Shown here: piece after piece, positions 1-64,000 of the stretch
Numbering within the stretch: the stretch's first letter is position 1
Layout of the letters: each line of letters begins with the position of its first letter
Made by a program: the position numbers and the translations under genes
Source: Anthoceros angustus
Taxonomy: Eukaryota; Plantae; Anthocerotophyta
Length of the DNA: 64,000 nt
Direction: 5' to 3'
Assembly: GCA_010909165.1 (NCBI GenBank)
Contig: VJWM01000126.1
Location: forward strand, 744,001 to 808,000
Notes under the pieces: model-generated
The model's input: only the letters and a program-made list of their open reading frames with translations
Databases searched by the model: none
What the model was told of the DNA's origin: nothing

Positions 1-1
1 A

Positions 2-1297
2 CGCCCTATTCCAACTCCAGTAGTCCGACGAAAGCTAGTGACCACAACGCCTGATGCTTCAAATCCAGAGGCATCAAGCATCTCTCAGGAGCAAAAACCT
101 GAAGAAGATAATGCAGGCACGGATAAACTTGGCATGGAGGGAAGTGGCAAGGATGTGGTTGCTGTACGTAACTATATATCTCCATCCTCATTAAACGAGG
201 AAGATGATATTCACCACTTAAGGTCGTCGTCCTTGATTGAGTTAGGCCACACTGAGGTAGTCACGTCTAGCAGCAGGAGCTTATCCCGACCTGCATCCAT
301 CATCTCCACGTCTGCTTCCATTAGTGAAGTTGAGGAGGATGGGTCAGATACTATTGGTGGCCTGAGTCTACCCAGGTCTGGCTCTGCAAGTAGGGAACGG
401 TTGTTTCGACCATCGCTGCAGCGAAGGGCCCCAGGGTCTTCCTTACGGGCTAAATCTTTGATGGTGATTGAAGAGGGTAGGAGCCTGATTGATATTTTAA
501 AGGTTCAACAGGCTGAAATTGAAAGGCTGAAGTCTGCAGCATCAGTACAAGCGCCGGAGCGAGCAGTCACAACCGAGCCGACTTTCAAAGTGGGTACCCG
601 AATGATAAATTTCAAAACTCCAAGTGTCGTTGCAGATGGCAGAGAGTTTACTATAGCAAAACAAAGTGAACAACAGTCAAGTAGTGTGAGCCGGATCTCA
701 GGTGAGAAACCTAAGCCAGGTATCCTTCAGGGTTCAAATGCCGTCTCCGAGAGGTCTACAACGGCAAAAGGGGAAAATGTACCAGCTACCATATCCCAGG
801 CGTTGCCAGAGTCAGGTGAGGACTACAAGGCTGATGTCATGCATTCTTCAGATATTGCCATAGCGACCGAGAGACCTGCAATAGAAGTAGATGGTGAAGA
901 ACTAGCCACCACAAGTCAGACATCAGGTGGTGAAGAACTAGCCTCCACAAGTCAGACATCAGGGGTAAACCGAAATGCCAGTGGGAAAAATATAGAACCA
1001 AGTGAACAACCGCCAGCTACCACAACCCGGAGTTTTCTTCAATCAGTTCGAGGATTACTTCGAGCCTCGATGCTCACTCCTGAGAACCCGACCACAAGAA
1101 GCAGCGCATCTGCCGTAAACACTGAAATCTTAGCGGTGTCGGTAGCGGATTCTAAACGCGGGGACGTCGAAGGGAGTATAGCAGAGGTTCCCAAACCTGA
1201 GGTGAGAGCGGGTGTAGGAAAAGAGTCCGATCGTGCCGACGAAGAGCCGATAAGGTTGCGGCAGAAGCAAGTGACATTGCTAGAGACCGATGATTGA
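2..1297 (+). CDS. 3' part of an unknown Ser/Thr/Glu-rich, probably disordered protein (5'-partial; host gene or TE-derived)
   Basis: The frame is open from the window edge (pos 2) to TGA at 1295-1297, giving >430 codons without a stop. Composition is low-complexity and no domain is recognisable. Confidence 0.45.
   Translation, partial: RPIPTPVVRRKLVTTTPDASNPEASSISQEQKPEEDNAGTDKLGMEGSGKDVVAVRNYISPSSLNEEDDIHHLRSSSLIELGHTEVVTSSSRSLSRPASIISTSASISEVEEDGSDTIGGLSLPRSGSASRERLFRPSLQRRAPGSSLRAKSLMVIEEGRSLIDILKVQQAEIERLKSAASVQAPERAVTTEPTFKVGTRMINFKTPSVVADGREFTIAKQSEQQSSSVSRISGEKPKPGILQGSNAVSERSTTAKGENVPATISQALPESGEDYKADVMHSSDIAIATERPAIEVDGEELATTSQTSGGEELASTSQTSGVNRNASGKNIEPSEQPPATTTRSFLQSVRGLLRASMLTPENPTTRSSASAVNTEILAVSVADSKRGDVEGSIAEVPKPEVRAGVGKESDRADEEPIRLRQKQVTLLETDD
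893..963 (+). repeat. 36-bp in-frame tandem duplication (GEELATTSQTSG / GEELASTSQTSG)
   Basis: ggtgaagaactagccaccacaagtcagacatcaggt is repeated with period 36. Confidence 0.9.
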
Positions 1298-1639
1298 CAT
1301 TCTCTCGTTATGCACTTGTATTTGACCCGAATCAAAACCATGAATTGGCGGGACGGTTTGGTCCTTATGCAAATAAAAATGCATTGGCACAGGCGACAGT
1401 CTTAGACCGCCATTGAAACGTCCTCGCGACAGGCCTCTACAATTGACAACAAATAGTCGGCCCCTCTACACTCCCCCACCACCACTGTCCGATCCTCAAC
1501 AGTTCACGAGAGCTGATCCCATGACCTGCCATCACGCCAAACCGTCTCATACTGTCCTCCGCCCCTCGAGCAGAGGCTCCCGTTTTCTACCCCATGAGAC
1601 TTCAGTGTTGATCCTTCCTGGCAATATAACCAAACCAGC

Positions 1640-2114
1640 CTACTTGAATCTGCAGCCTTCTCAAGCCACTAGCAAAGACAAGCCAGCTACCGGCCACAAG
1701 ACAACTGAAAAACCAGGATCACCGAACGGAGAGTAAAAATCTAACCTGTGCAGCTTCACGAAAGGGGACTTCTCGGCCTGCTCAGCTGCAGATCCAGAAA
1801 GCATGTCAACCATCAGACCCTAGCAAGCGAGCAGCTCAGCTTTCACACAATCAAGTCGAATCATCGTGCCCTTGCAACTGCAGCTCAGAACACCCTTGCG
1901 TAACGCCTGCAAGGAAATCCTATGACCTAACCATGCAAATGACACAGATCGCCTCAGAATCTGTTTCACGAAGTCCAAGGCAAGCCTTACGTGTGAGCGC
2001 CAGGGACAGCTTCAGGACTCCTGCGCCAGTCACGGCAAACCCGATCATCACAAACCAGTTCCGCTTGGCCTCCTGGGCTGCTACCTGCCAGATTGGCTTC
2101 CCCCAGTACCCCAT
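1640..2114 (-). CDS. Mitochondrial F1Fo ATP synthase 6-kDa subunit (plant-type small subunit), 3 exons: 2114-1991, 1785-1746, 1649-1640
   Basis: The GT-AG spliced product is MGYWGKPIWQVAAQEAKRNWFVMIGFAVTGAGVLKLSLALTPEQAEKSPFVKLHRFK* (57 aa). It resembles the plant 6-kDa subunit pattern (KRxW..GFAVTG..I.KLT..LT.E.A..S.FV..H). Confidence 0.8.
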
Positions 2115-3511
2115 GCTATTCCGCAGATCCGCTCACCACAGCTCACTGCTCTGCTTGGCGCCAAACCCTCCCTTCCGGATGCCAACGCGCCCGATTCAAC
2201 TCCTATCCTGCAGCAAGCGGATGTCAACTTTTTCAGTAATTTTTCGACGAACGAACCAGAGCTGATGCAAATCGCCTTTTAGACATACAAAATCTACATA
2301 AGAAACAAAGTTTTTATTAGTGAACTTATCATGGATTTAATTGAGAGTAGCAATGTATGGATATTTCACTAAGTGGTCCAATAGGGCTTTTTCATAATAG
2401 GAGATGGATAATATTAGATCTTAATACTGATCTGATTTAATGGTGCTTGATTATGGAGTTTTAATGGACCATGTCTAAATGTCACTTCTGAAGGGAGAAC
2501 ATAAAAGAAATAAATTTTAAATAAATTATCTTCAAACTACATATATATATATATATAGTTTAGTTTATTACATTTTATATATGAATATACAGGGTTAGTT
2601 AAATCTTTTCTCTAATATTTAGTTTGCTGATTTCATATCTACAGACTTTAGTATCTTATTCTATACCATTATTACTTATATTAATATATTGAATATACAT
2701 CTCTATAATCTTATTTATTTATTTATTTATTTATTAAAAATTTACATGTTATGGAGCTCACCCAATGTGAACCTGACACAACGCGCGACAATGGGGACCC
2801 GATTTCAAAAACTTTTATTCTATTTGTATTAACTAGATCAATATACAATATCAACTAGATTTGATCTAGTTAATACACATATCTAAAACTTAACTTCAAT
2901 ATAATTGATGATTGTGATGTCACGGATAATTGCTAGATGGGATAAAACACTATTGAAGCTAATAATGTGATATTCATTGTTCGTAATAGTCTAGGGTTAA
3001 GATACTTGGCTTTCACTTACGCAACTCCGAATTGAATCCCATTTCTAAAATATTGCGATCTTCATCTCAATTCATAAGATATGGTCTTACACACACAAGT
3101 CCCGAAGCTGAGTCGAGCGGAATATTGACATATCATATAGGTGTCCCAACATAAATGTATTTAAAGGTATATGCATGTAAAATTAATCATATAAATATAT
3201 TATCATAAAATAATTATATCTGTGTACATATCCTTCCTTTTAGGACCCCTACGGACTGGCTGTTCGCTCAGATCAATTCAGTTCTAACCCATGTCAGCTC
3301 TAAAACAAACAGGTACCTGGACACATTCCAATGTAGCTGTCAGTCCGTTGATGTAAGCAGGTAATGATTAGATTTAGTTCGGTTTGGTTGGGGCCGATAT
3401 GAAGTGGTACGAAAATCCCAAGGTTCCATGAACTTCAAGGTTAAAATCATAATTTTACGTTTTGAACACCAGCCCGCTTCATCTCGTTCGAATTTCTTCT
3501 TGGTGTGTCAT

Positions 3512-3548
3512 TGGTGGGTGGTCTCATGGTGGGTGGTCTCATGGTGGG
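3512..3548. repeat. 15-bp tandem repeat (tggtgggtggtctca, ~2.5 copies)
   Basis: Seen directly in the sequence. Confidence 0.85.
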
Positions 3549-4469
3549 AGGGGCTCCTATGGGCTCTACGAGCTCCTTGAACTTGAGGAACCATGGCTCA
3601 AAGCTATCTCCTACGACAGCACATCTCCAATAGCTGCAACTGCTCAACTGCATGCAAGAACCTAGCAGGCGTCATCCTCATCAACCTCTTCCACCTAAAA
3701 GCATTTGAATTTGCATTCCTATTCATCAAAAAGCGCCCAAACTATGCGTTGCTTCTTTCTTTTACCCACGAACTTAAATCTTAGCATAGGGAGATATACT
3801 TCGCTACCATCATATGGTGCCATTATATGGTGGCACCATATGTGTGAATTAGTTGCACCATATGTTGTGCAACTGATTCACACACGTGAAGAGATGCTTA
3901 CCTCTAGAATCTCATCATCATCATTCAATATCTTTCCCCATTTAAATCCTAGCCCAACATAGCCAAATGGCCTCTAGTAGCCAAACTGAAGCTCATGAAT
4001 ACAAATCTAGAAGATGACCACACAAGTCTGCAAAAGCAACATGATCAACAATTTAGTTTGTAGCTCCATAAGTCCTCAAGGTATGAGCCTTCCCATCTTC
4101 AGGACCTCTATCCACTTCAATTTGATGGCCTGTCCATGAGATCACGATTCGTCATTTACACTTCGTTTGACAGATCAATTTAATCTCAAAAATGAACTAT
4201 CCAAGTTAGAGCTGAACTGTCTAGTTGGCACACGGTTCGTGTAAATGAACTACGAAACTGGACAGATGTCACTTCGGGCGAATGCCATTACGTAGGGGTC
4301 CTTTGAGACCAAAAAAACTCCTCCTAGTTGAATTAGTCACATGTTCATGTCTATGATAACGAGTGGTATTTCCACATTGTGCTCATCTCACGTGCCCTTC
4401 TAGGGAATTTAATAACATAAGCATAAAAAGGAATTAAAGCAAAGAAAATGAGCGCAATGATACAAATAG

Positions 4470-4632
4470 TGGCCGATAAAAGGATTGGTTACAAACAATG
4501 GCCATTATATACCATGGATTAGTTATATATCATGGTCGACAAAAGGATTGGTTATATACGTCGGCCATTATATACTATGGCCGACAAAAGGATTGGTTAT
4601 ATACGATGGCCGACAAAAGGATTAGTTATATA
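4470..4632. repeat. Degenerate tandem repeat of tggccgacaaaaggattggttatatac with interspersed ggccattatatac units
   Basis: About 4 copies of the aaaaggattggttata core lie in AT-rich intergenic DNA; probably TE-derived. Confidence 0.75.
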
Positions 4633-5777
4633 ATATGCCCGGTAACACAATGGAGATCACAATTATCAAGAAATATGGATAATTTCTCCTTTTGGCAAGG
4701 GCTTTTCCAATGACTCCACTCATCCTCCCATTGGACAAGCATGCCACAAGCAAACTACCCCCACCATTAAAAATACTTTAGGGATTCTCTCACTTCCCAG
4801 CCCGAAATGAATCTCGTTGACAGTGTGTGGTACAAGGACATTTGCATGATGCATCATGAGTCCATGAAAATTACGCCATAATGCATAAATTTTCACCATA
4901 ATGTTTAGTTTTTGATCGCCTAAAAATAAGGTCAAAGTTTTATTTCAAGACCCATAGTCATTCCATGATTAACTCATGAGGTAGTATTCAAGTAGATGCA
5001 CTACCAGTTAACCCTATATGATACTTGTTTCTAACTTTGAATGCGCTTGAAGGACAATACAATACATAAATGTGAAGTTTGTTCTACATAGCTACTTTGT
5101 CAAGCTGCTTGAAGTTTAAAAACTGGGCGATCTATAGATGTTGTGAGGTTTGTTCAGCATAGTTGCTTTGTCAAGTTTTGAAGCATAATATATGACTAAA
5201 ACGATAATCATGTGAAATACATTGGTTTTACAAATTGTTGAAACTAACTCTAATCAAGTGTTGTGAACGAGCCAACTTGAAGGACGTAGCTTTGTGTTCC
5301 AATTTGAATAGAAGATGTGTTGGCATGAGATAGATACTACAACGAGCTTGGTGTTCGTCGTGAATGTTCATGAGGTCAATTGTCTATTGCCTGCATCTTT
5401 TTCTTGAATTTAACTTTGATTTATTAAAAAAATGATATGAAATCATAGTTGATAAACTGAATTAATCCCAACATGATAAAACAAAAGTCTATTCGAAGAG
5501 CCGCAAGGTATGTATCAATGGTACTAGGCGATGTGGGCAATTTCTCTTACAATATGGAACTTCATTATATTATGTAGTTATTGAAATTAGATTGAAGAAC
5601 TACGTCTGTGATATAAGCTTACCTAGTGCATGCAGAGCTTGTGTGATCATAAGGTTACCTTGGGCTTTAATCCATTTGCCTTAGAAAGTTTGCGCCTTAT
5701 AAGGAGTAGGATTCTCAGATTAGTCTCATGGGCTTCAACCACTTGCCTTCAAAGACATCTGATTACTAATTATCTCC

Positions 5778-6232
5778 TAGCTATGATGGTTCGGACCAAA
5801 AATCAAATGTTCAACCATATTCTTAAGAACTAATATATACTTATATTATATATATTAAATAAAACATATCAAATGTTATGTTTTACTTGAAGACAAGGTG
5901 TTGTTGCGATGAAGATCACCTTTTGTAAGTACAAGACCAAAAGCTTGAGGACAAATTTTTTTTGTAAGTACAGGACCAAGGGCTTCTAGTGATGATGGTT
6001 GGGACCCAAAATCAAATACTCAACCATGCCCTTAGAAACTAGTATATAATTATAATTATATAATTATATATATAATATATTATGGTTTACTTCAAATAAA
6101 GTGCTGTCACGATGGAGATCCCCTTCCTCTTTTGTACTACAAGGCCAAAAGCTCCATCCCCTTTCCCTTTTGTACTACAAGGTCAAAAGCTCTATCCCCT
6201 TCCCCTTTTGTACTACAAGGCCAAAAGCTCGA
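5778..6232. repeat. Local duplications: ~130-bp diverged pair (5778-5910 / 5986-6120) plus short tttgtactacaaggccaaaagct-like repeats
   Basis: gatggtt.ggacc.aaaatcaaat..tcaaccat occurs twice. tttgtactacaagg.caaaagctc occurs three times at 6131-6230, with related copies at 5921-5980. Confidence 0.7.
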
Positions 6233-6766
6233 AGATAAAGACAAGCGGGTACATACATATACAGTTATACACCTAGATACTGGCAGAGCGGCTGTGGGCA
6301 AGTGGGCAGAGGATCTCTCTTAGTGAGATACCAAACATATAAAGATATGTAAAGAAGATTGAGAATGGAGAAAAGAAATGGGATGTTGACCAAGCGTGAA
6401 GCACATTGCTACCAGTCTATGAGTGGTGCCAGGTCGTGGCTTGTCCCACCTCGTTCCACATCCCCTCTATGACAAGGAATGCAGAATGCCGGTGACTCCA
6501 ACGAACGGTGACGCATCGATGTCCACCCTGTCTGCCCGGTTGGGCAGCGCCAAGTGGCGGCGATAACGAATTTTTTTAAGAGCCCAACACAACTGCATCT
6601 GCATTTCCTGCTCCTCGTGTTGCCTACGATTCCCCTCCCTTCCTACTCACCTCCCCGTTCCTACCGCCAGAACCATGCACCGGTATCGCAGCCTGCTGGC
6701 GCGTCCCTCCCGGATGTTGAGAATTTCATAGCCTGGGCTTCCCGCTTGCCTGCGTGCCTGCCCGGC

Positions 6767-9700
6767 ATGGAGGCTTCCGAGACTCCCTCCGCCTTTCCCA
6801 TGGCCAGCTCTGGGGAAGGCCAGCACGCCGGCCCCGAGGTCGCAATGCTCTTCATCGGCCTCTCCCTGGTCCTCGGAATCCTGTGCCGCCAGCTTCTGCG
6901 GGGCAGCCGGGTGCCCTACACGGTCGCTCTGCTGCTGCTGGGCGTCGGACTGGGCGCGCTGGGTGAGTGGGCGGTCCGGATTGCAGGGAGAGAAGTTGGG
7001 CGCTGGCTACTCGGTGTTGGGCGAATTGGGTCTCACCGCATTGCTGTATGCTGCAGAGTACGGGACGGAGCAGGGGATGGGCGCCTTGGGAGCGAGCATT
7101 CGGATGTGTGAGTGCGGTTGTGGGCGGTGAAATTCGAGCGTTTTTCTGGGTCCCCGAGGGCTGAGGTTTTGTGGGTGGTTGCAGGGTCCAATATCGACCC
7201 CAATTTGATTCTCTTCATCTTCCTGCCGGCGCTGCTGTTCGAGAGCTCCTTCGCTTTGGAGGTGCATCAGATCAAGGTGGGTGCGGAGGAGCGTTTGTGA
7301 GCTGTTTCGGAAGGTGGTGGGGGGGGGTTTTGTTTCTGAGAATGTGGGTTGTGGGTGCATTGTCTGCAGCGATGCATGCTGCAGATTGTGCTTCTCGCGG
7401 GTCCTGGAGTGGTGATCACGACTTTCTCACTGGGATTTGTCCATCAGGTAGGCTGGTCGGGAGTATTGAATTGCTTTTTGTGCGTAACTTCGACCACCTT
7501 TCATGCCCGCCCTGTTGGGTGGAGAAATTGTGGTCGCTGCTTCTGAAGATTTTTGTTGTCTGGGTTCTGGGTTCCTGTGTTTCGTTGAGTCAGTATCTGT
7601 TTCCGTATGGCTGGAATCGGAGCACTTCTCTCTTGCTGGGAGGTTTACTTGGTGCGACCGACCCAGTGGCAGTCGTTGCTCTGCTTAAAGAACTTGGGGC
7701 CAGCAAGAAGCTCAGCACCATCATCGAAGGAGAGGCGTTGATGAACGATGGGTGGGTATTGCAGCTTCATCTTGTTCTACGGCTGCAGATTGGTGCAGGA
7801 AGGTTGTAATCAAGAGCCTTACTTGTGATTATTGTGGTTGGTGCTCTTGTAGAACAGAGTGGCTATCGTGATTTATCGTCTGTTTCTGAGAATGACGCTG
7901 GGCCAGAGATTCGACGCGAAACAAATCATCTTGTTCTTAAGTCAGGTCTCTTTGGGAGCGTATGTATTGTCCAGACCCGAAGAAAAATTGGAAACTTTGA
8001 TTTGTTGAAATTCTACCCGAAATAGCTGGACTCGCTCCTTGTTGGTTGAAATTCCTCACTTTGGCGTGCACACTTATTGTCAAGTAGCTGGTCTTTGCAG
8101 AGTTGCCCTGGGTCTTGCCTTTGGGCTTGTCTCCATCATCTGGCTCGGGACTGTATTCAATGATGCAGTGATTGAGATCACTCTCACGTTCACAGCCAGC
8201 TATATGGCATTCTTTGTGGTAAGCTTGTTGATTGGTGGACAGCTCTGTGGGCAGCAAAGTCTCTTGAGTTCGAAGCATTTCTGAGCCACACATCTGAACA
8301 TGAACAGGCAGAAGATGAAGCTCAAGTGTCTGGTGTCTTAACTGTGATGACAGTTGGCATGTATGTTTTCCATCCTGTCATTATCAGGGCCTGCACTTGT
8401 CCTTGAGTCAATGCTTGAATGTTAAATGTGGGACCTGTAATTTGTCAACATATTATCAGATTCTTTGCTGCATTTGCAAAGACGGCTTTCACGGGGGAGA
8501 GTGAGAGGAGCATGCACCATTTCTGGTTATTTTTTGTTGCACCAATCTCCGTGTCGTGTTACTTTGTTTACTGTTAGTTGGAATGTTCCGGTGTCAACTA
8601 CTGATGCTGTCCCTTGGATGTGTGTTCCTGAGCTTGTGGCAGGGAGATGATTGCTTACATAGCAAACACACTTATCTTCATTCTCAGGTTTGATACCATG
8701 CGTGCAGGACACTTCTCTTTACAGCCGCGATCAACAGGAAGCGGATTGCAGTTGCATGTGTTCTATGTCTTTGAGGTTTTAAGACAAGTGCCTCTATCTT
8801 TGTGCTGAATTCTTAAACTGTATAAAGGCTCAGCAGCTGTACCATGTTTTGATGGTGAATATATGCCCACTTGATGTAGCTAGTCTAGTGTTTGTTCACC
8901 TGAAGTCTGATTGGATTTGCTGTTACATATCGCAGTGGTGTAATCATAGCAGAGAGTATACTACGAAGCCGAGACAGTATACATGGTATGCAATTGTCAT
9001 ATGCCAGGCTTTAAGTTAGATCTCATCCATCTCATCGGTGGATTGAGTTGGCTATGATCCATGGGGTTTGTGCTTGTTGGAGAGTTATGGGCGTGTGAGC
9101 CCTGTCTGAAATCCACTTCACAACAACAACATTCTCACGGTGGTTCGGTCTGCAGGTAGTGATTGGGGTTACTTGGTTATGCTGTATGTATTTGTACAGC
9201 TGTCACGGCTGCTGGTTGTTGCGGTGCTCTACCCTGGTCTTCACTATAGCGGCTATGGGCTTGATTGGAAAGAGGCTGTAATTCTAGTTTGGTCAGGCCT
9301 TCGCGGAGCAGTGGCTTTGTCTCTCTCATTGCTTGTAGCTGTAAGTTCCTATCATGAGCTGAGTGGTGAATGCAGAAGGTGGCAACTAGTTACAACTGTT
9401 TAATGTTTGTTCCCTTGTAGAGTTTAAAACCGACGTTGTGCACGTTGTTGAATCTACTGAATGAAGTCAGACCTTGAGACGGTCAATACAAAGAAGGATC
9501 TTCACGGTGAGTGTCTGTGCTGTGCAGCAAGTTGGACCGTCAGAATATGCTTATGTGTCGAAAAAGACGCAAGCACAGGTTCTTTCCATGCCAACTCATG
9601 ATACTTAGCAATTCTGCGAGCAGAACTCACTTGAGGAATAGTTAGCACAGTGTTCATTGTGGGGGTTATCTCGTTCCTTCCACTGAGAGTTCTTTACTTA

Positions 9701-12700
9701 CACACGGAGAGCAGTTTGTGTTTTTCACAGGCGGGGTGGTTTTTCTAACTCTTATCATCAATGGATCCACAACTCAGTTTCTAGTCCGTTTGCTGGGTAT
9801 GACGAGGCCTTCAGAAATTACGGTTTGTCAGTGGAATCCCTTATTTGTTAAGTAGGCAGTTTTTTTTTTGCAACAAAGAGTGGGATGAATTTTATGCCTT
9901 CCTTGTCCCCTGTATCTAAGTGAGCCTTGGTTTCTGCATAACACTGATGAAGTTTAGCCTGCTGGGCGCAGGATCTTATGTTGAACTATGCAAAGTTTGA
10001 GATGTACAGCAACGCTGTCGAGGCTTTTGGTGAACTTGGTGAAGATGAGGATCTGGGTCCAGCTGACTGGGGAACTGTGAAGGACTACATAAGCTGCTTG
10101 AAGGGAGTCTCTGATGCAGGGCGCCCCTTACATCCGCACGAGTCAGCAGCCTCTGGAGTTGCCCTGCTCAACAAACATCTTCAAGACACACGGTTACGGT
10201 TTTTGAATGGTAGGTGTTGTTGTGCCCCCTGTAATTGCTTCTGACTCATTGTTTGCCAAGTGATTCCAATCGCATCATGAGGAGCGAGGTGGAGCAATTT
10301 CCTCATTTCATTGTTGTGCCTGTGAAATGCAGGGGTGCAAGCTGCTTATTGGAAAATGCTGGAAGAAGGGAGGATAACACAAACAGCCGCCATTATTCTC
10401 ATGCGGTCTGTAGATGAGGCTCTTGATGACGTAGCTCATCTTAACGTCCTAAATGACTGGAAGGGACTTCATCCTCATGTTCATTTCCCACGGTTCCTGA
10501 AAGATCTTCAATGGAGGAGTTCCAACTGGGTGCCCCACAAGCTGCTTTCATATTTCCTAGTAGAACGGTTGGAGCTTGGTTGTTACATCTCAGCAGGATT
10601 CCTTCGAGCTCATCGACAGGCCCGGCATCAGCTTCGCGAGTTCATTGGTAACTGAAAAACCTGCTAAAAATAATATAGCTGGTCCAATTGAATTGGAGCA
10701 GTCATGGCTATGGACAAGGCAGCGTGCTGGAAATTGAGCTGTTAATTGTGGCTTCCTTGCAGGTGAAAGCGAGGTTGCAGATACTGTTATTGGAGAGAGT
10801 GAATTGGAAGGGCAGGAGGCCAAGCAATTCCTTGAAGACATTCGGGTTTCTTTCTCGCAGGTGAGCAACATCTAGAAGATGTGCATCCAATCTTGTGGAT
10901 GCCTGAAGGTCAGCAAAGTCCAATTTCCTTGTGAGGTACACCAAGGGCCTTATTTGATGGTGGACACTACATGTGTCTGTAATCTGCCACTTGCTTATCC
11001 AGGTTTTACGAGCGATAAAGACGAAGCAAGTAACCCATGCAATTCTGGTACACCTGAGTGACTATGTCGAAAGTCTTGAGAAGGCTGCTCTTCTCGGGGA
11101 GAAAGAAATCTTGCACCTACATGACTCTGTGGAGGTAATGCTTCTCTGTGTTCTATTCTGTACAATATGCGGGCAGTATTACAGAACCTTGAACCTTGAT
11201 TTTCCACGGACAGGTTGATTTGAAGAGGCTCCTGCGAAACCCGCCTTTGGTCCAAATGCCCACTGCATTGGAACTTCTGAGCGCACAGCCCTTAATCGGA
11301 GCACTTCCACCCCACCTGCAGGAACCTCTCCTGAGTTGTGCCAAGGAATACATGAAAGTGCGCGGAACTGTTTTGTACAAGGAAAAGTCTAACCCAGATG
11401 GGATTTGGATTATTGCCAACGGCATTCTCAAGGTCCTTAGCCTCCCTATTTTTACTTGCGTTTTGTTCATTATGATAAGTTATCATATTGAAATTGCACT
11501 CACTTGTCTTGCCGGTTGTGCAGTGGAGCAGCAATGCCTTTGAAAACAGGAGACTGCTCGACACTACATTTTATCACGGAAGTGTGTTGGGTCTCTATGA
11601 AAATCTTGCCGGGAAGCCATACCTTTGTAGTGTCACAACGGATACTGTGGTTCACTGTTTCTTCATCGAACGGACGAAGTTTCTACCTATCTTACAGTGT
11701 GGGATGGAGCTGGAGGATTTTCTGTGGCAGGTTCAAGATTAGGTTCTTTTTGAGATGTGATCGTCAAATGCACTTTGAAAGTTATTCTATCGGGTGTTAA
11801 CATGCCGAGTTTGTTTGTATGCAGGAAAGTGCTCTTGTGGTCGCAAAGATAGTTCTGCCTCAATGGTTTGAGGGGGTAAGTATGCAGGAACTGCGGGCAG
11901 CTGTTGGTGAGAGTGGTCACATACGAACGTACATACGCGGTGAGGTTATCAAAGTGCGCACTGGTGAAATGGGAATTCTTCTGGAAGGGTTTCTTAAGCA
12001 GGAGGGGAAGGAGGATATCATTTCAGCTCCTGCAGGTTTCATGTCAGACTCATATGCTACATCAACAGATAAAACAGCAGGTCTGTACAATAGCATTTGA
12101 GATTCTTTTCTTAAATCTCATGGGGCTGTGGAAGCTAAATCTATCTGTGTTGCCGGGACCAGGACATCAAGGAATGTATTTTCAAGTGGAGGCTAGAGCC
12201 AGGGTGCTTTTGTTTGATCACACCTCCCTTTCTTCAGAGTATATGGGGCCATCACCTTTCCAATCTCGAAAGTCCTTAATTCCCAAGCTCCTAAGCCAGG
12301 AGCAGCTCTGCACTCCACGAAGATCCTACCAGGCTGGGGAAGTTGCTATCAAAGGAAATGTGGATTCACGAGTGCCTAGATCATATGCTTCTTGTTACAC
12401 GGCCAGGGCATTACAGCTTGGTCTATTTGGCAGTGAGGTACACCATATTAGGATCAACTCATCCCTTGTTACACCTAAGCTTTTGCAGTTGCGGACAACT
12501 TGTTGCAAGAATCTTACATAAAATTGTGGCATGTACAGGTGAATCCTGCTGGTGCGTCTGCAAGCCACTCTAGTCTCCAACGTGCTTCTCATAGCCACTC
12601 CTATCCCACTGTTGTGAGGAGAGTTCTTTCAAGACCGCATCGAAATTCCTCACCTTTCCGTCCTAGAGATGCCCGCAGGTCTGTTCCATTGGATGTTCGG

Positions 12701-12796
12701 GGGAGGGAAGATTCCAGTGACAATTCTGATGGAGAAGAAGATCATATTGTGGAAATTATGTCACCAAGCACCCTCTTCCATCAAGCAGCAGATTAG
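6767..12796 (+). CDS. SOS1: Plasma-membrane Na+/H+ antiporter SOS1/NHX7 (CPA1), ~23 exons, with C-terminal cyclic-nucleotide-binding-like region
   Basis: Exons encode RVPYTVALL, IDPNLILFIFLPALLFESSF, LLGGLLGATDPVAVVALLKELGASKKLSTIIEGEALMNDG, WSGLRGAVALSL, QAAYWKMLEEGRITQ, VERLELGCYISAGFLRAHR and DLKRLLRNPPLV, and end in EEDHIVEIMSPSTLF. Introns are canonical GT-AG. The start could be ATG 6767 or the next in-frame Met. Confidence 0.96.
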
Positions 12797-13330
12797 GCGA
12801 CAATGTATGAAACAGCTGGCTATTTCCTCCTCAATTCTGTGCCCGCCGCATACCAGCCTGGGGTGCTCAGTGAGCTGATGAATGGACAAGTTGTCTCCTG
12901 AACAGATATTTGAACTTCCCTGTGAGATCAAAAAAATGTTAACCCTGAAGGTTCATTTTCTCCATCGCAAATAAGCAGGCTGGAAATGAAGCAGAGTCGG
13001 GGATGGAGGGGAGAATCTGCCACTTTCCCCATCGCAAATGAAGCTTCAATCTGGAAATGAAGCAGTCAGGGATGAAGGGAAAGGAGCACCAGCGCTGAGC
13101 TGAGTGGACCTTCAGTCTTCGGCACATAAGCAATGTGTATGGATATATAGGTGTGTTTAAGTCGAGCAAGGACAATGGAAATAGGAATGGGAAGCTTTCC
13201 ACTTACCTGTATTAGATCATGTTTCGATGTAGGCTATGTGGGTATTCATATGTATCATTCTTGTCATTCAAAGATGGATTTTAGAATTACGACTTGCCCC
13301 ACTGTCAGCAAATGGTTGCTACCTATTTGA

Positions 13331-15717
13331 CTAGATTTTATTGTAATATCGAAGAATGGAACATATCACAAAAAAAGCCCATAAAACGAGAAAATATGCA
13401 GAGGAGATCCAAGCAAGTAGCCTCGCCCCTCCAAACTCTCCACCCACTACACACCTACGCAATGTCCACACCAGCACGCAGAGGACGAAGACAACGAAGT
13501 ACAGAACCAGAGAGAACCCAAGCCCATTGGTTGGAACGCGGAATTTGCTGTTCAAGACGACCTGATTATATACAACGTGTACCAGCCACGGTATCCCGAC
13601 ACCAGCGTAAACGTTGATGGAGTTGCTGTAGGACGATCTTCTTAGTGAAAGGGAAACTGCCTTCCGCAGAATTGACAAACAATGCAACAGCGTGCTTACC
13701 TGCAATTAACGTTGGCGATAGCGGCATCGGCCGTGGAAGCAACCTTTGTCGAGATGTTGCTTGCAACCAGAACAGGCCACGAGCTGCCTGCTGCCAAAAT
13801 GCTAACAGCCATGACGTATTCGCTGATCCCTGCGCGAAGTGACAGTACATGAAATGTGCAGTGCAACATGTATGGATACTCAAAGCAGAAAGGACAATAC
13901 ATACCTGTCACGCATCCAAGAAGAGGGACAAGATGAACCACCATGTCGGAGATGATGCTGATCAGAGCTATGGCGAGGATGTAGGTCATCCATCCATGTG
14001 CCACGTTCGGGGGAGGAATGAAAGCAAACAAGAGGTTCCACGGAAGCATTATAAGCCGCACTACTCCTACATTGCCGTCTCGGCACTTGAGCTGCAGGGA
14101 CAACATGCCAACATGCAATCAATGCTTCATGCTGCCTTGGATGGACATTGGGAGTAAAACCAAGAGAGCACAACGAAGCTTACGTCTATTGCATCCCAGA
14201 ACTGCTGCATCCACAAGGAAAAGGTGTCCCCACATTGCTCTGTGGAATGAATAGCGGATGTTCCAACACCAATGCCGTTGGATGAAATCCTTATTCCCTG
14301 CTCTGCAAGTACCATGAAATCTGAGGTACCCGCGGTTGTGAAGCAAAACAGCTACCCCTTGAAGCTCAAGGTCATAGTCCATGTTTAAAAGTTGGACAAT
14401 ACCTGCATCCTGATTCTCAAAGGGAGAGTCCGCTTCTGATGCTGAGGACTCTCCAGACATACTCATCTGGCTGTCGTGCCGCAAGTAGTCACCAGCGACG
14501 TTGTCAGAAGTCTCTTGCTCCAGTGTAGCCTTGAGAGATACAAACAAATCTCCAACTTTCCACTTCAGTAAACAGTTCACTCCCTACCTTGCAAAATGAA
14601 AACGACTGCACATTCCCGAAACTAAGACGTAAGACTACTGTAAGGATGCAACAAATCCTGCAGGAGTTGCGCTGGCGCACTTACACACATGCTCGGTCCC
14701 AAGGGAAGTTTCATGAATGACCATTCCTTGTCTTGCGCATAAGCATGCAAAATAAGAATAGGAAATTGTAATACTGTTGCGGTTGCCTCCCACAAGGTGA
14801 CAACATTCGGGGACGAAACCTGCCATTCAAGCAAAAGTGTCATACTGTCTCCCGGGAAGACCACTTGGTCTGGCAAGTCGAGTACACACTGGGACGAACA
14901 CAGGCAAATCACAGTTACCTCCAAGACAATCAAAAGCCAAATGTAAGCCCAGATAGACCAGATCAGCTCCACTACGTAGACGCCGAGATTCTCAAATCGC
15001 TTCACCGTTCCCTTCTTTGGCACCAGTACACACACAGCTGAAGTAACAAGGATGTTGAATGCTGCTGATCCAACTATCACTCCCAAACCTAAACCTGAAT
15101 AGCGAGGTACATCCATGGCAAAATGTTCCCAAGAGTTATGCTGGCTAAGACTTCCAGAAGAGTGAAGCAAGCTCTTTTATAATCTTGGAAAGATAACAGA
15201 AAGCACCAGCACTCAAGGGTGTGACTGTTCTCTCCACCGACCACCCACAATACCAAATAAATGACTCACCCGAGTCGTCAGTATCACCCAGAGTCTGGAA
15301 GGCCTCTATAATTGAGATGGCAATAGGAGGGACACTCGTGCCAACTGCCAGCAGTGTAATGTCAGCCACTGCAGGATTCCATATTCTCCTAATTTCCACC
15401 ACTTCCATCCCTGTTACTTGATGTATCCTCTTCCGTGATCGTGTCTGCTTCACCATCACTTCCATGGCCACCATGAATGTAGCTGTACTCCTTGCTATGC
15501 CAATGAAGAAATATATAAGTGTCACAGCGTAGAACACCCCTCGAATGGGGTATCTCCAGGTAGCTTCTGCCTCAAAGACCCAATAGCCCATGCAGGGTTC
15601 TGATGCCAAAGTTGGCCCTTTAGCAAGGAAATCGGCTGAAGGTGGTGCTGCCCCTTGCCAGTCCAACATGTTTCCAAGCCCACTCAAAAATTCTATCACA
15701 CCCGTTACGTCAAACAT
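13331..15717 (-). CDS. MHX: Mg2+/H+ exchanger MHX-like (CaCA / Na-Ca exchanger superfamily), multi-exon
   Basis: Motifs include [96 protein letters not shown] and [27 protein letters not shown], all matching the plant MHX architecture. The start is ATG 15717 or 15669. Confidence 0.9.
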
Positions 15718-18262
15718 CCTTCAGTAATGAACATCACCAGCGTTTCACAGGTATTTCGACTTTCAGGTGGAATCTACGACCTCTCGCTCAGAACCTCCCA
15801 TTGAAGAAGAGAGAGCCAACTGGATACTTCACCTGAGCAAGAATAAACAGCCCTCGGACAAACCTGCCATGAATCGGAGCTGCCCAAGAGCACAGGTTGT
15901 GCACACTCAGGAGGTTCTGATAAGCCTTGAAGATGACACCTGCCTCGTCCAACAAAGTTTTCTTCCCCTTGCATTATTGGGCAGCTTCAGAACCATAGTT
16001 GTGATGAACAGGGATGGTGACTACAAAACATATTTCAAAGTTGCCAGCGTTTGATACCATGTCTGCTGTCTACAACTTCCAACTGGAGCACAAACTCCCG
16101 CAGGTTTCTTATAGTCTGAATATTGTCCCGGGCCAAAGATACGCCTGCACCAGAACCTCTAGCAATCTTTCCAGAAGCTGCTAGAAAATGCACTAAAAAA
16201 CAACAAACAGGGGGCTCCAATGTCTGTCAAGAACCTCGGCGGGCAATGTCATTCCCATTCCCATTCAGGAAGACCGGACGTGGGAGCGACAAAGAGAGCC
16301 TCAAGCGGAATGCAGTCAAGGGGACAGAACCTGACTGCGAATGTGGCGAGACACAGTAGCACATCTAAGGCCAACTTCCGAAAGAAACACGACTGAGGCG
16401 TCATTCCGGCAGGATAACAAGCATCCAGATCACAGGATGGCTGAAATGCGATCACAACTTACGACTCAGCACCTCTAAAAAGTGCTGCCTCCCCATCCGG
16501 TCGCTGATCTGAGTTTGGACTCTTGGAAAAGAACGGAACAAAGAAAATAGCGGACAAGAGCGACGCGGATCTAGCTGCCATGGCGAAACTGTGACAATCT
16601 AGAGTACCAACTAAGGCTGTCTCTATCAGAGAAAAAGTGCCCAGCCCCGTACTTCGCTAATCAATCGAGCGCCCTCTGCAAGAAACTGCTGATCTTGTAT
16701 CAATACAGGAAGCATCGCATTGCATGAAACCACAATCCCCGACAGCGCCCTTGGATCCAACATACAATGCTGCCATTGAAACTTACAAATTGCAGTCTTC
16801 TACCTGCTAGCGGATATGAGCTGGCAGTAGACACAGCTGAAGCATTTTGGAGGAGTATGCTCGACTCAGCTGGGCCGGAGAGTCGCCCTCATGATTTCAC
16901 AAGTGCCCGCTTCTCGCTCATCAATGCAGCTGTCAGACGTGAAAGAAGCTGCCGGCTACGAAACGATTGAAGTTGTCGGGCCGTTGGCGATCGTGTGTGC
17001 TCCTTTTGTGACATGCCACTGCGCGCACCACACACGTAATCACGATGACGTAAAAACCAGAACGCCCAAAAACGCACGTTAACAGGTTGTGGGGTCTTTT
17101 TGTAGTGGATCGGGACGCTTTACAGCAATGTGCCAAACAGGTACGGAGTTTTTTATTGAGGTGAAAAAACGATTGGAAGAGCCCATCCAAAGAGGGACAA
17201 CCAAAGGACCCGGTGGTCAAGGTGAAGAGAGCAACTAAACAGGTACTTGTTGACGTATATATATTTTATATATTTATAATACAATTTAAATATATTTTAA
17301 ATTTTATCAAAAAATTATATCAAATATTATAAAATTCTTATACCAGTAATAATAATCTATGTAACAGGAAGTAATGAAAAATAATTATTATATATATAGA
17401 TTAATTTATTAAGTATGGCTTATCAAAGATGAAAGATAGTGCTGTGGGACTTTATTTTTGGATATTTTATATCTCATATTTATCTTTCTCATATAGATTA
17501 GGCACTCCTACGGGAAATAATATGCTAATAAAATATTTTACATGATCGCATATTAGAAATATAGGGCACAAACATACAAGCACTCTTAGGAAAATTTCAA
17601 GAAACTTCAAATATCGCTATCATTCAATTGTTTAAGTTCTACTTGCTTCTAGGTATTTCCTCTTATCCACTATCTCCACTTTTGGACAATTGCTTCGCCC
17701 CTTTCTTGTCGTATGAGAGTTTGAAATTAACCCCATAATGAATGCTGGTTGCTAATAAGTTTGAGATTTGACGTAACTTGATGCAATTTAGTAGACAAGG
17801 AATCATCCAATTCCTCTTGCTGCATGTAACCATATCTTTTTATTGTTTTCACTTTGTTTTGATGTCAAAAAACGTCTTTGACATAGTGACTTGTTTTTAT
17901 CAGAAATGTTTGGCATGGTGGCTTAGAAGGAAGGGATCTCTTAAATGAATGTTCATAATGAGATTACCATGCACCAAGCACCATATTGAAACTCCAACCA
18001 ACCAAAAGACATGATACTTATATTTTTAAAATGATTACATCTGCTATGATAGAAAGAAAGAACTTGCTTGAAATCATTCACATTCTACATGTGTTGTGCT
18101 TAGAATCGACCCCGGTCTTTACAGAGTAGCTCAATCCCAAAGAAATGCTAAAAGTTTTCTAATGATAAGTGGAGTTTAAGTGCAGCAACCTAGTTGTTGG
18201 GAGCATAAGTGATATTATCGAAAAGCACTTGCATAAAAAAACGAGTGATCTTTTTTTAATAT

Positions 18263-18362
18263 TTTAATGGATCCCAGGTTTCTTTGAGTTATAAAGAGCC
18301 TCTGCATCGAGTTTTTATGGATCCGAGGTTTCTTTGAGTTATGAAGAGCCTCTGCATCGAGT
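18263..18362. repeat. 50-bp tandem duplication
   Basis: atggatcc.aggtttctttgagttat.aagagcctctgcatcgagt occurs twice with period 50. Confidence 0.9.
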
Positions 18363-18573
18363 ACCTCGCCCATAAAGCTGACCCATAACACCCATAACAG
18401 TCATAAAGAGCCATAACAGTCATCAATGAGTCCAAACCCATGGTCTAAACAAAAGATAAAAAATATTCTTATCTTCAGTCCACTAAGGATGAACACACCT
18501 AATGCTAATGAGCTTGAGAAAAAGCAAAGTTAGCTAATGGTGGATGATACGATATGATCACACGTCCCTCACA

Positions 18574-19103
18574 CTAATATTGGCACGGCAAGACTAACCT
18601 ATTAGCACGACGAGTCGAGCCTAATGTTGGCACAGCGAGTCGAGCCTAATGTTGGCACAGCGAGTCGAGCCTAATGTTGGCACGATGAGTCGAGCCTAAT
18701 GTTGGCCGGGCGAGTCGAGCCTAATGTTGGCACAACGAATCGAGCCTAATGTTGGCACGATGAGTCGAGCCTAATGTTGGCCCGGCGAGTCGAGCCTAAT
18801 GTTGGCACAACGAGTCGAGCCTAATGTTGGCACGATGAGTCGAGCCTAATGTTGGCCGGGCGAGTCGAGCCTAATGTTGGCACGGCGAATCGAGCCTAAT
18901 GTTCGCACGGCGAGTCGAGCCTAATATTGGCACGGGGAATCGAACCTCAAAATTAGGCACAGCGAGTCGAGCCTAGTGTTGGCACGACGAGTCGAACCTC
19001 AAAATTAAGCACAGCGAGTCGAGCCTAGTGTTGGCACGGCGAGTCGAACCTCAAAATTAGGCACAGCGAGTCGAGCCTAATGTTGGTACGGCGAGTCGAA
19101 CCT
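18574..19103. repeat. 25-bp minisatellite, ~21 copies (consensus ctaatgttggcacRRcgagtcgagc) with higher-order structure
   Basis: The period is exactly 25 bp from 18621 to 18945. Units at the right end alternate between 27 and 25 bp. Confidence 0.95.
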
Positions 19104-20220
19104 ACGTCAAGACTTGCTGAGAGCAGCAAAGATTCAGGTTAGCTATAAACTAGTTGTAAAAAACATTGTGTGCAAGACCCTTCCATCCTCCACATCTTCA
19201 CCAACTGGGACTAGAAATCTTTGCTCCCGTCCAAGCCCGACCAAAGGCCCATTTCCTCACAAGTCCACTTCGGATGTAGAGACCAGAGCCTCAGGTTAGG
19301 TCATCTCGGCTCATGCTGAGCTTAATCTGAGTATAGAAAACAACCGACCTCCAGCTTGCTCTTAAGAAAGATATGCAATCTCAATAGCATTCTTGCTCAT
19401 TTGAACTTAATCATTTTGTATAAGCAGACTCCAGAGCATCCAAGCTCACAGCACCCCTGCAAAACAAGATGCGGCATATGTGCTTCGAAGCCGCTGTAGA
19501 AAGGACCTGTCCATCCGTCTAGCTAGCATAAACCGTCCAAGCCTTCCAAACATGTTACAACAGTCAGCTTGGGGAAAGAGTAAGATCCACATAACTTCAA
19601 ATCTGTAAAATTCCTTGTTGATGTTCCATATGTCACTCAACCAGTGGTTGGAATAAGCATCCGGTCATATTGACTATGCCCGGTATCTCAGTCCGAAGGT
19701 AAGGAAAAGCCACGGTGCATTTCTACCTTCTAACCCGCCTCCGTTCTAACGGAAGCCAACAACCCGCTCCTGTTAGACCCACGCGACAAAACCGAGCATC
19801 ATGGAGGACACAGTCTCCAGTAGACTCCTTGAGAGAGCTGGCATTGAAGCAATCAGGGCTGCCCGCATTGGTGACATCCAGGAGCCGCCTACTCTACCGG
19901 GTGCATGTTGATGCCTCAAGGAGAGTAGCCCATCCTACCTCCTGCTTCTATAGCAACCCGTCAACTTGATATTGGTATGGGCCTGTTTCGAGCTTCCCAC
20001 CTGGAATGCAGGTTCACCAAGCTGCTGAACCCTCCGTCTTCCATCAATCCTCTTGAAGCAATCTGTACAGGAGCTGCTTGCCCGATGCATGTCCAGCAAC
20101 TCTAGCCACAGGACTTCTGGAGGAAATACAATTGCTACCTGAAAGGAAAGGAGAAGATGTGGTGCGAATTGAGCTCTAACCAAGTGATCAATTCATTTCA
20201 CCGATCAAACGGGATAAATG

Positions 20221-20229
20221 GAACCCTAG
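20221..20229 (+). promoter_or_regulatory. Telo-box-like element (AACCCTAG) just upstream of URI1
   Basis: gaaccctag lies ~40 bp before the ATG. Telo-boxes are common near plant translation and ribosome-related gene starts, but such a short motif can occur by chance. Confidence 0.3.
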
Positions 20230-20262
20230 TTTACTTACAATTTATATTGTGATTGGTGGGCG

Positions 20263-21483
20263 ATGGCGGCTGAGAGGACAGTGGCCATGGCGGCCGAGAG
20301 GACAGTCGCGCCTAAAGGGACAGCGGAGCCGTTGGCCTTCTCCCAGGCGGATGTGGAGCGGGTGGAGGAGCAGGCGGATGGGGCTCTGGCGCAGCTGGAG
20401 GCGCAGCTGCGCGATCTGGAGCGGTTTGCGGAGGAGAATTCTGCGCTGAGCAAATTGGTGAAGCAGCTGCCGGAGTCGGTGTCGCATCAGGTGATGGTGC
20501 CGTTCGGGAAGGCGGCCTTCTTCCCGGGGCGGCTGGTGCACACCAACGAGTTTCTGGTGCTGCTGGGGGAGCGATACTACGCGGAGCGATCCGCGAAGCA
20601 AACTGTGCAGCTCCTAGCACGGCGGGGGGAGTTTCTGGGGCACAAGCGGGACGCTCTCAAGGCGCAGATTGCTGATATCCAGGCCGAGGTGTCATTCGCC
20701 AGGGACGCTGCGGAGGAGGCTGCGCAGGGGCTGATGGAGATCCGGGAGCCGTACGAGGAGCCGCGGGAGGATCGGGTGTTCGAGGAGCACGAGGAGGCGG
20801 GAGAGCTGGACGAGGAGGAGGAGCGTCGGATGTTCGACAGGCTCGAGGAGATGGAGCGGGCGGAGGCAGCGGCAGGTGAAGGGGAGGATGACGATGATGA
20901 GAGCGAGGAAGGCAGTGAGGAGGAGGAGGAGGAGGAAGAGGAAGAGGACGAAGAGGACGTTGGCTGGATCCGAGAGCGGGAAGTGGGACTGGGATTAGGG
21001 CAAGGGCGGCCATCGCCTGGAGTGGCACTTGCTGCTCCCAAGGGAATCCTCGCTAATGGAGGGAGCCAGAAGGTGCCCACCCGGGAGCGGCGTGTCAGGT
21101 TTTCTGATGCTTTGGTGGAACACAACGTGATGGAGCGTGCTGCTATGGGTTCCATCCCTACCATGACTTTGGAGGAGGTTCAGGAATACAGGAAGAGAAG
21201 TGCGGAGCAGCCAATGAGTGTTGCGTTTCCTCGGCGGATGCAAGTGGTTCCCCCGACGCCTTCTACTCCCGTGGTAGATAGTAGGGACGATCGATCTGGA
21301 GCCGGAGCTCCTCCTCCTCCTCCTCCTCGGCGCTTTGTTCCAAATACTCCCTCTCCGGAAGCACGGCGGGCTTTTACCGGCACTGTGGTTGAGCGCCAGC
21401 CTGACTCTCCTGCAACGAAAGAGCATGTGGAGGAGCGGAAAAGGCCGGTGTCCAGGTTCAGGAAGCAAATGGAAGGGACGTGA
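20263..21483 (+). CDS. URI1: Unconventional prefoldin RPB5 interactor URI1-like, single exon (406 aa)
   Basis: It has an alpha-prefoldin domain (VMVPFGKAAFFPGRLVHTNEFLVLLGE.YYAERSAKQT), a GLMEIREPY segment, a poly-acidic tract, RRVRF (RVxF) and the C-terminal URI-box-like AFTGTVVER...PVSRFRK. Confidence 0.9.
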   Translation: MAAERTVAMAAERTVAPKGTAEPLAFSQADVERVEEQADGALAQLEAQLRDLERFAEENSALSKLVKQLPESVSHQVMVPFGKAAFFPGRLVHTNEFLVLLGERYYAERSAKQTVQLLARRGEFLGHKRDALKAQIADIQAEVSFARDAAEEAAQGLMEIREPYEEPREDRVFEEHEEAGELDEEEERRMFDRLEEMERAEAAAGEGEDDDDESEEGSEEEEEEEEEEDEEDVGWIREREVGLGLGQGRPSPGVALAAPKGILANGGSQKVPTRERRVRFSDALVEHNVMERAAMGSIPTMTLEEVQEYRKRSAEQPMSVAFPRRMQVVPPTPSTPVVDSRDDRSGAGAPPPPPPRRFVPNTPSPEARRAFTGTVVERQPDSPATKEHVEERKRPVSRFRKQMEGT

Positions 21484-21691
21484 AGGGGATTTGGTTGCTG
21501 CCTATCACACTTGTTCTCTTGACACGGACAGCTTTTTTGGTGGTGGAAGAAGTACACGCTGTAGCAGGCGATTCACCCGATTCTAAGCACTGTTTTGTCC
21601 CACGGATTCACGATGTACTCTATGTAGGCAGTTTCGTGCAAGGGCACCTGCGGCATCCATGCGAAACCACCCGTCAGCTCGTGAGAGTTTC

Positions 21692-22421
21692 ATGAAAATT
21701 CAGGACCTGCGAGGGATCATCTTCGGGTCTGCGGCAGAGAGCAAAAATCTGACTCTTCCTGATAAGTTTGCCTTGAATTCCTCGACTGAAGCATCTACCA
21801 GGATACCGGACCCTCAAGGTAGCAGTTCTCTGAGCAGCCAGCAAATATATGGGGACCCGAGCGCAAGTGGTGAGATCAAGAACTCTGTCGAGGAAGAAGG
21901 CGACATGCTGGCTGCTCTGCAACGACAACCTGCGGTGAGGGCAAGTTTCTCCCAGTTCGCACCGCCGCGTTTTGCTGGGGCCTTGGCGACAGTGGCAGCG
22001 ATGCAAGGAAAAGGCCCAAAAACGATTTCCTCGCGTCGCTGCCACTTTCTGTCTGTGTGGTGACGAAATCTGACAGCCTGGTGGTTGGTCTATCCAAGGT
22101 ATAGAGCTATCATGGATGTGTCCCATTTTCGGCATGCACTCTGCGAGGCCACTGCTAAGCTTCTTCCACTGTTTGCAAGGGAAAACTCCTGAGAAGGATG
22201 TGGGAAAGCTGCTAAGGAGTGCAGAAGACCACCTTGCCCGCAGATGGATTTTTCCTTTGTCCTTCCCACTTCTAGCGGGTGGGATGTGGGTGGCATTTAT
22301 GGTTCTCACCCTGCTGCATGTGGATCAAAGAAGACTCTGGCTGGCTTGCGTGACGGCACCTCTGGGTGTCTGGACAAGGTGGCCCTTTGCCCGGCTGAAT
22401 GGTCAGGGCGTCGGACCCTAA
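21692..22421 (+). pseudogene. Fragmented fluoride exporter FEX (CrcB/Fluc) gene remnant
   Basis: 22300-22420 encodes RRLWLACVTAPLGVWTRWPFARLNGQGVG, typical of the start of the second Fluc domain of plant FEX, and then stops. An upstream SDSLVVGLS fragment is in another frame, and most TM helices are missing. Confidence 0.65.
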
Positions 22422-22489
22422 TCTCATCCCTAGACTGCGAGACTGAAAAAAGTGGAGCTGCACGCAGCAATGATGTGCCCTTTCCCTTA

Positions 22490-22982
22490 CCCCCCTAGAC
22501 AACCTAACCGAGGAAGGATGCTTCTTCTTGAAAAAAGTCCTCCCGAGCCACTTCGGCAGCTCGGGGAGAATTTTAGCATCCGCCAAGATCAAGTCATACG
22601 AGTCAGACAGCTTCCTCTTGACCTCGTACGCGAAGAAGGTCTTCTTCAAGTTAGACAGCGCCGCCACCTTCTCAATGGGTATCCCTCCAGGGCTACCCGC
22701 TCCTTCGCCTCCTTCTATATCATTCCCGACTCCCGACCGCTCACAAAGAGGCAGATCTCTTGCGAACCATCCAGGGAAAGAGCGGGTGAGGCACTGGATT
22801 TCTGTACGGATTCTTGCGCGCCAACTGCGGTACACACGGGAGTTCGTCATCCTCGACAAGCTGCGCCACCTTCCCGATTTCGGTGAGTCCAGCCATCTCA
22901 GGAGAGAATCCACAGCCTTCGAGATGCGCTCATCCTCCGATCTGCTCCTCACCTTTTTACCTCCGCCGCCCTCAGCAGACAT
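22490..22982 (-). pseudogene. Ribosomal L1 domain-containing protein (RSL1D1/CIC1-like) 5' fragment, frameshifted
   Basis: Segments are ISKAVDSLLRW, KNPYRNPVPHPLF (shifted frame), EICLFVS (shifted frame) and KVAALSNLKKTFFAYEVKRKLSDSYDLILADAKILPELPKWLGRTFFKKKHP. Homology is lost after ~22490. Confidence 0.75.
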
Positions 22983-23415
22983 GGCTTTCACTTCAGCCTG
23001 TCTACCAAGGCCTTCTGTATCTAAATTACATAAACTTGCACACCTTATGGAGTCTCTGTAGCGCACACTCGATAGCTCCCTAGTGATTTTCGTTTTAGCA
23101 TGACGTAAGGGCACACTACCTAACTAGTTAATGGGTTGCCCTGTAATAGTTTGTGGGGGATAACATTAAGAAGACTATTAGTACTACGGGATAACAAGTT
23201 ATCCTGCAGTCGCTTCCTTCTTGCGTGTTGGCCAAGCATCTGGCATTTGCGCTCAAAGTTTCAACTTTTCGGGTCACGCTCTTTAAAAACGAGCAATCCT
23301 ATTAGAAATTGGAGGTTATGTTACAATTGTAGTTGCGATTTTGTGATACTTTCCGCGAATTGCAACATGCTTGTGAGGTTTGGCACACATTTACAGCAAA
23401 TTGCAACATTGACAT

Positions 23416-24306
23416 AGGCGAGGGCTATTTGCAACATAATTGCAACACATTTGCTTTTTTGTCATTCGTGTGACACTAATCTCTACACGGTTTAGTGTTT
23501 GATTAGCATTAATTAATTTAATTACTTATCTTAAGTAAGTAATTAGTATTAATTAATCCTGTGTGCTTATGTTGATTAGTGTTAATTAAACATAGTTAAC
23601 AATAGCTAAGTGGATAACCTCAAGTAATATGCTTTAGTATATTCCTTCCATATTATAGTGTATTCTTAGGATATTTCCGGCATATGCTATGCCAGTAGGA
23701 TATCTTAGGAACATGCCGATGCCAAGGGCTAGTACATAATAGACCCTTTCATAGAAGACAAGCGCAGATCAGAGTTTGTCCTCTAGATATGCAATGCCAG
23801 AGTGTTGTGAAGAGGCCAGACATGTGGACTGGACAATCATAGTGCCCTTCGCATTCCTCATATATGCAACTCCCATTCAATCGTTATGTTGAGGGGAAAT
23901 AATGCATATCTTACCATGCCCCTATTTCTTTTGATCAAAGAATTGATGCGCCATTCTGAGACAGTCAAGAAGCAGCTCTGGTCCCATCCACAGGCCCGCC
24001 ATGCAACGAGAGTAATAAAAATAACAAAACAGAATAAGAAAACAGAATGGAAGTCGTTCAGAGTAACATGATGGTATGACATGGCCACACGGAGTACTCC
24101 ATAGTGTGGGCAAGTTAACGGAATGGTTGACTAATGGGGGTGTAGTTAGGAGCATTATATGGGAGGAGAGAAGTGTAGCTCCATGTTGCAATTATGTTGA
24201 AAATGTGGTGTGAGCAATTAACGAAATGGTTCACCAAGGGGAGTGTAGAATCAGAAGAAATAGGTGCAGCTCCATGTTGCAATTATGTTGCAAATGGCCC
24301 TAGCCT
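23416..24306. mobile_element. Non-autonomous TIR element / MITE-like remnant
   Basis: A ~32-bp imperfect inverted repeat pairs aggcgagggctatttgcaacataattgcaaca (from 23416) with tgttgcaattatgttgcaaatggccctagcct (to 24306). No clear TSD. The tgttgcaa motifs recur from 23350 to 25300. Confidence 0.5.
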
Positions 24307-26735
24307 GTGCCCACATTGCCCATGTCACTATTTCATTATTTTCGTTGTGATGTAATATAAGGTCACCAAAATAAAAATAAGAATGTGATTCAACGTATGT
24401 TACTAATATGTCAAATTAGTACCAGAATCGCATTCTACAAATAATGCACGATTGAAATTCAATGGATACAATGAAATTGTTGCAGTAATGTAGCTTTATT
24501 GTTCAATTAATCATCGACTTTGATACTTCATTGTTTCGTTGTGATGCAATGTGATGACAACTTTTTTCAGAAAATTCTACATATGGGCTTCATTAAAACT
24601 ATGTTGATTCATTATGGGCTTCCATGAGCTTTCTCATCTATTATTGATTCTACACCTTCTTTTCTTTAATAGTCAGTATTGAAATCATATATGTTTGCAC
24701 AATCGTGGTTTGGCTAGCATAATCTCAAACTTAGAGGGTTTACGTTTCAGAGCTAAATCAATGTTGTTTCAATCCATTCTGATGGTACCTCGTTATTAGT
24801 ACTACTTTCTTGTTGAAAATGCGGCTGAAACAATGTTGAATAAATTTGGTAGTGGTGTTAGTAATAATCATTGAAACAGAACTTATTCCAAGCATCCAAT
24901 TTGAATTGGTGTTTGCCTTGTGTAGACCAATACTGCTAAAGGTCTTGGTGTGTCCTTCACAAACATTGTAGATGCGTCTTCTAGCCTAATCCCGTGTTTT
25001 GGCCATAAGCATGTCAAAGAGGATGGTAGCCATAACAGCACACAGAATGCAATTCAAGTCCTCTTTGTCCTCTTTGTCGGGTTCAATAACAGCGATACAC
25101 ACTCTACAAGCTGGTTAAGACAACAGCACCAAAAAACAAGCTCTTTAACACATTGCCCATCGCGGACTTGACCACATAATGCAATGCTGCTCATGACCAC
25201 ATGTTAATGTGGCTATATGTGGTGTCTACAGTTGTCACGACCAAAAAAATTAGGATGGAATAATTACACATGTGTTGCAAAATGTGTTGTAACTATGTTG
25301 CAAGCATGATTGAGAATACGAGAATACTCACCTGGCTCCCTGAGAATGTACATGAGAATGCTTGTGAGAATAATATACATGCACAATTATAATTGGATAC
25401 AACTTCATGACATGTAAACCTTCAGAGGTTGATCTGGATATAAAATCCTTTGATCTATAACCATCAAACATAATGAAGAGTGAAATTTCATAATAACCAA
25501 TGAAGAATCATGCTTTCATGTAATTGTGCAACATGAGCATTATGAGAAGTGTCACACGAGGTAAGCACTTGAATTCAAATAAGCACTTCCTCAACAAACA
25601 ACTAGGCAAAACAAATCTAATATGCAAGGATAGGTACAAACTAATAACAATAGGAGGGAGTAGCTCACGCGTCGTAGCACAACACACTCTCCCCACGAGA
25701 ACAATACGCAAATTCCTCACACATCGCTCTTGAAGTCATAGCACTGCACACCGCTAGTGCGAAGGAGCACGTGTACTTAGTTTGGGTCCTACCATTGTGA
25801 TGCCATGTGGCGGGGTTTATAACGCGAAATTGTTATATGTGCCCATGGCGCACCTTCATTTATTGTACACAGTTAATGGCTGAGTTACGTCCGCTTTGAA
25901 AAAAGCTTCAATGTCGTGTGTTTCATTATATAAATTGAGAGAGCCGTGGTTCACTAAAGAGTACTCCAACATGTTTCTAAGAGTACTACCCAAGACAAGT
26001 CGCCATACAGGCCATACACTAGGATGCTCCAAGACATGTAACGGCAGCTGTATTTAACAAAGGTCAGTGAAGCCCATGATATATTCACAACATGATTGCA
26101 GGAATCTTTCGACTACAAGATTATCCATTTAGAACACTTTATGGCAGAAGGTTGTCACATAGTGCCAATGTTCTGACACACTTCCCCTCCCGGCTTAAGT
26201 GCACAGTCAAAGCCCTGCCGGTACATTAAGCATTGCGGCTAGCCCCCAAAATTAGACAGTATAACATGACAATAAAGTAGAGCCAACATGAGTTTTTTCT
26301 TCTCACCAACTATGGGCATTTAGTGCCTAGAGTTGATGTCCGAGACGGACTACATGGTATGGGTGGGGTGTGTAATTCACAGTATCTAGGTTGGCGCTTA
26401 CGTGTAGGATATCTACGCTTGGGAGCAGGCATAGGCTTAGGAGGGGATGGGGGAGCCTAAGGTGCCTCAGGTAAATCATGTGTACCGGAAAATCGAAGTC
26501 ACCTAGTTCCACTAGCTAGTGCTCTGGTATTGCGTCGTGGTCTAATCTCCATGTCCCCCGCTCGAGCAAGAACATGTGGCACAAGTGGTGGCCGCTTCGG
26601 AGAAAAAGGGCCAACAACGGGCGGCACTAGACCTGGTAGAGGGATAGGAGCCACAGGAGGAGCAGGAAACGTAAAAGGCTGAATAAGGTGCAAGTGGAGG
26701 TTGATAATAGGGGGGCCTTGGTGGGTGACAGAAGC

Positions 26736-26844
26736 ATAAGGAGACCATTGTATAGGGAGACCAGCCACGTCTTCGTTTAAGACGAACGATAAGGAGACCA
26801 TTGTATAGGGGAGACCAGCCACGTCTTCGTTTAAGACGAACGAT
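26736..26844. repeat. ~53-bp tandem duplication containing a small hairpin (cgtcttcgtttaagacg)
   Basis: ataaggagaccattgtatagg(gg)gagaccagccacgtcttcgtttaagacgaacgat occurs twice. Confidence 0.85.
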
Positions 26845-27630
26845 TGTCAATCACTTGCCTCTCTTGTTTTCACTATTATGGTCTTTTACAATTAGGTTGG
26901 GTTACTATAGCCCGACCTCAATTCTCAGAGGGCACCCTAGTTTCCCTAAGGGGAGACCTGAATTGTGTAACAGATCTCTTTATCAATCAATCAATCAAAT
27001 CAAATCAAATTGCAATTGCGAGGACTTTGATAAATTGGTTGAATTGGTTTTTGCATCCAAGCATTTGCATGGCATTTGTGCATCGGTGAGTGCATGTGGA
27101 ATGGCCGTGGTCAACCCACTGACTAATAACCCGCTAATTGTGTGTAACACCCCATCGAAAATGCTCTCGCATTGTGTGAGCAGTTTGTGCTTCGATCGGG
27201 ATCAGAAGAGTCTTTAACACCCACCAATGGAGAAGCCATGTGTCCATCAGTCTCCTCGCTTTTTCTCAGATTTTTTGGGGCAGCGATGCGGATAGGAAAA
27301 ATGAAATAGTGACGTCAATGAATTTTTAGGAAAATAGCCCCAGGATACCCCCGTCCATTCCATTGAATACAATGACTCTCGCGCTTATGAACTTACACTA
27401 GGGAGTCCCACGACGAGAAAAAGAAAATTGTGCAATGATCCTACGCAATATAATCTACATTGCATATGGTAGTGGAGAATGTAGAATCTATGTAATGCAG
27501 CCATGATCTGGAGTGTCATTGTATGTTATAAACGAGGTAATTTTGGGGTTGATGAGCTTGAAAATGTGACGTTCCTTAACACGATATATACATAATAATT
27601 GCGGATTATTCTCCAAAACAAAATAATTGC

Positions 27631-27703
27631 GGATGATACACGATGTTCACCCATCGCCCCCACTAAAATTGGCATGGCGAGTCGAACCCGTAGTCAAGAC
27701 TTG
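27631..27703. repeat. Solo single-unit relative of the 18.6-kb minisatellite locus
   Basis: ggatgatac...cactaaaattggcatggcgagtcgaacc.gtagtcaagacttg matches both flanks of the array (18542-18575 and 19104-19116) but has only one unit between them. Confidence 0.7.
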
Positions 27704-28340
27704 GGTGACAAATCGCACTCTGCTGGGGGTTGAGCGCAGCACAGATTCTGAATCTGTCACGGCTCGGCTGCCGGTGCCGGACTCGCCTGGATGGTGTGTC
27801 GATGATGTGAGAGTCGAGAAGACCCGAATTGCAGCGATTTCTGATATTCGGGCTCCAGGCATGCGAGCATCCGGGCCATGCGTCATCCGTGTCCGTCGGG
27901 AGCGGGAGCCGGGGGAGATGGCAAGCTCTGCCTCCTTCTTGCGTGCCAAGCAAGCGAGCAGCAATTCGGACCGTCCCTGATGCGAACCGGGCGCTGAAGG
28001 GGAGTGCCAATTTTCGGGCCACGCAATTTGGAGAGCGGGCGGGAAATTCCGACCCAGATCTGTGCGAGGGATGCAGCAGGGGCAGCTAGGACGGCAGGGG
28101 ATGCAGTCGGGGGAGCTGGATGGTGGCGCAGCGGAGGCCAGGGGGGCAGGGCAGGAGTGAGGCGAGCGCGGGGAGGGTGGGGAGTAGAGTTAGGAATTGG
28201 AGGCAGAGTGGGGCTGCAAGGCGGAAGCGCTGGGGGCGAATCAGTCAGGGGGCCGCCCTGCCGCGGCGCGCAAGGCCTGGAGCTGGTGGGTACTCCACGC
28301 GGATGTCCGCCCTGCCACCCGCCCCGCCCTTCTGCCAGCC

Positions 28341-31300
28341 ATGGATTTCCACACCCGGCCTTCCAATGCCCCGGATCCCCACGAGTCGGCTGTTCCTGAG
28401 GAACCGGAGTATCTGGCCCGGTACATGGTTACCAAGCACTCGTGGCGGGGGAAGTATAAGCGGATCCTGTGCATCTCGGGCGCGCAGATCGTGACGCTGG
28501 ACCCGGCCACCTTGATGCCCACCAACACGTATGATGTGGCGACGGATTTCGAGGGTGCGGCCCCCGTGCCCGGCCGGGACGACTCGGCGCAGCAGCAGCA
28601 GCAGCAGGCCCTTGAGTTCACCATCAGTCTTAGGACCGAAGGCCGGGGGAAGTTCAAGGCCATCAGATTCTCGTCCAGGTCGTGTGTTGGGCTAGGTTTT
28701 GGTGATGGGCATTTTGTCGGAGTTGGGGGGATTGTGGGTCTGAGGTAAGGGGGTCTTGTTTTTCCATGGGGTGGATGGCAGGTATCGAGTGGCGATCTTG
28801 ACCGAGCTGCTGAAGTTACGGCTGAGTAGGAGCTCTGGTCCTTCTACTTCCTCTGCTGTGGTTGTTGCTGAATTTCCTGTTCAGCATCTGCAACGGCGTT
28901 CTGCGAATTTGGCTCCTGTTGTAAGTTGGCTCTCGTGCTGAGTTATTGTGGGTGGATCGTGTGGGAGTACGTGGGGTGGGGTCCTTAGAGTTCGTTGCGT
29001 TGGTCTGGTTGTGCAGATTCTTCGGGTGACTGCTGTGGGAGTGGAGGTCAGGCAGTCGAAACAGTCTGATCTTCATTGGTGCCTTGATTTTCGAGATATG
29101 GATGCACCTGGCATTATCATGCTTTCAGATCCCTCTGGCAGGAAGGGTTCAGAAGGAGGGGGCTTTGTGCTCTGTCCTCTGTTTGGGCGGAAAGGCAAAG
29201 CTTTCATCGCCACTCCTGGGGGTTCGAATGCCAACATTGTGTCCAGACTGGTAGGTTGTGCTTGGCTCAGTTATACATTTTCCTTTGTGGAGCACAAGTG
29301 TTGATGATTTGACATGTTCTCTTGTTGCCGCAAGGACCCGATTGCCTGTTAACGGTGCCATGTGATACTGTCAGACACACATGGCCAGAGCCTATGTAGG
29401 AGTCACCATCAGTGTTGACAATTCACAAGCAATAGGCGCTTCGGAGTTTCTCAAGCGCAGGGGTCAGTACATGTTCGGCTCGTTTCATGTGGAGCTGCTA
29501 CCGGTGTTGGTCAATATCCTCAGTTGAGGAGGGGGAATGGCTGTTGTAACCCAACACTCTATGTGTTTGTTGTGTCACAGCTGTGGCAGGTGTTGGTGCG
29601 GAGGAAACACCGGTTGGCGAGTGGTCAGTGACAAGGTTGCGGACAGCTGGGCATGGGACTGCATCTCATGTGGGGTTGTCATTAGGGCTGGTGGGGCCTG
29701 GTGGTGGGCTAGGTGAGAAAGGTGACACGGTCCTTAGACAGCTGGTTCTAACAAGGAGCTCATTGGTGGAAAGACGACCAGACAATTATGAGGTGAGTTA
29801 AAGAGTGAACTCTATATCAGTCTTTCTTTTGCCTTGAAGTTTGCTGGGCTGCTACAAAATGCTGCGGATTTTAATATGCATTGGCTCTGGCACCTGTCTA
29901 TTTGCAACTGTGGTTAGAACCTTCCAATCAAATAGACAAGGTTTTGTAAAAGGCTTTGTTGGCTATGAATATTGATGCGCACTATTGCATCTTAACAGGG
30001 CGCTTTTATTTCTGCAACTGCAGGCGGTAATTGTCCGGCCATTGTTTGCTGTGGCTGGCTTGGTTCGGTTTGGTGAGGAGCCACAGATGTTTGCTGTCGA
30101 ATTCAATGATGGCTGTCCTATGCATGTAAGATCCCTGAATGTGATGCTTGAGCACCAATTGGATCAGTTTACAGCACAAGACCCTGGTGCCATTTTGACT
30201 TAAGCTGTCAGTTGTGTTATGCAGGTGTACACCAGTACTGCACGTGACAGTCTCCTGGCAGCTGTTCGAGATACAGTGCAGTCAGAGGTACTAGAATTTA
30301 TTATCTTGATAAGTCAATTCATCTCTTTCTCTGTGCTTTCTGGATGCACATTGTTTTGCTGCTACATGGTCTGCATCTGTGCAACTGGATGTGTTTTTGT
30401 ATCAAATTGCAGGGTCAGCGTCCTATACCTGTGCTGCCTAGGGTGACCTTCCCAGGTCATAGGCTAGATCCTCCATGTGGGAGAATCTCTCCAGCACCTA
30501 CCCCAGTAGCCCATACGGGCCCACATCGGCTCTTTGCAGACGTGGAAGGTGAAGCTTTACATTTGAAACACCTCGCATTGGCTGCAAAAGATGCAGTTGC
30601 TGAGAATGGATCTGTTCCTGGTTCAAAAGCAAAGCTCTGGCGCAGGGTTCGGGAGTTCAATGCCTGTGTTCCATACAGTGGTGTTCAATCCACAGCAGAC
30701 GTGCCTGATGTAACCTTGCTGGCTTTGCTCTCCATGCTACCAGCTCCCCCCAACCTACCACCAGAAGCACCTCCTCCTCCTCCTCCATCCCCCAAGGCTG
30801 CTGCAACTGTTGCAGGGCTAGTTTCTTGCCTGAGGCGTTTGTTGGGCTCACATTCTGCTGCTTGCTTCGTGGTTGCCATGCCGGTTGCCGTGCTGAGGAT
30901 CATAGGATTGGTCAGGAATGGGTCAGAGGGTGTGAGTGCAGAGGCTGCGAGTCTGCTGGCAATGCTTATTGGTGGTGGTCCGGGGGAGAGCAATATGTCC
31001 CTGAATTCCAAGGGGGAAAGACATGCTGCCATCATGCAGGCAAAGTCTGCTATGCTGGGGCATCAGTCACATATCACCGTGCTTGTCAATAGGCTGGTAC
31101 CCATGACGGTTTCGCCTCTGCTTTCTATGGCTGTGGTTGAAGTTCTCGAGGCAATGCTCTGTGAACCTCAAAGTGAGACCACAGATTATTCAACATTTGT
31201 AGAGATGCTGAGACAAGTTGCAGGTTTGAAAAGACGGTTATTTGCTCTGTTTGCTCACCCTGCAGAAAGTGTCAGGGAGACAGTTGCAGTGGTCATGCGT

Positions 31301-34300
31301 ACTATTGCAGAGGAGGATGCTATTGCAGCAGAGTCCATGCGAGATGCTGCACTACGGGATGGTGCCCTGCTACGGCATCTGGTTCATGCATTCTTCCTAG
31401 GTCCGGGTGAACGGCGGGATGTAAGCCGGCAGCTTGTTGCTTTGTGGGCAGATGCTCATCAGCCTGCACTGGATCTTCTTTCAAGGGTCTTGCCACCTGG
31501 ACTGGTTGCATATCTTCACACTCGTGCTTCTGAGGAGGACGAGGATGAAACCCTGGTGCAGGCATCGTCAGGCACTTTTGCTGCCCGGCGAAAGCAGAGA
31601 CGCATCTTACAAAGGCGACGTGGACGTGGGTTTAGACTGAAGACCCAATCTACTGGAAGTACGGAGAGCCCGTCTGATCAAATCACAGCTGCTGCAAATG
31701 GCAATGCACAAGCAGGACACCTCACCCAGCCTATTGCCACAGTTCCTGCGTCTTTTAGCGCTCCCAATTCCCAGGAAAACGTTTCAATGACAGATAGTGC
31801 ACCAAGCTCAGCCCCCAACCAGTTTTTTAATGTGCCAATTGCACCTGGGGACACTGAAATACCCGGCAATTCTGCACTTCAACCAATATTTCCTGCCCCT
31901 GCACAGGTCATAGCCGAGAATGTGGCAGTGGGGCTTGGGCGGCTTATTTGTAATTGGCCAGAATTTTGGCGAGCGTTCGCTCTGGATCATAGTCGTGCTG
32001 ATTTAATCTGGAATGAGAGGACACGACAAGAACTTCGAGAAGCCCTACAAGCTGAGGTACATCATCTGGATGTGGAGAAGGAGCGGACAGCAGATGTCCG
32101 AATACTAGGTGAGGATGGAGAGAGTGAAGAAACATCCAATCAGCTTTCCTGGAACTATGCTGAATATGCTGTACGATATCCAAGTCTTTCCAAAGAAGTC
32201 TGTGTGGGAGAGTATTATCTTAGACTCCTCCTTGATGGTGGGGGGAGTACATCCAGTCGAGCTCAGGATTTCCCGCTAAGAGACCCTGTTCTATTTTTTA
32301 GGGCATTGTATCATCGCTTCTTGTGCGATGCAGACATTGGTCTCACTGTTGAAGGCGCGGATGGTGAAGACTTAGGAGCCTCTGGAGACTGGTGTGACAT
32401 GGGAGGGCTAGATGGTTTTGGTGGTGGTGGTGGATCTTCTGTGAGAGAGCTTTGTGCTAGAGCAATGGCGATTGTGTATATGCAGCACTATCAGGCCATT
32501 GGGGCATTTGATGGAACTGCACATATTACTGTACTCATAGATCGCACCAATGACAGGGCACTACGGCACAGATTATTGCTTCTTTTAAAGGTATGTTGCT
32601 AGTACCTCCCTGATTCTCTTGAACAAAACTGTGGATCTATTTGCTAGAAACGTTATGGCCTCTTGACTTATTGCTAATATTGTGTTGACTCATGCAGGTG
32701 CTCATGCTTGTTCCTGCCAATGCTGAGTCTTGTGTGGCAGTTGGTGGCTGCTCTTTAGCAGTAGATCTTCTCACAACCGCCCACGAAGCTTCAGAGCGAA
32801 CAGTGGTGCCTTTGCAATCAAACATGATCGCGGCCTCTGCATTTGTTGAACCCCAAAAGGAGTGGTTTTATGTCAACAAGGACGGGGATGAAGTTGGACC
32901 TTTGGAGAAAGATGCAATGAGGCGAGCTTGGTCCAAACACGAGATTGATTGGAATTCTAAATGTAGGGCGGCAGGCGTGACCGATTGGAAAAGACTGAGG
33001 GATATTCGAGAACTGCGGTGGGCTCTGGCAACAAGAGTAGCTGTTTTGACACCTGTCCAGGTATTCATTGGGTTGGTTAGTTGTTGAGTAACTGATTCAG
33101 ATCAACAGTTTCCGCATGCGCTGAACAGGTAGTATCTTCACTATCTTGTAGGTCGGAGAGGTTGCTTTGTCTATTTTGCACAGCATGGTGGCTGTTCACT
33201 CGGATCTGGATGATGCTGGGGAGCTTGTGACACCAACTCCAAAAGTCAAGCGCATTCTTTCCAGCTCAAGCTGCCTCCCTCACGTGGCTCAGGTATGGAC
33301 CCCTCTATCAGTCTTGTCAATGTGCGGACGCTTGACTTTATGGGTTGTTATCTTGAGTACTGAGAACTAGTGTTGGCAGGCGGTTTTAACAGGAGAACCT
33401 GCCATTGTTGAAGGCGCCTCTTCATTGTTGAAAGCAATAGTTACACGTAACCCGAAAGGGATGGCAAGGCTATACAGCACTGGTGTTTTCTATTTTGCCT
33501 TAGCATATGGTGGTTCAAACCTTGCTTCTGTTGCAAGTCTCTTTGCTGCTACTCATGCACGCCAAGCATTTCATGGTGGTGCTGAAGCTGCTGTGTCTTC
33601 TTCTCTTCCCCTGGCAAAACGAAGTGTACTTGGGGGCCTTTTGCCTGAATCACTTCTCTATGTATTGGAAAGGGGTGGGTCTGCTGCTTTTGCAACTGCC
33701 ATGATAGCTGATTCAGACACTCCAGAGATTGTTTGGACACACAAGATGCGAGGCGATCGATTGATAGATCAGGTACATGCTGTGGATGCTTTCAAGTGGT
33801 ACAATCTGAGGTTCCCAGTTCGTGCTGCTCATACTCTGGTGATGTCATTTGGTTGTTCTAGGTGCTGAAGCACCTGGGAGATTTTCCTCAAAAGCTTGCA
33901 CAACACTGTCACAGCTTGTATGACTATGCACCAATGCCCCCCGTGACTTACCCAGAGCTTCAAGATGAGATGTGGTGCCACCGGTACTATCTTCGAAATT
34001 TATGTGACGAGATTAGGTTTCCTGATTGGCCAATTGTGGAGCATGTTGAGTTTCTCCAGTCTCTACTTGCTATGTGGCGTGAGGAGTTAACAAGGAGGCC
34101 CCTAGACCTATCGGAAGAAGATGCATGCTCCATACTGGAAATCTCCCTGGACGAAGGTCCGCCTCAGGGTGAAGCCATGGTTCTGAATGGCAAAGGCCAA
34201 GCAGAAGGTGAGGAGGAGGTTAGAGTAGTGAGCAAAATATTTGGGCGTGTTGATGAAGAGGTCCTCAAGAGACAGTACCGGAAGCTGGCTATGAAATATC

Positions 34301-37300
34301 ATCCAGACAAGAATCCAGAAGGACGAGAAAAGTTTGTGGCCGTCCAAAAGGCTTATGAGCGTCTTCAGGTATCCATGGAACCTGAGCTTTGCTGGTGTTG
34401 CTATGGGGAATGAATTTGTACCCTCAATCTGTATGAAGAAAGATGTATGTTCGCCTCCAATTGACAGCACTATTACATTGCTTCATCCCCATTGTTCATC
34501 CTTGTCTTGTGCTGAGTTGGGACACCTGCATGCAGGCAACTCTTCAAGGTCTGCAAGGTCCTCAGCCCTGGAGATTGCAGCTGTTGCTTAAAGGCCAGTG
34601 CATCCTTTTCCGACGATATGGGGCTGTTCTTGAGCCTTTCAAGTATGCTGGCTACCCGATGTTGCTGAATGCAATCACTGTTGACCCTGAAGATAACAAC
34701 TTTCTCTCCCCCGAACGTGCACCACTTCTGGAGGCAGCCTCAGAGCTCATATGGCAAACGTAAGTTTTTGATAGCAGAAGGGGAAGAACGTTTTTGTAAC
34801 CATCGTATTCCATCTTTCTTGTACCTGCATCTTTTGCTTGGATTGCCAGTTAACATGTATTTTCAAAGCAGGTGTGTCTCATCTGCTCTCAATGGTGAAG
34901 AACTCGTAAGAGATGGAGGGGTTTCATTGCTGGCAACACTGTTGTCCCGTTGTATGTATGTTGTACAACGTGGTACACCGGCAAGTGATCCTGCAGCAGT
35001 GATCGTCACAAATGTAATGCGCACATTTGCAGGGTTAAGCACTTTCGAAAGTGCTAGGAAGGAGATGCTTAAGTGCCCTGGGTTTGTTGTCGATGTTGTT
35101 CACTGTTCGGAGCTTGAGCTTGCAACAGTAGCAGTGGATGCTGCCCTGCAGACAATTGGCCAGCTTGCTGCGTCGCCTGAATTGCAAGGCTGGTTGCTTC
35201 GGGCAGGTGTTATGTGGTATGTGTAACTGATCTTCCTGAGCAATGTAGTTATATAGTTACAGTTGCTGAGCAATATGTGTTGCCGCTGAGGGATCCTGGT
35301 TCCATTTCATCTTGGGGCTTGTTTGCGTTTCAGGTACCTTCTGCCTTTGCTCTTACAGTATGACGCTACAGCAGAAAGCGCGGAAACAACAAACCAGCCT
35401 GGCATGGGAAACAACGTTCAAAGTGCCAAAAATATGCATGCAATGTTGTCAGTTCGGGCTCTGGCAAGACTTGGTGGGTTCCTGAGTGGTGAGCTAGCTA
35501 CGCCACAAAATCCAGTGGCTGCTACTGCACTAAAATCTCTTCTAACTCCCAAGCTAGCAGACATGCTTGGTGATAAGTCTCCCAGGGAGCTACTTCGAAA
35601 TCTGAACTCAAATTTGGAGTCACCCCAGGTAAGGGTGCAATATATTAGCGTCTAAGATCATAACCAATGTGGTAGGGCCGTGATTGTAATGAGCTCATTT
35701 CTTCTTCTTCTTCTTTTATCATATTGGCAGGTTATCTGGAATTCTGCCACCCGTGGTGAACTCCTTAAGTTTGTGGATCAGCAACGTGTGTCACAGCTAG
35801 CAGATGGGTCTTACGATATGGATCTTGCACAGCAATTTAAGTACAAGACCCTATCAGATGAATTGCATGTGGGGGATGTTTATTTGCGTGTGTACAACGA
35901 GCAGCCAGATTTTGAAATAAGCCACCCTGACATCTTCTGTGATGCCCTACTGGACTTTATAAGTGAGATTGTAGAAGAGAGGAAAAAACGACTCAGTTCA
36001 GAGGGTAGTGAACACGGGGCAGAAGCAGGAGAAGAAGCTTCAGAGTCACCTGCAGGTGGCCCAGTTACTGATAGCTTAGGCCAAGAAATCTTAGCGTCTG
36101 AGGAGAACCTTACTGGCAGTCCTGTTAATGTCTCTGATGATCAAGCTACAGGCCTGGACCTGGAGGCAGAGATCCTTGTGAAGCACCTTGTGATGGCTTT
36201 GACATCACTCCTGGTTCGTATCTCTTCTCTGTGTGTGTGTTTTTCGCTTTTATGACTGGCAAATACTTCATGCTAATGTGAACATGTGGTCTGCAGAATA
36301 TCCTCACTGCCTACCCTGATCTTTCATCCACCTTTTCATCCAAGCACCAAATTGCTCCACTTCTAGGTTGCCTGGTTGATACTGGCGCAGCAAGTGGTGA
36401 TGTACCTCAGTTGTGCTTGAACGTCCTATCCCGACTCACCACACATGCCCCATGTGTGGAGGCCATGGTTGCTGACAGGTCGGGTCTGCTTCTGCTCTTG
36501 CAACTGCTTCATTGTGCCCCAACGTGCAGGCTTGGAGCATTGCGACTCTTGTATGCTCTGGCAAGTACATCAGAGCTGGCTTGGTCAGCAGCCAAGCATG
36601 GTGGGGTTGTGTACATTCTCCAACTTCTTCTGCCCGCACAAGGTCTGGTTTGTTTTGCTTTACTTCGCTAGCTGGAGTTTGTATGCTTTGGTCTTGTTAC
36701 AAGTCAGTGAAAGGCTTCCCGTTCTTATGCTTGCTTCATCATCTCGTGCAGAGGAAGTTCCCCTGCAACAAAGGGCTGCAGCTGCTTCACTGCTGGGGAA
36801 ACTGGTAGGACAGCCAATGCATGGACCACGTGTGGCCATCACGGTGGCCAGGTTCCTACCAGACGGACTTGTCTCTGCTATACGAGACGGTCCCGGGGAG
36901 GCAGTTGTTACAGCCCTTGAGTTAAGTACAGAGACACCTGAGCTTGTGTGGAGTCCAGCTATGGCAGCTTCTCTAGGGGCGCAATTGGCCACAATGGCTG
37001 CCGATTTGTACCGTGAACAAACAAAAGGGCGTGTGGTGGAATGGGACCTCCCAGAACACACGTCAGGGCAACAGGATATGCGTGATGAACCTCAGGTGAA
37101 TTGGTGCCTGCTTTATGCACAAGACGACTGGGCAACTTTTGTTAGTTTCTAGCTTAGCCTCCTTCCGCCAATAGTGTTCACTAGCTAAGTATTTTTCTCC
37201 TAGTATATCTGTCCTAACATTGGCTGTTGCTGCTACATTGTCCTGGTGCAGGTGGGTGGTGTATACGTTCGCCTCTTCCTCAAAGATCCAAAGTTCCCAC

Positions 37301-38648
37301 TCAGAAACCCTAAACGGTTTCTTGAAGGTCTTCTGGATCAATATGTTGCTGCAGCTGCTGCTACTCATGCCAAAGGAGCACAAGCCGCAGATCCGAAGTT
37401 GCCATTGCTTCTCTCAGCCGCACTCGTGTCTCTTTTAAGGGTGCAACCCATGCTGGCAGACCATGTTGGGCATTTAGGCTATGTTCCTAAGCTGGTATCG
37501 GCAATGGCAAATGAGGGCCGCATTGAAAGCTTAGCCCCTGGGGATGTGGCTCTGAAACCATCTAGTCCTACTGAGGGTCTGTGGGAACTTGAGGATGGAG
37601 ATGGTAGTGGAGGTGGCCAGACACCGCAGGAACAGGTACGGCATAGTTGCTTACGTGTTCTGCATCAACTTGCAGCCAGTACCCCCTGCGCTGAAGCCAT
37701 GGCAACACCGGGCATGGGCACACCACAGGTGAAAATCTTGAAGCGTTTTTCCTACAATCTTCTAGACGACTGAATAGCATGACTGACCAATACCAGGACT
37801 GACTTCTTCCCCTTCCACCTTTGGCTGCAGGTGGTGCCCTTACTCATGAAAGCCATAGGTTGGCACAGGGGAAGTGTGCTGGCATTAGAGACTCTGAAGC
37901 GTGTGGTAGTCGCCGGAAATCGAGCTCGTGATTCATTAGTGGCACAGGGCCTGAAGTAAGGCCTAGAAAAAGCTTGTTGAGCTCTTCAACATGCAACTCT
38001 CTGGGGTACTAACGGTGAGAAAACCCCTGCAACTGCAGGGTCGGCCTGGTACAAGTTCTTCTGGGGTTACTTGACTGGAGAGCCGGGGGCAAGAACGGGT
38101 TATGTGCCCAGATGAAGTGGAATGAATCAGAAGCAGCAATTGGTCGAGTACTGGCTGTGGAGGTACAAACTTTGAACTCACCTGTGATGTCTATTCAGAC
38201 ATCATCGATTCCAGCTGTTACTATTCCCTAAACCGTCTATCCACTTCAAGTGTCGACTGATCTTTATTTTTGTGAAGGTGCTACTTGCCTTCGCTGGAGA
38301 AGGCACACATTCTGCTAGAGTCCAGGACATCTTGAACTCATCAGACGTAAGCACCCGATCCTTCTTTCAGAACAGTCAGGATGTTCTTTCGACTCTATCC
38401 GTCTATATGTGTGAACAATCTCAAAGTGAATGCCAATTGTTCTGCAGGTTTGGGTGGCGTACAAAGATCAGAAACACGATCTCTTTTTGCCGTCCAACGC
38501 ACAATCTGCTGCAGCGGGAGTTGCAGGCCTTATAGAAGATTCAGCGGGAGTGACATACGCACTTCCTGCGCCGTCTGCTCGGTCAGCTCTAGTGAGAGTT
38601 TCCATGGCCAGTAGCTCAACGGAGGACCCCCGGCATGTTGATGAGTAA
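28341..38648 (+). CDS. GRV2: DnaJ homolog subfamily C GRV2/KAM2 (RME-8 orthologue), ~22 exons
   Basis: Motifs include EEPEYLARYMVTKHSWRGKYKRILCIS, IWN repeats (ADLIWNERTRQEL, IVWTHKMR, VIWNSATR, LVWSPAMA), a GYF_2-like EWFYVNKDGDEVGP, the J-domain LKRQYRKLAMKYHPDKNPEGREKF and the C-terminal VWVAYKDQKHDLFLP. Confidence 0.97.
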
Positions 38649-39584
38649 CTGCAGCTAATTCTCCATCATCAAAATACGAAGATCAAGTCCAAGAGAGAGC
38701 CGAAAGTGAGGCAGTCTCCAATCGCACAGGAGACTCCCGTCTTCTTCAAAACATTCAGCTCTCCCCGCCTGGCTCTCGGCGTTTACAGGTCTTTGGGCGG
38801 CTGGAAGGCCTCACAACAGGAGCATGACTGGTGCTTTCCCTGAATGCATTACCTTGTGGTAATGAGTTTGTTAACACCTCTTCTGGATGTGATGCAGAGT
38901 GTTGTGGCTTTAAGTTTGCTGCTAGCATATTTGCGTTGTAGCTGTAGCTGGCCAGCTATGGTGACGAAGATGTCCCTAAACTCTAAACCCTAGTTTCTGC
39001 TGCCGGGCAAGACGGATTTCCCATGTTGCATTCCGGATATTGTACAATGCCTTCTTCCAACTTTCCTCCAGTTATTTTTGCTGGGTGTTGTCAACTCTGT
39101 ACACCTAGGTACTGACACAGTGACTCTGCTCAGTGCACGCATATATTTTACATGGGTTTACCGGCCTCGTGTCATTGAAGTGGGTAATGCGCTTTCGATA
39201 AAAATTCCACGTGCGGGTTTCGTCGGTGGCTATCACCGGAAGAGCTCTGTACGCGTACAGCACCTCCTCACAGCTCGGTCTCCGATCTTCGATCTCCTCC
39301 TGTCGTCACCTGCAGTCCTTCACCGCGCTGCCCTTGTGCTGAGCTGAGCCACTGTCCGGCTGCACAGTATCTCGTCACGAGCCCCTTGGACGGAGCTGCG
39401 CAAGTGCCGCATTATTGGTTGCTTCACGCTCAGCTCCACAAGCGTCTGCGGATTCCGCCTTGTCCTTCGCATTCTGGTGTGCTGTTGTGGTGGCCTTCGG
39501 TGAATGTGACTAGCCGATGGAGATGGCGGCGTAGTGCATGGACTTGAGTATTGTTGTTGTTGCGCGCGTACTGAGCTGGCGTAG

Positions 39585-42500
39585 CCACTATTAGCGACAA
39601 GGGAAGCCAAAACGGCGTGGAAACGGGAGAATCTGCGGGTCAATCTTTCCTCTGCTCGGTCTATCGAGGAGACAGGCTTGGACTCGTTGCTGAATGGAGG
39701 CGGAAGTCATTTCTTCACACCGCATGAGACGTTTAAAGCGGCTCAAAAAGCCTCGAGCAAGGCCTCGGAAGAGAGCCTTGTGAGAGACGGCACTGGATCG
39801 GGCACCGGGCACCAGCGGGCCCGAGAGTTGTTTTTTGATGCATCTGAATCTATTAAGTCGGATGCGCAATGTAGCAAGCATGCAGCTACCAGTGAGCATG
39901 GGAAGGGGGGTAGAAAGCGGGCCAGAAAACCGAGGGCTGGTACCGCTGATCCGGAAAATGAGGTAAGGACTGGGGACGGAGCGTCAGCTGAGGATGGTGT
40001 GCAGCTGGAGGATCTGACTGTGCCTGCGAGTAGAACGGAGGAGAGAGGAAAAGATGGTGCGAGCTCGAGGAAGAGCAAAATCCCTGTCAGCAAGCTTCCA
40101 GGGGCTTTCAGAAATGTAGGTGTGCAGGTGAACCTGGGGGCGCGGGCTACTAGGACTGTAAGCATGGTTCAGCAAGTGGAGTCAGGAGCAGGGCTGATAG
40201 GTGTGGGAGAAGAAGGGAGAGTTCTCTACGATGAGGCAGAGTCCTCCGCAACCTCGTCATCTTCTGGTGTTCAAAGGGGTATTGAGGTTGATAGTCCTTC
40301 AGTTGGCTTGGATGGAACGGTGGAGGCAGCAGTGCTTTCCAATAACCAAGGTGATGAAGGTGCACAAGGTCCTAACACCGTTGCTGCCAGCTTGGGCCAT
40401 GGAAGAATGCCACTGGACCCGATGGATGCTTTCATGCCTGCGAACTTTGTACCGGTGGTTTGCCCTGTCACGGATCCACCAGATGTTAATCTGACTCCTG
40501 AAAGTTCGCCTACAATTGGAGCTCGGACCAGGTGGCGACGGCTTAGGCACACTGTGGCTTTTGCTACTCATATGGCCAATATCAGAGCTGCCTCCAGTGA
40601 TTTGCTCGAGAACAGGGGGGGTGGTACAGCTGCGTTTGAGGGGGCAGACACAGTTGCAGCTCGGTGGAGGCCTAGGGGTAGACAAGGCATGGAGAGCATG
40701 ATAGTCAGACAGGAAAAGAGTTTCCTTTCATTTTTTCAAGACTTCTATGTCGCTTGCTTGAAGGTTCGTTATTCTGCGCAAGTTCACTTGGGATGGCTAT
40801 TGGACAAGGATAAAAAGTAAGTTGCTTCAGTTGTATGCAGATGCCTATCAATCATTTCCTTATCGCCGTCTTCCTTGCACCTGTTGCATTGGGATTGTTC
40901 TTCACCCCATTCTATTTACTGGATACCGCTGGACTTAACTTTGACGAAGCCAACAAGAACGATCACAGTGAAAGCCAAGTGCAATCAGCAAGGCAAACAG
41001 TTTCTATTGTTGTGAATGTATTTCTTTATGCGTAAGTAAGATTGTCCTTTGGCAATTGCAATGGCATGGACTTGTTCAAATGTGTTTAAACAACTATTAT
41101 GTGACTGGAATCGATTGGCAGCTGCTGGAGAGTCTGACAGATTGGTTGGATTGCAGATTATCATTGTCCACGACCTTTGGAGGTTCTCCAGTTACTGCTT
41201 TCTCACCATTTTGTCTTCTTGTCGGAAATGTGAACACTCTTTTGGCACAATTCTTGTTTGTGTTCCTCAGTGGGGCTGGTGAGTCGGAGATGACCACTTT
41301 AGCTCTGTCTCAGTTTCTAGGCAAGCTTACAGCCTGCCCAGCTGAGAACGGAGACCCTGGGATATGTATTGTGCAGTTTTTGCCCGCATGTCACAACCGT
41401 CTCACCCTGTGCGCTGCTCAAAGAAAGCTGTGATCAGGGAAGGTGACTTTGTGCCTTCAGTTGACGATACGAAAGAGAGATTCCGGTAAGCTTTTTGTGA
41501 CATGACAGATCTTTTGACCTAGCTGCCGTGCCAGCAATCTGGTAGTCGAGTAAATGTCTGCTGTCTCGTCCAACCTTGTTTCAGAGTTTTGGCAGTACGT
41601 TTAGTGCTCACTGGGCCACCGCCGTGCGAGCTGGTGGATGCAAAGATTTGCCTCATTTTCAGGATATTTATCAAGCTTCCAACAGGTTCTATGTTTTGCA
41701 CCACACAGAACCTGAACCTTCTCCGCTCAGAGGTGAGTTGCATGGTTCCTGGGCTTTACACATAGCTACATCAGCGCGTGATGCTTAGAGCCTCAGAATG
41801 ATTGTCCTTGACAGGTGTCCTATTTGCGGTACGGTATCATGGTACGCCATGTAATCGACAGAGACAGCCCTGTTTACGGGTATACCATGAAAACTCTGGA
41901 GGACGGAGATGCCTCGTTCTCCTTGACTATTATGGCTTTGGAACGCACCTCAATGCAACCCATCTTTCATTTGGAGGTGCAGTTTCTGTTCGAGCTTTCT
42001 CTTGCACGAATTATCCTGGAAACTTGGGCAGCTGATGTTTCTTGGGCCATCCTGTCCAGGACTACTTTGTACATGACGGTGATGTAGTGTGGGATGGAGA
42101 CTACGAGGACTTCATAACCCTGAACCCCAAAGGTCAAAGGGTCCTTGATCACTCGAAGATCGACGCTCTGAGACCATTCAAGGTGCCCAGATAAACTGTC
42201 TTTCAACACTTGCGTTCGACCGGTCTTCCCTCACCAGAGAATGACTTGGTGCCTGCTGTCCTGCAGGTCGCGGGCATTGTTAGTCAGGCCATCACCAGAA
42301 TGGAAGGGAATGTGGCCAAGCGCAAGGAGCAGGATGCCGGGAACTCCAAAGTGCCGTCGGCTAATTCCGAGCCCACTGCTGCTGCAGCTGCTCATCAGGA
42401 ACCTTCTCAAGGAGATTTCGCTTTAGAGCAGAAGGTTCTGAACAGGTGGGTGAGTGGGCTTCGAAACCGAAAGCTGTGGGAGATCAAATCCTCGTCCTTC

Positions 42501-42599
42501 ACCAGGGCACCCAGTGATCATGCAGTCCGGTTTCAATCGACACCCCGACCTAAGCCCCCTGAAATGATAGCGGAAGCGGATTCAGGGACAGGCAGCTAG
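39585..42599 (+). CDS. Inward-rectifier (Kir/IRK, KirBac-like fold) ion channel with long disordered N-terminus; 5' start uncertain. Exons ~39585-40763, 40841-41031, 41157-41278, 41377-41486, 41585-41732, 41816-41976, 42060-42182, 42267-42599
   Basis: The spliced product has a slide helix (FFQDFYVACLKMP), M1, pore helix/filter VFLYALSLSTTFGGSP and M2 ending GAVFARMSQP. The cytoplasmic domain follows with VRCSKKAVI, LAVRL, LVDAKI, MVRHVIDRDSPVYG, FSLTIMALERTSMQ and DVVWDGDYEDFI, colinear with Kir2/KirBac motifs (GAVMAKMAKP, FSHNAVI, IVHEIDEDSPLY, EILWGHRYEP). Confidence 0.85.
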
Positions 42600-42838
42600 T
42601 AAGGCACTGCTGACCTTCATGATTCCGATAGTTTACGATTCAAAAAATGGCAAACGGTCCTGTGGTAGGCTAATGACACAGTTTCTCTTGACTGATCTAG
42701 CAGGCCTACACACCCTCCGTGAAGACTGATGGAGAATAAAATCGCCTCTCCCGGTAATACGAGAGCAACTAAATGACGAGCCGAAGCATGTGGGCATGTA
42801 CAGGACCTCTCCCGTACAGCAAGGACACGAAACATGTA

Positions 42839-44346
42839 TCAATTCTTGATCAGCTTCTGCGGAGGGTGTGCTTGACCCTGCACCGGCTCCTGCCGCCGTT
42901 TCCTCGAGACGTGGGGATCTATCGACCGCGCCCGGCTGTAGTTGAATTGCGCCAAGGATGCATCTACTTCTGGATGCTCCGCAAGAAACCTGAAGGCAGC
43001 CAACATCAGAAGCTTCCAAATGGCCAACAGAGACTCAGCCTAAAGTGATCTGCAAAGGGTAGGATTGCAGCCGAAAACTCACTTGATTACGTCATTCATC
43101 GACCTAAGCGTCTTGCCATCAGGAGTGACGTAGTACCTGCATCCAAAATTCGCGCGTTTAGGCAAATATGTACTGCAACACGAGAGATGTGAAAGAGATG
43201 ACAGTGGAGGGAAGCTTACACGTCTGAGAATATGGTTGAGCCTTCCCCGCGGATGACAACCTTTCTCTCCCAACCAGGAGGGGGCTGAGCGATATTGGAC
43301 TTGTCTATCGCCCACACGAAGCCCACATCACCGAGGGAGATTTCTGCTTCCTGGGCGCAGGAGGAGCCGGGGCTCCATTGGTCCGCATATTCACACCTAA
43401 AAGGATGCCTCGAGTTCATCGCCCTGATGTACTCGTATACCTGCTGGTTGGGAGCCCACCTCCACTTGCCGCATTCACAGCACTGCACAATGTAGGAGCC
43501 AACAGTGCAAGCCGGCCGGCGGGGGCCATCGTGCAGAGTCCGGATGTTCTTCCCGCTGCCAGTACCTGGAGCTGGCCGCACTGCTTGCAGACTGAAACCT
43601 GGGCCGCTCCCCCCTGGTTCTCTTGCGGCCAGAGGCATGGGGGTCGCCTGCGATAATGGATGACTGATGATGGCTCCCTGAGAAGCTCCATTCTGAAATC
43701 CTGAGGAAGCTCCAAGCTGCCCCCACTCTGCCGCAGCCTTGGCGAGGGCCACTTCCCGGCATGCTGCAGCCTCGGGCCCCACGGCTGCTGTTCCATAGAT
43801 CACCTCTGCCTTGGGAACAACCAGCACCTTCTCCTTCTCCTTCTCCTTCGCCCGAACCATCACCATCCCAGCAACAGCATGATGTGCACTCCACCCCGGC
43901 CCCTGCTGCAGCACGGCATCTGGAAACAAATGCCGATTCCCATTCTGGGGAGTAATCGGACTCCTACCTGCAGGCTTCCCATCCAGCAGCGCAGCTGGTG
44001 GAGGCTTGACAGAAGAATCGGACGACTCATCATCCGAGATGCAGATCACCTCCCTGCCATCCACCCTGGGACTCGGAACTGGCAGCCCCATCTCCATCAC
44101 TACATCCTCTGCGGGTGCCACCAAGCCCGGTGCCGGGCCCATCTCTCCATCCCCCTGCCCAATAGCAGAATCAACTTCCTCCATGGACAGCCCCATCTCC
44201 ACATCCTCCTCCTCCACTGACAAGCACTCCGTTTTCACCTTCACCGAACTCAGAGCAACCAAATGCCCGCCTGCAGCAGACTGCTCAGCCATGGCCCCCG
44301 GCCCCTTTCCGCCACTCACCAACCTCCCAGCTTCAGCAACCCACAT
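42839..44346 (-). CDS. Methyl-CpG-binding domain protein with CW-type zinc finger (MBD1/2/4-like), 3 coding exons
   Basis: The zf-CW reads YIVQCCECGKWRW...PFRC...SC. The MBD reads WAIDKSNIAQPPPGWERKVVIRGEGSTIFSDV|YYVTPDGKTLRSMNDVIK|FLAEHPE. The start is ATG 44346 or 44292. Confidence 0.88.
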
Positions 44347-44820
44347 TCAAGAGCTGCCCTGCCCAGGATACCTGCACGTCCCGTCTGCAGTACCCCACAC
44401 ATCGTGACAATCACACACCTCACTCTCCAAGCACAAGCCTACAGTAGTCGCTCAGCAACGCTATCCGCAACCAAAGTGCGCAAATTGCACTACACCTCTG
44501 CAGCATTGGGGCTGTAAGTGGAGGGAGGGAAGACATGGAGGCTCTCGGGTTCCGGTTCCCGGTTTCCCAGACTGTCAGTGTCTCTACTCCCCGGCTGGCA
44601 TGGTCTGGGATAGGCAATTCTACTGCTTCCATAGCTACTCCTGCATACATGGGTATCCGGGACAGGATTCTTAGCATCATGATTTCTCACCCGCTTACTT
44701 ATTGCTCTCCGTGCTACACATCTCCCAAGCTGAAGCTCCCCCAACGCCCCACGGTATCCGGAGCCTGCACCCTGCATCCCTTTCAAAGTCAGTACACCGC
44801 GCAGGTGCCACGCACTTGGC

Positions 44821-45717
44821 CTCCATTATTACTCTCATTCACATTATAATCCATGGTCAATGTCATCACGCCAACACACACTTTCATATTTGCAATTATC
44901 TCGGAAGCGTATCTATCCACGCATATGCAGATCATCTACTAAGGCTAGAAGAAGTCTAGAAAATAGAAGTTCATCATATATAAACTAATCATACAAATTC
45001 ACTCCAATAAAACAATAATTCATATGAAAGAAGAGATCAAACATGACGTACTCGTAAAAATAAAACCCTCAAAAACTGATCAACAACAAAACCAAGAAGA
45101 TGTTGGAGGATGAATTGGCCGGACACCACTCTACATATATACGGAAAAATTTGAGATCGTTTCGATGACCAAATGATTTTTTTCGAGGATAGTGTCTTAA
45201 GTTATAAAATTTACATATAAATCTTAATCCAAAAAAAATAAATGTTGAAAAACTTGAGACAAACATTGCACTTTATTGAATTTTTATACAAATATGTATC
45301 CTTCATTGCAAATTTTGATTCCCGAATTTATTATTTTTTATCATCCCTCATGGAGTGTCTTGCTAAAGCTGTCAAATTGTGGTGCATATTAATTTCGGGC
45401 ATTATCTCTCCTTCCATGCACAGGACCTCCATTATTTTCACATTCATATTATAATCGATAGTCCATGTCCTAACATCAACACATTTCTCATTTGCAATTA
45501 TCTGTGAAGCATATCTATCGAGGCATATGCATATGATCTACCAAGACTATAAGTCTAGAAAATAAAAGTTCATCACATAAACTAATTATACAAATTCACT
45601 TCAATAAAAAAAATAATTCATATGGAAGAAGAGATCGAAATGTGACGTACTAACAAAAATAAATCCCACAAAAACTAATCAATAACAAAACCAAGAAGAT
45701 TTTGGAGGATGAATTGG
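44821..45717. repeat. Diverged ~295-bp direct repeat pair (44821-45118 and 45427-45717)
   Basis: Shared anchors are ctccattatt, tttgcaattatct, aagtctagaaaata.aagttcatca, acaaattcact and aacaaaaccaagaagat.ttggaggatgaattgg. Confidence 0.85.
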
Positions 45718-47782
45718 TTGATTATGGCATACCAAAGAGGACAGAGGGGACGAATATTTTTTCTCTGCCGCAAAACTTTTGGTGTCTGGTTTGGTAACCC
45801 GACCGAAATGGGGTAGCCCAAAGGACTAAAGCGCCACTGCGTCACCGAAGACGGAAAGGGAACTTTAGGGTTTTTTTCCCCACACTCACGTGTGTTTTTC
45901 TCGCCAAGACGCATCAAGAAATTTTTTCCGGCCGAACGCTCCTTTAGGGTGCGCTAGGTGGCATAGGCAAGCCACCGCCCGCTTTTAGGTTCATGTCCCA
46001 AGAGGTGGGCGCATGGTTTAGGCGGCAAAACACCGATTGGCGTCTGGCGCCCACACGCACTGTGGGGCCAGGCGGGCACGGACGGGGCAAAGGGGCGAGG
46101 CCCGATGCGGGCGGCGGCGACGAGGTGCGAGGCAAGCGTGTCGCAGCGCGGCGGCGCGGCGTTGCGGGCCCGGCGCGCGCGGCGGCGGCGTGTGCAGGCG
46201 CTTTGCTGCCAGCGCTCACCGGGACCGGGCGCGGCACGCAGCGGGCGGCGGGCTGCAATGGGCGAGGCACGGGCGGCGGGCTGCGTCGGGCCTTGGGACC
46301 GAGGCGGAACGAGGGACGAGGCGCGGCGGTGGGCCTTCAATCGCCGATGGATCGGACGCTGGCGGGCCTGCAGTGGCGAGGGACGAGGCGGGCGGTGAAG
46401 GGAAGGCGAGAAGGCGGGTGAAGGGAAGGAGCGGGCGGGTGAAGGGAAGGAAGAAGGCGGTGGGAAGGGAAGGCGAGGCGGGCGGGCGGGCAGGCGGGCG
46501 GGCGGCCGCAGCGAGGCGGGGGCAACGGATGCGGTGTGTGCGGGCGGGGCGCAGCTGCGTGGCGGGCTGCGAGGAGGAGGCACCCATGGTATCAGCCCTC
46601 CCATCCTCGCACTCAATGTGGAATATGAAAGTTTGGGCACTCTACTTTTTGGATCAAAAGGATCAAACTAGAGCAAAACTAGAGCAGAGTAAGCGAACGG
46701 AGAGAATTGAAGTGAAGTGGAAGAGAATTGTCAGAAGATCTTGAGGCAATTTGTTGGAGAATGAGGAGTAGAGGGTGAAGGCAATTAAACCAAGAAAGTA
46801 GCTTGAGGTTGCTGCACAAGCAGTTGTTGATAGGCTTGCAGAGGCAAAGGCCTGATTATTGGGGGCCACCACCTAGTTTAAGGGGAAGGCAAAAGTAATT
46901 TGCCACACATGTGGAAGAAGTGAGACATGGGCAGGTGCTCATATTGCTGAGATTTTGCAGCAAGGAGGACTGCTAGGTAGAGATGTGTGGCGGTTGCTGG
47001 AAGATGGGCCAAGTGCCGTAATGGTGGAATTGTGCAGGATGCATTGCGGGGCTCTAGGCTGGGAGCTCGATGCATGCGAGAGAGGAGAAGCAATTGGTGC
47101 AAGGATGGGAGCGAGGAGCTCATGTTCGTGGTGAGCAGCCACAAGGGTTGCAAGAGGAGGCCATGGCGGTGCCGAGGCACATGGAAGATCTCTCAATGGA
47201 GTCACGATGTGAGGATGGCCGTGTGTTGAACTAGGAAAGGCCAGTGGTAGAGCACTCACTTTGAATTTGTAGCGGGCTGCAAGATGGAGGTGTGGCCAAA
47301 CCATAGGAAGGCAGTGTTGCAGGTGGGCTGCAACATGGTGAAGGGATCACAACGGGGTGTGCATCATGACGGCGGAATTTGCAGTGGGGCTGCAAGTCAA
47401 AGTGAAGGGAGGCCGTTGTGGTGGCCGCGAGGAGAATTGGGCTGCAAGGAGGGTTGATACGAGATGGAGTTGAGGCGTGAGGAGTTCACCGGGGAATAAA
47501 TCCACTTTATTCAGGTTGAGTGTTGTGTAGCCAATTTGGTGTGTTGGATAGTGAAGTGTAAGAACTCTAGAGACAAGCCCCTTAGGGGCGGATCAGTACT
47601 GAGATGGGGTGCCTTTTGTGTGAGGTGTTTCAGCTTATTATATGTGCAGAAGTCACATGAGAGCTAACTGGGAGAGTGTTTGAGTGGTGCACCCTACGCG
47701 GAGGAGGTGTAGGGTGGTAGTGGACGTAGGGCATGGCACTCCCCCTCTGAGGGAGGTGCGAGTAGGTGTAGAAGGTGTGTAT

Positions 47783-47836
47783 TGTATGTATGTATGTATG
47801 TATGTATGTATGTATGTATGTATGTATGTATGTATG

Positions 47837-47872
<36 letters not shown>
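47783..47872. repeat. Compound microsatellite (TGTA)n(TA)n
   Basis: Seen directly in the sequence. Confidence 0.97.
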
Positions 47873-47877
<5 letters not shown>

Positions 47878-47931
47878 TATATATTATGTATGTGGGTAGG
47901 ACGGTCCATAAGTAGGGGCACTGTCCCTACC

Positions 47932-48478
47932 GATGTAGGGAACAAGGTAGGGAACAAGTAGGGGACAGAGATGCGGGTAGTATGTAGGGTGACCAGGGTG
48001 GCCACATGGGTAGGATGTAGGGTAGCGGGGGCTCCCTCGGGCATTAGTTAGGTAGGTAGATCGATGTAGGGTGTAGGGAACAAGTAGGATGAGAGATGCG
48101 GTAGTATGTAGGGTGACTGTGGTGGCCCTACATGGGATGTATAGGGTGTGGCTCACGCATTAGTTAGGTAGGTAGATCGATGTAGGGAACAAGGTAGGGA
48201 ACAAGTAGGGGACAGAGATGCGGGTAGTATGTAGGGTGACCAGGGTGGCCCTATATGGGTAGGATGTAGGGTAGCAGGGGCTCCCTACGGGCATTAGTTA
48301 GGTAGGTAGATAGGTAGGATGAGAGTTTCTCCCTACCGTAGGGAGTGGCGAGGTCTCCCTACCATAGGGAGTGGTGAGGTCTCCATTAGTTAGGTAGGTA
48401 GATAGGTAGGATGAGAGTTTCTCCCTACCGTAGGGAGTGGCGAGGTTTTCCTACCTTAGGGAGTGGTGAGGTCTCCCT
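47932..48478. repeat. Nested G-rich tandem repeats: ~115-135-bp unit x3, then ~92-bp unit x2
   Basis: Recurrent blocks are gtagggaacaagtagg, gagatgcgggtagtatgtagggtgac, cattagttaggtaggtagat and tagggagtgg.gaggtctcc. Confidence 0.85.
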
Positions 48479-50652
48479 AAGTGGGCAACGGAGGTCCAGA
48501 TAAGGCAGGTACAAACCTAGAAAGTTGCTAAAGAGGACTACATAGGCAAGGTTGTGGATAAATAGGGTATATTAGGAATAGAACATAAATATGTGGGGTA
48601 GGTAGTGTAGGGTGCTTTTATGAGGACGGTGGAAATGGTGCCACATGGCAAGGAATCAACAACGGCCTATATCAAGGAGTTTCACTGTCACTACCAAAGG
48701 GCCATGCAAGCGGGTGTGTGGGGCACTGGCACCTCAAGCCCCAGGGTCCGGAGGAAGAGCTTGTGCATGCGGGAAAGCTAGGGCAAGGACTTGGTGAGAA
48801 TGCGGTGCCTATGTGTGTGCAAGGAGAAGGAGGTGTGCGTGCATGGAGTTGTGTGAAGGGATTTGAAGCACAACTGGAAGAGGCAGCGCTGAATTTTGTG
48901 CCTAGGACCTTGCAAGGGAGAGATTTGGGCGCACATAAGGAGTCAGCTGTGAGGACATCAAGTTTGAGCTAGGTGGAGCGGGAGTGAAGAGGAAGTAAGG
49001 GAAAGGGCTGAAGTTGCTCTCTTGGTGGATTTTGTGTGTGGCAGTGAAGAAAGCTCGCAATTGTGTGTGTAGAAACCGAGGTGACAACTAGGTAGAAACG
49101 AGCAAGTGGGTGTGCCCAAGCTTGTCTTGTTTGTGCTTATCTTGAAGGGTGCAAGATGGTGAAAGGCCGCACCTAAGAAGGCAAGCTGGTTGCTAGGGAG
49201 CTGTGGAGAATGCATGCAGATGGTGCTTCCTGCATGTGGAGGCTAGGCACTTGGTGGCATTCGAGATGGTTTCAACTGACAGCCCAACACATCCGGCTGT
49301 ATATGGAAGGCCGAGGATGACTCGAGGAGGAAGAGGAAGGCATGGAGCAAGATCCGCTCACGGAGACCTTCTGCGGTGGAGGTGTGTGGAGGCGGTAGGG
49401 CGTAAGAATTGACTCACATACATCCGGGGAGGTGTAAGAAGTTGACCCTCGTCCGTGAGGGTGTGAAGTTGACTCCCACGTCGTAGGAGGTGTGAAGTTG
49501 ACCTCACGTCCGTGAGGAGGTGTGAGAGGTGGCCCCACATCCGTAGGATCACCAGGCAGCGACGCGCTGTGAGATGCCGGAGGTAATTGAAGGGGTTGGT
49601 AGCTTGAGCAGTGTGAGCTCGTTGCTGAAAATATTGGGCGTGGGATGGTGTGTGTGAGGAAATTGTGGAGGGATGGAGCGAACCACGGAAGAGCATGGGT
49701 CTCTTCTCCACCAAGCTTAGATTTCATGATGTGGAGTGTGTGGCCTCGGAGGAGCCAAATGGAATAGTGCGGAGCAACGTTATGGAGTCAATGCGCGAGG
49801 CAAGTGGAGGATTTATGGTAGATTGGTTAGGATTTGGAGTGAGAACTCTTAGGATTTTGGCGCTGTGATTGTTTGTTACTCATTGTTAAAATAGGAGATT
49901 GGAGAGTTTTCTAGTGATTGTCATGATGACTGAAAGAGTGGGTAGTGATTTTAATGCTGGCTGGCGGCTATTAGTTTATAAAGTGGTTGAGGAAGAACGA
50001 GTGGAAAATGGGGAGGTGTGGCCAAGGAGGCCTTGTATGAGCCCTATATAAGGGGCAGGTTTTGAAAGAAAAATATCGTCTTGCTGGCTCCCAAACTCAG
50101 GTCCTTTGCTCCTTGTAGAGGATTTAATTGCTAACGCGATTGTCCGTAGAGAGGAGTTTGCGGTGGTCGGAGTGCTTGGCGGAGGGCTCGGCTCCTGCGG
50201 GCGCTCTGGTGTTACCCTTGTGAATGGTTCGTGAAATTGCTTTGCTTTGGGTGTGTGGCGATGCCCAAGGAACTCTCGAGGGTAGACTTGGAAAGACTCA
50301 CAGGTTCTCATTGTAGGTGCAAACTCATAGCAACGCCCAAGGAAGAACTTGTTGGCTTGTAGGCGACAGCCCAGGCGGCCGTGAGGGCGAGCTAGGGCCA
50401 TTGAGCTAAGGTTAGATTAGGAGGATGAGGAGTTGAGTTGAGGTGAGTGTTGGAGGAGAATGTGGGCTGAATGTTGAGTAAAGGGTAGGTAGAGATTAGG
50501 AGTGAAGAGGCCCAAGTCGGAGCCTAGGAGGTCTCGCTCACGGGCTGCATAAGCGTTCAAGACACGGACAAACTATGTGTAAAAAGCGTTCACAATAACG
50601 CACCCTTTTAAACAAACCTACACATACGCGCATCTTAAGACTATTCAAAAAC

Positions 50653-51114
50653 TGTCAATGGCAAAATTTCATTTCAGTCTGGATGTGGAGTCCACCTCGC
50701 TCACCCGCACTTCCCTAGAGCTATCGCTATGCAAGGAAACCTCAAATGCCACGTTTGGGATCCGTATGGTCGCTTCTAGAACAAACATCAGCAATCCGCC
50801 CTCCGATTGTTGGCCATCTTATCTTGCGCTCGCGTGCCTTCCTCGCCACATGCGCCCGCGGCGCCTTGACACCTCACGACGACAGACGATGCATCCCGTG
50901 GCGGTCGATACGCGTGATCACGGGTGATCATGATGTTGACACCCGCCATCCGCGGCGTTTGGCCATCCTCACAACCTGACGCATGTCATTGCATGCACAT
51001 CCATCATGCATGCCCATCGTGTGTGCATGTCCATAAGCGGGCATACATGCCATATTCATGCACATACATGCACCCACATACCCCTTCACATGTCATTTCA
51101 TCGGTGGCATGGCG
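50653..51114 (-). repeat. 3' LTR-like repeat (copy X2)
   Basis: It is a ~460-bp direct repeat of 58819-59266, sharing caaggaaacctcaaatgccacgtttgggatccgtatggtcgcttctagaacaaaca and gtgatcacgggtgatcatgatgttgacacccgccatcc. It begins tgtca on the + strand. Confidence 0.85.
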
Positions 51115-52739
51115 GTGCGCCATCGTCGCATAGCGTTCAAGACACACGGACAAACTATGTGTAAAACGTTCACAATAACCCGCACCCAAACAAACCTACA
51201 CATGCAAAGCGCATCTTAAGACTATTCAAAAACTGTCAATGGCCCCCCTGCCCAAGTAGCGGCTGCCATTGCCTGCTGAAGTAGCACTTGGGCATCATAT
51301 CCCATAAAACCTTCTATAGAAACGCCGAAACATACTATCTTGAAGTTGGGGCTGAGAAGGGCACTCATACTGCGGCCCTGGGCCAATAAAGCTGCCACCG
51401 CCTCTCTTGGGGGGTATTCGATCCACTTGTGCCTTCCCGCCGCCGTTCTCGCTCGATGGCGAGCCATAAGTTCTTCTTCCTCATCATCAGCTAAGCTCGT
51501 TTAACTCGCCATCCGTGGCCCATTCAAGCCATTCATAGTCGCTTTCGCACTGGTGCGTAAATAATCACCGACGTTGTGGTTGAGCAAGTACCAAGACTCG
51601 GTAGGCTCATCCCATTCTAGAATTCTCGTCTAAGCAAACAGCGGTAAAAAGCTCTGGGTAGCCTATGGCGTCATCCCCGCTTTCTCCCGATGTAAATGAC
51701 TAAGCCACACCTTCAAATCACAAACTGCGGTGTTTCTCCTGCTTATACATCAAAACCCTTCCTTGGGCGGTGATCAAACACCGATGCATAAAGAGGTGAT
51801 GCTCCAATTTGCGAAATGCCCTTCATGTAGCTAGTCCACACGCGCCTATTCATTCCCTCGCAAGTTCAAACAAATCCTTGTGGTCATATGGAAAATTTTC
51901 GACCTTGCAAGTCTCATGATGAGACTCACAGAAAAATGCCTGTAATTGGAATGTCTCCGGGTTTGCTGTGCCTGATATTTGCGAACCGGGAGTACGCCAC
52001 TTATCTTCCCATGGCCGCTCGAAATTGGGGCACACTATGATGCATCCTGCGGTGTCTTACATGTGTGATCCGCCTTGATCCATTGTCACACCTCTACACA
52101 CACCACAGCCTCCCGGCCGGGTCACAGTCACAATTCTCACCCGCCCGCCAAAGATGCGGTGAAGACTTGTTAGTGGCTTTTTCACGAGCCAACCTGGTGT
52201 CGGCCAACTCACCTGAACAACCGGCTCACAAGGCGCGATTGTCGTGACAAGGCTCTCAACTACCAGGTTGTGAGCTTGTCTCTTCCCGAATCGAAGCGAC
52301 CTCAATCCAGATGACCAACAAATCACCTTGATGCGATGCCACGCGCGATCCGTTCCTCATGATGCCGATGCTTCGCCGTGCCTGCGCCTGATGACCTCCT
52401 ATCGCCAACGCCGCCCACCTTGTGTTTCAATTTGCACGATGCTTAGTTTGCGCCTGTCCCATCATGTGCGCCTCAATGCCTTAGTGCGGAACCTCTCGGC
52501 TATTTCTACACCGATAACCTAACCCTTTGAACAAGTATGACCCCATTTCTGTAGGGCTTCAAACACTCATCTCGTTGTATTGCCATCATCCAAAACATCT
52601 ACCCCACTCATGCTCGTTGCCCGCTGCCGCGAACGGGCGCTGTACGTAGACCCTATTGGGTCGTGGTTGGCGAACTTGCAACATTCATGAGGCACCCACC
52701 GCCCCCACCACTTGATTTGCTTGTGGATGAGCACACCGT

Positions 52740-52870
52740 GAACCATTCACCGTCCGGAATTGTTCGAGTGGCGGCCGCAAGAAAACGTGATACCCTCCGC
52801 TGCATTTGTCACAAAGCAACATCACCGTGATCGCGAACGTGACCGCAGAACTCACAAGGCAGATCAATCG
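52740..52870 (-). pseudogene. PHD zinc-finger remnant at the C-terminus of the retrotransposon Pol
   Basis: ICLV...VMLLCDKCSGGYHVF(C)LRPPLEQ fits the PHD consensus LLCDxCxxGYHxxCLxPPL and lies directly downstream of the integrase. Confidence 0.75.
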
Positions 52871-55800
52871 GTGGTTTCCATGCTGCTTGCGCTCTTGTGT
52901 CGAGATTGGGCACGGTGCCGTGTGCATGCTCTTTGCACCGACGCCCATCTTGCCCTTCCAACTCAATCACCCTTGCTCACCGACGTGGACTACTCGCAGG
53001 ATCAAACGGCTCACATCTAAAGTAGTTGAGGGTCGATGCAGTAAACGTCGCCGCCTCAAACTTCCTTGCTTTGGGTTTCGATCCTCCCGTGAATGCATAT
53101 CAAGTTGGTCCCGATGTTGGGCTATAGCAAGATTATCCATGGCCATCACACGTTGAAAGAGCTTGCTCTTGCTTGCACCGACAAACATCCCATAGGATCC
53201 GTGCCGCCCACGGCTTGGAGTAAGTGTCGCCACTATGTTGTTGGCATGATTGCATTTCGCCAAACATGATGTAGTAGGATGAAGTTACTGCCGCTTACAC
53301 CCGATTCGATATCCTAGAGCTACATAAGGCAATAGCTCGTCCCCAAAGAATCGGGTTCTATCTCCATACAATATTTGCAGAGAGTCCTTGAAGGTTCGGA
53401 CTAAACGCCCGCCAACCCATCGCTGGGTGATCCGGGAGGTTCGCGTGATCTATCGTTCGATCCAGGCTTGAAACTCTCCTCGAAACTCATTGCCTTGGTC
53501 CTTAACACCAAAGACATGACAGAGAACACATTGCAAAACGCCCGCGGTATATATTGCGAACTCGAGGCGTAAAGGCCAACTCCACCCACTTCGAAATGTT
53601 CGATCATCAACATACAATGTCTCTGCTCGCCGTGACTGGTAGTTCGGCAGATCAAGACCATCAAGATGTCGAAGCACGTGCAACACCACATCTTGGAGAA
53701 TGCCTCTTATCGCATCACACGCGCACATTTGGCCACCACCTTTTCAACGCTCGATACCCACCGAAAAGTACGCATTTTCAACATATGATGAGTCTTCACT
53801 CCAAAGTGGCCAAGCGTGACATGTACCTTGGTCACCAATTGCCTCCTTCTCCTATGGGTGGTACTTCCTTGAGCACTCCACGATCCGTGACCCACACCTT
53901 ACCGCTTTCAAGTGTAACGCGATTTTCCGTTGTAGTTTTTGCGTGAGGCATGTGGACTGTCCATCCTGTAGCGTTGATAGCTTGCTCATTCTTCCATATG
54001 TCTCTTCCTCCATTGCCTTCCATCTTCCCTGGAGACATTAGGCCATGTAATAACCGGGGCATGCTTTGAATGAGTTTAAAGTCCCGCCTTGCTCCACACA
54101 TCTCCTTTGTCGCACATTGGGTTTCTACCGAGACCGTGGCATTGAGATGCACTTTACCCGCTCGCACAATCGCATGTCATATTCGACAAGAAAAGCCCAT
54201 CGGGCAAGTTTTCCACTCATATTTGTCATCAGCCGGTGAAGGCTGATGATCCGTGATGTTGAAAGCTCCGACCAACAAATACACTCGAAATGTAAAACCG
54301 CCCAAACCGCAGCTGTGCATTCCCCTTCATACGATGAGTAGTTTGCTTCCAGCATTGTTGGACCTACTTGCATATGCGACAACTCGCTCCTTTCCTTCTT
54401 CACCGGCCAGATACCAAGACCAGCCACTCCAGTATATAAGACAAATGGCTTATCAAAATCAGCCTTTTGAGCATTGGCCTTCCGCTTGGTTCTTCAACTC
54501 CAAGCCTTCCTGCTTGTCCCCATCGCCAAGGCACTCCCTTCTTGAGCAATTCATACAAGTTTGCATATGTCGCTCATATTTCGGACAAACCATAGTAATT
54601 GACAAGTCCCAAATGCCCTTAAAGAATGTCTCTAGGCCGGGCATGAGATCAATTGCCCGCACCTTGGCCACCGAGGCAACACCCCACCGAACTATCTTAT
54701 GCCCTGTACTCTATCTCCTTGTAAGCAAACTTGCATTTCTTTGGGTGTGCCTTCAACTCGATTTGGCCAATCTTTGCAGAAATCTCAAGGTGTTGGAGAT
54801 GTTCTTCCAGTCACATCGAACACTAAGATGTCATCGATGTAACATCTTACAAACGATCCCCTCAGAATTCCAAATCACCACCCCGAAAATAAATGGATGC
54901 GTTTTCAAACCAAATGGCATTGTTTCCCACTCCCACACCTGGTCCTTACCCCAAAACGGTCTTGCACTTGTCTCTTTCTTCGATGACTATTTGATTGAAT
55001 CGACCGAAATCCAATGTAGTGAAATACTTGGCCTCCCAATGGCATCAAAGATTTCATCCTGGCATGGGATATCGCTCCATGGGTGTCACCTCATTCAAAG
55101 CACGATAGTCTCCACACATCCTTCCGCTGCTCCATTCGCCATTCTCGTCCTTTTAAGAATACAGCTTGCCGCAAAGATATTGCGGTGGTAGACTGATTAG
55201 TCCAGCCGCCACTCCTTGCATCTCTATCCACAATGTCCCACTCCATGGGACTCAATGCTTTCGTCAAACATCGGTTCATTGTGGTGATCTTGAACTTGAT
55301 ACGATATCATCATTCAAAACGCGAAGGTGTGCCGATTCCGCAAAGATATCCCGAATCTTCTCGTTGATCGACTTCTTCTAACTCTTCGCATATCTGCCAC
55401 TCATGTGTTGAGTTTACTGCTGTTCTCTTGTCGCCACGCATCCGTATGACCTCCTTTGTGCCAGATTGGAAACTCGCCTTCTTCGATAGCGCATATCACC
55501 TCCGCCTTGCACATATCTATTTGTGTGGCGGACCCACGTTCAACACCCATTGCAGGTGGATCAAACGCTTGACCCAAAGAACTTGCATCGATATGAAATG
55601 CCCGCGTGATGGTCCGTCGCATCAAACCCCATGGCCTTTCGGCTCCATCACGTGGGCTCACCTCATTTCCAGCGAGATCCACCACGGTGCCCCCGCCTCC
55701 GAAGGCATAAGATTGGGCGCCTTACAGTGTGGGCCAGCCCTTCGGCTTCCCAACCTTATTTACGGAAATCGTGGAGGTTTGTCCATCTTCCGCACGTGAT

Positions 55801-58800
55801 GCCCGCCTCTTCTAAGATGTCATCCACATATTGTTTTCCGGGTTTGGTCAACTCACGGTTGCTCGAGAACCTCTACACGTCACGTTTGTCCAAAAACCGC
55901 CCGGTGGGCATATGAGCCCGCTTTGCAGCATCAATAATGAATTCCTCTCCTATCCAACCTCGAGCTGCTCGTAGCCTCCTCACATGTTCACGCTTTATCG
56001 AATGCTCCGCATTTTTCCGACGCAGCCAAGTGGGATTGATTGAAACTTCCTTCGTAATCCTGACACGCCCACTTCCACACCGTCCACAACCGCCCTCGAA
56101 AGCCCATTCCCATCCTGTAAAGATATCGACCGGGCACTGACCGCTTCCGCTGCTTCCTACCAATCGACATCATGGGGTAACTCGCTCGACATCCCTTCAC
56201 CGCCTCCATGCTTAGTAGTCCGGATACCCTTTGCATCCCGATAATCCTAGATTTGGCTCGCAGCGTGCCTTCTCGCCCACTTCAACACACGTGTATTTCC
56301 TCACCGTATTCCACTCTTCAATACCGCTCAAGCTTCAAGCCATCGATCCCCGAACACGCTCCATGAGGTGTATACTCGCCAGTTGCCACCGAATCACATC
56401 CGTATTGATCCTTAAAGCGGTACGGCTCCCAACTGGCAAACATTTTTCGGACACACGGTGGCCCGCCACACCTTCGCTTTGTCGGGTGAGCTCCCAAAGC
56501 TTTCGACAAGGGGTTTTTTTACATCATACACCCACGCTTTGACGCCTCCTGCTCCTCTTCCACGAGTTCGAGTTTCTTCCACACCACTTGTGCACAATGT
56601 CGCCAGAGCCGTGAATGCAATCATGCTCTCTCGATGTCGCCTCATATCAAGCGGATCCCGGCCACTTGTGTGAAGTCCCCATCCCGCCACCGCGGCCTAT
56701 AAAATGCTCGAGTAACGGATCTACCCCCATTGCCGGCCGCGTGGCATCATCCCCAAGTAGCATCGTAATTCCTTGCGTTAGACACCAAGCAATGAACTTC
56801 GATGAGGCATCTTCCCGGCTTGAACTCTATGGCTCACGGTCATTCCCATCACGTTCCTTGGTTCCCGCAGATGTGGTAATGTGCACTTCACATGGCTTAA
56901 GCTTATCCGATAGCTGAGAGCCTTCTGTACCCGTGCCCCAACACTGGGTCCGCTGTATCCACCAACACATGGGGGCAAAGCCGTTGACCGTTACCTCCCG
57001 ACCTTGATTATTGACCATGGCAATGCCTCCTTTGCCCCGTGCTTGGCTTGAGTGATCCCCGTGGCCGACGCATCATCCCATCGCGCCCGGACTCCTTTTG
57101 TATCCAGCCTTCATGGCTCGCTTAAACGCGTCTTGACTCCCGTGATCACGAAGCTCATCACGGCACATCCATCACCTTCTCGAGCATAAGTTCAGACCGG
57201 GTGATTTCTCTCAGACGTCCTGTTCCTCCCGGTCTTCTTCATCGCCTAAAGGATTTGGGCATCTTGAGTGATTCCTTTCCTCACCCTTCTTTCTTCGCAC
57301 TGCTCCCGTGTCACGCTTAGTCCGCTCATCCTCGTGGCCATTGGCCATTAGCGCATACACCTCGGATCCGAATCATAATCCTCGTGATAGCAACCGAGCT
57401 TCTGCTTACACTCATGGCTAGCTTTTCTTGCACTGTGCACCTCATCGAGCCGCTGGTGTACCTCTGATTTTGCCTTGGCAAGACATCCGCTCCACAACCC
57501 CTTTGGCTTAAATTCGGATGAGCTGCCGCCCGTATGTCCGGTTTTGGCACACGTTCGCATTGCTCCTTCTCCTTCCCCCAACCCGATACTCACACTGAGG
57601 CCTTGCGGCCCCCCAAGACATTTCACCGTGGCGTGGTGGCTGTTGTGTTCCTTGGGGAATTCATGTGTTCACTGAGTGTGGCCATTAGTTCTTCCTTGAA
57701 ACCTTGGGTTGTTCATGGCATCTCTCCTCTCACCGCATTGTGCTCCCAAGCACTTGTCACCGCGTCGCCTTCATGACCCGCTCGGCCATCTCATAGGCTT
57801 GTTCTAGCTCGTAGTCGGCACCATGCATCATGTGCAGGAAATTAGCAATCACTCTTCTTTGTCTTCCCAAGATGTAGATCTGGGCGGCTTCCCGCATCGT
57901 CTTCACACGCGTGTCTTTCACCAATTGCCTCAGCCTCAAATAGGCGGATCCGAGAGGTTCGATGGCTTGATGGTGAACTCGACAACTCCCGAATCTTCTC
58001 TATAGAGGCTACGGAAACATTTCCGAATTTGGAGAACATTTCGCTCACGTATGTGATGGCATCGCCAGTGAACTGGACGACTCCTCTCCATCTCAACATC
58101 TTCTTGGCCATTCTTGCCCCGCGAGCCCGCGATCCTCGCAAGATCTCGATCCTTGCGCCGGTAGCAAGTCGGCCTCTCCGCAAGAAACGTGCTCATCTTC
58201 CTTAGTGCCATTTGGAATTGACTTGTACTTGAGCACCATCTCATCGATTGCCCACCTGAACTTTTCCTCAAAATCAGCCAACGACATGCTGCCATGTCTG
58301 CCGGTGAACACATCATTTTTACTAGGCGCTATCTCGTATTCCATTCCGACTCCACTACCACTCTCTTCAAATGCTATGGATCGGATGGGACTATACACCC
58401 TCTCAATCTGACCACTTGGCTTATGGACTGAGGATATGTGACGAGCCTGAGTAGGAGTAAACTCGTTGTCCACCTGCATCGCAAAACACCATTACCTTAC
58501 TAATCCCTTCCTCCGCGAGAAACTATGTATGGCATGTCATCAAAGTTAGTGTTGGCTCCTTCCGTCAATCGCCCAACCATGAGAGTCATCAATCACTTCA
58601 TCCCACAACCTCCGCCACAAATATGCGGGTTCTAGTTCGCCAAATGCAAAATGGACCGACCATAAAACAACACCGAGTAGTCTACAGACCCTCATCTTCA
58701 CCATGGACTTATCTCAGTTCCACTCCCTCCGTGATGTCCTTGAGTTCCCTTCACAAAGACCGCCTCGCTAAGCCGTTATCACCTTGCTTGCACGCCACCG

Positions 58801-58818
58801 CGATCCAAATTAAGGGAC

Positions 58819-59266
58819 TGTGCAAAATTTCATTTGCGGATGTGAGTCCAACCGCTCACCAAGACTTAGAGCTATCGCTGCAAGGAAACCTCAAATGCCA
58901 CGTTTGGGATCCGTATGGTCGCTTCTAGAACAAACATTAATCCGCCTCCGCTCCGATTGTTGGCCATCTTATCTTGCCTAAGTGCCGGCGTTTTCCTCGC
59001 CACACCGCTGGCGCCTTGACACCTCCTCGACGGACGATGCCTCCCGTAACGCGATTCCCGCATCGCCGTGATCACGGGTGATCATGATGTTGACACCCGC
59101 CATCCACGCGCGTAGGCCATCCTCACAACCTCTGACGCATGTCATTGCATGCCTTCCATCATGCATGCCCATCGTGCTTGCATGTCCATGATACATGCCA
59201 TATTCATGACACATACATGCACCCACATACCTTTCACATGTCATTTTATCAGGTGGTGGCATGACA
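58819..59266 (-). repeat. 5' LTR-like repeat (copy X1)
   Basis: It is a direct repeat of 50653-51114 and ends ...catgaca on the + strand (TGTCA start on the minus strand). Confidence 0.85.
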
Positions 59267-60402
59267 GTCCCAACTGCACTCAAACCGAGAAGCTGGCTAA
59301 GGTCTCAAAATCACGGGTGGAGGTCGCGGCTACATGTAGGGGGTCCCTATGTGTGGGCGATGGACCCTGGCCAGAGGTGGGACCTAATCGAGGATGTCGC
59401 TAGTAGGTCCGTGAGCTGAGATCCCACGGCTGAGGGTGTGTGGACGCCCACAGGAGTTTTGTGGGCGCGCCAAAGTTGTAGTGGAGCGCCAGGCCCCGAA
59501 GCTGAGAGAGGCCTTGAACTAGGGCGAGTAATCTATGTCACCGCCAGTGCAACCTACCGTGGTAGGATGCGCCTCTGCCGTTGGGATAGGTGTCTCCTCC
59601 TCACGAGGGAATGAGGTGTGGCCGCCCACCGCTGCTGGATCTCCTACAACTCTCCACAAGTGGTAGGAGGGGTAGGCCCTACAATTGTTTGTTGGTTGTA
59701 GGTCCCGAGGCGGCGATTCGATGGAGGCCGTAGCAGGAGCCGCGCGTCTTTGCCGAGTGGTGGTTGAGGATGTGCCAATTGTGGGAAGGCGATGGAAAGG
59801 AATAGTGGAAGATCACGGGTGGTGAAGTCGCTGCAACGTGAGGGGGTCCCACGTGTGTAGCTCCCGACATCAGCCGTAGAGTGTGGACCTATAGTCGAGG
59901 GGTGTTTGTAGGTCTAGAAGCGGTGATTGACGAAAGACTCTGGAGGCGTGGTTGCTATCTCAGGAGTGAGTTGAGGTTGCTCCACTGTGTGAGGGAGCTT
60001 GGGGTGTGAAGAGGTGTGTGGTTTGTGCCTTGGATGCTGGACCGACAAACAAGAGTCTCATGGGACGAAACCTATTGTATAGCGACAAGGATAAGTGTGG
60101 TCACTAGAGGGTGAATCCTGAGATCCGCCTCCCACAACCAAGCACCAACTAACGTCGTCCCCATTTCTTCGTGCCCATGGTGATGCTCAATTGTTTGATG
60201 CTCCTTCTCTTCCAAATGTCTAACTTCAAGACGGTCGCTAGTGCCCTTGCATCACAGGTGTATATCAGCCAGGCTGGGATGTATGTGCACCGGCCCACCC
60301 TCCTCCTCACATGCCGCAGTTCTGCAGCCTGCAGCCATAGCATGTGCGGGGCAGCAGTGGAGGAGGGTTCCACGGTCTCCACCGAGCTCACCCGATCCTA
60401 AT

Positions 60403-60907
60403 ATGTGGAGCGAGTTGTTTTACAGGTCTTATGACCCCAAGAAGCCAATGCATCCTTTGTCATACGAGGAGCTTGATGCGCTGTTGCAACATGCGGAGGA
60501 CCACAACGACCTCATCTACCACATAGAGAACTACCCCTTGGACTTTGAAGTTCTTTTTCGACGAGGAACGTGTCGCAGTATTTGACCGACTCGACTTACA
60601 TCGCGAGAGTGCCTTCCAGAAGCTGGAAGCGCACTATTTCATGCATTCTCATTTTGATGGGTGGCCATTGGGTCCTAACGATCACTGCGAGGCCTCGCGG
60701 TCCAAGCACCCGGAGTCACTGGAGGACTTCAAGCTGTGGATGGCCAAGTTTCACTCCGACGGCTTGACTCACAGGCTGCACGGCTGGCCTCGATGCTATC
60801 GCCCCCTCCTGGATTTCATCTCAACGTCTTCTACGAATTGGACGCACGCCAACCATGACTTGTGGGAGGAGATGAACGACCTCTACATCATCGAGGACAG
60901 GGGTTAG
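60403..60907 (+). CDS. Orphan ~167-aa ORF with a single frameshift at ~60545 (TE-associated or unknown)
   Basis: MWSELFYRSYDPKKPMHPLSYEELDALLQHAEDHNDLIYHIENYPLD joins LKFFFDEERVAVFDRLDL...DLYIIEDRG* if one T of gactttgaag is removed. Codon usage is GC3-rich and protein-like. Confidence 0.45.
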
Positions 60908-61965
60908 GACTGGTGGTCATGTGCTTTAGGCACCGTGGAGCAGGGGTTTTGTTAGGACTTGATTTAGGAGGCCTTCACGGTTTAGATTTGTAGGTTTCAT
61001 CATATCCCGCTTCCCACAGTTTTGACTTGACCAATTTTTGACGCTTCCCTCCGTGGTTTATTCCCACCCCTCGGCCAGATATCTGTGCTCACATTTTTGA
61101 ACTTGGCCCTCGAACACGATAATTTTTGAAGGGGGGGATATACTGACCCCCTTCGGCCGAGACAGCACCCCCTTGTCACGAAGAACACCTTACCTAGAAC
61201 AGCATATGTGCCCTACTTTGATAATGCACACACCCTTTCTGAGGCCATACCTTTGATAAAAGATGCACTTTCAAGTCTACACCCGAGAACTGGAGCACAA
61301 GAGGGTGTGGGCCCGCTTATGCTTTAGTAGAATGCATAGAGGCTGCCATTTCATATGTTTATTACAACCGAAAACTTTTACTTTCAAGTGGTGGAACACA
61401 ATGAAAACAACTTGTATTTAGGGAGTCTCAATGGTCGTGAGAACATTGCAACAAACAATCGCTAAAGGAGGAAGTGGTCATCATCGACAATAGTCATTCA
61501 AGAGTGCGGCCGGGCGACTCATCCATGCCTTGCGCCGAAATCGAGCCAAGTACCACCGCCATATTCCGGAGGCGGTCCATATCCTCCGCCTCGTTGTCGT
61601 TCTCCATTGCTTGCCTGCCTTCAATAGTATCATTCTTGGGCCTGCCCCCGACGGTGTCGATCACACACAAAGATCTAGGTCTCACGACCTCATCCAAAAG
61701 GTCGCCACCGTGTGGTCTTCAACCTTCCGCACTCAATGCAACCACTTGGGCTTTAAGGCAATGCCAACGTCCTTAAAATGAACAAAGTTAGTTGCCCATG
61801 CGCCCATGCAAGCATCCTTAAAATCAACAAAATTGAATTGTTGAGGAGGCACGAGGTTTGAATACGAAACCTATTCGTTACTACACTTATTTCCCAAACA
61901 CTAGACCAATCAGTACTTGTTAATTGAGGCGCTAAATATTTATTTTGAAAACAGTTTAGAGGAGG

Positions 61966-62232
61966 CCGCCTGGCGCCCATGGGTAGGCAGGTGTGCTAGG
62001 GGAGGGGCTGGCCGGCCGGCGCCCATGGGCAAGGCATGGCGTGTTGGTGGGGGATGGGGGCGGCCGGCCGGCGCCCAAGGGACGGCGTGTTGTTGGGGGC
62101 GCGCCCATGGCATGGGTGTGCTAGGAGGGCGCTGGCCGCCGCCAAGGGCGGAGGAGGGCCGGCCGGCGCCCATGGGCAGGGAGGCGCCGGGCGGCTACCA
62201 TGGCGGGCAGGCGGTTGGCGCGCCCATGGGTG
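61966..62232 (+). repeat. GC-rich degenerate tandem array (~35-45-bp unit ggcgcccatggg...gtgtgctaggggaggg..ggccggcc)
   Basis: About 7 recurrences of gcgcccatgg-like cores. Confidence 0.8.
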
Positions 62233-63737
62233 GGGTGAGGAGCAGGCTACCGCTTCATGGAAGCCTAGCGGAAAGAAGCATTTGTTCTGGATTCTCCAGA
62301 AGGCGAAAGTAATAGCTACATTTGAGATGCTCAGTGCAGTCCGATTACTCAAGAACATGAGAGAGTACCAACTCCCATAATAAGGAATATTTTCCATCTC
62401 TTTCTTTTCTGTTTTGGTTGTGGCAGGAAGCGGGATGAAGCTTAACACCTACTGGCGGTGTGCCATACGTGCATGCTCAAGTTGAGCGTTTTAACATACT
62501 ACATATCTTCCTTGATGGAGATAGATAGCACGTGGTATCTCTATGTACATGCAAGAATATATTTGACTGCAGAACACGATAATTTTTGAAGGGGTTAATA
62601 ATCTAGAAGGGGTTTTCGCAAATAATCCGAAGGGGATTTTGATGGGCCCTAAAGCAGTTTTGAAGGCATTTTGAAAACAAGGGGTGTCACCCGAAAGTTA
62701 CTACTTTCCATCCAGCAATGTTTGGTCGAATGGTCGAAACCGAACCTTAGGGAATGATGCAAAGTAGGAACGGTGAGGAAGGCTTCACGGTGGACGATCA
62801 GAACTCGGGCTTTGGGATGGAAATGTGGTTTTGTTATGACACCACAAAAGCCACAGATGTGTATTTCCCAACACGAAACATCGAACGGACTTACAACATT
62901 AACTGGGACCCCGGAAAAGCGAGATTTCGTTCACTCATCCCGAGTTCAATCCATCGTCATCACTTGGTCCAGCTTCTCCTCCATTGTCATCACTATCTTC
63001 ACACTTTGACTCGCGGGTTGTATGAAACGCAACTCATGAGCTTATCCCTTATCGCTTTTTGTCCACCGCATACGAGATGTTTTTCGTTCAACACAAACCC
63101 ATGTCTGAGGATGATTTTATTTCATTCACAAATACCTCCTGTATGTTTTTAGGTAATGGATCTTATTCCCTTTTTCCTCGGCATTGGACCGGATGGGTTA
63201 CCACTCTGGCGGACTATTCACATATCTCCCTTCATACGCATCTGTGCTCGATAGTGGATAAGAAAGTGAGGTGGTGGTGCGTTTAGCTTCACGTCAATGA
63301 CCTCCCAATCCGAGAATGGCCTGTATGTCCGTATTGCAGCGCGCGGAAACATCCCTCTCGGTTCCGTTATGTCCCCATTCATCCGTGCCATTTCCGTTGC
63401 CTTCCGCATTTTGATATGCCCCAAAGTACATATCACGCGTGGGAGGTCCCTCAATAATGCCTCATCTAGCAAAGCTTCATCCGCACTTGAAGTGGTGCGT
63501 ATGATCCACTTACACGTGAAAACCACTTCCAAGGACTGTAGCACTAGCCCAATGTTATTCTCCACAATGATAGCAATCTCCTTCCGGTCCACCCAAAGGC
63601 TTCCCACCACTTGTACTCTTCATCACTATGGACGCAAATCTTTTAACCCTTCCAAATGGGCCACACCTTCCATCGGTGATAGGATACTTCCTTCTTGTCC
63701 CCCCTAGCTTCACCCATGCACCGTAGGATGGTGCTAA

Positions 63738-64000
63738 GGGGCGCGCCCGACCGGCGCCCTCCCCCATGCCACACTCATGGGCGCCCGGCCGCGCCTCCCA
63801 GCACACCACCGCCCATGGCGCCGGCGGCGCCTCCCCTAACACACCACCGCCCATGGGCGCCGTCGCCACCGCCCATGGGCGCCGGCCGGCCGCGCCCTCC
63901 CCTAACACACACCATGGGCGCCGGCCGTCCTCCCCTAGCACACCGCCATGGGCGCCGCCGGCGCCCTCCCCTAGCACACCACCGCCCATGGGCGGCGGCC
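63738..64000 (-). repeat. GC-rich tandem array, reverse complement of the 61966-62232 array (runs off the window end)
   Basis: The cctcccctagcacaccaccgcccatgggcgcc units are the reverse complement of ggcgcccatgggcggtggtgtgctaggggagg. Confidence 0.8.

Follow-up and report, generated by a model that had tools for sequence, protein, structure and literature searches.

The window analysed here, a stretch of 64,000 nucleotides of the hornwort Anthoceros angustus (contig VJWM01000126.1), holds a nine-exon land-plant gene that is transcribed and correctly spliced. By its conserved core the product belongs to an uncharacterised, streptophyte-wide family of Kir-fold proteins, referred to as clade A. 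On balance we favour the view that the protein forms a tetrameric, KirBac-like gated pore with changed permeation, probably one that is not K+-selective. To our knowledge, textbooks credit land plants with Shaker, TPK and a few other types of K+ channel, and with no true Kir-fold channels. The bryophyte studied here expresses a complete protein of KirBac type, whose slowly evolving family extends from Chlorokybus to conifers.

Gene structure, transcription and translation start

Eight exons were joined in frame by a script to give a coding model of 789 codons with one terminal stop, and direct reading of the sequence found GT..AG at every intron between them. In spliced transcript contigs from four runs, representing four organisms, all seven of these introns are removed exactly as modelled. 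The script check and the contigs agree with the sequence-only reading, which had described eight GT-AG exons spliced in frame and an intact gene: the gene is expressed and its frame is open from end to end. Alternative splicing across the exon that carries the filter loop (41157-41278) had been named as a possible objection, and both junctions that flank this exon are present in the contigs as modelled. The transcript contig X1 showed 0 differences from the genomic stretch, and the contigs X2, X16 and X17, from three related species, differed at about 3-7% of positions. In the transcripts of these relatives the divergence is 2.4-3.4% in exons 3-7 versus 5-7% in the tails.

The transcript reaches beyond the coding model on both sides. 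Position 39585 is the point at which the frame opens after a TAG (39582-84) and is not the start of an exon; the X1 transcript is colinear with the genome from before 39400. A ninth, non-coding exon is present, and the intron that precedes it, intron 8 (42599-42703), splits the stop codon into TA and G. The features are the following.

39384..39611, + strand: 5' leader with an approximate 5' end; X1 contig and genome run colinear from a point 16 nt before 39400 to 40761
39517-39534 and 39538-39594, + strand: two short out-of-frame uORFs in the leader (direct reading)
39585..40763, + strand: open frame of exon 1 with a long, poorly conserved N-terminal extension; donor at 40764 confirmed by contigs
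39612..39614, + strand: ACG codon, candidate non-AUG start with A at -3 and G at +4; aligns with the initiator Met of conifer orthologues
39615..39686, + strand: conserved N-terminal motif AWKRENLRVNLSSARSIEETGLDS, located with tblastn and regex at the very N-terminal end of orthologues
40617-40763, + strand: conserved pre-M1 strand and slide helix in the last ~49 codons of exon 1; residues 345-393 correspond to profile positions 21-68
40841..41031, + strand: exon 2, with M1, variable turret and start of the pore helix; profile positions 69-131, both junctions in contigs
41157..41278, + strand: exon 3, which completes the pore helix and carries the filter loop and most of M2; profile positions 133-172, E 6e-24, junctions in contigs
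41170..41187, + strand: loop in the place of the K+ filter, ACG ACC TTT GGA GGT TCT = T-T-F-G-G-S (direct reading)
41377..41485, + strand: exon 4, with the end of M2 including (G)AVFARMSQP and the first strands of the cytoplasmic domain (profile alignment)
41585..41732, + strand: exon 5, cytoplasmic beta domain; profile positions 211-259, E 1e-24
41815..41976, + strand: exon 6, core of the cytoplasmic beta domain; profile positions 260-313, E 2e-32
42060..42182, + strand: exon 7, end of the cytoplasmic domain; profile positions 314-354
42267..42598, + strand: exon 8, poorly conserved C-terminal tail that closes with TA, the first two letters of the stop codon; not homologous to the family core
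42599..42703, + strand: intron 8, GT..AG, inside the stop codon; splicing restores TAG (X1 joint 42598 to 42704)
42704..42800, + strand: exon 9, 3' UTR, which extends past 42800 (X1 depth in the bin 42706-42800)

On direct reading, the frame contains no ATG from the TAG at 39582-84 up to about position 40159. Since no in-frame ATG lies upstream of the conserved N-terminal motif, we infer a candidate translation start at the ACG codon at 39612. In the N-terminal alignment the window reads ...KTAWKRENLR where the conifer orthologues P0011 and P0065 read MAWRRENLR. The segment 39615-39686 carries the N-terminal motif of clade A, (M)AW[KR]RENLR..SARSIEETGLDS, as compared with P0011, P0065, P0068-P0071 and P0097. 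This motif of about 25 residues is common to conifer, Selaginella and other orthologues, and it tips the N-terminal extension, which is disordered and about 340 residues long. A plastid transit peptide was considered and is unsupported, because the extreme N-terminus is a conserved motif, unlike a variable Ser/Thr-rich leader.

The same stretch without an ATG, from the TAG at 39582 to about 40159, could be taken to mean that the start codon has been lost in this organism, with ACG where relatives have ATG, and that the gene is a transcribed pseudogene. We regard this as highly improbable: the frame is intact over 789 codons, all the invariant residues of the family are retained, and the motif upstream of the first ATG is conserved as protein with conifers and Selaginella. 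No difference at the ACG codon is listed for the transcripts of the three related species either, and their core exons are conserved.

The KirBac/Kir fold of the family

Exons 1-7 tile the profile of the orthologues without gaps, at consecutive positions 21-354 and with per-exon E values of 5e-13 to 2e-32, which excludes a chance match. They keep 40 of the 40 invariant family columns in the alignment A1, in which the eight flagged rows arise from the non-homologous exon 8 being forced on and V173 is a split codon (G and TT).

Single exons are too short for Pfam and PDB searches, and orthologues and profiles were therefore used. The only exon recognised alone by either resource was exon 6, which matched Pfam IRK_C at E 0.0033 with 17.5 bits (cut-off 22.5) and residues 225-266 of KirBac1.1 in the PDB at E 0.05; phmmer searches of the PDB with exon 3 or exon 5 alone gave no match. 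IRK_C (PF17655) was matched in all 31 of 31 orthologue cores, with a best E of 6.8e-7 and many matches at or below threshold. IRK (PF01007) was matched at E<=1 in 20 of the 31 cores (best 16.5 bits against a gathering score of 22.7), and by no window exon and no full-length orthologue at E<=0.01. The IRK and IRK_C matches anticipated from the letters of the sequence do exist, but they lie below or near the curated thresholds.

When the family profile was compared with the PDB, 49 of the 50 matches were Kir channels, including KirBac1.1 (E 4e-16) and KirBac3.1 (E 3e-15). The alignments with Kir6.x cover profile positions 36-350, and the one with KirBac1.1 continues through residue 307. The fold and tetramer predictions were made with a fern orthologue (P0073) and not with the hornwort product, because no database protein was found that is closer to the latter than about 73% in the core. 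The AlphaFold model (AF2) of the orthologue core has a pLDDT of 77, with helices at residues 55-67, 71-94, 118-137 and 149-177. In Foldseek the model of the fern orthologue matched KirBac3.1 (E 7e-22, TM 0.76-0.85), followed by Kir2.2, Kir6.2, Kir4.1 and Kir7.1. As judged from profile and model, the family has a complete KirBac/Kir fold, with pre-M1 strand, slide helix, M1, pore helix, M2 and cytoplasmic beta domain. The Kir architecture proposed earlier for this gene is upheld by the hits of the family profile to Kir channels and by the superposition of the fern model on KirBac3.1 and Kir2.2.

KirBac1.1 and KirBac3.1 (1p7b, 1xl4, 7n9k) are the best match both by sequence profile and by fold (about 305 columns), and slide helix, M1, pore helix, M2 and beta domain follow in the same order. 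The plant GAVFARMSQP matches GLVFARFARP of KirBac, including the gate Phe (F146 in KirBac1.1). The differences are in the filter (TVGYG in KirBac versus TTFGGS in the plant protein, at an overall identity of about 20%) and in the ends, where the plant protein is longer by about 340 residues in its N-terminal extension and by about 110 in its C-terminal tail. The animal Kir channels (Kir2.2, Kir6.1/6.2, Kir4.1, Kir3.2, Kir7.1) share the fold and the domain order, and their alignments span the TM and cytoplasmic domains, but the matches are weaker (E 5e-9 to 1e-4), GYG is missing from the plant protein, and it has a reduced linker, QPSxPIR, where theirs is the basic KPKKR.

A joint prediction of four copies of the fern orthologue's TM part scored 0.66, against 0.00 for the best control, a score that may reflect the model's memory of Kir structures. 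Among proteins solved as one-chain pairs, 21 of 30 reached the mark used for this score; among those solved as single chains, 0 of 23 did. The fern runs shared at least 56% of their contacts, with a partner pLDDT of at least 69, and the predicted interface places the pore helix and filter of one copy against the M2 of its neighbour. Four such subunits would enclose a KirBac-like gated pore.

The selectivity loop and the predicted pore

In the alignment of the family profile with the PDB, TTFGGS falls on A-T-V-G-Y-G of KirBac1.1, exactly on the TxGYG positions where the sequence-only reading had placed it. The loop LSLSTTFGG[S/A]P and the M2/linker segment QFLFVFLSGAVFARMSQP can both be read in exons 3-4. 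Within clade A the loop is nearly invariant in gymnosperms, ferns, lycophytes, mosses, liverworts and streptophyte algae; the family alignment counts TFGGSP 50 times, TFGGAP 16 times and others 9 times, and no clade member has GYG or GFG at the position of the K+ signature T-x-G-Y/F-G. In the transcript of the relative X16 the loop codons show three synonymous changes and no others. Conservation of the loop among orthologues, which had been proposed as a check, was found, and the view that the loop had been rewired in the hornwort copy does not hold, as the motif goes back in nearly the same form to Chlorokybus and Closterium. The opposite case, with orthologues that carry GYG and a hornwort copy under relaxed selection, is ruled out, since the orthologues share TTFGG[S/A]P. 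As far as the alignments go, TTFGG[S/A]P is an old, constrained signature and not the result of decay. The loop is just as conserved as the K+ signature, which argues for a different, selected permeation property.

In GYG filters the Tyr/Phe and the second Gly hold the outer filter sites S1 and S0. Clade A has other residues in place of both the filter-anchoring Tyr and the second Gly, and it lacks the Kir-specific Glu/Arg pair around the filter, so that the pore could not hold a canonical four-site K+ filter. Non-selective cation channels of the NaK and CNG type are known to have a K+-channel pore in which GYG is replaced and the outer filter sites are lost; the analogy with them is functional only, and they belong to another sequence family and have the loops TVGDG and TIGE. 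As in those channels, cation conduction with little selectivity for K+ over Na+ would be the most likely behaviour.

Since backbone-carbonyl filters can tolerate some substitutions, K+ selectivity could have been kept, with T-T-F-G-G as a filter-like backbone and the family as a divergent plant Kir. The first four loop positions, T-T-F-G, fit T-x-G, the pore helix, M2 and gate are conserved as in KirBac, and the functional importance of the loop is evident from the strong purifying selection that acts on it. Still, we think a K+-selective channel unlikely, as both the Tyr/Phe and the second Gly of GYG/GFG are replaced in every member.

Asn, Thr, Gln and Ser, all of them polar and uncharged, would line the inner pore of the favoured non-selective channel. 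In M2 an invariant Phe aligns with I138 of KirBac1.1, which we take to be the equivalent of the D172 site of Kir2.1, the place of an Asp in the strong rectifiers. This Phe and the reduced basic linker give an indirect hint as to inward rectification and PIP2 dependence. With an uncharged polar inner pore and a Phe at the rectification-controller position, strong polyamine rectification is not expected. The uncharged lining, together with an outer mouth (GGSPVxAxSP) in which no acidic residue follows the loop, would also suit a Kir scaffold that passes something other than small cations, for instance anions, water or a small solute. This seems to us improbable, because the family alignment shows no conserved ring of basic residues in the TM part and because the geometry of the Kir-fold pore helix favours cations.

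The gate bears on whether the protein conducts at all. The Phe encoded at 41379-41381 in exon 4 aligns with the gate residue F146 of KirBac1.1, and with it the KirBac gate region GxVFARxxxP is kept. Across the family alignment this Phe does not vary, nor do the lower Gly, the linker GxVFARxxxP and the polar M2 face. A working pore would need these features, and they speak against a non-conducting or modulatory subunit that would co-assemble with another Kir-fold subunit (for example of the STGLQP clade) or would use its cytoplasmic domain and long N-terminus for scaffolding or sensing, as would the predicted homotetramer of the fern TM part (0.66 versus 0.00 for the control). Such a role would be in keeping with the long, regulatory-looking tails and the conserved N-terminal motif, and with the occurrence in the same taxa of two filter-less clades, neither of them found in angiosperms. 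We judge it about as unlikely as a K+-selective channel.

Distribution and relation to other plant channels

The core of the hornwort protein is about 72% identical to moss and fern orthologues; the orthologue in Marchantia is Mp1g10960. The exon-wise best matches all belong to clade A (about 69-73% identity), and exon 3 is 87.5% identical to several orthologues. The sequence-only reading had presented the lineage as one retained in a seed-free plant; it is not confined to such plants, as Cryptomeria, Taxus and Ginkgo carry clade A members. None was found in the proteomes of angiosperms and chlorophytes. A recent transfer from bacteria is unsupported, since the conserved peptides of clade A were found in none of 185,579 prokaryotic species genomes, a search that has distant KirBac relatives outside its scope.

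A sister streptophyte clade, clade B, with the loop LSLSTGLQPE, shares with clade A the fold family and the first loop residues, LSLST. Its members come from the same taxa as those of clade A, from streptophyte algae to seed-free plants, and none of them was found in angiosperms either. The two clades separate in a quick tree of database members (SH-aLRT 98 versus 99) and are about 40-45% identical in the core; clade B differs in its loop and in its longer N-terminal regions.

A wider reading, which we offer tentatively and hold with less confidence than the non-selective pore, is that clade A represents an overlooked Kir-fold class of non-flowering streptophytes, that its invariant TTFGG[S/A]P embodies a permeation mechanism new to the tetrameric P-loop superfamily, and that it may work together with the STGLQP clade, both having been lost towards angiosperms and missed by inventories based on T-x-G-[YFL]-G. 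Clade A offers channel biophysics a natural experiment on the role of the GYG residues in a Kir scaffold, and plant physiology a putative conductance in Marchantia, Physcomitrium, Selaginella, Ceratopteris and gymnosperms, which are tractable or sequenced models.

A literature search turned up no paper that deals with this family or with its members under their accession names. The classic inventory of K+ channels in Physcomitrella and Selaginella was screened with [ST]-x-x-T-x-G-[YFL]-G-[DE] (PMC3410407), and the family was missed because the TTFGG[S/A]P loop fails this motif. The name 'Kir-like' in plant papers refers to KCO3 of Arabidopsis, a truncated TPK that occurs in Arabidopsis only and lacks the Kir cytoplasmic domain (PMC3694395). 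KCO3 is unrelated to clade A and shares with it only the name and the topology of two TM segments and one pore.

Gene model, transcripts and translation start

We read 39300-42900 directly and rebuilt the gene model by hand and by script. Both gave the eight GT-AG exons joined in frame and the loop codons that had been noticed from the sequence alone, ACG ACC TTT GGA GGT TCT at 41170-41187 (T-T-F-G-G-S). The model has 789 codons with a single, terminal stop, and all its introns are GT..AG.

Coding exons of the channel gene, joined in frame
39585-40763, + strand, coding exon 1
40841-41031, + strand, coding exon 2
41157-41278, + strand, coding exon 3 (filter loop)
41377-41485, + strand, coding exon 4
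41585-41732, + strand, coding exon 5
41815-41976, + strand, coding exon 6
42060-42182, + strand, coding exon 7
42267-42599, + strand, coding exon 8

Four sequencing runs from four related organisms (X1, X2, X16 and X17) were aligned to 39400-42800. Of the words sampled from the stretch, 70% occurred in X1 (about 15% in many runs from other organisms); X1 did not differ from the window, and X2, X16 and X17 differed at about 3-7% of positions. The contigs lacked introns in all four runs and, as they are intron-less with GT..AG joints, can only be cDNA even though the runs are not recorded as RNA. All seven modelled junctions were seen across the runs combined, and X1 and X2 each showed the seven in one contig; the exon 3 start of the X16 organism was visible as a loose contig end at 41031. 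Splicing across 41157-41278, where a different pattern had been allowed for, was identical to the model in the four runs.

Since the X1 transcript is colinear with the window from upstream of 39400, position 39585 is not an exon start. The contigs also show a further GT..AG intron of 105 nt (42599-42703) inside the stop codon, TA|G, which splicing restores to TAG, followed by a 3' UTR exon that begins with the G. At this site the X2 and X17 contigs read AAT and then seven further codons to TGA, so the C-terminus differs among close species. On the same strand upstream lies a DnaJ-domain gene with several exons (33862-38650, +; RME-8/GRV2 type, DnaJ E 2e-12, weak RME-8_N match); about 700 nt separate its end from the start of the channel transcript.

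Divergence from the relatives was 2.4-3.4% in exons 3-7, rising to about 5% in each of exons 1 and 2 and to about 7% in exon 8. Within the LSLSTTFGGS codons, the three changes in X16 (TTG>TTA, ACC>ACA, GGA>GGT) are all synonymous. With the frame open over 789 codons, a pseudogene is extremely improbable.

The extreme N-terminus of the conifer, lycophyte and several unnamed orthologues reads (M)AW[RK]RENLRxRLxSARSIEETGLDS. Its counterpart, AWKRENLRVNLSSARSIEETGLDS, is encoded at 39615-39686, and this region must therefore be translated. The main frame opens at 39585, downstream of a TAG, and direct reading found no in-frame ATG from there to about 40159. The codon matching the conifer initiator methionine is an ACG at 39612-39614 in strong context (A at -3, G at +4), and the aligned rows printed for X2, X16 and X17 show no change at it. 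The upstream ATGs at 39517, 39523 and 39538 are out of frame and closed by stops. The simplest reading is that this ORF probably uses non-AUG initiation. Two short out-of-frame uORFs (39517-39534 and 39538-39594) precede the ACG. In the same three species the TAG at 39582 is CAG (T>C), so the frame is open further upstream, with no in-frame ATG in the extension within the aligned part.

Family membership and distribution

Searches were run with single exons or with orthologues taken from databases. Exon by exon, the only Pfam match was exon 6 to IRK_C (E 0.0033, 17.5 bits, under the 22.5 cut-off). Exon 6 was also alone in matching PDB sequences (KirBac1.1 and KirBac3.1, E 0.05-0.2); the filter exon and exon 5 had no match there. 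Because family scans left the protein open, an exhaustive HMMER search was made with exon 6. It returned 63 matches, many of them full length, which tblastn placed colinearly over the end of exon 1 and exons 2-7. An alignment of 31 core sequences (A1) was turned into a profile. Exons 1-7 matched its consecutive positions 21-68, 69-131, 133-172, 174-205, 211-259, 260-313 and 314-354 (E 5e-13 to 2e-32), V173 being the split codon G|TT; each exon boundary is thereby validated and the gene is a complete family member. The family residue was kept in 40 of 40 invariant columns; eight rows flagged in this check are artefactual, because exon 8, which is not homologous, had been forced into the alignment. 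Core identity to orthologues from mosses, ferns, lycophytes and Ginkgo was about 69-73%.

Pfam found IRK_C in all 31 cores (best E 6.8e-7) and, on full-length orthologues, IRK_C alone (17-29 bits). The transmembrane model IRK was found in 20 of the 31, always under the gathering score (best 16.5 bits vs 22.7). The proposed IRK/IRK_C assignment thus stood for IRK_C in the orthologue cores and stayed sub-threshold for the transmembrane model.

Relatives of the channel protein, by source name (the clade with loop TTFGG[S/A]P is called clade A below)
Gymnosperms: Cryptomeria, Taxus, Ginkgo
Ferns: Adiantum, Ceratopteris
Lycophytes: Selaginella, Diphasiastrum
Mosses: Physcomitrium, Ceratodon, Sphagnum
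Liverworts: Marchantia Mp1g10960, Riccia, Calypogeia
Streptophyte algae: Klebsormidium, Chlorokybus, Closterium, Spirogloea, Mesotaenium

All these relatives carry either the name "hypothetical" or the automatic name "IRK C-terminal domain-containing". Angiosperm and chlorophyte members were not found among 84 word-search matches and the source-identified matches of the exhaustive search, which leaves absence unproven, and no carrier of the conserved peptides of clade A was found among the prokaryotic species genomes searched. After LSLS-T, the non-redundant sequences read TFGGSP (50), TFGGAP (16, including ferns and Chlorokybus) or otherwise (9; where the source is identified, streptophyte algae, a lycophyte or unnamed transcript assemblies). 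In a second clade the loop position reads LSLSTGLQPE. In a quick midpoint-rooted tree without the window, land-plant clade A (SH-aLRT 99) and the GLQPE clade (98) separated, with a loose algal group apart; clade A branches were short and matched species groups. The loop is nearly constant from streptophyte algae to gymnosperms and is therefore an ancient, constrained feature of the family; the filter is not "rewired" in this copy, as the sequence-only reading had it.

A third version of the loop, L[TS][VL]ASGFAFP.DSPEF, occurs in further Closterium paralogues of the Kir fold (P0014, P0036, P0125-P0127), TTLGGGG and TTLGCE occur in unnamed transcript assemblies, and MYGGSP in Spirogloea P0059; loop diversity in streptophyte algae therefore exceeds what the two land-plant clades suggest. 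Three GLQPE-clade proteins (P0034, P0108, P0119) show apolipoprotein/ApoLp-III-like helical repeats in a long N-terminal region (precomputed domains, Pfam sub-threshold).

Kir fold and predicted permeation

The A1 profile had 50 matches at E<=1 among all PDB sequences, 49 of them Kir channels, and the Kir6 alignments cover both domains (profile positions 36-350).

Matches of the A1 profile in the PDB
KirBac1.1, E 4e-16
KirBac3.1, E 3e-15
Kir6.1, E 5.5e-9
Kir6.2, Kir2.x, Kir4.1 and Kir5.1, E 5e-8 to 2e-5
GIRK2, E about 1e-4

T-T-F-G-G-S aligns on A-T-V-G-Y-G of KirBac1.1 and GAVFARMSQP on GLVFARFARP, which makes the invariant Phe the counterpart of its gate residue F146. Fold and tetramer were predicted on a fern orthologue about 72% identical to the window in the core. 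AlphaFold2 on A1 (first row P0073:383-743; pLDDT 77, pTM 0.64) gave a slide helix, M1, pore helix, M2 and a beta-rich C-terminal domain. The top Foldseek match in the PDB was KirBac3.1 (E 7e-22, TM by target 0.76-0.85, about 305 columns, 20% identity), followed by KirBac1.1, Kir2.2, Kir6.2, Kir4.1 and Kir7.1. The Kir architecture first claimed is thus borne out: the superfamily relationship and fold are well supported, and formal Pfam membership of the transmembrane domain is sub-threshold.

Four copies of the transmembrane part (A1 residues 40-182) scored 0.66 (best control 0.00), which may reflect memory of solved Kir tetramers. In this complex test, 21 of 30 proteins whose solved structure is a same-chain pair attain the mark, against 0 of 23 with a single-chain structure. 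At least 56% of contacts agreed between runs, with partner pLDDT at least 69. In the predicted interface, residues 126-143 of one copy (pore helix and loop) contact M2 (149-174) of its neighbour, as in K+ channels; the prediction indicates likeness and is not proof.

The Kir scaffold is complete and the gate and linker are conserved. On the M2 face Asn156, Asn158, Thr159, Gln163 and Ser170 are invariant or nearly so, Phe166 takes the place aligned with KirBac1.1 I138, and no acidic residue follows the loop. The outer binding sites of K+ channels are shaped by the GYG aromatic and the second Gly, and where GYG is replaced, in NaK (GDG) or CNG pores, a vestibule remains and cations are conducted non-selectively. 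By analogy, replacement of both residues in clade A would leave such a vestibule and non-selective cation conduction. On this knowledge of K+ channels we lean, slightly, toward a joint reading as a tetrameric gated pore of the KirBac kind that would select weakly or not at all for K+ over Na+ and would lack strong polyamine rectification. That a channel with this intact scaffold is still K+-selective despite the replaced residues seems unlikely. The shared taxa of clade A and the GLQPE clade would suit a silent or modulatory subunit, possibly a partner of that clade, a reading to which we give little credence, and a pore for other solutes behind the same loop and M2 face would be quite improbable.

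Relation to known channels

Among solved relatives, KirBac1.1 and KirBac3.1 are closest to the channel protein, with animal Kir channels further away; its closest relative overall is the GLQPE sister clade. KCO3, called "Kir-like" in angiosperms, is a truncated TPK (PMC3694395) and is unrelated. The Kir fold was already known and IRK_C had been flagged by automated annotation; the conserved non-K+ loop, the family distribution and the function are undescribed so far. We found no study of the clade A family in the literature covered, with subscription journals mostly outside it. The K+ channel inventory of Physcomitrella and Selaginella was screened with [ST]-x-x-T-x-G-[YFL]-G-[DE] (PMC3410407). 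The clade A loop fails this pattern, which is plausibly why the family was overlooked.
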